The notes below the pieces were generated by a model. The model ran no database searches. It saw only the letters and a program-made list of their open reading frames with translations, and was not told the origin of the DNA. Positions 1-64,000 of a stretch of 64,000 bases of DNA are shown piece after piece. The stretch spans positions 75,764,001-75,828,000 of the forward strand of contig OX597822.1 in assembly GCA_951406725.2 (NCBI GenBank), given 5' to 3'. The stretch's first letter is position 1. Every line of letters starts with the position of its first letter. The stretch is from Octopus vulgaris. Taxonomy: Eukaryota. The translations under genes and the position numbers were made by a program.

Positions 1-34
1 TGTATGTATGTATGTATGTATGTATGTATGTATG

Positions 35-68
<34 letters not shown>

Positions 69-142
69 TGTATGTATGTATGTGTGTATGTATGTGTGTA
101 TGTATGTATGTATGTATGTCTCTCTCTCTTTCTCCCTATATA

Positions 143-196
<54 letters not shown>
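1..196. repeat. (TATG)n/(TA)n microsatellite
   Basis: Tetra- and dinucleotide repeats read directly. Confidence 0.95.
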
Positions 197-197
<1 letters not shown>

Positions 198-454
198 TCA
201 TACGGCTCAAACACACATGCATATATCACATACATCTCTTCTTGTTTGCCTGTTATAGTGTTTATTTCATGAATGTTTATATAAACAAGCATTAAAACAT
301 ACACACACAGGCATGTGTAATGTTTATCACTGACTTCCGAGAAATATACGATGACTATTTTGGCATTTCATGTGTTAATTTTTGTGCAGCTCAGTCTATA
401 CTCTACATTCATATTATACATATATATTTGTTTGTATGGGTGTGTGTATGCGTA

Positions 455-703
455 TAAATGCTGTAGTCTTTCCCCACAACTTACTCTCACACTTTCTTCC
501 TGTTTCTGTTGTACCTGAATTTCAAAGGGCCAGCCTTGTCATACTCCGTGTTACGATGAATCCCCCCCCCCCAAGAACTACGTTAAGGGTACATGTGACT
601 GTGGAATTCTCAGCCACTTGCACGTTAATTTCACGTTGATAGGATCAAGTTGCGTTGATCGGATCAAGTGGAACTGCCGTCCTCGTAACCGACGGAGTAC
701 CAC
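455..703 (+). mobile_element. SINE family C (tRNA-Arg-like head family), 5'-truncated
   Basis: Body and tail match full copies at 30153 and 63108 (tttcaaagggccagccttgtcac...ctacgttaagggtac...ccgacggagt). Confidence 0.85.
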
Positions 704-856
704 GATGTATTGTAACGTTGAGGTCCCGTGTCCAGCAAAGACGGTAACAGAATATATCTTGCATAAGGTTACACATGAGAAGAAGTGCAAAATAACTGTT
801 ATTGCTGTTTTCCTGCATAAGTTTTGAATATATGTTATGTGACACTAAATAGAAAC

Positions 857-1010
857 GATTCCGCCGAAGTCGAATTTGCTTTTCATCCTTCCGGGGTCGA
901 TAAATTAAGTACCAGTTACGCACTGGGTCGATGTAATCGACTTAATCCCTTTGTCTGTCCTTGTTTGTCCTCTCTGTGTTTAGCACCTTGTGGGCAATAA
1001 AAATATAAGA
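857..1010 (+). mobile_element. SINE family B (Meta-domain-like), 5'-truncated
   Basis: gcttttcatccttccggggtcgataaattaagtaccag core and tail shared with the 22221 copy. Confidence 0.85.
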
Positions 1011-1788
1011 AACGATTTCAGTGTGAAATTGTGTGCAGATACTTGAAACAAAATCTGCACACTACACAGTCAATAATCCGTACCAATATTCTTGCTTGGA
1101 GTACTAGAAAGTTTATATCTCACTTTGAAGGAGTGCTACCGTCATGGAATTCAGAACCAAGAATCCCTCTACCAATGTACTATTTACTATAGCAACACAT
1201 ATTAACTAACACCAGATAAAGAATGTAAAATACAAAACCGATGACCCTTGACACATTATTGTTAACAGCGAGAAAATATATTCGAGCAAATACCTTGGCA
1301 AGAACCATGACCATAGTAGACAGCACGATCTGGAATGCCAATATAATTTCATACATAGGCATAAGGATGATGGGAGCAATTGATTTTATCAAATCCACTA
1401 CTTGACTGGTTGTTCACTTTATCGACTTTGGAAAGATGAAACGCAAAGTTAACTTCGATGTTCTCAGAATGTCAAGAGCTGCTTAATACCGCAGGGCTAT
1501 TCGTCCAAATCTGTAACAGTTCTGTCAATTTACCAATACAGATGCGCTGAAGCTAATGGATCATCAGAATATTTATGGAAACATAAAACCAGCAATGGAA
1601 TTGAGCACACGATCTGATATTCTCAACTTCCGCACACACACCAAAAGCTTACATCCACACTTTCGTGTGCGTACACACGCATACTTACGTGCACATAAAT
1701 TATCACTTCTTGATCCAAGCTTTCTATTGGTATCAAAAATGCACATTCAACATTCTATAAATTAAAATGGGAGCAACAGAATATGCAG

Positions 1789-1947
1789 CTGTTGTGTCTG
1801 GGTGAGTCATTTTCTTTTTGTGCCTTATAATTTAACAGAGTCACCGGTAAAATTTCCACTTAAAATAAGAAATAAGTGAAAATTTTACCGGTGAGTGTGT
1901 TAAATTATAAGGTACAAAAAGAAAATGACTCTCCCCAGACACAACAG
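1789..1947. repeat. Fold-back inverted repeat (about 75-bp arms)
   Basis: ctgttgtgtctgggtgagtcattttc... pairs with ...gaaaatgactctccccagacacaacag. Confidence 0.9.
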
Positions 1948-2414
1948 AATATGCTTCAACAAACGAACTCATATAACGAATCTTGCAAACCAAATCCAAA
2001 CACGAAATAGAATATGAAATAATATACCGGAAATAAAATATTGTTGAGTTGGAATTCTTGGAGAAAGATTGTGGATTCATTGTTCATAAACTGCAGATAA
2101 TTATCATCGCTGTGGATTTAACGGCCTGAAGTAACTTCTTAAGATTTGAAATATGAAAGGATGACAAATAGATTAAGACGGACTAGGTTTTTTGTTTTTA
2201 CACAGAAAATGATACTTAAGAAAACAGATTACAAAATTTCAGCAGAGAGAAGCAAAGGATATTTTGATAACAATTGTAAAAAAAAAATATATATATATTT
2301 AAAAAATTGCTCGATACCTAAATCTATATGTAATACCAAAATTTTACTTTCTGTTACTGCTTATATTAAATTCTGTTCTAATATTGAATATGTATATGTT
2401 ATATGTACTACTAC

Positions 2415-2727
2415 GGCACCCCGTCGGATACGACGACGAGGGTTTCAGTTGATCCGATCAATGGAACAGCCTGCTCGTGAAATTAACGCGCAAGTGGTTG
2501 AGTACTCCACAGACACGTGTACCCTTAACGTAGATCTCGGGGAGACTCAGCGTGACACAGTGTGACTCCTTTGAAATACAGATACAACAGAAACAAAGAG
2601 AGAAAGTTAAGGTGAAAGGATACAACAGGGTTCGCACCCCCACCCTACCCCCTGCCGGAGCCTCGCGGAGCTTTAGGTGTTTTCGCTCAATAAACACTCG
2701 CAGCGCCCGGTCTGGAAATCGAAACCG
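2415..2727 (-). mobile_element. SINE family C
   Basis: Reverse complement of the 30153-30537 element. Confidence 0.85.
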
Positions 2728-2766
2728 TAAATACAGGGGAAATACATACATACACATATACAAACG

Positions 2767-2837
<71 letters not shown>

Positions 2838-2861
2838 AATAATATATGCATATATACATAC

Positions 2862-3150
2862 AGTGGAGGCGCAATGGCCTCGCGGTCGTAGGTTCGCGGT
2901 TTCGATTCCCAGACCGGGTGTTGTGAGTGTTTATTGAGCGAAAACACCTAAAAGCTCCACGAAGCTCCGGCAGGGGGTGGTGATCCCTGCTGTATTCTTT
3001 CACCAATCTTTCTCTCGCTCTTTCTTCTGTTGGCCTGCTCGCTTAGCCAGCGGGGTGGCGTCATTCGAAGGCTAAAACAATGCGAACGCATTGTGACCAG
3101 CGATGTGTAGCAACATCTGATGGTCTGGTCGGACACGTGATCACGTGATA
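2862..3150 (+). mobile_element. SINE family C head with alternative 3' module
   Basis: ggaggcgcaatggcc...gtttcgattccc head followed by ggcctgctcgcttagccagcggggtgg...cacgtgatcacgtg tail, also seen at 30020 and 31641. Confidence 0.8.
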
Positions 3151-3829
3151 TACATACATATATGTACATACATACATATACGAATATGTGGTATCAACTA
3201 ATAGTTCTAATGTGGTTTAAAGTAACTTCACTAATAAATTTCGTATCAATAAGAAAGTACATTCATTTCAAAACCTCAATCAGACTGTAACTCACCCTCT
3301 AATTTAATACGGTTATTAAAAATTATTAAGAACACAACGAAACCCGTGCAAACACAGGACAATCATGAAATTTCCTTTTGCAAAAGTGTCAATTTTTAAC
3401 AACCATTAGGAAACAATGCTTCCAGACATAATTCTTCGAGACTTCCAATGTTGTTAAAGGACTCTATTTTAAATTAATACCAGCATTAATTAAAATGTTG
3501 AAATTCTAGCTAAACCTAGCTAAATTGTTGTAATTTGAAGACGTATAAGCACATACATACTTTTAATCTTAACTATACACCTATAGCTCGCTTGAAAACA
3601 TCTTTCAGACCAGGAATATATTTCCTATCAACTCTGTCACATTCTAAGTCTTTTTTCTTACTTTCTTTCTCTTTCTGGTCGCGTAAAATCTTCTTATTTG
3701 ATTTTCGTATTTTTATATTATTTGCAAAAGTTTGAAAGTTTGTGTGTGTATAGATATTGGGACTAAAACATCGATGTATGAATACGCAATGTATGCGTAA
3801 ATATGTATTCATATATACATACATAAATA

Positions 3830-3939
3830 TATGTGTGTGTATGTGTGTGTATATATCTATACATATATGTATGTCTGTACACACAGATGCAAACAGAAAC
3901 ATACAAACACGTAGCATATACATACATACACTTACATAC

Positions 3940-3972
<33 letters not shown>

Positions 3973-4175
3973 CATACATACACACATACATATCTACATA
4001 AATGCAAATATATATATATAATACATGTATGTGTATATATATATATATGTATGCATATTTCTATAAATATATGTATATATCTATGAATACATACATACAT
4101 ACATATATATATGTATATATATATATATGCATATTTCTATAAATATATGTCTATATCTATGAATACATACATACG

Positions 4176-4211
<36 letters not shown>

Positions 4212-4371
4212 CATAGACACACACATATATATATATGCTCAAATGCATATATTTTTTTCATATATTCTCTATTCCCAGTAGCAATATAAGCACAAACTTG
4301 CAAATGAAAGATTGATATAAGACAAGATGTCATTTTTTTTTTGCTGTGGAAGTATATATGTATATATATAT

Positions 4372-4445
<74 letters not shown>

Positions 4446-4667
4446 TATGAGCGTATGCACCATTGTATGTACACAAATGCTCATAGGTATATGTGTTGCT
4501 GCCTGGAAATACGATATATGACTTCTAATATGTGAATATGGTCTTGAATATATGAGAATATATTCAAGTGTACGTCAGACTAGCTGTCAATGCTTCTTTT
4601 AGTATATGTACACCTGGTCAACTTTATACACAAAAACATACACATAAATTCATTTGCATATGTATGC

Positions 4668-4714
<47 letters not shown>

Positions 4715-4927
4715 TATATGTAACTATATGTCTATATATGTATGTATATATACATATATGCATGTATAAATATATATGTATATATATAAACATATATATG
4801 TAACTATGTGTCTATATATGTATATATACATATATACATGTATAAATATATATATTTACATATATATATACTTGTATAAATATATATATACATATATATA
4901 TGTTTATATATACGTTTATATATGTAA

Positions 4928-4985
<58 letters not shown>

Positions 4986-5878
4986 AGATATATAAACACA
5001 TCTACAAAACCAGTACACCTACGGAGTTGTGTGTACGTATAATCCTATTATCTATGTATATCTATAACTATATATGTATGGTTTTATATTACATATATAC
5101 ATGTATATATATATATGTATATACATATATATACACATATATAAGCATATATATATATATACATACATACACACATATATATATATACATATATATATAC
5201 ACATACATATGCATATATATACATATACATACATACATATATATATATAAATATATATACATATACGTATATATATATACATATATATATGTTTATATAT
5301 TTATATATATGCATATATATACAATATATATATATATGTATATATACAATATATATGTATATATATACATACATATATATATGTATGTATGTATGCATAT
5401 ATATGCATATATATACATATGTATACAATATATATATATATACATAAATAAATATATACATATATACATATACATACATATACACACATACATATATATA
5501 TGTTTGTGTGTGCGTTTGTATGTATATTCATATACATTTTAATCCGAGATGTGGGTACATTTTACATTAATGTATTTAACATATATTTTTTCAAATACAA
5601 GTTTTCCCAGGTATGTCTCTGAGTCATCCGTTTACATATATTAATCTCTCGGTATATTTTTTCACTTTCATTCAGGTATGTCCATATATGCTACGATATG
5701 TGTGTGTGTATGTTTTATGCGTCTCTCTGTTTATACAAACACAAAATATGTATGTATATATATATATATATATATATATTCTCATATACGTATATCTATC
5801 TGTTTCTCTATATTTATTTATTTATTTATCTATCGGTTTCACCGTCTCTCCCTTTTCATCTTCCTTACTTTATATACA

Positions 5879-5944
<66 letters not shown>

Positions 5945-6068
5945 TATTTACACATATACACACATACACATTTATGAATATATATATCATATATATATAT
6001 ATATATGCATTTATAAATATATATATATATATGCACATACACAAATTTACATCCGTGCATTTATATTG

Positions 6069-6102
<34 letters not shown>

Positions 6103-6115
6103 TGCGCACACACAC
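3830..6115. repeat. Compound (TA)/(CA)/(TG) microsatellite field with short internal duplications
   Basis: Low-complexity dinucleotide mosaics; duplicated units at about 4053/4129 and 4709/4791. Confidence 0.9.
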
Positions 6116-6625
6116 ATTTCTTCGTCCTCTGGCAATTATAGCTTTATAGCAGCATTATGTTTTCAATGTAGAACTGATAATGTACATGACATTTTAACGA
6201 ACGAGCTATGCTAAGTTACTTTTATTTACATCCCCTCAATACCATTCATCTGCAGCCGTATGTAAGAATATAGTTGACGCGAAAATATAAATTTAAACTG
6301 CACTCCATGTCAAACATCATATTAAATGTTTGCTTTATTCCTAACATCATCCGTTTTTGAAGCATTCATAACGCTTCTCGACTCATTTGTTTTATATTTT
6401 ATCATGTTGTCTCTCCAGCAGATGTATATAATGTGATTTATCATTACTGGCGTGGCTGGGTGGTTAAGAACCTCAGTCTACCTCTATGTGCTTTCAGTTT
6501 CAAATTTCATTGTCTGGCTCACTTCTGAATATGCACTCTCTGGGATAAGCGTCCTCTATTATAGCTCAGAGCTGGCTAATTCCTCAACATTGAATTTGAA
6601 GCAAAGAAACTGTTTGAAGCCTGTC

Positions 6626-6779
6626 ATAGGTGCAGGAGTGGCTGTATGGGAAGAAGATTGCTTCCCTTCCACATGGTTCCAGGTTCAGTCCTTGGACAAA
6701 TGTCTTCTACTATAGATTCAAGCCGACCAAAGCCCTGTGAGTGGATTTGGTAGGCAGAAACTAAAAGAAGCCCGTCGTA

Positions 6780-6868
<89 letters not shown>

Positions 6869-7027
6869 TTGTGTGTCTGTGTTTGTCCCCCACCACCATC
6901 GCTTGACAACCGTTGCTTGTGTGTTTATGTCCCCGTAACATAACGGTTCGGCAAAAGTGATCGATAGAATAAGTAAAGGCGGTGTTCCAGTATGGCCGCA
7001 GTCAAATGACTGAAACAAGTAAAAGAA
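6626..7027 (+). mobile_element. SINE family A (tRNA head, CORE-like segment, internal (TA)n(TG)n)
   Basis: ggtgcaggagtggctg head, ccttggacaaatgtcttctac CORE-like segment, tail gcagtcaaatgactgaaacaagtaaaag. Confidence 0.85.
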
Positions 7028-7273
7028 CATATATATATGTGTGTGTGTGTATGTGTGTACGTACGTATGTATGTATACACGTTTTTATCCAAAACGGAGG
7101 CGTACACCATTCCTCCATGTGATCAGCTTGAAAAATTGTTAAGGTATTAAGATATTTTTCTTAACATGAAACTAATGGTAGCCTTCACACACAAATAAGG
7201 AAATGTTATCCACCAATGCAGTGTGGAGCACTCATTTTCATCGATCGATATTTACGTATATATGTGCACACAT

Positions 7274-7322
<49 letters not shown>

Positions 7323-7434
7323 TACACACACACACACACACATATATGTATATGAAGATGAAGATAATAAGGGTAGAAAATTAAGAGAAATATTCTACCG
7401 GTGGCCAGAATGCGTAATAAAGTCAATAGACAAC

Positions 7435-7965
7435 ATATATTTCATACAAATTCGTGTATCTTTTTATACACAAAAGTGGTGACTTTAGCAGGACACCTTA
7501 CATGCTAAAGAGGACAGTTAAAACCCAAACTACGAATAAGAGAAATTTCAAAGGGAATGAAAAATAAAAACATTTCAATGGTTATCCTTATACTTGAGTT
7601 TCAACATCGATGTACAAATATAATAAGTTGCCATCCGTGCTTCTTCAGTAAGGGCACTAAAATTAGTTTATATTAATGCAACCCTGAAGACACACCTATA
7701 CAATATGATTTTTCATATCCACCGGCCAAGTGCAGCTACAATCGGCAGCAAATAATAATACGGATTAAAACTGCGCACCAAAGTTCTTCAAAATTACAGA
7801 GTATAAGGGTAACTATTGAAATGATTTGTTTTAATTATTTTTTCATTCCCTTTGAAATTATTTATTCGTGGTTTGGGCTTTAAATGCCCTTTCCAGCATG
7901 TAAGGTGTTCTGTTAAAATCAACTCTTTTGTATATAAAAATGTACCCTAATTTATATGAAATATA
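7435..7965. mobile_element. Fold-back element with about 165-bp inverted arms and an internal hammerhead (Penelope-like terminus)
   Basis: Arm 7435-7595 is the reverse complement of 7801-7965; part of the arm recurs at 25955-26040. Confidence 0.7.
7586..7653 (-). ncRNA. Minimal type I hammerhead ribozyme
   Basis: Minus strand: cctta-CTGAAGA-agcacggatg...catcgatgtt-GAAA-ctcaag-TA-taagg; stem I cctta/taagg; GUA cleavage triplet. Confidence 0.7.
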
Positions 7966-7985
7966 TATATATGTATATGTATGTT

Positions 7986-8048
<63 letters not shown>

Positions 8049-8100
8049 CATAAATATACATACATATATATATATATTTATTTATTTTAGTGATAACAAA

Positions 8101-8345
8101 GTAGATTTCGAACGCAGTAAAGTTGCGTAGGAAAAATAAAAGTTGCCAGTAGGCGGCTACAGAGATCGAACTTGTACTCCTCAGATCCTGGCCTTTCTAA
8201 TGGTAGAGCACTGAGCTGGTATGTGAGAAGTATAGGTTCCATTCCCTCAGACGTCTGTTGGCAACTATTTTTTTTTCCGTTTTATAATGGTAAATACTCA
8301 TATGCTCTCTGCTGTTATTACAGCTTTAGTGCGTTCGAAAATTAC
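8101..8345. mobile_element. Inverted pair of tRNA-like/SINE-like heads
   Basis: 8101-8125 vs 8321-8345 and 8137-8182 vs 8224-8269 are reverse complements; A-box and B-box-like words are present. Confidence 0.6.
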
Positions 8346-8529
8346 TTCTTTTCTATAAAACACCAAACATATTGGACGCTTCCAAATTTTGTGAGTGTGT
8401 CTGTGTGTATATATGTGTGTGTGTGTGTGTATAAGCGCAGGAGTATACACATATATATATATACACATATATATATATACATATATATATATATACACAC
8501 ATATATATACATATATATAATATATGTAT

Positions 8530-8752
8530 GTATGTATATAGTTGTGTGTTTGTTTGTCCCCCCTCCACCATCGATTGGCAACATGTTCGTGAGTTTATGA
8601 CCCTGTAACTTAGCAGTTCGGCAAAAGAGGCCGATAGAATAATTACCAGGCTTACAAAGAACAAGTGCAGGGGTCGATTTCTTCGAATAAAAAGAGGGTC
8701 CTCCAGCATGGCAACAGTCAAAATGACTGAAACAAGTTAAAGAATAAAAGAA
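8530..8752 (+). mobile_element. SINE family A, 3' half
   Basis: gtttgtccccc...ttagcagttcggcaaaagag...gactgaaacaag. Confidence 0.8.
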
Positions 8753-8859
8753 TATATAGATTACTCTTCCGTTAACATGAGATCAACAAAAAAAATTGCT
8801 CTATCAAGTGAGAGATTGTTTTCGCTTAAAGTACACAGTATGATGATATGAGCTACTAA

Positions 8860-9225
8860 TAGTTTCTTACTTGGAGATATGGATCTAGGCAGTGTTTTAT
8901 AACGCCTTGAGCCACCAAGCAATCTCAAGCACTGAGAACATGGTCTATTAAATTTACAAATCAGAACGCTGGTATAAGTGTCTTTACATTGTCGATGGCT
9001 AGCCACGTATGGGATTTGAAGATCAATCGTATACTACACACAATCAAGTGGAGATTCGTAGAGAAATCCATGCCATTTGTTAATAGATATAAGAAGTGCA
9101 ACTCATGCGTAGCTGACAGATCACTTATTCTTTTAAGATCCAAGAACTCTACCTCACCGCTGAATTCCAGAACCTAAATGTTCAGTGTAATATCACATGT
9201 GGACAAATTTCTTTTGGCGAAATGC
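8860..9225 (+). pseudogene. Penelope-like element GIY-YIG endonuclease C-terminal remnant
   Basis: SHVWDLK...IKWRFVEKSMPF...KKCNSC...LNSRT*MFS...H..KFLL fits the PLE C-terminal pattern (IWxLK, IKW, CxLC, LNKRSE, H..KF); contains stops. Confidence 0.65.
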
Positions 9226-9484
9226 AAGGCACCACCTTCTATCCTCTGAGAAGCTGTCTCGCAAGCTTTGGACCTCTTTCTGTTGAATCACATCCCTACC
9301 ATAGCTTCACAACCGGTCTTGATGTGCTTATGTCCTAGCAACATAGCGGTTTGGCTAATCGTTGAGAGAACGTTGGTGTTACCTTGGCGGAGATTTGTGC
9401 TCTCTCAGTACTCTTGTTTATGTATAAAATACTAAAATTAGCCGTCACTTTTGACGGCACGGGGCCAGCTAGTACATATAATAT

Positions 9485-9950
9485 ATAGGCGCAGTCGTGA
9501 CTGTAGGACTGTTGTAAGAAGCTTGCTTCCCAATAACATGTTTCCAGATTCAGTCTCCTTACGTGGTTTCCAGATTCAGTCTCCTTACGTGGTTTCCAGA
9601 TTCAGTCTTTTTAAGTGCGCAAATGTCTTCTACTGTAGACCAAAGAATTGTGAGTTAATTTGGTAGACTGAAACTAAAAGAAGCCTGTCAAATATATACG
9701 TGTGCGTGTGTGTGTCTGTGTGTATGCGTGTGTCTTTTCGTCTGTATTTGTCTCCCACCAATCCTTGAGAACAGATGTTAAATTTGCTCACGTCCTCCTA
9801 GCGTAGCGGTTCGGCATAAAGAAACATTTAGAATAAGAACCAAGCTTAGAAAAAGCCTAGGGATCAAATCATTCGACAAAAAGCTCTGCAAGGCGGTGCC
9901 CCAGCATGGCCACAATTTGATGAATGAAGCAGGTAAAAAATAAAGGAAAA
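9485..9950 (+). mobile_element. SINE family A, diverged, with 26-bp internal tandem repeat
   Basis: Head, body and tail recognisable; tttccagattcagtctccttacgtgg repeated about 2.6 times at 9541-9610. Confidence 0.75.
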
Positions 9951-10640
9951 AGTGTCTTATATGTATATATCACTATCTAACGTAGTTATAGATATATATA
10001 ACTATGTTATTATTTGAGTATTTATATCTGACAGTTGCCACGATACTTGAATACAATAAGTAGTTTAATTTAACTCCCATGAGGACTTTTAATCATCTGT
10101 CTTCTATCAAAATATCGTTTGTGTTGAAAGGTAAATTTGAACTTCAACACATCTGTATTCTCGTATATTATATTCAATAGCAGCTCTATGGCAAACATCA
10201 TTTACTTCTAACACATTCGCAGCCTTCCTTCATATTTTGTTCTTCACCTTCTTTCCAACACTTATATTCGAAAATATGTATAACTTTGGCTGTAATAGTC
10301 AAACAAGGGTTATTATATATAGTTATTAGAAAGTGTGCACACATTAACACTTGCACAAACGGACACATAAATATATTGACAAGGGAACAATAATTACGAA
10401 ACCATGTTCATAAGCGTGTAGTTGTTTCTGCTAGGAGTTGCAGTGTGCCCAAGATATGTTTTAAATGCTCCAAGGAAGCTATGAGGTAATGCACAATTAC
10501 TTAGTTCTGGCTGTACTGTATCGTAACAGAGACAGATGTAAGCTAATGGCGTTAATAATGTAATTTCTGTTCCCTTGACATTTATATAATTTTGTTTTAC
10601 ACTCTGTACTCGCCTAACCCTTGATTCTCAAGGATATATA

Positions 10641-10700
<60 letters not shown>

Positions 10701-10784
10701 CATATATGTACACACATACATATGTATACATATATGTATGCACTTATATATACATACAGATATATATAGATATATAGATATATA

Positions 10785-10841
<57 letters not shown>

Positions 10842-10897
10842 ATACATGTATATATAGTTCTGGCACCAGGTTGTATATATGTACGTACACGTGTTTC

Positions 10898-11225
10898 TGG
10901 AGGCGTGTGGCTTAGTGGTTATGGAATTAGGCTCCCGATCGCAAGGCCATGATTTCAATTCCCGGCGACGCGTTATGTCCTTCAACACCAGGCTATATTT
11001 CATTTTACTCCAGGGCACTCAGCTGGCAAAGTTGGCTAATACCTGTATTTCAAAGGGCCAGCATTGTCACACACGCTCTGTGTCAGGCTGAATCTTCTTG
11101 AGAACTATGTTAAGAGTTACGCACGTCTGTGGAATACTCAGCCACTTGCACGTTAATTTCACGAGCAAAATTTCCCGTTGATCTGGTCGACTGGAACCCT
11201 CATCGTCGCCACCGACGGAGAGTCA
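10898..11225 (+). mobile_element. Chimeric SINE: V-like-family head plus family C tail
   Basis: Head matches the 42335(-) element (ggcgtgtggcttagtggtt...cactcagctggcaaa); tail matches family C. Confidence 0.7.
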
Positions 11226-11317
11226 GTATTGTGTGTGCGTGTGTGTGTACGCGCGCGCGTGTGTATCTGTGTATGTCTGTGTGTGGAAAATGTGCTTCAG
11301 AACATAGATATATTATT

Positions 11318-11525
11318 CTTTCCTCGTTGACTTCTTTCAGTAATTGCACTGTGACCATGCTAGAATACCGCCTTTTTGAGTTTACCCGAATAAATCGGTC
11401 CAAGAAGTTAGTTTTAAAATCGGACATTTATGCGATCGGTCTCTTATCACAAGTACTAACTTATGAGGACGAAAACTGACCAACACCATTTGCCAAGCGG
11501 TGGCAATGGTCAAACATATAACACA
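11318..11525 (-). mobile_element. SINE family A 3' part, degraded
   Basis: Reverse complement of the family A tail (tttcagtaattgcactgtgaccatgctagaataccgcc). Confidence 0.6.
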
Positions 11526-11639
11526 AAGAAACACGTTTTTATAGCTGTAGCTGTTGTGCTTCAAGAACTAATATTTCAACTGAGAAATATTATTTCACGT
11601 TCTTTCAAAAGTTTACAAAATCCGAGCATATGCACGCAC

Positions 11640-11660
11640 ACACACACACAAGCACATATT

Positions 11661-11726
<66 letters not shown>

Positions 11727-11848
11727 TATATTTATGTATATATTTATATGTATAAATATATATATACACATATATTTATATGTATAAATATATATATATA
11801 TACATACATATATTCACATATATATGTATATATTTATATGTGTATATA

Positions 11849-11881
<33 letters not shown>

Positions 11882-11964
11882 TACACATACATACACACAC
11901 ACATATATACATATATACACACATATCCTCCAGGCAGAAGGCTCACGAACAGATGTTTGAATAA

Positions 11965-12004
<40 letters not shown>

Positions 12005-12010
12005 TGTATA

Positions 12011-12043
<33 letters not shown>

Positions 12044-12052
12044 GCATGTATA

Positions 12053-12098
<46 letters not shown>

Positions 12099-12115
12099 TG
12101 TATGTATATGTATAA
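11640..12115. repeat. (TA)n compound microsatellite
   Basis: Read directly. Confidence 0.9.
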
Positions 12116-13848
12116 ATGCTTTTTTAATGGCTAATATGTGTCCTCTACGCCATAATTGTTTTAGATTCATCACAGTCTCACATCAATCACTTGTGTGTGT
12201 GCGCACGCGCGTGCGTGAGCGTGTGTATGTGTGCAAAGAAGAATAGTAAAGATGGTATTATATTTATTCCATTTTTTACAGTTATTTCAGCTATGTGTTG
12301 GCGATAAGTCAGACATCATATATGTAGATACGGATGAGTCAAGTTCATTATATAATATGTATTACATAATAGCCCCCACAATCATGTAATCATAACCGAA
12401 CGAATGAATATAATACAAAACAAAATTGGTCATTTTAATACGGGGAAAATGTCACTACAGAAAGGAATGAATAGACAGGTCACTTGTTTGTTTTAGTTTA
12501 TAATTAGATACGCTACATTCATCAATTAGCAGTCATTCATCTCCTTATTCATAGAAATAGATTTAGAAAGTGGTTTTTCAGTAAATCACTACAAAACAAT
12601 TGAGTTTCAAATATCACGGTCAACAAGAGTGATAAATGAAAGTTAAGGTACAGACATAGTCTCGGGTAAAGATTGAAACGATTCTATTTGTTACATAGCT
12701 ACATATACGTACTACTTACATACAGAGATACACCGCATACATACTTATGTACGCCGGTGTATATAAGCAGTCACCGCATAAATAAATTCAATTAATTTTT
12801 TTCGCGTGCAGAACTATCGCAAATTATATTGCGTAAGCAGTCAATGTAAGTATGAAGAGTTAAGCGTTTATGGTTCAGGGCTCGTGACAAAGACCAAAAT
12901 GGCGACTGACCATCAACGTCTTTTTATTGATTTTTTATTATAGCGGAAACAATAAAACCTCTACAAGAATAGCATAAGAAAATTGATAGTAATAATTATT
13001 AAGAAAAGTATAGTCCTTTCTGACTGCTTTACAAAGCTGTGATTTACGCCAGACAGTATATAATCTGTTTGTGAATGCCATATAAATGATTAACGTGTTC
13101 GGAGATAATAGGTTTATCTTGATTCAAAGGAAGATTAAGAATTGATCATTTCAGTTGTGAAGTGACATACCATTTTTATTGACATATATTGATTTTGTTG
13201 AAAATTTAATTTATGAATTTATTGAAAACATTAGACGCGTTTCTTTCATTGAGTCTATCTTAAAAAGAATATTTTTATAAATTGGTTACAAATTTATTTA
13301 TTTTGTTAGCGTTTAGTCAGTAAGAAAGTGAAGTACTACTCATGAAACTGCTGGCTTCCGTGATGAGTGGGAGGCAGTAGAGAGGTGCTCCTCAACCTGA
13401 TTAACCAGTCCGAATAGTTGCTAAAAATCGGGTGGATCTCTACTAAAACCACTTAAGGGTTAGGTCTAACTCGAGTCTACAAGTTGGATCTTCAAGTTAA
13501 ACTGACAGTAGAAGAGTTCCCCACTAAACGGATCACTAATCCTTCCTCGCTAGTTTAATCACATTGATTTTGTCTTTTTTTTTTTTTTGGTACTCAGTTT
13601 CAGCTTAGCGGGTCAAACAAAAGGAAATGAAATACTCAGGTGAATGATTCAACATAACACGCGGTCGAGTCAAGTACAAAACTAATGGCTCAACAATCGT
13701 TAGCTCAAAACCCAATACAAATGGCCCGGCACACCTTCAAAAGCATGATGACGTTGTTCAGCAGGACGACAAATTGATTCTGTGTGCCAACAGGTGAGTC
13801 GTAAGAGACTGACTCGACCAAAATACATACATATTACATGCATACAAA

Positions 13849-14066
13849 CGAGGTGGGTGCTGAAACGTTCCTGGCTTTGAGTAAAAGAAAATACAGGAGG
13901 AACAGTTAATTTTGATCTTATTCAATATATTCCCCTCTCAGATTCACAAACTCTTTGCAGCGGTCCTACAGTTTTTCTAAGCCCTGTAAAATAACTCGGG
14001 AGATTGGACCTCCAACCAGGCCTTTCGAACACAACTTGAAGCCACGAAATTTTCGGCACTCCCTCG
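13849..14066. mobile_element. Mariner-type MITE
   Basis: Imperfect TIRs cgaggtgggtgctgaaacgttcctggcttt / aagccacgaaattttcggcactccctcg, followed by TA. Confidence 0.75.
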
Positions 14067-14299
14067 TATATACATATATACATATATACACACATACATA
14101 CATGCATGCATACGTACATACATACATACATACATACATACATACATACATACATACATACATACATACATACATACATACATACATACATACATACATA
14201 CATGCATACATACATGCATGCATGCATACATGCATACATATATACATACATACATACATAATACATACATACGTACATACATACATATATTACATGCAT

Positions 14300-14715
14300 A
14301 CCGAAGTGGCTGTGTGGTAACAAACTTGCTTCCCAACTACATGATTCCAGGTTCAGTCCCACTGCGTGGCATTTTGGGCAGTTGTCTTCTGCTATAGCCT
14401 CGGGCCGACTAAAGCCCTGTGAGTGGACTGGTAGACAGAAACTGAAAGAAGCCCGCCGTGTATATATAAATATATACATGTATGTGTGTATGTGTGTGTC
14501 TTTATGTCTCTGTTTTTCACTCCATCACCACTTAACAACTGGTGTTATTGTGTTTATGTTCCCGTATTTTAGCGGTTCGGCAAAACTGACCGATAGAATA
14601 ACTACTAGGCTTAAGAAATAAGTCCTGGGGTTGATTTGTTCGACTAAAACCCTTCAAGGTAGTGCTCCAGCATGGCCGGAGTTCAATGACTGAGACACGT
14701 AAGAGAATTAAAGAA
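14300..14715 (+). mobile_element. SINE family A
   Basis: Full head-CORE-microsatellite-tail layout. Confidence 0.88.
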
Positions 14716-14965
14716 TATCTATACATGCACACAGATACATACATATATTACGTAATACCTATCTACATACATGAATAGATACATATATAGCATGCATACA
14801 TATATATATACATGCACAAATACATACATATATATATATATAGGCCTATGTGTATGTTGCCTTTGTGTTTGTGGATGTCCAGTCACCACTGTTTGACAAC
14901 CGGTGTTTGTCTCTTTACATCCCTGTGACTTCACTAAGAGCTATATAGAATACCTATCTTAGAAG

Positions 14966-15413
14966 TATTCTTTTCTACTCTAGGTACAAGGCCCGAATTT
15001 TTTGAGTAAGAGGCCAGTCGATTAGTTCTACCCCAGTACGCATCTGGTACTTAGCGAACCCGAAAGATAAAGTCGGCCTCGGCGAAATTTGAACTCAGAA
15101 CGTAAAGACGGTCGAAATACCTATTTCATTACTACCCACAAGGGGCTAAACACAGAGAGGACTAACAAGGACAGACATAGGTATTAAGTCGATTACATCG
15201 ACTCCAGTGCATAACTAGTACTTAATTTATCAACCCCGAAAGGATGAAAGGCAAAGTCGACCTCGGCGGAATTTGAACTCACAACGTAACGGCAGCCGAA
15301 ATACCGCTAAGCATTTCGCCCGGCGTGCCAACGTTTCTGCCAGCTCGCCGCCTTTGGTTGATGGAATAATCTTTTCTACTCTAGGCACAACGTTTCTGTC
15401 AGCTTGCTGCCTT
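14966..15413 (-). mobile_element. SINE family B dimer plus a collapsed copy, nested in a degraded family A copy
   Basis: Head ggcggcgagctggcagaaacg; two body units with different tails; flanked by a cttagaag(t/c)att duplication. Confidence 0.8.
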
Positions 15414-16081
15414 CTTACTTAGAAGCATTGACATGGATTTGTTCGATTAAACACTTCAAAACATTGTCTCAGCAGGGTCAGAGTTCAATGACTAACACAA
15501 ATAATATGATAAAAAACGGTTCATTGTTTACAATGATCTTTTCTGCATGTTTTGAAAGGTACTACATCGACTCCATAAGTATTAAAATATGAGATGACCT
15601 CGTCGAGATTTGAACCAAGAATGCAGATATTTCGTTATGCTGCTTTAATGAGTCTACCATTTCAGTCATCTGCATCAGACTTGAAGAAGTTGTTTGCGTT
15701 TCGTGAAAATTGTCGATAACACAGTTGTTTATAAACCTCGTACGAACAGAAATTAAAACAGAACATTGAGAGGAAATTAATTACATCGCAGAAGAGCCAT
15801 TTTAGAATTTTAATAACACACCTGCTAAATTCTCTTTAAATTTAATGTGGTAAAGTATTGCAATGGAACTATTTCAGTGAGCAGATCGCAGTTAAGCAAC
15901 AAAAGTGTTGACACCATATCAAATACATTTAAAGTGAATTTAACAGTTTTGTATGTTACAAGGTGGTTGCGTTAGAAAATGGCAGCCTTTTAAACCACTT
16001 ACTAGATAAATGCAACTTCAAAATTCAGACAGAAAAAATCTTCTAAAGATAAAAACATTTCTTGTAGAGAATTATTTGCAT

Positions 16082-16251
16082 GTAGGCGTAGGAGTGGCTA
16101 TGTGGTAAGTAGCTTGCTTACGAACATATGGTTCCGGGTTAAGTCCCACTGCGTGGCACCTTGGACAAGTGTCTTCTACTATAGCCCCGGGCCAACCAAA
16201 GCTTTGAGAGTGGATTTGGTAGACGGAAACTGAATGGAGCCCGTCGTATAC

Positions 16252-16323
<72 letters not shown>

Positions 16324-16548
16324 GTGTATGTGTATATGCTTGCGTGTCTGTTTGTCCCCCCAACATCGCTTGACAACCGATGCTGATGTGTTTACATCCC
16401 CGTAACTTAGTGGTTCGGCAAAAGAGACCGATAGAATAAGTACTAGGCTTACAAAGAATAAGTTCTGGGGTCGATTTGCTCGACTAAAGGCGGTGCTCCA
16501 GCATGGCCACAGTTAAATAACTGAAACAAGTAAAAGAGTAAAAAGAGT
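16082..16548 (+). mobile_element. SINE family A, near full length
   Basis: Best-preserved copy, ending gtaaaagagtaaaaagag. Confidence 0.9.
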
Positions 16549-17149
16549 ATATTTGTGAACTTACACAGAGGTCGAATTTGCTTTTCATCCTTTCGGGGTC
16601 GACAAAATAAGTACCAGCTCAGAATTGGGGTCAATGTAATTTACTTGCCACACACCCCAAGCTTTTGGGCCTTGTTCCAAAATTTTAAATCATTCTTAAA
16701 GCTAGACGGCCACAGAGCGAAAATTCCATACGCCTGTATTCTTCCTTTATTAAAAATTAGTTTTAAGGCTCTTGTCTCTGTATATTTTGACATGACTACA
16801 GCGATAACTCAATAATGTAATTTGAAAGATTAGATGATATATGTTGCACATGTCTAGGAAAATGATTTTTTCGAGAGACCTAACGCTAGCAATAACGCTG
16901 ATTATCAGCTTGCAGATGAAATCAATATTTACTTTCAATTTAAGAATCTTATCAACGTTGATTCTCAGAAATTGAAAATAAGCAACAGATTTAATTTTGT
17001 CAGCGTCAAGTTTAAGTTGCAGGATATATATGTGTATGTATGTATGTTTGTATATGTGTGTCTGTCTCTCATTCTATTTCTATATATGTATATATGTGTG
17101 TGTCTGTATATCTATACATATAAACACACATATAAACATATATATATAT

Positions 17150-17351
17150 ATTCACCATGATTGATCGCTAGACATGAAACCTTTTTAAATCTTCTCTCTA
17201 TGTTTGTTTCTGTGTTCTTTTCTGATGAAAAGCGTAGGCACGAAATGTAAAAGACTTTCTCACTTCCCGAGCGTTAAACTAATACATCTGTTTGTTGTTT
17301 ATACACCTGTCTTCGTCTTTTATTTTGTTTATTTTATTGTGAATTCCAACA

Positions 17352-17355
<4 letters not shown>
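17150..17355 (+). mobile_element. About 200-bp hammerhead-bearing repeat (PLE pLTR or retrozyme-like)
   Basis: tttt-CTGATGA-aaagcgtaggcac-GAAA-tg-TA-aaag at 17218-17253; homologous to 21395 and 51910; flanked by (TA)n. Confidence 0.65.
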
Positions 17356-17391
<36 letters not shown>

Positions 17392-17854
17392 TCACAAAAA
17401 TAGAGCCATACATACACACACATACACACGCATGCAAACATATACACACACTCTTAGATACACATATATACACGCATACACACACATATGCACATACACA
17501 CATGCACACACATATGCACATGCACATTCACACACGTACAAACGCATACCCACATACATACACTCACATATAGACACATACACATACATACGCATACACA
17601 TACACTCGCATAAACACACATGCATACAGCCACATAAACACACATACACACACGCGTACTCAAACATACATACACATACACACACATATATATATGTATG
17701 CTCGGTGAAACATGAGATACTGGGAGAAGTTGCAGGAACTGAACGTCTTTTCCGTAGATAGAAGGTGCGAAAGATACGCAGTGATATAAACATGGATGAC
17801 ACTGGAAGGTCTAGTTTCCAGCTTGAGAATTGAAAGTTATACATAGTTACACAT

Positions 17855-18077
17855 ACCTATTTCTTTATTACCCACAAGGGGCTAAACACAGAGAGGACAA
17901 ACAAGGACAGACATAGGTATTAAGTCGATTACATCGACCCCAGTGCGTAACTGGTACTTAATTTATCGACCCCGAAAGGATGAAAGGCAAAGTCGACCTC
18001 GGCGGAATTTGAACTCACAACGTAATGCAGACGAAATATCGCTAAGCATTTCGCCCGGCGTGCTAACGTTTCTGCCA
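17855..18077 (-). mobile_element. SINE family B
   Basis: Reverse complement of the 22221 copy. Confidence 0.88.
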
Positions 18078-18078
18078 A

Positions 18079-18400
18079 CACATACCACCGACTGGACAGC
18101 ACTGCATAGCACCAAAGATTCCGTCTTCTCCAACCAGAAGAAGGACCCAGTACAGTAACAGCATTGATTTCAAGGGTCTACCACTGCTAAATAACCTCAG
18201 AGGTTTGCAATGTGTAGGTGAGGATGTTTTGGAAGGAACATCCAGACAAATTTTAATCTAAGATACCATATGGATCCACAACGCAGCAGAAGGCGCAAAA
18301 AAGAGAAGCTCACACAACTTGTCTCTCCACCACAAACAATACAGAAAAGTGGTGCCGCTGTATGGCCTCAAATTGAAACCAGTAAAAAGTAAAATATATA
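18079..18400 (+). pseudogene. 3' end of a CR1/L2-group LINE, degraded
   Basis: TGQHCIAPKIPSSPTRRRTQYSNSIDFKG..L.N is homologous to the 57540 copy; ends in a SINE-A-like tail. Confidence 0.6.
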
Positions 18401-18409
18401 CACACATTC

Positions 18410-18662
18410 ACGCAGGTGTGGCTTGCTTACCAACAGAATGGTTCCGGGTTCAGTCCCACTGCATGGCATCTTGTAATGTCTTCTACTAGTAGTGTCTTCT
18501 ACTATAGCTTCGCGCCGATCAAAGCTTTGTGAGTGGTTTTGGTAGACGGAAACTGAACGAACCTTGTCGTACATGTGTGTGTATGTGTGTATTTGTATCT
18601 GTGTTTGTCACCCTACCATCGTTTGACAATTGATGTTGGTGTGTTTAGGTCCCTGTAACTGT
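18410..18662 (+). mobile_element. SINE family A, 3'-truncated
   Basis: ggttccgggttcagtcccactgc...gtagacggaaactgaa. Confidence 0.8.
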
Positions 18663-18715
18663 TCAGGCGAATATACTGGCATTGATGTAGCAGCATTTGA
18701 AATATTGTCCAGGTA

Positions 18716-18790
18716 AAGCTAGCTGAAGAAGACTAATCAAATTTACCATAACAAGCATATTTGAAAAGTCCGAAACCTAGGTACTAGGTT
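18716..18790 (+). ncRNA. Minimal type I hammerhead ribozyme with intact core
   Basis: ctag-CTGAAGA-agactaatcaaat...atttgaaaagtcc-GAAA-cctagg-TA-ctag; palindromic stem III acctaggt. Confidence 0.78.
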
Positions 18791-18963
18791 ATCTAATTCT
18801 GGGTTGTGAATTTATCTAATGTTCTTCCTAGATGTAAGACGAAACTTTTTTTATGTTCGCTGCCTTCACATGTCTTGCCAATATATACACAGTGAAGCTT
18901 TACTATAGCGTCGTAAATTTATCGACTGGTATTTCCAGTAAACATTGGTGTCTTGTTACACCA

Positions 18964-19025
<62 letters not shown>

Positions 19026-19039
19026 ATATTACACATATT

Positions 19040-19242
19040 CTTTTATTCTTTTATTTGTTTGAGGCGTTTGACTGCGGCCATGCTGGAGCACTGCTTTTAG
19101 TCGAACAGATCGACCCATGACTTATTCTTTGTAAGACTGGTACTTATTCTATCACATGGCTTTGGTCGGCCCGTGGATATAGTAGAAGACATTTGCCCAA
19201 GGTGCCACGCAGTGGGACTGAACTATCACGCATGCGCCTATA
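19040..19242 (-). mobile_element. SINE family A, internally deleted
   Basis: Tail and head segments of family A in reverse. Confidence 0.75.
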
Positions 19243-19449
19243 TTTACATATATACCAGCATAAACTCACATATGCGCACAAAAGCATACGGACGTGTGTG
19301 CGCCACTGTGTGTGTATGTGTGTGTGTGTAGAGAGAGAGAGATGTTTTAGACAGAGATAAGTAGGTAGATGGGCTCACCTCACACACACAGATACACGCA
19401 CACACACACGGATATATATACACAGACATACACGCACACACACACTCAT

Positions 19450-19494
<45 letters not shown>

Positions 19495-19929
19495 CATAGC
19501 TTCCTATTCGCCACCCACACATGCACACAGACTCACACACAAACCTAAGAAAAACAAGAAGAAAAAAAAGGAAAAAGAAAAGCAAAAACGACCAAAATAA
19601 ATAACGACCGTTTATTGAAGAAATTTCCAGAAATGTGTTATGAAGCATCACGTGACACAAACCACTAGTTACTCATTAATCAGATGTTAGTTGCAGTAAA
19701 AGCTGTCGACAGGTAAATCTATTTAACTTTTGGTCTGACAGGAATTCCAGGCAGTTCTTGACATGATATTACAGCCATTGGCTTTTCAGAGTTCCTCTCG
19801 GCTGACTCACTTTTCTCGTCGACTCAACTCTCGCTCGTCGTTCTTATCGATTTAAATACTTAGACTTATTTCCACCATACTAAACATAACACGATACACG
19901 AGGGACGCTCTCTCTCTCTCGTTCCTATC

Positions 19930-20817
19930 AAGACTTCCATTATGTTGTTGCTGCTTACGGTGCTACTGCTGCTGCTGCTGGTGTTGTTAGACTTGTTGTT
20001 AGAGATTCTTAATGTGGTTGTTGTGTTGGTGATGGTGATGATTTCGGTGGTGGAGGCAGATGTGTCGGCGATGGTTGTGAATATCATATCATGGTGTTGA
20101 TGTTGTCGGTGGTGGTGGTGGCGATGTTGGTGAGGAACGGTGGTGGCTGTGGCGACGTTGGTGATCGCAGTTATTACGACGAAGGTGGAGTCACCTTGGT
20201 GTTGTTGGTGGCGGTGGTGATAGCAGCGGTGTTGCTGAAGATAGTTTTGGTGGTAGTTGTGGTGATTGTGATTTAGGTGGTAGTGGTGGTGGCGGCGTCG
20301 ACATCGTCGGCATCGTGTTTTGTGTTGGTAGTGATGATGGTGGTGGTGGTGGTGGTGATGGCGGTGACGGTGGTGACGGTGGTGACGTCGGCGTCGTGGT
20401 TTGTTGTGGTGATGGAGGTGGTTCTGGTGGTTTTGGTGGTGGTGACCGTGGCATCGGCGGTGGCGTCGGCGTCGTGTTTTGTGGTGGTGGTGGTAGTGTC
20501 GGCGTCAGCGTCATGCTTACTTGTGATGATGGTGGTCTTTACGTTGTAGTGTTGTTGTTGTTGTTCGTGGTGGTGGTGGTGGTGGTGGTGGTGGTGGTGG
20601 TGGTGGTATTGGTCGTGGCTGTAGTGGTTGTGGTCATCGCAGTGGTGGTGATAGTAATGACAATAGAGATGAAGACAACGACGATGACGATCTTGAACGA
20701 TGGTTCCATTAATGCTGCTGCCCCTGCTGCTGTTATTGTTGTTGTTGTTGTTTTGCATTATAACTGTAGCTGAATATCTTGAATGGCTTATTAACGGTGA
20801 TGTCTTAACGTTGCTAC

Positions 20818-20911
<94 letters not shown>

Positions 20912-21020
20912 GATGCTCCTGATACAATTGCTGCTGCAGTTATTTTTCTCGTTAATATTCTTACTACTGCTGCTGCTGCTGCTGCTGCTTTTGTTGTTGT
21001 CTTCGTCGTCGTTGTTGTTT
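19930..21020. repeat. GC-richer trinucleotide mosaic (GGT/GAT/GTT/CTG) with a recurring gcgtcggcgtcgtg unit
   Basis: Read directly; (GAT)n at 20818-20901. Confidence 0.8.
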
Positions 21021-21277
21021 AATTCTATGTTTGAAATGTTCGACCTGTCTTTTGATCCCAAGACATCCACACGCTACCACCCTTCACCCTATCTGAATCC
21101 CTTTTCTTTTCAGAAACACGATATCTTCAACTTTATTGCAGCCAATCGCTTCGTTTCTCATTCGCGAAAATCGGGTGTCATTCAAAAGATATTCGGCTGC
21201 GCTTTCTAGCAGGTCGAGCAAAAGCATAAAAGCTTCCCCTAATTCGCTGTTTACATTTTGTCTGTCATATCAATAGT

Positions 21278-21292
21278 AAGTAGTAGTAGTTA

Positions 21293-21366
<74 letters not shown>

Positions 21367-21393
21367 CCAGCAGCAGCAGCAGCAGCAGCAGCT
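21278..21393. repeat. (TAG)n(CAG)n microsatellite
   Basis: Read directly. Confidence 0.95.
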
Positions 21394-21394
21394 G

Positions 21395-21593
21395 GATTCG
21401 CCATGTTTGATCGCTGAAATCTACAAATTTCTTTTAAAAATTCACTCTGTTTATTTCCTCTTATTCCTTTCCGTTGAAGAGCGTAGGCTCGAAATGTAAA
21501 AAGACTTGTTCATTTTTCTTGAACGTCAAACTAATACACTTGGTTGTTGTTCGTACACTTGGCGTCGTGTTTTGTTTTTCTATAAATTTCAAA

Positions 21594-21595
<2 letters not shown>
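21395..21595 (+). mobile_element. About 200-bp hammerhead-like repeat, same family as 17150
   Basis: ccgttga-a-gagcgtaggctc-gaaatgtaaaaagac; core degenerate, stem II perfect. Confidence 0.6.
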
Positions 21596-21654
<59 letters not shown>

Positions 21655-22220
21655 TTAGCCCAAGCTCTGTCAGTTGTGATTGAGCAGACCGTAAATCAAA
21701 GACGTTCAAGCATTCATTATAATATCTTCCAGACACTGCAAGGCGTGAATAACATCTCCTTCCTGTTTTTTAGAATGTTACCAAATGTTACGAAAAATAT
21801 TTGGCTGCTATTTCTAGTAAGTCGAGTAACTGCGTCACCTCTTCTTTTGTTTCTGATGTTGAACTACTATTTTTTATGTTGCTGTTATGATTTTCAAAGC
21901 ACCGAGCTGGCAGAGCACCGGAAGGAAAAGATTTACAACATTCGTTGTAGCTTTTGGCATTCTGCGTTCAAATCCTACGGAATACAAGCTTGCTATTAGT
22001 CCTTTCCAAGTTGATAAATTACCCTCCAAGTAATTGGATTGGTGGTAACGACGAATCACTAATATTTAAAATGTTTAGCATTCTGATTAAAAACACTCCA
22101 CTTATGACCATCCTCATCGGTAATATCCGATGTGTCCTTCCGGGAAGTAATTTGAAACAGATTTATCTGGTGGAGCGGTCACACAAAAACTCTTCTGGTG
22201 GATCTGGTATTAATGGTGAT

Positions 22221-22459
22221 AAGGCGGCGAGCTGGCAGAGTCACTAGCACGCCGGGCGAAATGTTTAGCGGTATTTCGTCTGCCGCTACGTCCTGAGTTC
22301 AAATTCCGCCGACGCCGAATTTGCCTTTCATCCTTTCGGGGTCGATAAATTAAGTACGAGTTACGCACTGGGGTCGATATAATCGACTTAATCCGTTTGT
22401 CTGTCCTTGTTTGTCCTCTCTGTATTTAGCCTCTTGTGGGTAGTAAAGAAATAGGTATT
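22221..22459 (+). mobile_element. SINE family B, full length (tRNA-like head, Meta-like core)
   Basis: aaggcggcgagctggcaga...gagttcaaattcc (B box)...gcctttcatcctttcggggtcgataaattaagtac. Confidence 0.9.
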
Positions 22460-22850
22460 AATGGTGATGATGTTAATGGTAGTTATGGTTAGCTTTTTCT
22501 TGTTTGGTGTGGCATTGAGGATGGTAATCACAATGGTTTGGATGTTGTTGTTGCTGTTTCTTTTTTTTTTACTGTGGCACAGATGTAGACATATAATTGC
22601 TATTGATATTGTTGCTGTTACCTTTTTGCTCTGGCACAGATATAATCATATAATTGCTGTTTCTGTTGTTGTAGCTGTTTTTTCTCTCTTTATAACTGTG
22701 GCATAGCTGTAGCCATATAATTGTTGTTGTTGTTGTTGTTGGGGGCCAGAACAAGCTTAATCTAGTGTCAATGACTAGATGTGGTCCAAAAATTCCTAGC
22801 GCCGAGTACGCAATCTGTAATGTTGATAACCATACTGCACTTTCTGGCAC

Positions 22851-23176
22851 TATCTATCTATCTACCTACCTATCCGCTCAGTCGAAGTCGACTCTCAGTT
22901 ACTCGATGGATCAGTGTTCTCCAGCCAGCTCTATCCTGGATCGCTTCTTTCAGATTGATTATGGTCATTCCCGTGTCACTCTTGATGGTGTCAAGCCAGC
23001 GGGTTCTTGGTCGGCCTCTTCCTCTCTTGCCACTGACCATTCCGAGCATGATGTCCTTCTCTAGGGATTTTCTCCGCATAATATGACCAAAATATGCCAA
23101 TTTATGCTTGGTGATCCTAGCTTCTAGCGACAGTTTCGGCTTGATCTGGTTAAGAACTTCTGCATTGGTTAAGAAC
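22851..23176 (-). mobile_element. 5'-truncated RTE-clade LINE (ORF C-terminus) with (GATA)n tail and 9-bp TSD
   Basis: LAYFGHIMRRKSLEKDIMLGMVSGKRGRGRPRTRWLD is typical of RTE/BovB; TSD ttctggcac at 22842-22850 and 23177-23185. Confidence 0.88.
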
Positions 23177-24627
23177 TTCTGGCACATAGTGTTCTATTCA
23201 GTTTGATGCAAAATGTTCATGAATGCTTGTAGATCATGGTGGTGACCAAACCGGCAGATTGCAATATAAACATCGTCTAAACAGGACAGTAATTAATGCC
23301 GTGAAGAGTTTAAAATCTGTAATTTCTACACACCTGAAATCCTGCAAGAAGCTTCCTATGTAAATGATTGCGGATTTACATACTTCCCTCATATAACCTT
23401 GCACAACCTCTTGATCTGTATTGCAGCCACCTAGGAATCATGCTTAAAATAAGCAACTAGAACACATCACACTCTTCATCCAGCAACAGTCACAAGATCA
23501 AACACACACACACACTACACACACACACATACACACACACATGTACACACACACATACATGCACTCACACAAACACATAAACAGACACAAAGGCAAAAAC
23601 CTTGGAATTACATAGAACATGTGTGTGCATATGTGTATCTATGTATCTATAGACATATATGTCTATACGTGTGTATATGTATATATGTATGCATTTGTGT
23701 GTTATATTAAGTATACATACATATACATACGTTGTTGCATTGCGTGTGTGTGTGTGTGTGTGTGTTACAAAACACGTAAAAAGCATAGTAAACAAATAAA
23801 AGCGACACACAGTCAAACTTACAATATTCATACACTGAATATTTGACCAACCACAAAGAGAAGAAAAACAGCGTTCGTATACAAACAATATTCGATCCAT
23901 AATGGATTATGCCAGTGCTGCTTGCATTCTCAATCATTCGACAATATATCATAACAGACTTCAAATTACAAAGAACATAAAAGAGCTAACCCTCGCATCA
24001 CCACATGCTGTAAACAGATCACACCCTTAGTGCACTTGATCAACAAAACAAAGTCTGTACAAAAAAAAAAAAAAAAAAATGAAAGACCGTTTGGACATTG
24101 GAAAGAAAAAACAAAAACAGACAGCTTGTGATTGCTGGAAGCTTTAACCTTCACAGTCTTTGCCACCAGCATACATGATCGCTGAGAAACAAACAGAAGC
24201 ATATACAGTAGTCTACAACACAACTACATCACTATCTTAAAAGCAGTATCGCACCCATTCATCCATCCGTCCATCGTTGAAAAAATATCGAATGAATAAT
24301 CACACACATACACGTGCAAGTGCACAAATAGACGCGTGCAACTGCACGCACGCATGGAAACAATTGCAACATCAATAACGACAATAGCTGCAAATGCGAT
24401 GTGTTTGGCTTGGTTACATATCTCCAATAATCCTTTTATAATTTTAGAACAATTCCACAATTTTGAATGAAAAGGGAGTCGACTACATCGGCCTTAATGC
24501 TCATCTGCTTTGTGTTTCATCAACTCCGATGGATGATAGGGAAGGGAAAGTCAAATTCGGTGCCATTAGAACATGCAATGTAAAAAGCTGAATAAATTGA
24601 TTTTTAGCATTATCTCCGGTACTATTA

Positions 24628-24785
24628 TACTTGTTTCAGTGATTTGACTTCGGACACCTTTTTTAGTCGAGCAAATCGACCCTAGGACTTATTCTTTGTA
24701 AGCCTAAGACTTATTCTATCGGGGACGTAAACACACCAGGATCGACTGACAACCGATGTTGTGGGAACAAACATGCACACACGCG

Positions 24786-24819
<34 letters not shown>

Positions 24820-24993
24820 TACATATATACGACGGGCTTCTTTCAGTTTCCGTCTACCAAATACACTCACAATGCGTTTATCGGCCCGAGACTTTAGTAG
24901 AAGACACCTGCCCAAGGTACCACGCAGTAGGACTGAACCAGAAATCATGTGGTTGGTAAGCAAGCTACTTACCACACAGCCACACCTGCGCCT
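24628..24993 (-). mobile_element. SINE family A
   Basis: Reverse-strand family A with internal (CA)n. Confidence 0.85.
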
Positions 24994-25121
24994 ATTGATT
25001 CTGCCAGCTCGCCACGTATCACTGTTCAAAAGTGGATTGTCCCAAACATAAACCTGTCAGTAGATATAATTATTCTTCATAGTGATGCCATTGATATTAC
25101 TGTTGTTCTAACTACTATTCA

Positions 25122-25327
25122 TTTCTACTCTAGGCACAAGGCCCGAAATTATTGGGAAAGGGGCGAGTCGATTAGATCGGCCTCAGTACGCAGCTGGTAC
25201 TTTATTTATCGACCCCGAAAGGATGAAAGGTAAAGTGGACCTCGGCGGAATTTGAACTCAGAACGTAAAGACAAGTACCGCTAAGTATTTCGCTCGGCGT
25301 GCTAACTATTCTGCCAGCTCGCCGCCT
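25122..25327 (-). mobile_element. SINE family B (tail variant 2)
   Basis: Head, Meta-like core and gggccttgtgcctagagtagaaa tail. Confidence 0.85.
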
Positions 25328-25338
25328 GTTCTAACTAA

Positions 25339-25430
25339 TATTGTTGATGCGCTATAAATTTTGCGCTGCATATGTGTGTACGTATTGTGATATGGTCGTT
25401 GTACCACAAACTTCTTGACGGTTTATAGGT
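25339..25430 (+). repeat. Unclassified dispersed repeat (second copy at 27893-27985)
   Basis: tattgttgatgcgctataaa...gtattgtgatatg.tcgttgta.cacaa is present twice. Confidence 0.7.
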
Positions 25431-25737
25431 TCCCATCAACTCATACGTTGATGTATTGATGAATCTACAGGTAATATATCAAACGGAAAACTTAACATTG
25501 TGTGTGTGAGTGAGATCGCATAAGTCCGGTGCTATATATGCTTGAGTTCATGCATATACCCGAATATTAAGATCTACACACACACACATACATACATACA
25601 AACATACATACATACATGCCAACCGACAACTGAAGAAGAGTCGTTCTTTATGTTACTTGCCCTGCATTTGTTTCACTCGTTGTTTGCATATTTCATGTTG
25701 TTTACACTTAGTGACATCCTGTACCCATATATACATA

Positions 25738-25791
<54 letters not shown>

Positions 25792-25844
25792 TACATTTAT
25801 TATTTATATTATTATTTGATTGAACGCCACGCATCCATTTCCAA

Positions 25845-25912
<68 letters not shown>

Positions 25913-26042
25913 CAGTGTACATTAAGGCATATTAAGAGACATCATCATAGGAATCCTTTACGCTAGAAAGACCAGTTAAAGTCCAGACCACTAATTATGG
26001 ATAAATTCTCGAAGGGAATGAAAAATAAAAACATTTACTTTC

Positions 26043-26053
26043 ATATATATATA

Positions 26054-26102
<49 letters not shown>

Positions 26103-26735
26103 GTATATATATACATAGGTGTGTAAATATATATATATATGTATGCGTATGCATGTATATATATATATATCTATATATATGTGTATATCTATATATACAT
26201 GTGTATCTATATATATATATATGTATATGTATGTATATGTGTATATATATGTATATATATGTGTATATATGTGTATACATATGTATGCATATATATGTAT
26301 GTATATATATGTAAGTATGTATATGTAAGTATATATATATGTATGTATATGTATGCATGTATATGTATGTATATGTATGTGTATCTATGTACATGTATGT
26401 ATATGTATGCATGTATTTGTATGTATGCATGTATACGTATGTATATACATATATGTATATATGTATATATGTATGTATATATGTATATATGTATGTATAT
26501 ATATGTACATGTATATATATGTATATGTATGTATGTATGTATATATGTATATGTATGTATATATATATGTATATGTATATATATATATATGTATATGCAT
26601 ATATATATATGTGTGTGTGTGTGTGTATATGTACAGATATATATATATAAATGTATATGTATGTCTATATATGTGTGTGTATGCATGTATTTATATATAT
26701 AACATAAATATACAAACACGCACACACTTATATAA
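26043..26735. repeat. (TA)/(TG)/(TATG) microsatellite field
   Basis: Read directly. Confidence 0.92.
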
Positions 26736-27009
26736 GTAACGAAGATATATTTCGATTTAGTTGATGAATGAAAGAACAAACATTTGTGTGAACTTCCAAA
26801 TATGAAATATTAAACGTTAAGTGAAATGCGTCGAACGACAAAAGAAAGATATGTTAGATAATGCGATCAGGTCGTATGCGTCCATGAGAGATGTGTGTAT
26901 CAGCAATGAAAGTAGCCGTCAGTGGTGTTGTTACTTGAAGCTAGCTGCTTTAAGCTCTTCGCGACCACTGACTAGCTAGTAGGCGCACCACCTCTCTCTC
27001 TCTCTCTCT

Positions 27010-27053
<44 letters not shown>

Positions 27054-27073
27054 ACAGACAAATAGATAAATAG

Positions 27074-27165
<92 letters not shown>

Positions 27166-27582
27166 TGAGATAGGGGTTGTAAATGCAACTCTCCATGGGA
27201 TAACATATATCCAATATACTGCCAGTGAAGTACCCAACAAAGTTAATACATAAATGTTAAGGATTGCGATGCAATTAATTCATTTACTGTATTATATGGG
27301 CAAAGGTAAAATGATTTACCACAAATTACTAATACAAGATAAGAAAATGGAGAAATACATCTAAATCAAATATCAATTATCAGATAATACTCAATCACAT
27401 ACTTTATTAAACTACCACATAAGAGACTGTAGGGTTAAACATTAAAAAGCAGAACAAATCAGTGTACACAAAGGAATGTACATAAAAAAGTGTACATAAA
27501 AGAGTAATGTTGTATAATAAGTAGAATATATATAAAAAAGAGAATATAAATATAAGTAAATATAAATATAAGTATAGATTAC

Positions 27583-27709
27583 ATCTTACAGCTGTTTCGG
27601 CCATGTAGATAAGTATGTCTCATTTTACCAATATTAGCCTTTTATGGTAGGTCAATATATGGATATAAATGAGACATTTACAAAAATATCATAAGGCCTC
27701 TTCGGAGAT
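27583..27709 (-). ncRNA. Hammerhead ribozyme with long stem II (U4C core)
   Basis: Minus: tct-CCGAAGA-ggcc...[atgtctcattt/aaatgagacat]...ggcc-GAAA-cagctg-TA-aga. Confidence 0.65.
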
Positions 27710-27804
27710 ATACATATACATATGAGTGCATATACTCACACTCCTATACATATAAAAATATACATATACATAATAATGTAAATAAATGATATAAATTAGT
27801 AAAC

Positions 27805-27883
27805 ATATATATGTTCCACATTCAATGTTTCAGTTTTTCAACTTAGTTGAAAAACTGAAACATTGAATGTAGAACATATATAT
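27805..27883. repeat. Near-perfect palindrome made of two hammerhead 3' halves
   Basis: Each arm reads agttgaaaaact-GAAA-cattgaatg-T(A/G)-gaac; axis at 27844. Confidence 0.8.
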
Positions 27884-28007
27884 ATATATATATATTGTTG
27901 ATGCGCTATAAAGTTTGTGCTGCATATGTATGTGTGTAAGTATTGTGATATGATCGTTGTATCACAATCTTCATGACTGTTCACATTTTAACATCAACCT
28001 ATATATA

Positions 28008-28200
28008 TATAGTTAATCGAAACATGAACAGAGAAAACACAACAACGCGAGGACGTGGAACATGTATAGTTGTTACTGGACGCTCAGGAAAGGAAAGAAA
28101 GAAGGAGGATTTAACATTTCGAGTGGAGCTCTTCGTCAGAAACATAGAAAAAGGAAAGGTCCAAGGAAGGGAAGACGGAGAAAGAAAATCGCCAACGATA
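28008..28200 (-). mobile_element. About 190-bp hammerhead-bearing repeat
   Basis: Minus: gttt-CTGACGA-agagctccactc-GAAA-tgt-TA-aat at 28107-28144; flanked by (TA)n; related to the 17150 family. Confidence 0.62.
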
Positions 28201-28218
28201 TATATATGTATATATATA

Positions 28219-28277
<59 letters not shown>

Positions 28278-28449
28278 TTCCCAACAACATGCTACCTGGT
28301 GTACTTCCATGCGATGTTATTCTACGCAATACCCCTCTACTCTGTGCATGTCCTTTAACAGGATCACGTGGTAGAGACAGTTCAATGTGAATACTAACTT
28401 CAGATCCATAACCTTTACATACACACACAAATAAACACCCACACACACT

Positions 28450-28482
<33 letters not shown>

Positions 28483-28523
28483 TATATATCAATATCAGTA
28501 AATGAATATGTAGATAGGTAGGC

Positions 28524-28524
<1 letters not shown>

Positions 28525-28619
<95 letters not shown>

Positions 28620-28620
28620 C
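28525..28620. repeat. (GATA)n microsatellite
   Basis: Read directly. Confidence 0.95.
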
Positions 28621-28819
28621 AGTATAGGATTCAATAGAATCTAGCTATATCCATACGTAGGACGCCAGAAATAGCTAGACACGATAGCATAGGGTTCACA
28701 AGGAGATAAAACAACCGTGAAGATATCATGTGTTAGTAAATGTAACTCGAGACATGTTAGTACCAAATCCAACTTATACTGTAGATCCGACTCAGTGTTG
28801 GTTCCGTTACATATATACA

Positions 28820-28898
<79 letters not shown>

Positions 28899-29506
28899 AT
28901 ATGTATGTGGATATACACGTAAAGTATGCTGATAGAGGGGCAGAAAAATGAAAGTGAATAAGACAAAATGCACAAACACACCCAGCCAGACAAGCAGACA
29001 GAGGCAGAGAGAGATGAGTGGAGATTTTGAGATAGAAAAATAATATCTAAAATTCATTTTAAAAGATACATCGATAATCTATAACTAAAAATTGTAACTG
29101 CGTTGTGTCTCTATCGACGAGGTAGTGTATTCCATCTGAAAATAAACAGAATGTAGTCTATTTTGGAAACCTATTTATCACAAACCAATTCATTGATGTT
29201 TTCCAGTTTATTTCCAGAATGTTTGTGTTTACATATACTTTTCATGAAAGATGTTTACTTTATGTTTTTTTATTATATTTTTTTTCTGTATATTTTGGGT
29301 GTATTTGGCTTCAAAATATGCATAGATTTGATAAATTTAGGTAATATTTTTGACTTACAGAAAAGAGGTAGTAGAGAAAACCTGTTTCATCCTCCTTCAA
29401 ATATTTTTACTGGAAATGTATAATTAAATAAATAAACGCATCTGCGTATGTACACCAACTCGCACTCATAGACTAACATAAACGCACATACATACACGTA
29501 CATACG

Positions 29507-29550
<44 letters not shown>

Positions 29551-29555
29551 CATAC

Positions 29556-29662
<107 letters not shown>

Positions 29663-29882
29663 CATATATATATGTGTGAGCGTGTGTGCAAATACATGTA
29701 TTTATATATGCATATATAAATACATATATATACTACATATATGTACCTATTTATATGTGTATATGTGTGTAGATACACACGCACACACACACATATATGT
29801 GTGTATATATATACCGAAGTAAGCACATAAATGTGAAAAAAGATGGGAAAAAATGAGCACTCATATAGTAGAGGTAGAGTAA

Positions 29883-30017
29883 TATACTTTATTAAAAGCA
29901 GCAGAAATATCACAATAAACTATTACTTAGAGTAACAAAACTGTCCGACGAACGGTAACGTGAAACTCTGAGTAACAAATGTTGTGATATTTTATTCTGC
30001 TTTTAATAAAGTGTATA
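29883..30017. mobile_element. Fold-back element with a central hammerhead (29941-29977, +)
   Basis: tgt-CCGACGA-acg gtaa cgt-GAAA-ctctgag-TA-aca; arms tatactttattaaaagcag.../...ctgcttttaataaagtgtata. Confidence 0.72.
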
Positions 30018-30019
30018 TA

Positions 30020-30131
30020 TATCACGTGATCGACCAGGCCATCAGATGTTGCTACACATCGCTGGTCACAATGCGCTTCGCATTATTTTAGCTTTCAATG
30101 ACGCCACCCCGCTGGCTAAGCGAGCAGGCCA
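30020..30131 (-). mobile_element. Isolated alternative SINE-C 3' module
   Basis: Reverse complement of 3031-3150. Confidence 0.8.
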
Positions 30132-30152
30132 ATATATATATATATATATATC

Positions 30153-30642
<490 letters not shown>

Positions 30643-30879
30643 CATACATTTACTTATTTATTTATTTATTTATTTATACGTTTATAACTCAGTGTTGCAA
30701 GATTCCTGATGTGAAGTCATGTGTTGGAAGAGATATTCTTGTATTTAGGGACTGTCAGTTTTATTTTTAAATAAACACAGGAAGTATTTGTTCGTTCTTC
30801 TCTCGTTTATTACTGTTCTTATTCTAACTCATGTCCGCGTGTGTTCTTGCACAGCAAGAGCACACATGAAAACGTAAAG

Positions 30880-30924
30880 TGTCACTGAGGAGGTCACACG
30901 TGTGTTCCGAAAGATATCCGGACA
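30880..30924 (+). ncRNA. Minimal hammerhead-like motif
   Basis: tgtca-CTGAGGA-ggtcacacgtgtgttcc-GAAA-gata-TC-cggaca; stem I imperfect. Confidence 0.5.
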
Positions 30925-31181
30925 ATGGACATGCGTTAAAAGAAGAACCATAATAAACAAGTGAAGAACGATTATACATTGTGCGTGTTTATTTTGCATG
31001 TATACACACACACACACACACACACACACAATTATATTGACAGAAATTGAGGAACTATTCAATATTTTCAGATGAGTACACGTTTATTTAAATTTTACAC
31101 GCAAATGGGTGACTGTGACTTCAAAGATTTACCTGCAAGCCATTGTCTTATATTTGTGTGTCTATGTATATATATATATAT

Positions 31182-31357
31182 ATAGGCGCAGGAGTTGCTG
31201 TGTGGTAAGTAGCTTGCTAACCAACCACATGGTTCCGGGTTCAGTCCCACTGCGTGTCATCTTCGGCAAGTGTCTTCTACTATAGCCCCGGGCCGACCAA
31301 TGCCTTGTGAGTGGATTTGGTAGACGGAAACTGAAAGAAGCCTGTCGTATATATGTG

Positions 31358-31390
<33 letters not shown>

Positions 31391-31612
31391 TTGTGTGTGT
31401 TTGTGTGTGTCCCCCTAGCATTGCTTGACAACCGATGCTGGTGTATTTACGTCCCCGTCACTTAGCGGTTCGGCAAAAGAGCCTGATAGAATAAGTACTG
31501 GGCTTACAAAGAATAAGTCCCGGGGTTGATTTGCTCGACTAAAGGCGGCGCTCCAGCATGGCCGCAGTCAAATGACTGAATCAAGTAAAAGAGTAAAAGA
31601 GAAAAGAGAGAG
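31182..31612 (+). mobile_element. SINE family A, full length
   Basis: Complete layout. Confidence 0.9.
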
Positions 31613-31640
<28 letters not shown>

Positions 31641-31644
<4 letters not shown>

Positions 31645-31751
31645 CTGCTCGCTTAGCCAGCGGGGTGGCGTCATTCGAAGGCTAAAACAATGCGAACGCA
31701 TTGTGACCAGCGATGTGTAACAACATCTGATTGTCTGGTCTGTCACGTGAT

Positions 31752-31760
<9 letters not shown>
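31641..31760 (+). mobile_element. Isolated alternative SINE-C 3' module in (TA)n
   Basis: Nearly identical to 3031-3150. Confidence 0.8.
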
Positions 31761-31797
<37 letters not shown>

Positions 31798-32003
31798 ATT
31801 GATGGAAGGAGTACACAAATCACATCCAGGTGGAGCCATTTTAACCGTGGCGTAACATCAAGAAAGGGGTTTGTTTTTTCGTTATGTATTTGTCCCTTCA
31901 GATGTTAAAATGTTCATCTCCCACACACATATGCATAATACTTACATACACACATACACATTCACTCACATATATACCTAGACATTCACACGTACGTACA
32001 CAC

Positions 32004-32395
32004 TCTTTTTTACTCTCTTTTACTTGTTTGTCATTTGACTTCGGCCATGCTGGAACACCGCATTTAGTCGAGCAATTCGACCCTAGGACTTATTCTTTGT
32101 AAGCCTAATACTTATTCTGTCGGCCTCTTTCACCGGACCGCTAAGTTACAGGGTTGTAAACTCACCAGCATCGGTTGGGGGGGCGGGCAACCACAGACAC
32201 ACAAACATATGCACACATACATATATATACATATATACGACAGGCTTCTTTCAGCTTCCGTCTACCAAATCCACTCATAATGCTTTTGTGGGCACGAGGC
32301 TATAGCAGAAGGCACTTGCCCAAGGTGCTAGGCAGTGGGACTGAACCCGGAACCATGAGGTTGGTAAGCAAGTTACTTACCACACAGCCACTCCT
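32004..32395 (-). mobile_element. SINE family A
   Basis: Reverse-strand full layout. Confidence 0.87.
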
Positions 32396-32815
32396 TTATA
32401 TATATTAGAATAATAATAATATTAATAATAATAATAGGCCATTCCTGCATCTAAATATTTGTTTAAAATCGAAACTCGGAGTTCATGTAGCCGATCGATT
32501 TTGACACTTTTCACTTCAGTTAATAATTTTGCTACGAATCTCAAAATCGTTGAATAAAATCTTAAGGATTTTGAGTAAAACTCAATGCCTTTGATGTTTT
32601 GAGCAACAGAAGTTCTTAAGTATCGTAGTTGTATGTTGTATTCCCAGTCAATAAAATAATTGCTTTGTGCCTTCAGCTCTCTTTACCCAACTTGTGTGAG
32701 TTAGCGTGTGTATGTATGTAATACCACTTCATGTAATTACAAGTTATATTTGAAACTGAAGGAGCGGAGCTGCTTATATTCTCAATGAAAAGTAAGTACA
32801 TTAAGGTAGTTAACC

Positions 32816-32849
<34 letters not shown>

Positions 32850-33161
32850 AAGAAAACAAGTAAATCAATCCTATGCAGTTAACTTGCACAATCAATACCC
32901 ATATTGAAGATTTAAATCAATATATATTTTCTCATAGATTACGTAAAGCGAGCGATAGGCTGTTTATATGCATTCTTTAAGGTGTAGGGATTGTCAGGTG
33001 ACTGAGGAGATTCTTTCAGTATGATGTGGTTTGGTGTTCGATACTGTTATGTGACACAATCATCACTGATCGTTCCAAGACTTTTGAGAGATATATACAG
33101 CAGCAAAGGAATAAAAGAATGCAAGAATATTGTAACTGATATGTAATTCTATAAATCTATG

Positions 33162-33202
<41 letters not shown>

Positions 33203-33264
33203 GAATAAATGTTTTATATATAAAGAACGTGAAATACAGGAAGGGACAAACACGGAACACAGAC

Positions 33265-33332
<68 letters not shown>

Positions 33333-33334
33333 TC

Positions 33335-33543
33335 GTTTTATTTTTATTTGTTTCAGTCATTTGATTGTGGCCATGCTGGAGCATAGCCTTTTTTTAGTCG
33401 ACCAAATCGCCCCCAGGTGTTATTCTTTGTAAGCCTTGTACTTATTCTGTCGGTTCTCTTTTGCCGAACCGCTAGATTACTGTGACGTAAATACAGCAGC
33501 ATCAGTTGTCAAGCGATGTTGGGGGGATAAATACAGACATACA

Positions 33544-33591
<48 letters not shown>

Positions 33592-33741
33592 AGACGGGAT
33601 TCCTTCTGTTTCCGTCTACTCACAAGGCTTTGGTTAGCCCTAGCCTAAAGTAGAAGACACTTTCCCAAGGTGCCATGCAGTGAATCTGAACCCGGAACCA
33701 TGTGGATGGTTTGCAAGTTACTTAACACACAGCCACTCCTT

Positions 33742-33742
<1 letters not shown>
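33335..33742 (-). mobile_element. SINE family A
   Basis: Reverse-strand full layout. Confidence 0.85.
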
Positions 33743-33796
<54 letters not shown>

Positions 33797-33798
<2 letters not shown>

Positions 33799-35041
33799 GT
33801 ACTGACACTAAATGAACTGACCAAAATAGATAGGAAAACAAGAAAAATAATGACAGGATCTAGGATGCGTCACCCAAAATCTGACATAGCAAGGCTATAT
33901 ATGCAACGTATAGAAGGTGGTAGAGGCCTTATACAGCTGGAAAACTACTTTAAAATAATCACCATAGGACTGCAAAAATATCTAGTTCAGAAGGAAGGAA
34001 AACTGATACAAATAGCGGCAAAACACGAGCAAAACAAAAAAACTGTTCTCAGTATTTAAGGAAGCTGACAAATACAAACAAGAGATCATACCACCTAACA
34101 AATATGAAGAAGAAGATGAAGAAACAACAAAAGCTATAAAACAAATGAAATCCAAACCAAAACTAGAACAGCAACGGACCATGATAAAACGAGGGCAAGA
34201 AAAGCCCCTTCATGGCAAATACTGGACTAAACTAAATGCAAAAGAAATAGACAAAGAAAGATCCCAGCAATGGTTGAGAAGCTCAGGACTCAAAGCAGAG
34301 ACAGAGGGATTTTTAATTGCAGCACAAGACCAAAGCCTCCCCATCAGAAATTACCAAAAACATGTAATGAAAAGAAATATAACAAGTAACTGCAGAATAT
34401 GTAGACATGGACAAGAAACATATTATCTCTGGCTGCCCAGTCCAGGCTAAGAAGGAATATATTCACAGACATACACTGGGACCTGCATACACTGGAAGCT
34501 ATGCCAACATTATGAAATAACAACAGAAAAAAGATGGTATAGGCACACACCAGGGAAGGTCACAGAAAACGAGAGGGCAGCCATACTCTAGGATATGCCA
34601 ATACACACAGATAGAAAAATTAGGGCCAACAGACCAGATATAGTTGTCAGAGATCACGAAGATAAAAAATGTTTTCTAATTGATGTATCAATACCAGCAG
34701 ATGACAACGTGTCTCTAAAAGAAATGGAGAAATTTTCAAAATACAAAGACCTGGAAATAGAGGTAACTCGAATGTGGAATCTAAAAACATACAATTCCTA
34801 TGATAGTAGGTGCATTAGGCATGATAAAAAAATATTCAGACAAATACATAACAAAAACACCAGGACTTACAAACACATATAACATACAGAAAACTGCACT
34901 ACTAGGCACTCACACATTCTACGCAGAACACTTTCAATACAGTAACCATCAGAGCATCACAACAAATCACAGCACATACCCAAGGCACACAGAGCTGCGC
35001 TCAGTAGTGAAATGAAAGCACGCTATAAAAATAAAAAATAC

Positions 35042-35042
<1 letters not shown>
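33797..35042 (+). mobile_element. 5'-truncated R4/Dong-clade non-LTR retrotransposon (RT thumb, CCHC knuckle, restriction-like endonuclease), frameshifted
   Basis: IDRKTRK..HPKSD..RLY..R.EGGRGL; LKAETEGFLIAAQDQSL; CRIC; RPDIVV..LIDVSIP..KYKDL; IVGALG; (TAA)n on both sides. Confidence 0.92.
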
Positions 35043-35095
<53 letters not shown>

Positions 35096-35097
<2 letters not shown>

Positions 35098-35254
35098 CCT
35101 TACATGGAATTTATAAACATTTAATGCATCGCTACACGCGTTTCCACAAATCATATATCCCTAAAGATCACAGTCCGTATACCTGAAATGATTACAGTGC
35201 AGTCCATTGTATCCGTAGCGATGCATTAAATGTTTATAAATTCCATCCAAGGAT
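35096..35254. repeat. Fold-back element; left arm starts at GAAACGCGT (hammerhead stem III remnant, minus strand)
   Basis: atcct..tggaatttataaacatttaatgcatcgctac / gtagcgatgcattaaatgtttataaattccatccaaggat. Confidence 0.75.
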
Positions 35255-35405
35255 CACTTTTATCATTATATTCATTATTGTATTTACCCTACATTACTGT
35301 TTCACCAGTCAGCATCATTAGACTGTGGCCGGCATAATAGAACAGGCGCTTTATTTGCATATTCAAAACGTTTCCCGTAAACAAATTTAAATTAAATATA
35401 TATAA

Positions 35406-35439
<34 letters not shown>

Positions 35440-35575
35440 CTATCTACATACATATATATATATATATCTACATACATATAAATATATATATCTACATACA
35501 TATATATATCTACATACATTTATATATATATATATATCTTCATACACACACACACATATATATATATATATACAT

Positions 35576-35625
<50 letters not shown>

Positions 35626-35635
<10 letters not shown>

Positions 35636-35902
35636 ATTTCGGAATGTTCATTTTGCCAATTTAGCCAAAAATAAAAAATGGAAAAATATAAATATAAAAG
35701 GTTGATTGGTCCTAGACGTCTGTGGTTTTTTTTATTCTCGCCCCATAATTTATCGATTTTCAGAACTAACTTTTCAAAATTTTCGCTGCGTTAGTTTTGA
35801 TTGGCATGCGTGTAAGTTTCATAGAATCGTTGAAAGCCGTGGTCGGATCCATATAAGATATATATTGTTGTATTTCGAATGTTCATTTTGCCAATTTAGC
35901 CA

Positions 35903-35903
<1 letters not shown>
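35626..35903. mobile_element. Unclassified about 280-bp element with about 43-bp terminal direct repeats, in (TA)n
   Basis: atattgttgtatttc(g)gaatgttcattttgccaatttagccaa at 35626-35668 and 35862-35903. Confidence 0.6.
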
Positions 35904-35958
<55 letters not shown>

Positions 35959-36661
35959 CATAGATTTGTATGGAATAGTCATATATACAGCTGGCGATCT
36001 TGTCCGGAAACTGACGGTGCTCCGGCCAAGTCGGTGATCCAGCTAAGTTGGTGTCTGAATACAATTTCAATCCGATGACTGAAAGAAGCTTAGGATAAAA
36101 AATTTTAATTTCTGTGAAATTTCTGTTGTCGCTGAACGATATCAATGAGGTTAATTTTTGTATATAACCAATATTGTTATTCATATCACTAATCCCTCAG
36201 AACAGGTGTGTGCAGCCTATTTGATACTAGTAGCAAATTACGAGTTCAAAATCCTGTGGGGAGTATATGTCCTGTGAAAATTTATGAAAGTTTTGTATAC
36301 CAAATAATTCATAGATATGCAGCTTATATCAAATTATAGCATTCGTTTTAAAGATCGTAACAGTTTTTTAAGCATAAGAGTTTTCAGAGACTTGTCAACA
36401 GTTTATAATTTTGTTCCCTCATCCGCACTAAAGAAGACACAGGTCGTTACAACCTCCATTATAAATACTTGTAATGTATTTATTTCTTGTATAATTTTTT
36501 TTGTTTCATCAATGAAGAAATTAAATACAAGCCAATGTGCAAATAGAATGACGTAAGAATGGATGGACACAAACACACACACAATTTATATGTTTGTATG
36601 TAAATAGATAGAGAGGTAGTTATTTAGTTGGAAGGCAGATAGAGGGAAAGATCTGATTAAT

Positions 36662-36697
<36 letters not shown>

Positions 36698-36859
36698 TGG
36701 ATGAATAGATGGATTTACGGATGGACAAATAAATCTGTTGACAAACCGACGAAAGAAAGAGCAATAAGCAGAGAAATTACTCGATAGATAAGCTGATTGG
36801 CTGATAGCAAGAAAAAGTGCTGTTATTCACAAGTAGACAGATAAGTCGATAGACAGACA

Positions 36860-37001
<142 letters not shown>

Positions 37002-37529
37002 CGCTCTTGCAAAGCTGTCCAGTAACTCCACCTTTAGCAATAAAATTACGACAAGCACAGGAAGAGCAGTAAGCCTAATAATCTCTCGATAATTTACATC
37101 TCTGACGAATTATTTCCGTTAAACAGCACATCTGGGCAACAAAACCGATACTTATTACGTATAGCACAACGCCTTCAACGCAGTTCACGATGCCTCTTCT
37201 TCGAAATGTCTCCAAAGACTATGTTTAAAGCAGCAAATTTGGTGTATTTTATCGATTTCAAAACTTACAGAGCAACGATGCCGTTTAATTGATCTATACT
37301 TTAATTATGAACACTAGTGAGCATTGATACACATATTCGTACGTATTTCCCTAAGATCTAGGTGTATCTATAGATACACATACATATACATACGGACATC
37401 ACGCATCACCACCAACACACACACACACACATCACACGTTTCCATACATACGTCAAAACGTCGAACTAAGCTCGCTCTGCAGCTGTTTCCTTCTGAAATC
37501 TCATTCGTCAGAGCGTCGAGAGAGCAATG

Positions 37530-37587
<58 letters not shown>

Positions 37588-37599
37588 TAATAATAATAA

Positions 37600-38177
37600 A
37601 TGCCCTGATGCAGTACCAGGCAGTGACTATGCTCTGATGCATTACCAGACAGTGGCTCTCGTGGCTTCTCATCTTAACTGATTCGAAGTATTATCATGTT
37701 TTGTCTTGGTATAAAAGATGGGCTACAGCAAATATTCTGCTCAATACCACAGATTTGTTTGTCAGTTGTTTGACATTAACCAGTTGAACATGTCCCTTAG
37801 TGGCTGACGATATGTGCATCTCTGATCACGAGCAGAAATAGTGGAGGGATATCATAGCTATGTGTCGAGAGGGATTCTTTGGGTTTGAATAATTCACCTC
37901 TGGAAACGTGGGTGTTTCGTTTAACATCCTTAAACTACCCTTATTCAAGGACCTTTTGAGCGGAATGAGCTACTCGACCAGAAGAAAATTCTAACTGGGC
38001 CCCACCTGCAAAGTCATGCGCTGTTTTTCTTGATATGAGATCACTATGTCGTGCACATATGGTTGTCATGCATGTGCCTGGTGCACCCTCATCAGACGGG
38101 TAGTCATGATGGGTATACTGGGCTTTGTATATTTTACCCCAGTGTCACTTTGATGCCAAGCACTGCTCTCTCACTCA
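37600..38177. mobile_element. Non-coding about 580-bp element flanked by (TAA)n (possible Dong-related piece)
   Basis: GC-richer block with sharp (TAA)n boundaries on both sides; 5' tandem duplication ctgatgca.taccag.cagtg. Confidence 0.5.
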
Positions 38178-38189
38178 ATAATAATAATA

Positions 38190-38404
38190 ATCCCTTCTAC
38201 TATAGGCGCAAGGACTGAAATTTGGGGAAGGGGGGGGTTTGATTAAATCCACCCCCGTACTAGACTAGTACCTATTTTACCGATCTAGAAAGGATAAAAG
38301 ACAAAGTGAACCTCGGTGGAATTTGAACTCAGAACGTAAAGACGGACGAAATATTGGTAAGCATTTTTGCCGTCGTGTGAACGACTCTACCAGTTCACCG
38401 CCTT
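38190..38404 (-). mobile_element. SINE family B, diverged
   Basis: ggaatttgaactcagaacgtaaagacggacgaaat. Confidence 0.8.
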
Positions 38405-38436
38405 TCCTAGTAATAATACTTCTACTTATAATGCAG

Positions 38437-38622
38437 TTTCAAATTTTGGCACAAGGCCAGCAATTTCGGTGGAGGGGTAAATCAATTACATAGATCTCAG
38501 TGATCAAACTGGTATTTCTTTTATCGACCCCTAAAAAGTGAATGGTAAAGTCCGCCTCGGTGGAATTTGAACTCAGATCGGAAGGCATTTTGTTCGACGG
38601 GCTAGTTATACTGCCAGCTTGC
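38437..38622 (-). mobile_element. SINE family B, diverged
   Basis: ttatcgaccc...cctcggtggaatttgaactcag. Confidence 0.7.
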
Positions 38623-38818
38623 TATCTTCCGCACGTTATACGTATTTTGAAGTTTTCTGCAAAAGATTATATAGATTTGTCGATATATGTTGACGCCTAT
38701 AGGTATATCATGTACGTGTATCTCTGTGCCCGTACACATGCGTGTATATTTTGGAGGAATGGAAGTTACTCATGCATTTAGGCCTCCCGTCTGCACGACG
38801 CTATCGTCGGAGAGGAAG

Positions 38819-38895
<77 letters not shown>

Positions 38896-39037
38896 TGTAT
38901 GTATATTTATATGTGTATGTATATATATATGTGTATGTATATATATATATATATGTGTACGTATATATATATATATGTATGTATATATATATATGTATGT
39001 ATATATATATATATGTATGTATGTATGTACGTATGTA

Positions 39038-39093
<56 letters not shown>

Positions 39094-39149
39094 TCTATAC
39101 ATACGTATTTGTACATACTTACATCTATACGTATATATACATGCATGTG

Positions 39150-39595
39150 TGGGCACAGGACGTCACGAAACGTGTACAACAAAAATACGAAGTACGAGTA
39201 CATGGAAAATGAACTATTTTTTCGAACAACGAAAGACACAAATGGAAAACAAGACAAACAACACAAAAAAAAACGACCCTTCAGCAGATGTTGGCTGTTT
39301 TTCTACTCTCTTATTTCAAGCATTTAACAACATGATACGCCTTCGATAAAACAGTTGCTCCCGCAAAGCAAATCAAATAAAATTTGGGATTTTGCGGGGT
39401 GTCAAAATTGGTAACAGAAACAGGACAGTTAAAACAAACAGGAAGGGTATGCTAAGCCTAAACGAGATTGTGGTGGCGAACGCGTAAATCAAGCTTGGAC
39501 AGGAGACTGACAGGAACACATCTTCCTTGATCCATCTACAACGGATAGAAAGAAAGAAACACAAGTTAGGAGAAGAAAGATGGCCGATGGTCTTA
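39150..39595. repeat. Unclassified dispersed repeat (inverted homologue at about 25615-25725)
   Basis: acgacccttcagcagatgttggc is the reverse of ccgacaactgaagaagagtcgtt at 25623. Confidence 0.5.
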
Positions 39596-39604
39596 TACGT
39601 ATAT

Positions 39605-39950
39605 ATTAATCAGAGGACACATTAAAATGTCTACCCGCTAGAAATAAGAGTTAAAACTCTCATTTGGACAACCAAAACATATATATACACTGAAAATAGG
39701 ATTCAACAGTATACGGGCGAGCGAACCGAAAAAATTTCTCTCAAATACCTATATACCATAAATCTATATATTTAATGTAACAGTTATCAAATGTATAGCC
39801 TCATACTATATAGGTATGTGAGATAATTTTCGGTTCGCTCGTCCGTATACTGTTGAATATGTTATTTTCAGTGTAATTTTTGGTGGTCGAAATGAGAGTT
39901 TTAACTCTTATTTCTAGCGGATAGACACTTTAATGGGTCCTTTGATTAAT
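39605..39950. repeat. Fold-back inverted repeat (about 150-bp arms)
   Basis: ccgctagaaataagagttaaaactctcattt / aaatgagagttttaactcttatttctagcgg. Confidence 0.9.
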
Positions 39951-40174
39951 GTGAGTTTAATTCTATAGCTATATAATGCTGATTTAGACCTGCAACCACC
40001 TATATCAATATTGTTGTTATTATAAACTATTTGTATTGCCTTCGATAATAATAACAATATCAATATCTATATAATTATTCGCTTCTGAATAAATATGGTG
40101 CTGATACATACATACATATACACACACACACACATACATACATACATACATACATACATACATACATACATACA

Positions 40175-40252
<78 letters not shown>

Positions 40253-40331
40253 TGCAGCGTGGAAGATGTTTATAAGCCATTTAAGAACAGACAAAAACCA
40301 TGAGATTTACTTCAAAATTTAAATTTAATTT

Positions 40332-40378
40332 GTGTTAAAAGTTTTCGTCGCTTTGAAACCGCGACCTGTTCACTGATA
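40332..40378 (-). ncRNA. Hammerhead-like motif with compensatory G3-C8 core (GUGAACA)
   Basis: Minus: tatca-GTGAACA-g-gtcgc ggtttcaaa gcgac-GAAA-actttt-aacac. Confidence 0.5.
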
Positions 40379-40391
40379 AAAACCTTCGTGC

Positions 40392-40480
<89 letters not shown>

Positions 40481-40675
40481 ACACACACACACACATGCAC
40501 ACGCCCTATCGGCTATTAAGCTAGCTCCTGTGGAAGGCTCTTCATTAGGCCTTGGGCCCAACAATGACACTTCATGCAGTGAGTGCATATTAAATTTTAT
40601 CAAACTTGACCAGTATTTTCAAATAATGAACAATTTTCATCAAAACAATGATATAGTTTGTCGACTTGGAACTTT

Positions 40676-40790
40676 TTGCAAAGCTGCATGATAAACAATA
40701 TATTTGGTCTTCCAATTCGGGGTCAGTGCAAATAGCTTGTTCCCATTCCCTACCCTTGAACAACCAGCATGTAGCTGACTGTAGGCAACA
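40676..40790 (-). pseudogene. Helitron RepHel (Pif1-like helicase) C-terminal remnant
   Basis: SQLHAGCSRVGNGNKLFALTPNWKTKYIVYHAAL matches the Helitron-end pattern GQLYVACSRV...LF...KTKNIVYxEAL. Confidence 0.75.
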
Positions 40791-41374
40791 ATAAACTTAC
40801 CTTTTAAAAGTTCAACGATAATTCTTCTGTCGCTAATTAATTTAAAGACAATTTGATGTACGTAGGGCCTTACTTTTCGTACAAACAATTATTTGTAAAA
40901 GCTGGCACGTATCTAAACTCCTGTTCGATATTTGAAGGAAAATTACACCACTGGCGCTAAACACTATTTTAAACGGCAATTTTAATGGTTTGGAATAGCT
41001 TTAAACGTATTTGACCATAAAGATGTTTGAAATTTAATATTTTTTAGTATTTTTTAAGGTAATAATAAAATTAGTCTAATCTATTTTCATACACTCGGAG
41101 CGCGCTAAATTTCATTCATTCCGACAGCCGACGGCATGAAAATAGGTCCGACAAATTTTATTAATATCTGAAAAAAATACTGAGTTTCCAATATTTTATG
41201 GTGGAAAGTTATGAGAGGTAAATATTGTATGAGAGAGTGAGTTCAGTACGTATTTCAGTTCTTAACGTTATGAAGCAGGGGATGAGGTTAAATTACTTGA
41301 TGCTCTCATAATATTTAGAGAAAGATATTTCAAAATGTATATTTTGGAAATTACTTTTCGAAAAAATTATGACA

Positions 41375-41540
41375 CTTAGAGAATCAGCTTTCTCCTTTCC
41401 GGTTTTGAGAAGCCTAATACCTCAAGATTGGTATTTAAGCAGTGTGTTACATATCCCAGGGCCCCTTTATTACAGGTATAAACCTGAACTTGTAATCTGG
41501 ATAGAATAACTTCAGATTTCTCAATAGTTCAGCGTAGGTG
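41375..41540 (-). pseudogene. RLE-type non-LTR retrotransposon endonuclease C-terminal remnant
   Basis: YAELLRNLKLFYPDYKFRFIPVI(fs)GALGYV; the PVI.GALG motif. Confidence 0.6.
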
Positions 41541-41916
41541 TATGCATGAATGTATGTATGTATGCATGTATGTACGTACGTATGGATGTACGCCATCGAC
41601 GTTCCGAGATCCAGGTGAATACCTGCTAACGCAATGCATAGAAAGGAACAACACTCCAACAGAATCGAAGTTCGATTAATTGAAAAAAGTTATTTTGTAA
41701 TTCACATTTTAGCAGCTGAGGTTGCTGTGTATGCGAATAAAAATCTAATCGACTGGCTCCCTCCCCAAAATTTTCGGGCTTTGTGCCTAGAAAAGAAAAG
41801 TATATTTATGTCCGAATTTATAAAATATTCCTTTTATAAATTTTTGCTATTATTTTTCTCACATTAGAATTTTATTATGAAGTGACATAATAATATTTTA
41901 CTACTTAATATAAACT

Positions 41917-42112
41917 TGGAGGCGCAATGGCCCAGTGGTTAGGGCAGCGGCTGGTGGTCGGAGGATCGCGGTTTCGATTCCCAGTCCGGGCTTTGTGTGT
42001 ATTGAGCGAAAATACATAAAACTCCACGAGGCTCCGGCAGCGGGTCTTTCGCCACAACTTTCCCTCACTCTTTCTTCCTGTTTCTTGAGTAATGCTGTGA
42101 TGGAATGGCCAG
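41917..42112 (+). mobile_element. SINE family C head joined to the start of a V-like domain
   Basis: ggaggcgcaatggcccagtggttagg head, then gagtaatgctgtgatggaatggc. Confidence 0.75.
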
Positions 42113-42335
42113 GTTCATGGGCTCGGTTTCCCGGTTTCAATGACGTATGTGTTCCCCAGCTGGACGGGACGCCAGTCCATCGCAGCGTTACTCATTTTTG
42201 CCAGCTGAGTGGATTGGAGCAACGTGAAATGAAGTGTTTTGCTCAAGAAGACAACGCGTCACCTGGTCCAGGAATCGAAACCACAATCTTACAATCATGA
42301 TGCTGACACCCTAACCACTAAGCCACGCGCCACCA
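42113..42335 (-). mobile_element. V-SINE-like tRNA-derived element
   Basis: Minus: ggcgcgtggcttagtggttagg...gtttcgattcc...ctgcgatggactggcgtcccgtccag (V-domain-like). Confidence 0.75.
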
Positions 42336-42936
42336 CATTTATTGCTGTTACTCTTTCAATTTCCATTCCTCTTGTTTCTCTCCCTCCCACTCTCTCTCTC
42401 TTCTTTTCCGTACTTCTTTCGGTTCTCTCTGATCGTTAATGCTTTCTTTGATGATACTCTAGAAATGCCTATCCTAGTTGATTGATGACACTTTCTATTA
42501 TGATATACAGTTTTAAAACTAGTTTACCTTCTCAATCGAACAATTGTCTGAATGTATATAGACTAATTAATAAATTCAACTTCTAAAATGATCTCATCAA
42601 TTGATACACTAGCATCGTCGTCTTTGCGATTTCTTTTATTTACATTTCTAATAAATCCTCCTTCTATAAGAATATGAACTCTCCTATCAAATTGTCTGCG
42701 TCTATTTATAGGTGAATTAATCGAAGTTTTTCTCGCATCAATTTATTCATTCGGACATGATGAAATGAATTGGGATCTATATAATATAATCGATAGTATG
42801 TAATCAATGTTATATAATAATTGCTCATCTTAATCTTTTCCAACTTATTTAAAGTTTTATGAAAGCCATATTTTGCTGAAACACTTGTAGCCAGGGAAAA
42901 AATAAACTATTCAGCTATTCTGCTGCTTACCATTTA

Positions 42937-43260
42937 TAGGTGCAAGCGTGGGTGTATAAGTTTGCTTTCCAACCACACGGTTCCGAGTTCAGTTCTATTG
43001 CATGGCACCCTGGGCAGCTGTTTTGTACTATAGCCTCGAGCTGACCAGAGTCATGCCAGTGGATGTGGAAGACAGAAAATGAATCACGACCATCATACAC
43101 ACACACACACACACACGTGTGTCTGTGTTTGTTACCCAAACAAGTGTTGGTTTATTTAACATCCCCGTAACTTAGCGGTTCGAGACCGATAGAATAAGTA
43201 CCGGGCTTAAAAGTGTCGATGCGTTCGGTTAAAGATTCTTCAAGGTGTTGCATCGTGGAA
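42937..43260 (+). mobile_element. SINE family A, diverged
   Basis: Head, CORE-like segment and ccccgtaacttagcggttcg. Confidence 0.75.
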
Positions 43261-43360
43261 CATATGATAAATAAACTCTACTTCTTGAAAGGAGAAAATG
43301 AAAGCCAATACCTGTTTATACTCAATAGCTAAACCACATCCAACATAAATATATAAATAC

Positions 43361-43401
<41 letters not shown>

Positions 43402-43461
43402 ATATATGTGTGTGTATGTGTGTGTACATACATGCATACATAGATATACACACACACACAT

Positions 43462-43494
<33 letters not shown>

Positions 43495-43656
43495 TATATA
43501 TATATGTACAGATAGAAGTATATGTGAGCAAGAAATAAAATTGATTAATGACATAAATACATGCAAATTGGTATGATTTTAATATTTTGAGCCTTCCGGC
43601 CTCATCTCGAGGCCCTGTTCCTTCCTCTTCCCTTCGTTTATTTTATGCATTTGTAT

Positions 43657-43774
43657 TCACTCTGATGAAACTCCATGTACTCGATTGAATGTGCTATGAA
43701 GATGACGAATATTATTTTCGGAATTTCTTTCGTAAACACCGACTCACATTGGAAGCGGAAACGGCCGTAAGAAA
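43657..43774 (+). ncRNA. Hammerhead ribozyme with long stem II
   Basis: ct-CTGATGA-aactccatgt...acattggaagcg-GAAA-cggccg-TA-ag; palindromic stem III acggccgt; base of stem II imperfect. Confidence 0.55.
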
Positions 43775-44026
43775 TGTTATGTCATGTTTTGTATTAAAAA
43801 TAATCAACCGATGTTGGTCAATTTGTTTGTTTGTTAAACAAAATTTTTTCTCCATTTTCTGATTATCTAAATTTGATTCCTGATAAATTTTTGTTTGCTC
43901 TGTTGTCCCCTGTAACCTATGAGCATAGTGTGCCTGCATACCCATGCCCAGGGATAGCATAGGTAATTGGTACCGATAGTAAGAACGGATACTATTATCT
44001 CTTAGGCGGTTATTACAACCGCTATA

Positions 44027-44200
44027 CATAATAAAATATCAGGGTCCGATATGTCCCTGTTTGCTTGAAGGAGGAGTTAAAGTCCTCCAAAACCACTCGT
44101 CTGTCACTGTATGTAAACACCTACGGAGAATATAGCAAACATATTTAACAACTCTTCCAAGCAAACAGGTATTTGTGGTACCCTGACTTTTTATTATATA
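44027..44200. repeat. Fold-back inverted repeat
   Basis: ataataaaa..tcagggt...cctgtttgcttg / caagcaaacagg...accctgactttttattat. Confidence 0.75.
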
Positions 44201-44283
44201 TTTTGCTTATTTGAATAATGTTTGCTCATCATTTTATCATTATTTGTATAGATAATAACTTATTTGAATTTATTATATATATA

Positions 44284-45562
44284 CTAGCAGTATCGCCCGG
44301 CGTTGCTCGGGTTTGTAAGGGAAATAACTATATAAGCATTTTTAGAGAGTTATAGCCAAAAAATAGGAAAAAAATGCATTAAAAATGGAAAAAAAATTAA
44401 GGTAAATTTCTTTTTAAATCGTTGACACATCGTAGATATTTTTAGAGAGTTACTTCCCTTATATAATAGCGAAAAAATGCATTAAAATGGAAAAATATGA
44501 TGGTAAATTTTTTTAAATCGTAGACTCATCGTAGACGCGCGCTAATACCCAGAAGGGCTCGATATGACTCACGACTATAAGATACCCGGTTTGGTTTTAC
44601 TATATTTCTGACCAAAATACACCCCTTATGTGTTTCAATTATTTTCTAACGTAATCATAAATTTAGTCTGGTTTCATTAAACAACAATAACCTTTTTATT
44701 TATCAATATATTAATGTGATTTTTGGAAGATAATTTAATGAAATGTCCTCAACCAATTCTATACTATAATTTTTGTCACAAAGTGATTCTAATTGCAGGT
44801 AGATACAGGTAAATTCAACAATATATAAAATTATTAAAATTTTGTTCAAACATCGCTATAGAAAATGGATTATTAGCTAATATTCAATTGGGTATACAAC
44901 AAAATTTTACGATATAATTTGTTATTCTGGGTAACTTTCTGATACCCATAATAATATTTATGGCAAAATAGGCCTTAATTTCATTTAAGGTTGTGGGAAA
45001 TAACAAACTATCCTTTCTTTCGTTTTGTTTACGTTTAGCGTAACGGTTCGTTTCTGCCGTAATGATTTCAAATAGGCTCATTCGAAAAAGTAAATAGAAA
45101 TAGTTTAAGGCTTTACTCTTCTGGGAAAGTCTGTGGCTTGGTCCAGTTTCTTCAGAAAACTCACCGAAAGAAACAGTTTTTAAATTTTCACTCCATTCAG
45201 GTACCAATTCGTTTTCTTTATCGCTGTCGGATTCACTGTTTTCACTTTAATAGCTGCAAACTTGCAAAGACAAAGGAGGAGAAGGGTGATAGCGTCAGTG
45301 AAACAGTTCGTTCCCTTTGTGTGTGTGTGCGTTTGCGTGTGGTGTAAACCACATTAAGAAGAGCATTTGACATACACACCAGAATGTGAGTTTTCTGTAA
45401 ATTTTGCTTAATTGGAGTATAAATTTTAAAAACTGGACCTGGCATGACCCGATGCATTCTACTCTTAAAAATGCTAGGTAAATTGTAATTGAAGAAATCC
45501 TATATTGTAGATTTCTATAACTTACAAAGGGAGGCAGATAAAATCTGCCTTTTGTAATAAGA
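44284..45562 (-). mobile_element. Non-autonomous Helitron with complete termini
   Basis: Minus strand begins TC(ttattacaaaaggcaga) and ends with hairpin cccgagcaacgccggg plus CTAG; inserted between A and T with no TSD; internal about 100-bp tandem duplication at 44338-44535. Confidence 0.85.
44910..45207 (-). pseudogene. piggyBac transposase (PGBD4-like) fragment inside the Helitron
   Basis: ALNYFYLLF...IITAETNRYA...TTLNEIKAYFAINIIMGIRKLPRITNY is the start of the piggyBac DDE_Tnp_1_7 domain. Confidence 0.8.
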
Positions 45563-45589
45563 TATATATATATATATATATATAATGTT

Positions 45590-45785
45590 TTCAGATTTTA
45601 GCACAAGGCCAGCAATTTAAGATGGTGTAAGTCGGTTATATCGACCCCAGTACTACATATTTTATCGGGCCTGAAACGATAAAAAGCAAAATCTACAACG
45701 ATTGAATTTGAACTCAGAACATAAGTAGCCGGATGAATTACCGCTGAGTATTTTCTCTGAAAACTCACGTTCTACCACCTCGGCA
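45590..45785 (-). mobile_element. SINE family B, degraded
   Basis: gcacaaggccagcaattt...tcgaccccagt...gaatttgaactcagaac. Confidence 0.7.
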
Positions 45786-46605
45786 AATTTATGTGTGTAT
45801 GTGTGTGCATTGGTATGTGCAGAGAGAGAAAGAGAGAGAAAGTGTTTACGTGCGTGTGCATGTTAGTTTTAATGTAGGTATGAGGAAAGTACCGATAAAA
45901 CGTGCAGAGTGACACAAAATTTAAGCAAATCTCTGACTACACTTATGCGATTTCAAATTTCATTCAGACTTTTCGATATCATGAAAAATATTCAACCATG
46001 TTGCTGCATAAACCATGAATCATATCTCGCAAAGTTTGCTATCATGCAGGCTCTGTGTACACTGCAGGGAAGTTACAATTTATACTCACTGATCGTTAAA
46101 GACTAACTTTTTAAACCGCTACTCCATTTTAATTCTGATAAAAGCAACATATACATACCTTCAGAAAGGAAATTGAATGGAATCTCAAATCTGACAATTT
46201 AGTTATTACAGAATGATGATATGACAAATGATATACAATTCCAAGAAGCGAAAACGGTCTGAAAATTGCTACATTGAAATAGTAGAAATTGTAGCAACAG
46301 ATTAACAATGGCAACGCGATGTCCAACTTGAACTCCCAAATATCTTTCCTTCTCGTGCTTGCTTCGTATATCGACGCAAACTTTAAAGAAAATGTAAACG
46401 TATATCTATAGTTTAATCAATATTATTAACAAAATGAGATTTTAAAGATAGACACACACACACACACACAAACATATGTATGTTTATATATCTATGTTTA
46501 TATATATATATACACATATAATAATAATAATTCATACATATATAATATATATATATATATATGTGTGTGTTTGTGTGTGTGTCAGTGTGTATGTATATAT
46601 GTATG

Positions 46606-46673
<68 letters not shown>

Positions 46674-47678
46674 CACAAACACGATTTATCCACTCACATA
46701 TAAGTAAAGAGAGAGACGAAGCAAAATAGAAGAAAAATAGTCGGAAAGACTTTTGCTGTACATTATTATTTGCCAGAACAAAAGACAAATTTTAAATAGC
46801 TCATTATTACAGAGTAAACACTTCACATTCAGATATACGCAAATACAAAGGAATACACACATACACACATACACACAAGTATATGTGTGTGTCTGTGTAT
46901 GAAGAAACACAAGGAAGGTTGGCGAGTTAGATCGATTTTAGATGTGTTTATAAATGTGTGTGTGTGGCTAAATTTGAGTGTGCATGTGTGTATATGTATG
47001 CAAATATATATGTATGAATGTAAGTAAGTTCATATATATATATATTTATCTTTATATATATGTATGTGTGTGTGTATTCATAAATATGTTTACGTAGATA
47101 GATATATACATGAATGTATATGTGTAGGTATGTATAAATAAGAAGTGGGGTGCTTGTTAGCAATATATACATACATACACAGGCGTATATGAAATCAAAA
47201 TATTTTCTTTCACAAGGAAAATAAGCCTGGCGGTTGTTTTCATCATGAACATATACATATATACGCACCTGAGTATATTTTCGCATATACTTGTGGAAGC
47301 GTTTGCGTGCCTGCTAATATATATCTTCGTTCGTGTGTGCACCAACAAGTGCACTGATATTAGTGTACGGAGATTGTTATGTTTACGTATCTATTATACT
47401 TTGAATGTTTGTCTAATCGTTGTAACGAATTAACTATGGTTATGTTCTATAAGTTCAAGCAGTATCATAGACTGAAATATATGTCTGGTCATGTGGTCGA
47501 GGTCTTTCGCTATAAGTTCTGTCTGTCTTTCTTTTATACATCTTTGTCGCCAGTCACTCATTCATGCTGTCCAACAGTTTTCAAGCCACTTCTTTCGCTT
47601 TACCCACCGTCGCTGACATTGTCTTGCACATGCCCCCCCCTCCACATGCTTTTGTTCTTGTTGGGTTTTTTGTTATTG

Positions 47679-47969
47679 CTTCTTCTTCTTCTTCTTCTTC
47701 TTCTTCTTCTTCTTCTTCTTCTTCTTCTTCTTCTTCTTCTTCTTCTTCTTCTTCTTCTTCTTCTTCTTTTTCTTCTTCTTCTTCTTCTTCTTCTTCTTCT
47801 TCTTCTTCTTCTTCTTCTTCCCCTTGTGTTTGTCTTGCATCGTCAGCACCACCAGCAACAACAACAACGACACCATCTTCTTCACCTCAGGCCCATCTTT
47901 CCTCGTTTTTTCCTTCTTCTTTGCTGCTGCTGCTGCTGCTACTACCACTGTTTCTGCTACTCCTATTGT

Positions 47970-48000
<31 letters not shown>

Positions 48001-48030
48001 GCTACTCCTATTGCTACCACCACCACCACC

Positions 48031-48097
<67 letters not shown>

Positions 48098-48140
48098 ATA
48101 CTACTACTACTATTATTTCTGCTGCTGCTGCTGCTGCTAT
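47679..48140. repeat. Compound trinucleotide repeat (TTC)n/(CTG)n/(CTA)n/(CCA)n
   Basis: Read directly. Confidence 0.95.
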
Positions 48141-48231
48141 TCCTACTCTTCATCCCTTTATTTCTTCAATCACCACCATTGCCTTCATCCTTGTCCTTTA
48201 ATTCTTCCTCCCTTTCTTCATAGACAAATAT

Positions 48232-48613
48232 ATATCTAATTCTTTATTGCCCACAGGGCGAACAAACAAACATCGACCCCAGTGCGTAACAGCTACTTAT
48301 TTAATCGACCCCGAAACGATGAAAGGCAAAGTCGACTTCGGCAGAATTTGAACTCAGAACGTAAAGACAGACGAAATACCTATTTCTTTACTACCCACAA
48401 GGGGCTAAACACAGAGAAGACAAACAAGGACAGACAAACGGATTAAGTCGATTACATCGACCCTAGTGCGTAACTGGTACTTAATTTATCGACCCCGTAA
48501 GGATGAAATGCAAAGTCGATCTCGGCAGAATTTGAACTCAGAACGTAACAGCAGACGAAATACCGCTAAGCATTTCGCCCTGCGTGCTAACGATTCTGCC
48601 AGCTCGCCGCCTT
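48232..48613 (-). mobile_element. SINE family B dimer
   Basis: One head and two body units joined at aaatag|gtatttcgtc. Confidence 0.85.
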
Positions 48614-48811
48614 TATAGACAAATGTATCGATATGATAGAGTATTGATTCAAATGACTTAGGGACATTCCTTCGTTTTGTTTTGTTTTTTTATTGTCGAC
48701 AATGAACAGTCAATTGCTTGAGCTCTATCGAATCCAACTCAACAAAATAATATGTAAATGTCTGAGTATTCCTCAGATGTGTGTGCCCAAAACATTTTTT
48801 TACGAGACAGT

Positions 48812-49035
48812 ACTCTTTACTCTTTTACTCTTTTACTTGTTTCAGTCATTTGACTGCGGTCATGCTGGAGCACCGCCTTCAGTCGAGCAAATCAACCCCA
48901 GGACTTATTCTTTGTAAGTCTAGTACTTATTCTATCGGTGTCTTTTGCCGAACCGCTAAGTTACGGAGACGCACACACACACCAGCATAGGTTGTCAAGC
49001 GATGTTGAAGGGGGTGGGGGTGGCAAACACAGACA

Positions 49036-49109
<74 letters not shown>

Positions 49110-49277
49110 GACGACGGGCTTCTTTCAGTTTCCGTCTACCAAATCCACTCACAAGGCTTTGGTCAGCCTGAGGCTATAGTAGAAGACACTCGCTCGAGGT
49201 GACAAGCAGTGGGACTGAATCCGGAACCATGTGGTTAGTAAGCATGTTACTTACCACAGAGCCACTCCTGCGCCTAC
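48812..49277 (-). mobile_element. SINE family A, full length
   Basis: Complete reverse layout. Confidence 0.9.
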
Positions 49278-49651
49278 ACATAAAGCCTTCCATCTAAAGC
49301 GGATAAGCGAGACATAAATCAGAAAACTAAGTCTCTTCTATATTAGCGAATTCAGGTTGAATATTATGCATGAATCAGTCTGACACAATAGGTGCAAGAC
49401 AAAGCGTTTGATTGATGGATAAATGGGAGATAAATTTGTGCCGGAGAGAGAAAAATGAATGAGAAAGTATGAAAAAGAGAGAGGCACACACGGCCCCATT
49501 ACTAGAATGATTCGTTATTTATCGATTTCGAAAGGATGAACGGTAAACGACACCGAGCCCGAGAACTATTTGAATTTAGATCACAAACAACGTGAAAGAA
49601 TACTGCCAGGTATTCAGTCCACTACTCTAATGATTCTGGTATTACTCGAAA

Positions 49652-50285
49652 GAAGGCGGCAAGTTGGCAGAATCGTTAGTACGCCATGCTAAATGCTTAG
49701 CGGCAATTCACCCGTCTTTACGTTCTGAGTTCAAATGCCGCCGATGTCAACTTTGCCTTTCATCCTTTTGGGGTCGATAAAATAAGTAGCAGTTAAATCA
49801 ATATTTCTCTAAATAAAGGCGGTAATTTGGCAGAACCGTTATTTGAGCGTATTTCGTCTCGTCTTTAGGTTCTGAGTTCAAATTCCGCCGATGTCAAGTT
49901 TGCTTTTTATCAATTTTGGATCGATGAATAAGTAACAGTTAAGCAATGGGGGGTCGATCTAATCGACTTAACCTCTCCCATGAAATTCATGAGTTTGCGG
50001 CGTAATTTGAAACCAATATTTCAATATAGAAAGGCGATGAAATAGCAGAATCATTAGCACGCCGAACAAAATGATTAGCGATATTTCATCCGTCTTTTCT
50101 TACTAAGTTCGAATTCTGCTGAAGTCGTCTTTGCACGCCAGGCAAAATGCTTTACGGTATTTCGTCCGTCTTTACGTTCTGAGTTCAAATTCCACCGAGA
50201 TCATCTTTGCCTTTCATCGTTTCGGGGTCGATTAAATAAGTACCAGTTACACACTGGTGTCGATGTAATCGATTTAATCCCTTCC
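49652..50285 (+). mobile_element. Tandem cluster of about 4 SINE family B units
   Basis: Repeated aaggcg..ggcagaa heads and ttctgagttcaaat B boxes at about 49655, 49815, 50030 and 50140. Confidence 0.8.
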
Positions 50286-50599
50286 CGCATATTTGAGGCG
50301 TTGAGCTTCAGTAGAACGGATTATAGACATCATAGTTGGGCCTAAGCAGGAAACATCACTGGTGGGTTTCTTTTCTAAATTAGCTCTTGCTTTGCCGTTT
50401 TCGGTCGCTGAATATTTTACCATTGTTTTGAAGATGTATCCGGCTTTTGTTTTTTTTTTTTTGCGGAAACTGTTTAACCCCGTCGTAATAACAAAATGAA
50501 TGTTTACCCTTTCCGTAAGTTTTATTAAAATAATCAAAAGCATTATCTTTATGACTCACCAAATGCAAGCCTCTCGATAACCTAGATTAAAGATATATG

Positions 50600-50736
50600 A
50601 GACTCTAGTAGCGGCAGACCTCCAGTACGTCAGCTTACCAGTTAGAAAGCCATAGCTAGAACGATATCACAGAGAATATAGAACTACTTGGAAAATAAAA
50701 AGTGGAGCTTCTACTACAGAAGGGATGCAGCAAAAG

Positions 50737-50792
<56 letters not shown>

Positions 50793-51050
50793 CATACAAA
50801 AGACTATTAGCAATCTTAGAGGAATCTATAGAAGAAAGAGGGGTCATGATACGGCATGGAAACTTTCCAGAATGCTTTTGACAGTGTAAACTACTCGTGG
50901 ACTTTGGAAATATCAGCCATAAATATTAAGTCCTAATAATAAGTAGGTACATGTAGCATGTCATGTATACATGGCAATTAATAGTGGAGTTAACTATAAA
51001 ACAGGGAATTGTAAAAACGTATCCCTTACCTGTCATAAGAGGAATTCCGA
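50600..51050 (+). pseudogene. Degraded RT of an R4/Dong-like LINE, split by (TA)n
   Basis: QKGCSKSSY..(TA)n..ILEE..TAW..FQNAFDSV..SW..W...IRGI resembles QKGC..GS / AWIDYxKAFDSVPHSW / RRGIFQG. Confidence 0.6.
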
Positions 51051-51850
51051 AATATTTTTTATCTATTCCGCTTCTCTCACTTTTTATGTTGCTTTTCTCT
51101 CTTTCTCTCTATTTCTTTCTCTCTTTCTCTCTTCTCGTTCCTTTTCTCGTTATCATACATTATTTCTTTTCCGCTTGTCGATAAAACCTCCCATCAACGT
51201 GCTAAACTAGATAAGTGATATACGAGGACAGTCAACCATCTCTTTTATATACTGTTGACCTGAAGTTGTATGCTACAGATGAAAAATAGTGTAAGCCTTT
51301 ACATAAGAACATGGATTCAGTTGCAGAGCTGATACGAAATTCGGTTAAGAAAATTACATCAAGTCTACTTGATAAAAACTCTCAGTATTATATTCCACAA
51401 AGAAAAAAGATGTAACAGAATGAGAACAAGCAAAGACCTTGAAATACTTGGCAATGAATCAAAATGCAACTCACACAAATCACGCTGCTTTCTGTAATCC
51501 ATTGAATAATCGAAAATGAAACTTCGACCATCAGTTCAAGAAAATTCAACAACATATTAACGTCCATAGTTAAGAAACTTGCATTGAAAACACTTTCGTT
51601 TCGGATTTGGTTCAAATGTGCGGCGTTTACAGTCTTCTGCTGAAGACCCGGATCGATTAATACCTTGTGAGTGAGTGCCTTTCTTCATAGAAAGTGGGAG
51701 AGGTGGTAGTTGATTACATCGACCCCAGTACTCAAAAGACACTCATTTTATCGACCACGAACTGATGAGAGGCAAAGACGACTTCGGCAGAATTCGAACT
51801 TAGAAAGATCGAGTAATACCTTATGATACGCGGAAACTGTGTGAAAGGAA

Positions 51851-51909
<59 letters not shown>

Positions 51910-51911
<2 letters not shown>

Positions 51912-52131
51912 TCGCCATGAATGACCACTTGCTACTGAAGCTTCTTTTTCTCTTTATTCGCTCTCTGTTTATTTTCTCGTGTTCCTTTCTGTTGAAGTAC
52001 GTACGCTCAAAATGTAGAAGACTCTCACTTTCCCGAGGTTAAATTAATACACCTGTTTGTTTTTTTGTTTACACACCTGTCTTCGTCTTTTGTTTTTTTG
52101 TTTGTTTTTTTTTTTTTTATAAATTCCAAAT
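51910..52131 (+). mobile_element. About 200-bp hammerhead-like repeat (17150 family), degenerate
   Basis: ctgttgaagtacgtacgctcaaaatgtagaagac...acacctgtcttcgtctttt. Confidence 0.6.
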
Positions 52132-52556
52132 TGTTGGCACCCTTTTGTCTCGGGAGACAATTGAGTCGCGCATAAACTAATCCAGTCTGGTCTTTACATT
52201 TCATGTCTTCTCCAGTTTCCTCTCCAGTCTTGCGCAGGCCTGGGCTAGATGTAAGAAAATCCTGGGTAGCCCAATCGTCAGGATTCCTCTCTCAACCTTG
52301 CTGATGTAGTCCAAAGGAGAACAGAGCATTACGTTTGGCACCAGCTTGGTTGCAGGAGCTGCCGGAAGAGTGTCGTATCGAACACTAAACTGCCTACGGG
52401 GCTCCACTCCGGATTTTTCTGAAGGTTGTCTCCTTTACGTAACTCTGGATAGGGGCCCATGCCGGGTACTGTCAGCCGAAGCCAGCTAAGCCCAAGACTC
52501 GTGTCAGGAAGGGTTGTCATTCCCTGAAGTAGTGAAGAAAATCGCTACCTACTACC
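52132..52556 (-). mobile_element. Short retroposed element with 12-bp TSD (RTE-related, probably non-autonomous)
   Basis: TSD taaattccaaat at 52120-52131 and 52557-52568; the minus 3' end encodes SIVSRDKRVPT, like RTE ORF ends. Confidence 0.65.
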
Positions 52557-52563
52557 TAAATTC

Positions 52564-52614
<51 letters not shown>

Positions 52615-52809
52615 TAAATAAGAAAATAGAGAAACAAATTTGGTTTGTTCATCAACTTACGGATATTATAATGTTGGATTATTTATTCATTTTACAAATG
52701 AGAACATCAAAAGCATACAAAAGTATTATATAAATTAATAGATAAGATAATAATACAAATACAGATTTTAAAAGTCATAGTATAGATTAATGAAATCCTA
52801 AAAATTACT

Positions 52810-52876
52810 TCTTACAGCTGTTTCAGCCTATGGTCAAAAGTGAATCTAATTTTCATTGCCTATAGATGTCAACAAT
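52810..52876 (-). ncRNA. Degenerate long-stem-II hammerhead (same 3' half as 27583)
   Basis: Minus: ttgttga-catctataggcaa...ttgaccataggct-GAAA-cagctg-TA-aga. Confidence 0.45.
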
Positions 52877-52959
52877 GATATCCCATTGTGGGTTCCACCC
52901 ATAACCCCTATCTTACTTACTTTGTACTATATATATATACACATGTGTACGTGCATGCG

Positions 52960-53245
52960 CACGCCTATTTGTGTCTTTGTGCCGATGTTTCTCTCAACCA
53001 CCAGTACTTGACAAGAATTGTTGGATTGTTTACGTTCTCGTAACTTATCCTTTCGGCAAACGAAATAGAATAATTATATTGCTTCGGCCATGCATATACT
53101 AAAATCAAAACGATACAGGGAATGTTATCATGGTCCCGGCACATGGATAACACTCAAATTCGTGAAGCATTCTATTACTTTTTTAAGGTGGTGCCCGGTA
53201 CGGACACAGTCTAGTGACTGAAACAAGTAAAAGAAGATAAAAAGA
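52960..53245 (+). mobile_element. SINE family A 3' part, degraded and interrupted
   Basis: gtttacgttctcgtaactta...gtgactgaaacaagtaaaag. Confidence 0.6.
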
Positions 53246-54499
53246 AGGTATGTATGTATAACTTGGATATATTTGGGTCGTTATTGATCCAGAAAATCGT
53301 TATATATACAAGCCACATGTAATCTTTGCTCACTGTTAATTATCGTAGATTATTTTCTTATTGTACAAAGATTGTACGCATTCATCTATTGAAATTTCAA
53401 AAACAGATGGGAAACAAACAATAAAAAAGCAAAGAGGAAAAATATCAATAAAAATACAACTTTTACAATCGGATAGAATGATGCAATTTAATAGTAAACG
53501 CGTCTGTAACAGGTGTAGTGAACATTTAACCAATTTGTTTTCTTAAGTAAATTCCACAGCGTATATGGAACTTGCACTTTGTTGCATCTAGACCATACAT
53601 TGGATAGTGAAACTGCATGCGTATATGGATATGTAATTTCATTTACATGTACATTTATAGGTATGTGTATGTTTGATGTGCATGTACATGTATGTGTAAC
53701 TGTATGGATATGTCGCAATATCTATGGGTACGTATGAATGTGTATATTTGTGGCATATATGCAGGTATGAATATCTCGAGCCTCACTTTGTGTCCTTGAT
53801 ATAAAAAATACCCTGATTCATATGAAATCCTATAAATAACGCACACACACATATATATATATATAAGTGTTGAGTATGTAAATATATATAAATGTCAAAG
53901 TGGCAAAGAATTAAATTCGAATTTGTAAACTAAGAATGAGAGGTGATTGTGCCATTCAATTCATTTAGGCTAATCATGGTATGACAGTGTCATTCAATTT
54001 TGGATCTGAAATTTCAGAAGAATAAGAATTAAATTAACATCACTCTATCCTCAAAATTGACGTTTTATGGACATATTCAGCGCACGATTATGTTTCAGTT
54101 TATTTCGGTCGTAGCCTCAGCAGTTTCCATAAGTGTGAAAAATAAACTATTGAACTAAAATATACGATCTTGAACTAAATATTTTAATACGTCTTCATAT
54201 ATTGCGGCTGTGTTTCAATGTTTTTCATTCATATAGAGGCGAGAATTTTCATCTTTTCAATTAATTTTGAAAGACTTCTCAAAAGAGTCCGAAAATATGT
54301 GACACGCTACCACTTTCACAGCTCACTGGTCACTTGTCTCAGTCTGTTTGACACACTTACTAATCTGTGCTCTTTGTGCGATGCAATTCATATTAACAAA
54401 CTAAATTATTCATAAAATGGTAAAGTTAACCATGACGATTATGAATCTGAAATTGAACGCTCGTTAAAAGCAAGTAAATGTAATGATAATAATGCGAAA

Positions 54500-54803
54500 G
54501 CACGACTCAATTGTAAATATTGCAATAGCTATTTAGATTTTGGGTTTCATTGAACTGGCAATGAGGATCAATCTATTCCTCTGTGTTGTTTGTGGTGAAA
54601 AGATGTCTAACGAAGTCATATTGCCCAGCAAGTAGAAAAGACATTGTACAACTAAGCACTCACATTTTCACTGTAAAGATCTGAATTATTTCCAAAGACT
54701 GCAAGAACAGCAGTCTAAACAAAGAAACTATTTTGAAAACAGGATATAATACTTCCGAAAAGGCTCAAGTCGCGTCCATTTGAGATAGTTGAAATGATTG
54801 TAA
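54500..54803 (+). pseudogene. hAT (Buster/Charlie, ZBED5-like) transposase N-terminal remnant
   Basis: KYCNSYLDFGF..GNEDQSIPLC.VCGEKMSNE..LPSK*KRH..TKH..KDLNYFQR..KAQVAS; BED-finger-like; contains stops and frameshifts. Confidence 0.75.
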
Positions 54804-54814
54804 GGGGTCGATAT

Positions 54815-55017
54815 CCTTTACCATAGTCACTACAAGAACTGGAGACTGTTTTAACTGAATGAATGGACAAAAATTCCTTTGGAAGCAATTCAAACTTTGT
54901 ACGAGTCCATACCTCGTAGAATTCAAGCTGTAATTACTGCCAAAGGCGGTCCTACCCCATATTAAAATAAATTTGTTTGAAATTTTAAGGTATTTCCATT
55001 ATTTTCTTCAACCCCTG
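54815..55017 (+). mobile_element. Tc1 transposase C-terminus plus right end
   Basis: WTKIPLEAIQTLYESIPRRIQAVITAKGGPTPY* then ...tcaacccctg terminus. Confidence 0.85.
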
Positions 55018-55029
55018 TTTGTATAAAAC

Positions 55030-55127
55030 ACTTTTTGAATAAATTTTAGAACTTATGTACCAAGTGCACAAAAATATTTTGACTTCTTGTAAGGTTCACC
55101 GCGAGGAAAAAAGTTTGGGAACCACTG
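55030..55127 (+). mobile_element. hAT right end with TIR
   Basis: aaaagtttgggaaccactg is the reverse of the CAGTGGTTCCCAAAC Charlie-type TIR. Confidence 0.7.
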
Positions 55128-56384
55128 GATTAATATATATATAAGTACTTGATATCGTCAGGATTTCTTTCGGCAGTTGCGCAGCCTTCTTCATGATGTA
55201 GTAAATTCAGTGGTGAAAAAATCATGCTTAGATGTTTGCATTAATTTCCATGCTTTGTATTATACAACAAAATTATATATGCACATTTCCATACAAAAAA
55301 TTAAAATTAAAAAATAGAAGTAGCCCCATCAGATCACCAGAACCTCAGTGTTACACCAACCTAACAATCCTTATATGTAATTTTTTAAAAATTTTTTATC
55401 AAATATTTCCCTGAAGAGACTCATACCCAAGAATATGAATTTTTTTTATACATTCCTTATTGGGAATGCAGGATTAATATTTGTACTTCTATTCATTTTA
55501 TATTATGTATTTTTTTATTGTAATATAGTATTATGTCAATAAATTATATTTAAAATATGTCAATCACACATTTCCACATCCTTCTTTTTGTTTATTGAAT
55601 ATATGACCTTTGGGATTGTGAAAGTTTTACTCTACCATATTGGGTGTTGACCTAAAAGCCAGTGAAAAATTGGATGTTTTTCCATCCCTGTAAAGGAAAT
55701 TGTTCTTCCTTGTATTGAATTTATTATATGTATATATAGGAGCATAGAAGTCGAAAATGCAATGAGAATAGTTAAAATAATTTTTATTTGTATATTTAAA
55801 GCTTTAACTGGTTTCACAGTTTACACTGAATTTCAAAAGGTTCGAATAGAAAGACGTGTCTTATGTCGCAGCTTTTTTGCATCTGACTAGTGTTTGAAAC
55901 TTGTCCTATTTTTATAAGGAGTTCATGGCTCAAATTAGTATGATTTAAATAGGATTTCATTGGTTGAGGGTAGTCACATGACTGGGCTTAGAAATTATAG
56001 TTTACCCACTACGTTTGTGTGTTAGTATCAAGTGAAGATGTTTCACGTAATAAGAGAAGGCTGACATGGTTAACTGAACATTTCCATACAATCAATGCTC
56101 TGAATGTTTTCTGCCAAGTATTTGTACGTTTTTTACACTACGTCTGTGTATTAGTGTCATGTGACAGTATACTTTGCGCCTAAAATGAAGGCCGACGCGG
56201 TTGGGCGAACATGTTTAGTTACAAACAAGGCACTTCAGATTTAATCTGCCTGGTGGGAAAATAGACAGGAGTCGTTTGTATGTTGTCCAGTGGCTAAAGG
56301 TTAGGTTCTTAGCTGTGAAGGTTCCTCATGTTAAGTGACAGAATGAGTTTTGTGTGTGAATAGTTATTTGTGTATGTACACTGT

Positions 56385-57530
56385 TAAAGTTTGTTAAGTC
56401 TAGGTTTGTATTTTCGTATGAATGTATTTTCTTTGTTTATCCGTGTCCCATTTGTGGTATATGATAAACGTAAGTAATGGGAAATCCTGGAGTTTGGAGG
56501 ACTTATTTTTTGCACATACATCTCTGTGTCCACTCAGTGGAATCTGTCTAGTACTGAGGTCTCGTATTTGTTGTCGGTGAATGATCCGTCAATTTCTTAG
56601 AGTAAGCTTTATTTGACCTATGTAATCTTCATTACATCCTTGACATTTAATAACGTATATTAAATTCCTTGAAGAACATATAAAGTGATGTTTTACGGTA
56701 AAAATCTGTCCTAGTTTGAATTTGTATGTTGTGCCTTCAATAAAGTTGATGGCCACACTTTTTGACTGTTGGCGTCGGAATTGTGGAAGGTAATTTAGCA
56801 CACGTGAAGAATTTTTAAGGGACTTTGTTTATGTTTTACTTTTGATTATTTTGTGTATTTCGAATATATGTTTCATTCTTGGGTCTTGTTATAGTAGTGG
56901 GATGTTCTGGCGGATAATATAGTTAACCTCAGTGTTACTTGGTTTATATGTTGTTATAAAGGATAGAGTATTGGAGGTATCGGGTGCGGTTTTCGTTTTT
57001 TATAGTTCTTCGATATTTATTGCTTTGGCACGTTCTTTCCCGTTGACTATTAAGATTAATGGGTATTGTCTTTTAAGGAGTACTTGTTTTAGTTCATGGA
57101 GTCTTTTATTGCATGTTTCAGAGTTTGAGACAATAATGCATAATTTTCTTGCTAGATTAAAGGGAATATTATTCTTCGTGTGTTTGGGATAGCATGAGGA
57201 GAACAAGAAGAATTGTTTAGAATCTGCTTGTTTGTAGTGAATATCTATTTGAATGTTTCTATTGCTTTCGATGATTAGTATATCCAGGAATGGTAGTTGA
57301 TTTTCACTGCATTCCATGGCGAAATCAATATTGTTTATGCGGTTGATTAGAATTTTGAAATCTATAAGATGTTCAAATGTGTGCACCCATAGGATTAGGC
57401 AGTCATCTAAGTAAGGTTTCCAGTTTTCTAGTAGATATTTGTGGAAGTTCAAGCAATATTTTAATTCAGATTGTTCATATATCTGGACATCCATGTATTC
57501 CATGACTAGATTGGAGTAAGTCGGAGAAAC
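56385..57530 (-). mobile_element. Penelope-like element, degraded RT plus GIY-YIG endonuclease
   Basis: WKPYLDDCLILW, LPFLDI, SSCYPKHTKNNIPFNLAR; CSSRNLIYVIKCQGCNEDYIGQ (GIY-YIG); frameshifted. Confidence 0.9.
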
Positions 57531-57539
57531 TTTTGTTGC

Positions 57540-57920
57540 TGTTGCAGTCCCAGATATTTGTAAATATTGCCATCGAAAAAAAAAAAAAGACAGGCGCTAC
57601 TCCATGGTACCAAGGGTCCCAACATTGCCATCAGGATACAGAACCAGATACTGCAGCAATTTGGTTCAAAGGCCTACAACTCTTCAATATACTCCCACAA
57701 GGTCTGAGAGATCAGCATGACGTGGGTGTAGGTTTTTCAAAACAAAACTATATCTCCCTCTGTCAAGAGTTCTGTATGAACTTACCTCTAGGCAAGAAAC
57801 ACAGATCAGAGCAGTGACATCAAACTCCCTCATCCACTAAAAGATGTTTAGTGAAAGTGTTGGAAGGTAAAAGGTGGTGCGCCAACATGGCTGCAGTCCT
57901 TGGACTGAAACTTGGAGAAG
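57540..57920 (+). mobile_element. 3' end of a CR1/L2-group LINE with a tail shared with SINE family A
   Basis: FKGLQLFNILPQGLRD...FKTKL...RAVTSNSLIH*; 3' UTR ggtggtgcgccaacatggctgcagtccttggactgaaac. Confidence 0.7.
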
Positions 57921-58254
57921 CAAAAACATCTATAAATTAGTTTCTTTGTGTCTGTTTGAGTGTGTAAGGGAGATGGGTATGTGCGTTATTCTGTGTGTGT
58001 GTGTATGTGTGTGTTTGTATGTGTGTGTATGTCTGTTGACAGAGGGGAAGTGAACCAGAGAACAGAAGAAAAATATGGATAGTGATTAATAAAGAAATTA
58101 CATAGGGTATATGCAAATAATAACCATCGTTCTGTAAAAACAAATGCATATCAAAATGTACACAGCAGAATAGGAATCAGAGAGTGCGTGTGTATGCCTA
58201 CCCATCTGGGTACGCGGGCGCCTGTGTCTAGCTGTGTGTAAGAATATATGTATA

Positions 58255-58324
<70 letters not shown>

Positions 58325-58561
58325 AGCAGATAGGGCAAACGACATCCGCACACATATAGAGTCTGCTTTTTTAACGTATATATATAATGGATGGAAATAA
58401 ATTGTGTTAATATATATATCTATCAAACTTCCTCTCTCTCTCCCACTAAATGTATATATAGGTGTGTCTAAATATATATGTGTATATATACACATATATA
58501 TTCATATATATATACACACACACATACACACACACACACACATATATATTTACTTACATAC

Positions 58562-58624
<63 letters not shown>

Positions 58625-58848
58625 AATATATATGTGGGTGTGTATGTGTCTGTGTTATACAAAATACATAAAATTACATGCAAAGAATGCTGACGGAGAA
58701 ATAAAAAATATCTCATGAATAATTGCATTGAATATAGAAGTAACTTAATCTGGAGCTCACGCACAATTACTCCACACAGACACACACATACACACACACA
58801 CACACGAATATATATATATGTCTCTCTCTATCTCTGTCTCTCTGTCTC

Positions 58849-58904
<56 letters not shown>

Positions 58905-59091
58905 TATATATATATATGTATATATATAATGGATGGAAAAAGATTGAGTTCATATAGATAATTATATACATATATACATATAAATTTTACGTCTATATTT
59001 ATTTTGCCAATTGTACACATATTTATAGGCACTTCTCATCTCCCTCTCACGCGCCGATATATGTGGATTAAAATAGACTAAATTGATATAA

Positions 59092-59093
<2 letters not shown>

Positions 59094-59154
<61 letters not shown>

Positions 59155-59196
59155 CATATATATTTATACATATATATACATGTATATATATATATG

Positions 59197-59254
<58 letters not shown>

Positions 59255-59575
59255 CATATATATATATGTATGTATGCATATATATATATATGTATGTATG
59301 CATATATATATATATGTATGTATGCATATATATATATATGTATGTATGCATATATATATATATGCATGTATGTATGCATATATATATATATGTATGTATG
59401 CATATATATATATATATGTATGTATGCATATATATATATGTATGTATGCATATATATATATGTATGTATGTATGCATATATATATATATATATGTATGTA
59501 TGCATATATATAAATATGCATATACATATATATATATGCATGTATGTATGTATGTGTATGCACACACACACATAA
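59094..59575. repeat. (TA)n plus about 22-bp minisatellite [(TA)nTGTATGTATGCA]
   Basis: Unit repeated more than 10 times at 59228-59505. Confidence 0.92.
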
Positions 59576-59821
59576 TTGACGTGTATATAGTTAGCTTATA
59601 CTCTTTAACAACTTTTTCCTCTTCTTATGCTGCCCTTAATATTGTAGCTTATCTCTCTTTGTCACAACAGTGGGAAACGTAGCTCTCTATACATCTACAC
59701 CAACTGGACTGTGCATATACATACATACATATATACGCACGTATATGCACACATACGAACACGCACATTCACATGTAAACACACAGGGACATACACACAC
59801 ATATGAATGTTCATATACATA

Positions 59822-59905
<84 letters not shown>

Positions 59906-60027
59906 TATATCTGTATAATGCTGGTGAAAAGAAAATAGCTAAAATCAATTTTCCAGCCATTGGCAGTCTGACAAAAGTCGAAAGATATAAACGCGGGTAG
60001 GGAATACTTAAAAAAAACGGAACAAGG

Positions 60028-60129
<102 letters not shown>

Positions 60130-60404
60130 ATGTATCGAAAGTAAATATAAGAAAATAAGTGCTGGATATAGGGAAGATTAATGCTGCAGGCTTGATGCGT
60201 TGCTAACTCCATACTAATATATCAAATCATTCATAGCAATATTATGCATATATATATATGTATATATGTATGTATGTATGTATTTATACAAGTGTGTATT
60301 TATTTCCTATCACCTCTTCGATATCAACAATGCATGCGCAATAACAAGTGTGAGTGCAGTGGGATAAAATAAACAACTCCAACGTCGGCGACATTAATAA
60401 CGGG

Positions 60405-60432
60405 GAGATAACAATGGTGATGATAATATTGT

Positions 60433-60466
<34 letters not shown>

Positions 60467-60500
60467 AACAATAATAACAATGATGGTTAGGATGAGGATG

Positions 60501-60570
<70 letters not shown>

Positions 60571-60655
60571 CAATAAATAGCAACAGCGTATATCTGAGAC
60601 AGATTATTAACACAAGCTAGCAAACAACATCAACAACAATAGCAACAACAACAAG
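60405..60655. repeat. (GAT)n/(TAA)n/(CAA)n trinucleotide repeats
   Basis: Read directly. Confidence 0.92.
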
Positions 60656-61124
60656 AGAGGCAAAAATACACGACCATCAATAACAACACCCATGGGAGGA
60701 ACTAATAACACCAAACGTAATATCACATATAAGAAGATGAATGTCTACTAGTGAAGCAAAAAAAAAAATAACTTAAAGAAGAAATGAACAACAGCAAGAA
60801 TAATAAACGGCAATAACAGAAAAAATAATTATACTAATAATAGTAACAGAAGAATAAGAAGCACCAAAAGGAATCATATAGGCACCAACATGGAAATTAG
60901 GAAAGCAGAAAAAATGGATAAGGAAGGGGGAAAAAAATGAAAATCTCGACTGTTACAAGAAACCAACAGCTACAGCAACAACAACGATAACAACGGGAAT
61001 AATATTAAAAAATATTATTGTTGAGAGTAAAATATGATCAGCAACAGCGTTTAGAAATTAGATATGAATGCCTGTATGAACAATATTCATATATATATAT
61101 ATATATATATATGTACATGTATAA

Positions 61125-61175
<51 letters not shown>

Positions 61176-61210
61176 TATATACATATATCTGTATATATGT
61201 ACATGTATAA

Positions 61211-61242
<32 letters not shown>

Positions 61243-61321
61243 ATAAAGGTATGTATATATATATATATATGTATATATGCTTATGTATAGTAGTATATAT
61301 GTGTGTGTGTGTATGTTTATG

Positions 61322-61382
<61 letters not shown>

Positions 61383-61919
61383 GTATATATGTATATATGC
61401 AATCGTACATTGTATTATAGATTAAATTGCTATGAAATTGAAACGCCACAATACGAATTCAAAAATAGCGCCAAACGTTAATGTTAGGGATATTTACAAT
61501 AGCAGGCTTAATGACTTTCAAAACAGTATCCACGGGGCATATATGTGCGTCTCTCTCTCTCTCTCTCTCTTTATGGATATATATGTATATGTGTGTCTGT
61601 ATGTGTGTGTGTGTGTCTTTGCGTGTTTGGGAGTGTGTGTGTTCAGCTGTACATCAAACATAGTTATGTATGTATGTATGTATGTATTTCAAAACAAGTA
61701 TACAATTATGTGTTTTAGTGTTTGCGTATTAGCAAACCGTCGCTCGATGGTATAGTATAACCGTTTAACTTTATTGCTCCAACGCATGGATCGATGATGC
61801 GATTGAATGAAGTCTATAACTGACCCTTGCATACAATAATTTAAGGCGCATGTCAAAATTTAGTGAACCGTAACGTAATATTTCACCCCCCGTCTCGTAT
61901 CCATAGTTATATCCGTCCT

Positions 61920-61968
61920 CTTACATATCTTTTCGTTTCACACGATTGACGTCGCGTTCATCAGTAAG
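61920..61968 (-). ncRNA. Hammerhead-like motif with non-canonical cleavage site
   Basis: Minus: ctta-CTGATGA-acgcga cgtcaa tcgtgt-GAAA-cgaaaagatatg-taag. Confidence 0.35.
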
Positions 61969-62317
61969 TTCATGTCATATTGATCGTGCCTGTGCACTTT
62001 ATAAAATGTTCTCTGCTAATGGTAATGTTTGCTTCCTGCAAATATCGATTGTCGAAAAGAAGTTATATTTTGTCAGCAATGGTTTGAAATAATTATCCAG
62101 ATTAACATTGCCGAGATCCGACAACTCCTAGTTGCATTCTCTTCTTTTTTTTTTTACATTAGAATAAATTTACCAGGGGGATGTATTGTAAGAGTCTCAG
62201 TTGTCCGCATACTGTCCCGCAACTAATTTACAACTCAATGCTTTCGCAAGAAAAGAAATATATGCATAGATATATACATCTATAGGTATGTGTCTCTATA
62301 TCGTGATGCATAGCTCT

Positions 62318-62543
62318 GCGAGCTGGCAGAATCGTTAGCATGTCGGGCGATGCGTTTAGCGGTATGTCGTCTGCCGTTACGTTCTGAGTTCAAATTCCGC
62401 CGAGGTCGACCTTGCATTTCATCCTTTCGGAGTCGATTAAATATGTACCAGATGCGCACTGGGATCGATGTAATCGACTTAATCCGTTTGTCTGTCCTTG
62501 TTTGTCCCCTCTCTGTTTAGCCCTTTGTGGGTAGTAAAGAAAT
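62318..62543 (+). mobile_element. SINE family B
   Basis: Matches the 22221 copy. Confidence 0.88.
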
Positions 62544-62759
62544 ATATCGTTATGTACATGTATTTTTTATATATTTGTATGCATATATACATACCTATAT
62601 AACACGCATGTGCATTTAACATATGCACATGTATAGTTGCATTTATATGAGTGCACATACAGGTATGGTATTGTTTGTATGCCTCTATATCTAAAGGTAT
62701 ATAAGTGTATTCATTTGAATATAAGTACTTATACATGCATAAACATATATGTGTATATG

Positions 62760-62821
<62 letters not shown>

Positions 62822-62950
62822 TGTATGTATGTATGTATATAAATTTAAAATAAGGTGAAAAATTGAATATTAATTTCATTAATATCAATTTAAAACCAGT
62901 GGTCTAGCGTATTGAAAAATCTGAAGATTCAGAAAAATTATACTACATAT

Positions 62951-63091
62951 ATATAAGAGGGATGACCATTAAGTGGACATCCATTATGCTAGAAGTCGAC
63001 ACCCTATGGTCTTACCACTAAGAAAGGTAAGACCATAGGGGGTCTACTTGTAGCATAATGGATGTCCACTTTGTGGTCATCCGTCTTATAT
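62951..63091. repeat. Fold-back inverted repeat (about 65-bp arms)
   Basis: ggatgacca..aagtggacatccattatgcta...ccctatggtcttacc / ggtaagaccataggg...tagcataatggatgtccactt..tggtcatcc. Confidence 0.9.
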
Positions 63092-63107
63092 GCATATATA
63101 TATATAT

Positions 63108-63484
63108 AGTGGGGACGCAATGGCCCAGTGGTTAGGGAACGGATTCGCGGTCGTAGGATCGCGGTTTCACGTTGTGAGTATTTATTGAGCGAAGACACTT
63201 GAAGCTCCTCGAGGGTCATTGCAGGGGGGTGGGGGTGGGGTGGCGAACCCTGCCGTGCTCTTTCACCACAGCTTTCCCTCACTCTTTCTTCTTGTTTCTC
63301 TTGTACCTATATTTCAAAGGGCCAGACTTGTCACACTCTGTGTCACGATGAATCTCCCCGAGGACTACGTTAAGGGTACACGTATCTGTGGAGTACTCAG
63401 CCACTTGCACGTTAATTTCACTTGCAGGCTGTTCCGTTGATCGGATCAACTGGAACCCTCGTCGTCATAACCGACGGAGTGCCA

Positions 63485-63486
<2 letters not shown>
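63108..63486 (+). mobile_element. SINE family C
   Basis: Matches the 30153 copy. Confidence 0.88.
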
Positions 63487-63523
<37 letters not shown>

Positions 63524-63544
63524 CATATACATACATACATACAT

Positions 63545-64000
63545 ATCAGACCTCCCCGAGACCTACCACCCCTCCTACTTCTATTCCATCCACCCCTTCT
63601 CCACTTCCGTCTGTTGTTACCATTCCTCCCGATCTTCCCCTCTCTGCGGCTGAACGCTCCGTCCTTGGTAGGGGTCTGCGTTTCATCCCCCTCACTCCAT
63701 CCTGTAAGGAATTCCAGACGCGAGTTGATGTCCACAGCTTTGTGCGCCGTGTCCGGTTGGGTGCGCATTACCACGACTCGCCACCCACACCCAACGAAGA
63801 GGACGACTGCTTCACTGGCCTGGGCCGCCGACCATCCCCGTGGACGCCTGCCCCTGGCCAGATCCTAGCAGTGGATCTTTTCGCGGGCGCTTGTCAGCGT
63901 GCATTGGAGCGGTTCAACTTCTCCAGGCGCCAACGCCGCCTCAACATCTCCCCGGCTGAGCTCTTGGCTCTTCGTTCCCTCCAACGGCGCGCTGACATTA
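63545..64000 (+). mobile_element. Penelope-like element ORF (region upstream of the RT core), runs off the window
   Basis: VVTIPPDLPLSAAERSVLGRGLRFIP..(fs)..FVRRVRL...SPWTP...NISPAELLALRSLQRRADI, the usual PLE segment before ADKG; GC-rich. Confidence 0.8.

What the first reader, a model, noticed from the sequence alone, without database searches (positions are those of the whole stretch)
7435..7965. Ribozyme-centred fold-back element: both inverted arms begin at the hammerhead cleavage site
Seen: inverted arms of about 165 bp point outward. The left arm starts with a complete minus-strand hammerhead (...GAAActcaagTAtaagg). The right arm starts at the equivalent gagTAtaagg, with a decayed ctgaaga at 7684. 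Inference: two ribozyme-processed RNAs, or a template switch at the cleavage site, were integrated head-to-head. The same geometry recurs at 27805, 29883 and 35096 with unrelated sequences, which points to a general insertion mechanism of ribozyme-bearing elements rather than chance.
Basis: partly seen in the sequence, partly recalled or inferred. Interest (0 to 1): 0.76.

Follow-up and report, generated by a model that had tools for sequence, protein, structure and literature searches.

The report
Head-to-head Penelope-like retroelement insertion
This is an ordinary head-to-head double copy of a small, ribozyme-motif-carrying jumping element of the Penelope type, likely laid down in one integration event, and the joint lying next to the ribozyme's predicted cutting site is most likely incidental.

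Summary
The inverted arms are real (7435-7594 / 7799-7966, about 80-83% alike), and a type-I hammerhead motif lies on the minus strand (7585-7654). It was found by hand; Rfam finds none. The element is not centred on the ribozyme.

Other copies of the family in the same 2.8-Gb genome align to the minus strand from 7798 through the hammerhead to about 7352. The "spacer" is therefore the 5' half of a full unit of about 450 nt. The right arm is an inverted, 5'-truncated copy butted against that unit's 5' end, and it starts 5 nt upstream of the cleavage-equivalent site.

Of 94 family loci, 32 have such a head-to-head joint, 14 a partial tandem and 1 a tail-to-tail pair. Only 2 of 64 inner arm ends lie within 2 nt of the cleavage site. 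A diffuse 2-3-fold excess of 5' ends lies beside the ribozyme (unit positions 199-223).

This is the published insertion architecture of Penelope-like elements. The genome holds thousands of GIY-YIG candidates with intact 781-aa frames.

The three "recurrences" (27805, 29883, 35096) are TIR or fold-back repeats with no hammerhead core.

Verdict: new member of a known kind, low interest.

The parts
7352..7798 (-). Full-length unit of the repeat family. Unit coordinate q = 7800 - position + 1, so this is q3 to about q449. It has no long ORF and carries the hammerhead motif in its middle.
   Evidence: BLAST and nhmmer of family copies against this strand (-[3-454]). The 5' end is sharp at q3-5 in 28 of 30 starts. 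The distal 3' terminus ...TTCAT matches the family's.
7585..7654 (-). Type-I hammerhead-like motif. Helix I is CCCTTA/TAAGG. The core is CTGAAGA ... GAAA. Helix II is a long 39-nt arm. Helix III is 2 bp with a 4-nt loop, which is the palindrome ACUCGAGU in most family copies. Predicted cleavage lies between 7591 and 7590.
   Evidence: Motif scan. In a 21-copy alignment the CUGANGA core is intact in 18 of 21 and GAAA in 19 of 21. 89.7% of cells pair, against 25-45% in slid controls, with no significant covariation. No Rfam match. The window's copy folds weakly (z -0.53), while two other copies give z -3.6 and -4.9.
7799..7966 (+). Inverted, 5'-truncated copy of the same unit (q206 to q366-368). 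It ends at the family's proximal 3' terminus.
   Evidence: +[206-368]. Its first bases, GAGTA|TAAGGG, include 5 nt upstream of the cleavage-equivalent site.
7797..7799 (.). Head-to-head joint: q4 of the left unit (7797), one unassigned base (7798), q206 of the right copy (7799).
   Evidence: Read from the sequence and compared with family copies. Bridged by contigs of runs X1 and X2.
7352..7434 (-). Optional 3' extension of ~80 nt between the family's two alternative 3' termini (q360-369 and q440-459). The left copy has it and the right copy lacks it. It is the likely counterpart of the PLE 'tail'.
   Evidence: Histogram of 3' ends: 61 HSPs end at q360-369 and 51 at q440-459. Flanks. The 'tail' lying between two RT start sites is from Frangieh 2024 (section 3).
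7342..7354 (+). Left copy of a candidate target-site duplication, ATATATGTAT(ATG). The last 3 nt are shared with the element's end.
   Evidence: Exact 13-mer at 7342-7354 and 7967-7979, abutting both outer ends. It is low-complexity sequence: 10 matches in the window.
7967..7979 (+). Right copy of the candidate target-site duplication.
7259..7351 (.). (CA)n / TA-rich microsatellite flanking the left outer end; part of the presumed target.
7967..8075 (.). (TA)n microsatellite flanking the right outer end; part of the presumed target.

Best explanation
The block at 7352-7966 is a composite insertion of a non-coding, hammerhead-motif-bearing retroelement family: one full-length unit on the minus strand (7798 to 7352), abutted at its 5' end by an inverted, 5'-truncated copy (7799 to 7966). 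It was likely made in a single integration event by a Penelope-like reverse transcriptase/endonuclease that primed cDNA synthesis on both strands of a cut microsatellite target.

SHOWN.
- The two copies, their orientation and their extents.
- The family's sharp 5' end and its two sharp 3' ends, each followed by microsatellite.
- Head-to-head joints and partial tandems are common in the family.
- The genome is full of GIY-YIG/RT elements with intact frames.

INFERRED.
- Each arm is a cDNA started at one of two internal start sites on the RNA: the distal site for the left copy and the proximal site for the right.
- The left cDNA ran to the RNA's 5' end, and the right one stopped inside helix III of the ribozyme.
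- The two were then joined with one filler base.
- The template RNA was not cut by the ribozyme, and the nearness of the joint to the cleavage site is incidental.
- At most, the joint reflects a tendency of reverse transcription to stop beside the folded ribozyme.

The copies are old (about 80-88% alike to other copies) and have no evident present function.
For: - Other copies align across the 'spacer' to 7798.
- Family size, as first-look candidates (lower bounds, not copy numbers): 975 for q136-366, 1910 for the 3' part and 241 for the 5' part. This points to strong 5' truncation, as in target-primed reverse transcription.
- Of 94 loci, 32 are head-to-head, 14 are partial tandems (...q443 + ~11-nt linker + q4...) and 1 is tail-to-tail. 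In the sample selected only by q281-366, the figures are 20, 9 and 1 of 65.
- Inner ends of the arms vary from q3 to q391.
- The 5' terminus is sharp: 28 of 30 starts at q3-5. There are two 3' termini, q360-369 (61 HSPs) and q440-459 (51), both followed by (TA)n, (TG)n or similar.
- A 10-13-bp direct repeat abuts both outer ends of the composite.
- PF01541 (GIY-YIG) gives 6136 candidates and 148 scored matches, many in 781-aa open frames. Seven of 8 sampled ORFs are 90-99% identical.
- Only 1 of 94 family loci has a PLE ORF within the ~1.5-kb flanks held for each locus, so the unit is non-autonomous.
- Frangieh 2024 (main text): a purified PLE protein cleaves and extends both DNA strands and starts reverse transcription at two internal sites that delimit the tail. 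Ribozyme mutants do not change insertion, and no reads end at the ribozyme site.
Against: - No autonomous partner was found. The unit shares no sequence with 30 GIY-YIG loci, apart from an unrelated retrozyme-like copy in L034. Among 8 full PLE loci it matches only L068, in a divergent retrozyme-like copy (7079-7470) about 1.9 kb from that PLE's ORF. My strict scan found no hammerhead in those 8 loci.
- The two arms are not each other's closest relatives. In 20 pairs the partner was closest for both arms in 0 and for at least one arm in 2. The window's arms are 83% alike, against medians of 81% and 83% to other copies. A single event is therefore not shown by sequence. The test has little power in an old, star-like family.
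- The candidate TSD is low-complexity sequence that occurs 10 times in the window.
- 5' ends are 2-3-fold enriched at q199-223 beside the ribozyme (15 of 71, P about 0.001, interval chosen after seeing the data). The ribozyme region is therefore not wholly irrelevant to where copies end.
- Near-symmetric joints are over-represented (7 of 32 against 2.7 expected, P=0.012). A snap-back or template-switch route explains this more simply than two independent primings do.
- The hammerhead itself rests on a manual motif call with no Rfam support.
Confidence: 0.72

Rival explanations
1. The architecture is the same, but the inverted arm was made by template switching or snap-back. The reverse transcriptase, having finished or abandoned the first cDNA, would jump to a second template or fold back and copy in the opposite sense. 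The two target strands would not each prime their own cDNA.
For: Near-symmetric joints are enriched: |a-b|<=12 in 7 of 32 pairs against 2.7 expected, P=0.012. Examples are 222|220, 216|225, 220|212 and 243|233. Most joints have 0-3 nt of filler or a small overlap.
Against: In the window the joint is highly asymmetric (q3 | q206). In symmetric pairs the two arms often end at different 3' termini, for example 222..442 | 220..362, which a simple fold-back copy would not give. A PLE protein extends both strands in vitro (Frangieh 2024).
Confidence: 0.18
2. The hammerhead cuts the RNA, and the cleaved 5' end (or a template switch exactly there) defines the inner ends of both arms, so ribozyme processing drives the head-to-head geometry.
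For: The right arm starts 5 nt from the cleavage-equivalent site. A diffuse excess of 5' ends lies at q199-223: 15 of 71 in the unbiased set, and 13 of 64 inner arm ends at q199-225.
Against: The left copy runs through the ribozyme to q3. The right arm retains GAGTA upstream of the site, which a cleaved RNA would lack. No inspected copy begins exactly at TAAGGG. Ends at q209-213 number 2 of 71, against 1.3 expected. The excess is spread over about 25 nt on both sides of the site, whereas the genuine run-off end at q3-5 is sharp. The excess is also seen in plain truncated copies (8 of 51 in the merged set). In vitro, ribozyme cleavage is dispensable for PLE insertion (Frangieh 2024).
Confidence: 0.06
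3. Two independent insertions of the same family landed next to each other by chance or by target preference, for example both drawn to the same microsatellite.
For: The arms are no more alike than random family pairs. The family prefers microsatellite targets.
Against: About a third of loci have a head-to-head partner within 120 bp, in a genome where first-look candidates number about 2000 in 2.8 Gb. The orientation bias is 32 head-to-head against 1 tail-to-tail. Joints are tight, with 0-3 nt gaps in most. A direct repeat flanks the whole composite.
Confidence: 0.03
4. The arms are terminal inverted repeats of a DNA transposon or MITE, or an assembly artefact.
For: The inverted-repeat geometry alone.
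Against: 53 of 94 loci are single copies without a partner. Inner ends vary, and outer ends are the retroelement's own 3' termini. Independent contigs from two runs bridge the joint.
Confidence: 0.01

Closest known systems
Insertion architecture of endonuclease-bearing Penelope-like elements (pLTR partial tandems, adjacent inverted 5'-truncated copy, optional 'tail'); Craig et al. 2021 (PMC8557442), Frangieh et al. 2024 (PMC11167929)
   Same: Heavy 5' truncation. Partial tandems in 14 of 94 loci. An inverted 5'-truncated copy directly at the 5' end in 32 of 94. Two alternative 3' ends. Insertion into microsatellites. A hammerhead motif in the repeated part.
   Different: The unit of about 450 nt has no RT/GIY-YIG ORF and forms its own short tandem. 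The stretch between the two 3' termini is about 80 nt rather than 30-40 bp. No sequence link to any sampled PLE of this genome was found.
Metazoan non-LTR retrozymes (Cervera and de la Pena 2020, PMC7229834; Li et al. 2026 preprint, 10.64898/2026.07.22.740005)
   Same: A small (150-450 bp), AT-rich, non-coding repeat with one type-I hammerhead per unit. Helix III is 2 bp capped by a palindromic loop. It co-occurs with PLEs.
   Different: Copies here are mostly dispersed and 5'-truncated, or 1.x-unit partial tandems, not long arrays. Helix II is unusually long (39 nt). Circular or linear RNAs could not be tested, as no RNA run was listed.
Twin-priming inversions of human L1
   Same: Both strands of the target break serve as primers, giving a head-to-head inverted structure in one event.
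   Different: In L1 twin priming, the inverted and direct pieces are different, adjoining parts of one RNA. Here both arms carry the same 3' part, each with its own 3' terminus.
MITEs and fold-back DNA transposons (such as the elements at 27805 and 35096 in this window)
   Same: The inverted-repeat appearance.
   Different: In those families the inverted repeat has fixed ends and is part of every copy. Here the inverted partner is optional, with a variable inner end.

Membership tests
Penelope-like element insertion unit | Partial tandem copies forming pseudo-LTRs | tested here: met
   14 of 94 loci show ...q>=330 joined to q<=30 on one strand, through a conserved linker of about 11 nt.
Penelope-like element insertion unit | Inverted 5'-truncated copy immediately adjacent to the 5' end | tested here: met
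   32 of 94 loci, including the window, against 1 tail-to-tail pair. The feature is as described by Craig 2021.
Penelope-like element insertion unit | Optional tail, i.e. two alternative 3' ends | tested here: met
   3' ends pile up at q360-369 (61) and q440-459 (51). The spacing is about 80 nt, against 30-40 bp in the literature.
Penelope-like element insertion unit | ORF with a telomerase-like RT and GIY-YIG endonuclease within the element | tested here: not met
   The unit has no such ORF. tblastn of 8 PLE ORFs hits only 1 of 94 family loci, and not contiguously. The element is therefore filed as non-autonomous, not as a PLE proper.
Penelope-like element insertion unit | Sequence link to an autonomous PLE of the same genome (shared pLTR or 3' end) | tested here: not met
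   No unit homology in the PLEs of 30 GIY-YIG loci or 8 full PLE loci, beyond unrelated retrozyme-like copies in L034 and L068. This is a small sample of at least 6136 candidates.
Hammerhead ribozyme, type I | Conserved core CUGANGA ... GAAA ... cleavage-site H, with helices I, II and III in type-I order | tested here: met
   Window 7585-7654 on the minus strand. The core is intact in 18 of 21 (CUGANGA) and 19 of 21 (GAAA) copies. 89.7% of cells pair, against 25-45% in slid controls.
Hammerhead ribozyme, type I | Match to a curated covariance model (the Rfam hammerhead families) | tested here: not met
   No hammerhead hit at gathering score, nor at E<=10 in 7400-8000, nor in L015 1480-1620. 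The 39-nt helix II is a likely reason (inference).
Hammerhead ribozyme, type I | Covariation supporting the helices | tested here: inconclusive
   Two pairs change on both sides (helix II). This is not above the shuffles: 366 of 500 reach the observed value.
Hammerhead ribozyme, type I | Self-cleavage | not testable with these tools
   Needs in vitro transcription of monomer and dimer constructs. No RNA run was listed.
Metazoan non-LTR retrozyme | Tandem repeats of a 150-450 bp unit, each with a type-I hammerhead | tested here: inconclusive
   The unit is about 452 nt with one motif. Only partial tandems of up to about 2 units were seen in the sampled loci. No long arrays were seen.
Metazoan non-LTR retrozyme | Expression as linear and circular RNAs of unit length | not testable with these tools
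   No RNA holder listed.
MITE / TIR DNA transposon | Fixed terminal inverted repeats in all copies | tested here: not met
   53 of 94 loci are single-arm, and inner ends vary from q3 to q391.

The most novel reading that the evidence does not exclude
The folded hammerhead, not its cleavage, shapes how these elements land. The compact ribozyme would act as a roadblock for the Penelope-type reverse transcriptase. Growing cDNAs would therefore stop preferentially in a zone of about 25 nt at the ribozyme's 3' edge (q199-223). These stalled ends would seed both plain 5' truncations and head-to-head joints such as the one in this window.
Probability: 0.25. Interest if true: 0.45.

Novelty: new member of a known kind. 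Interest (0 to 1): 0.22.

Why it matters
The finding itself is an ordinary, decayed insertion with the published tandem/inverted architecture of Penelope-like elements. It does not reveal a new, ribozyme-driven insertion mechanism.

Its modest value lies at the family level.
- One genome supplies about a hundred sampled loci of a short, easily aligned, hammerhead-bearing non-autonomous element.
- These loci show a sharp full-length 5' end, two discrete 3' ends about 80 nt apart, and no pile-up of ends at the predicted cleavage site.
- This agrees, from genomic fossils, with the in vitro results that PLE reverse transcription starts at two internal sites and uses uncleaved RNA (Frangieh 2024).

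The diffuse excess of ends beside the ribozyme and the excess of near-symmetric joints are small, testable leads on how the inverted copies arise. Craig 2021 names that question as open.

Tried and rejected
- Rfam at gathering score and at E<=10 gave no hammerhead match. In one search only the best 150 of 571 rows were visible, most of them microsatellite look-alikes of miRNA families.
- Covariation test of the hammerhead helices was not above the shuffles.
- Search for the autonomous partner. The unit was compared with 30 GIY-YIG loci and 8 full PLE loci, and 8 PLE ORFs with all family loci. No link was found. The single nearby ORF fragment (C10:1099...) is not contiguous with the unit. L034 and L068 hold divergent relatives of the unit, not a PLE link.
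- Arm-to-arm identity as a test of single-event origin was inconclusive: the partner was closest for both arms in 0 of 20 pairs.
- RNA evidence: no RNA holder was listed, so expression, in vivo cleavage and circles could not be examined.
- In the laid contigs, parts without cover at the microsatellites (7286-7353, 7932 onward) say nothing.
- My first sample of loci was biased for 5'-end statistics, because one query began at q211. I therefore drew a second sample using only q281-366 and give its statistics separately.
- An alternative parse, in which the shared TAAGGGTA / TACCCTTA words (direct repeat 7362-7375 / 7798-7811) mediated the joint by microhomology, was rejected. It would require about 20 nt of linker that is absent.
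- The earlier-notes index held nothing for this genome or this sequence.
- Structure prediction, complex prediction and the protein searches were not used, because the element is non-coding.

Full report
OBSERVATION

The window is G000:C9:75764001-75828000 of a 2.8-Gb genome in 227 contigs. It is rich in microsatellites and holds a U6 snRNA gene.

The inverted arms exist. 7435-7539 pairs with 7862-7966: 105 nt, 83% complementary without gaps. With gaps the homology reaches 7594 on the left and 7799-7800 on the right.

On the minus strand, 7654 to 7585 reads CCCTTA-CTGAAGA-(39 nt)-GAAA-C-TCAA-G-TA|TAAGG. This is a type-I hammerhead layout, with predicted cleavage between 7591 and 7590. The call is manual. 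Rfam gives no hammerhead at gathering score, at E<=10 within 7400-8000, or in the best-folding family copy.

Contigs of two public runs span the joint (7549-7916 and 7550-7891, with 9 and 7 differences). The structure is therefore not an artefact of this assembly.

WHAT THE ARMS BELONG TO

A search of the window's own genome with 7435-7665 (minus strand) found a large family: 975 first-look candidates, 40 of them scored, 79-88% identical.

Aligning the minus strand of 7345-7800 to 30 such loci changed the picture. I number the unit q = 7800 - position + 1.
- Many copies match from q3-6 to q366-370, or on to q441-456. Examples are L002 q3-370, L012 q4-368, L003 q4-424 and L011 q20-456.
- The left copy is a full unit of about 450 nt (7798 to about 7352) with the hammerhead motif in its middle (q~147-216, predicted cleavage q210|211).
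- The right arm (7799-7966) is q206-368 of a second copy, in inverted orientation, butted against the 5' end of the first with one unassigned base between.
- It begins GAGTA|TAAGGG, 5 nt upstream of the cleavage-equivalent position.
- The 'decayed ctgaaga' at 7684 lies in the 5' half of the left unit, read on the other strand. At least one other copy shows the same words, and it has no hammerhead context.

FAMILY ANATOMY

I gathered loci with six own-genome searches. One of my early queries happened to start at q211. I therefore drew a second sample with queries covering only q281-366 (65 loci) and report it separately.

Coordinates come from a profile built on the window unit's columns.
- The 3' part is far commoner than the 5' part: 1910 against 241 first-look candidates. 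These are lower bounds, not copy numbers.
- Full-length copies start sharply: 28 of 30 starts <=10 are at q3-5.
- There are two discrete 3' termini, q360-369 (61 HSPs) and q440-459 (51). Both are followed by (TA)n, (TG)n, (GTAT)n or (TTA)n.
- Where a partial copy precedes a full one...q443 is joined to q4 through a conserved linker of about 11 nt.
- Of 94 loci, 53 are single copies, 14 have such a partial tandem, 32 have a head-to-head joint within 120 bp, and 1 has a tail-to-tail pair. In the second sample the figures are 39, 9, 20 and 1 of 65.

IS THE JOINT TIED TO THE RIBOZYME?

At nucleotide resolution it is not.
- The 64 inner ends of the 32 head-to-head pairs range from q3 to q391. Two lie at q209-213 and five at q206-216.
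- In the second sample, 2 of 71 truncated 5' ends (q11-290) lie at q209-213, against 1.3 expected (P=0.36).
- Of the copies with ends between q190 and q235 that I inspected by eye, none begins exactly at TAAGGG.
- The genuine run-off end at q3-5 is sharp. Cleaved RNA serving as template would be expected to leave an equally sharp peak at q211, and there is none.

At coarse resolution there is a diffuse excess.
- 15 of 71 ends lie at q199-223, against 6.3 expected (P about 0.001, with the interval chosen after seeing the data).
- It appears both in arms at inverted joints (10 of 45 in the merged set) and in plain truncated copies (8 of 51).
- By eye the ends cluster at q214-223, just 3' of helix I, with a few at q199-207 inside helix III. 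The window's q206 is one of these.

I read this as a possible tendency of reverse transcription to stop at the folded ribozyme. That is an inference and was not tested. Two well-preserved copies fold compactly (z -3.6 and -4.9), while the window's own copy does not (z -0.53).

THE HAMMERHEAD MOTIF IN THE FAMILY

In 21 copies the CUGANGA core is intact in 18 and GAAA in 19. Helix III plus loop is the palindrome ACUCGAGU in most.

The proposed helices pair in 89.7% of cells, against 25-45% when the partner is slid. Covariation is no better than in shuffles.

A 2-bp helix III capped by a small palindromic loop is the form described for metazoan type-I hammerheads, which are thought to act as dimers (Cervera and de la Pena 2014, passages; 2020, passages). 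The 39-nt helix II is unusual.

WHO MOVES IT

The unit has no long ORF.

The genome holds at least 6136 first-look GIY-YIG candidates, with 148 scored matches over the Pfam cut-off, many in 781-aa open frames. Seven of 8 sampled full ORFs are 90-99% identical to each other.

No sequence link between the unit and these elements was found. Only 1 of 94 family loci has a PLE ORF fragment within the ~1.5-kb flanks held, and it is not contiguous with the unit. The unit is therefore non-autonomous, and its partner is not identified.

COMPARISON WITH WHAT IS KNOWN

Craig et al. 2021 (passages read) describe PLE insertions as highly 5'-truncated and often in partial tandems. [quoted passage not shown] They also describe a 30-40-bp tail, and a microsatellite bias in some clades.

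Frangieh et al. 2024 (main text read) report the following for a purified PLE protein.
- It cleaves and extends both target strands.
- It starts reverse transcription at two internal RNA sites that delimit the tail.
- It does not need ribozyme cleavage.
- No RNA-seq reads end at the ribozyme site.

Li et al. [quoted passage not shown]

The family here fits all of this. Its two 3' termini are the likely counterpart of the two start sites, although about 80 nt apart. Its head-to-head joints are the known inverted copy.

MECHANISM

I commit to the following for this locus.
1. Inferred: a PLE enzyme cut a compound (CA)n(TA)n microsatellite.
2. Inferred: each 3'-OH primed a cDNA on unit RNA. The left one started at the distal site and ran to the RNA's 5' end (q3). 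The right one started at the proximal site and stopped at q206.
3. Inferred: the two cDNAs were joined with one filler base.
4. Shown, though weak because the sequence is low-complexity: a 10-13-bp direct repeat, ATATATGTAT(ATG), abuts both outer ends.

The main rival for the second arm is template switching or snap-back. The excess of near-symmetric joints favours it (7 of 32 against 2.7 expected, P=0.012), but it does not fit this asymmetric joint well.

Sequence cannot show that the two arms share one event. Partner arms are not each other's nearest relatives (0 of 20 pairs for both arms), as expected in an old, star-like family. The case for one event rests on the frequency of partners and on the 32:1 orientation bias.

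THE THREE 'RECURRENCES'

- 27805-27881 is two 39-nt arms back to back. The arm is 100% identical at 40 or more other places, as for the terminal repeat of a young DNA transposon.
- 29883 lies in a repeat of about 213 nt (at least 2061 candidates) whose internal fold-back is present in the other copies too.
- 35096 is a short member of a TIR family (at least 1481 candidates).

None holds a CUGANGA core on either strand. They do not share the geometry or the mechanism.

VERDICT

This is a new member of a known kind.

Earlier AI notes on other genomes reach the same reading for similar structures. I count them as agreement, not as evidence.

Noticed in passing
window 18717-18789 (+), element about 18660-18965: A second hammerhead-like motif (CTGAAGA ... 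GAAA, helix III palindrome ACCTAGGT) belongs to a different element. It ends in ...CACTGTATATA(TA)n with no inverted partner, and appears to be inserted into a SINE-like repeat.
   Followed up: partly
window 27805-27881: A near-perfect 76-nt hairpin made of two 39-nt arms. One arm plus its flank (27795-27845) is 100% identical at 40 or more other loci. It looks like a terminal-repeat-only remnant of a very young DNA transposon.
   Followed up: partly
window 29810-30022: Member of a repeat family of about 213 nt (at least 2061 first-look candidates) with a built-in fold-back of about 130 nt. The same family lies just downstream of the unit in locus L017.
   Followed up: partly
window 35095-35255: Short TIR element (arms of about 40-55 nt) of a family with at least 1481 candidates. 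Most other copies share only query positions 1-127 and so seem longer.
   Followed up: partly
window 53076-53181 (+): U6 spliceosomal RNA gene (Rfam 56.3 bits against a gathering score of 44).
   Followed up: no
window 6887-6975 and 8559-8645: Two direct copies (81-88%) of a SINE-like repeat (CCCCCACCACCATCG...GGTTCGGCAAAAG) that carries microsatellites. They bracket the composite insertion at a distance of about 1.67 kb. A third copy at 18608-18660 is interrupted by the second hammerhead element.
   Followed up: no
G000 genome-wide; L061-L068: Very abundant Penelope-like elements: at least 6136 GIY-YIG candidates, many with intact 781-aa frames 90-99% identical to each other. Four of the 8 sampled loci have a further open frame of 338-386 aa just upstream on the same strand.
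   Followed up: partly
L034 about 480-1000 (-) and L068 7079-7470: Divergent sister families of the unit (64-77% identity) with the same layout: 3' part, tandem joint, hammerhead with ACUCGAGU. L068 also shows a head-to-head joint.
   Followed up: partly
G000:C14:67620840-67621342 and contig C28: Three hits to the 3' part spaced about 200-217 bp apart on C14 could be a short tandem array. Ten hits across the three 3'-region searches lie on contig C28, perhaps through segmental duplication.
   Followed up: no
32 head-to-head family loci: Near-symmetric joints, with both arms truncated at almost the same unit position, are more frequent than in permuted pairings (7 of 32 against 2.7, P=0.012). 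This hints at a snap-back or shared-template route for a subset of the inverted copies.
   Followed up: partly
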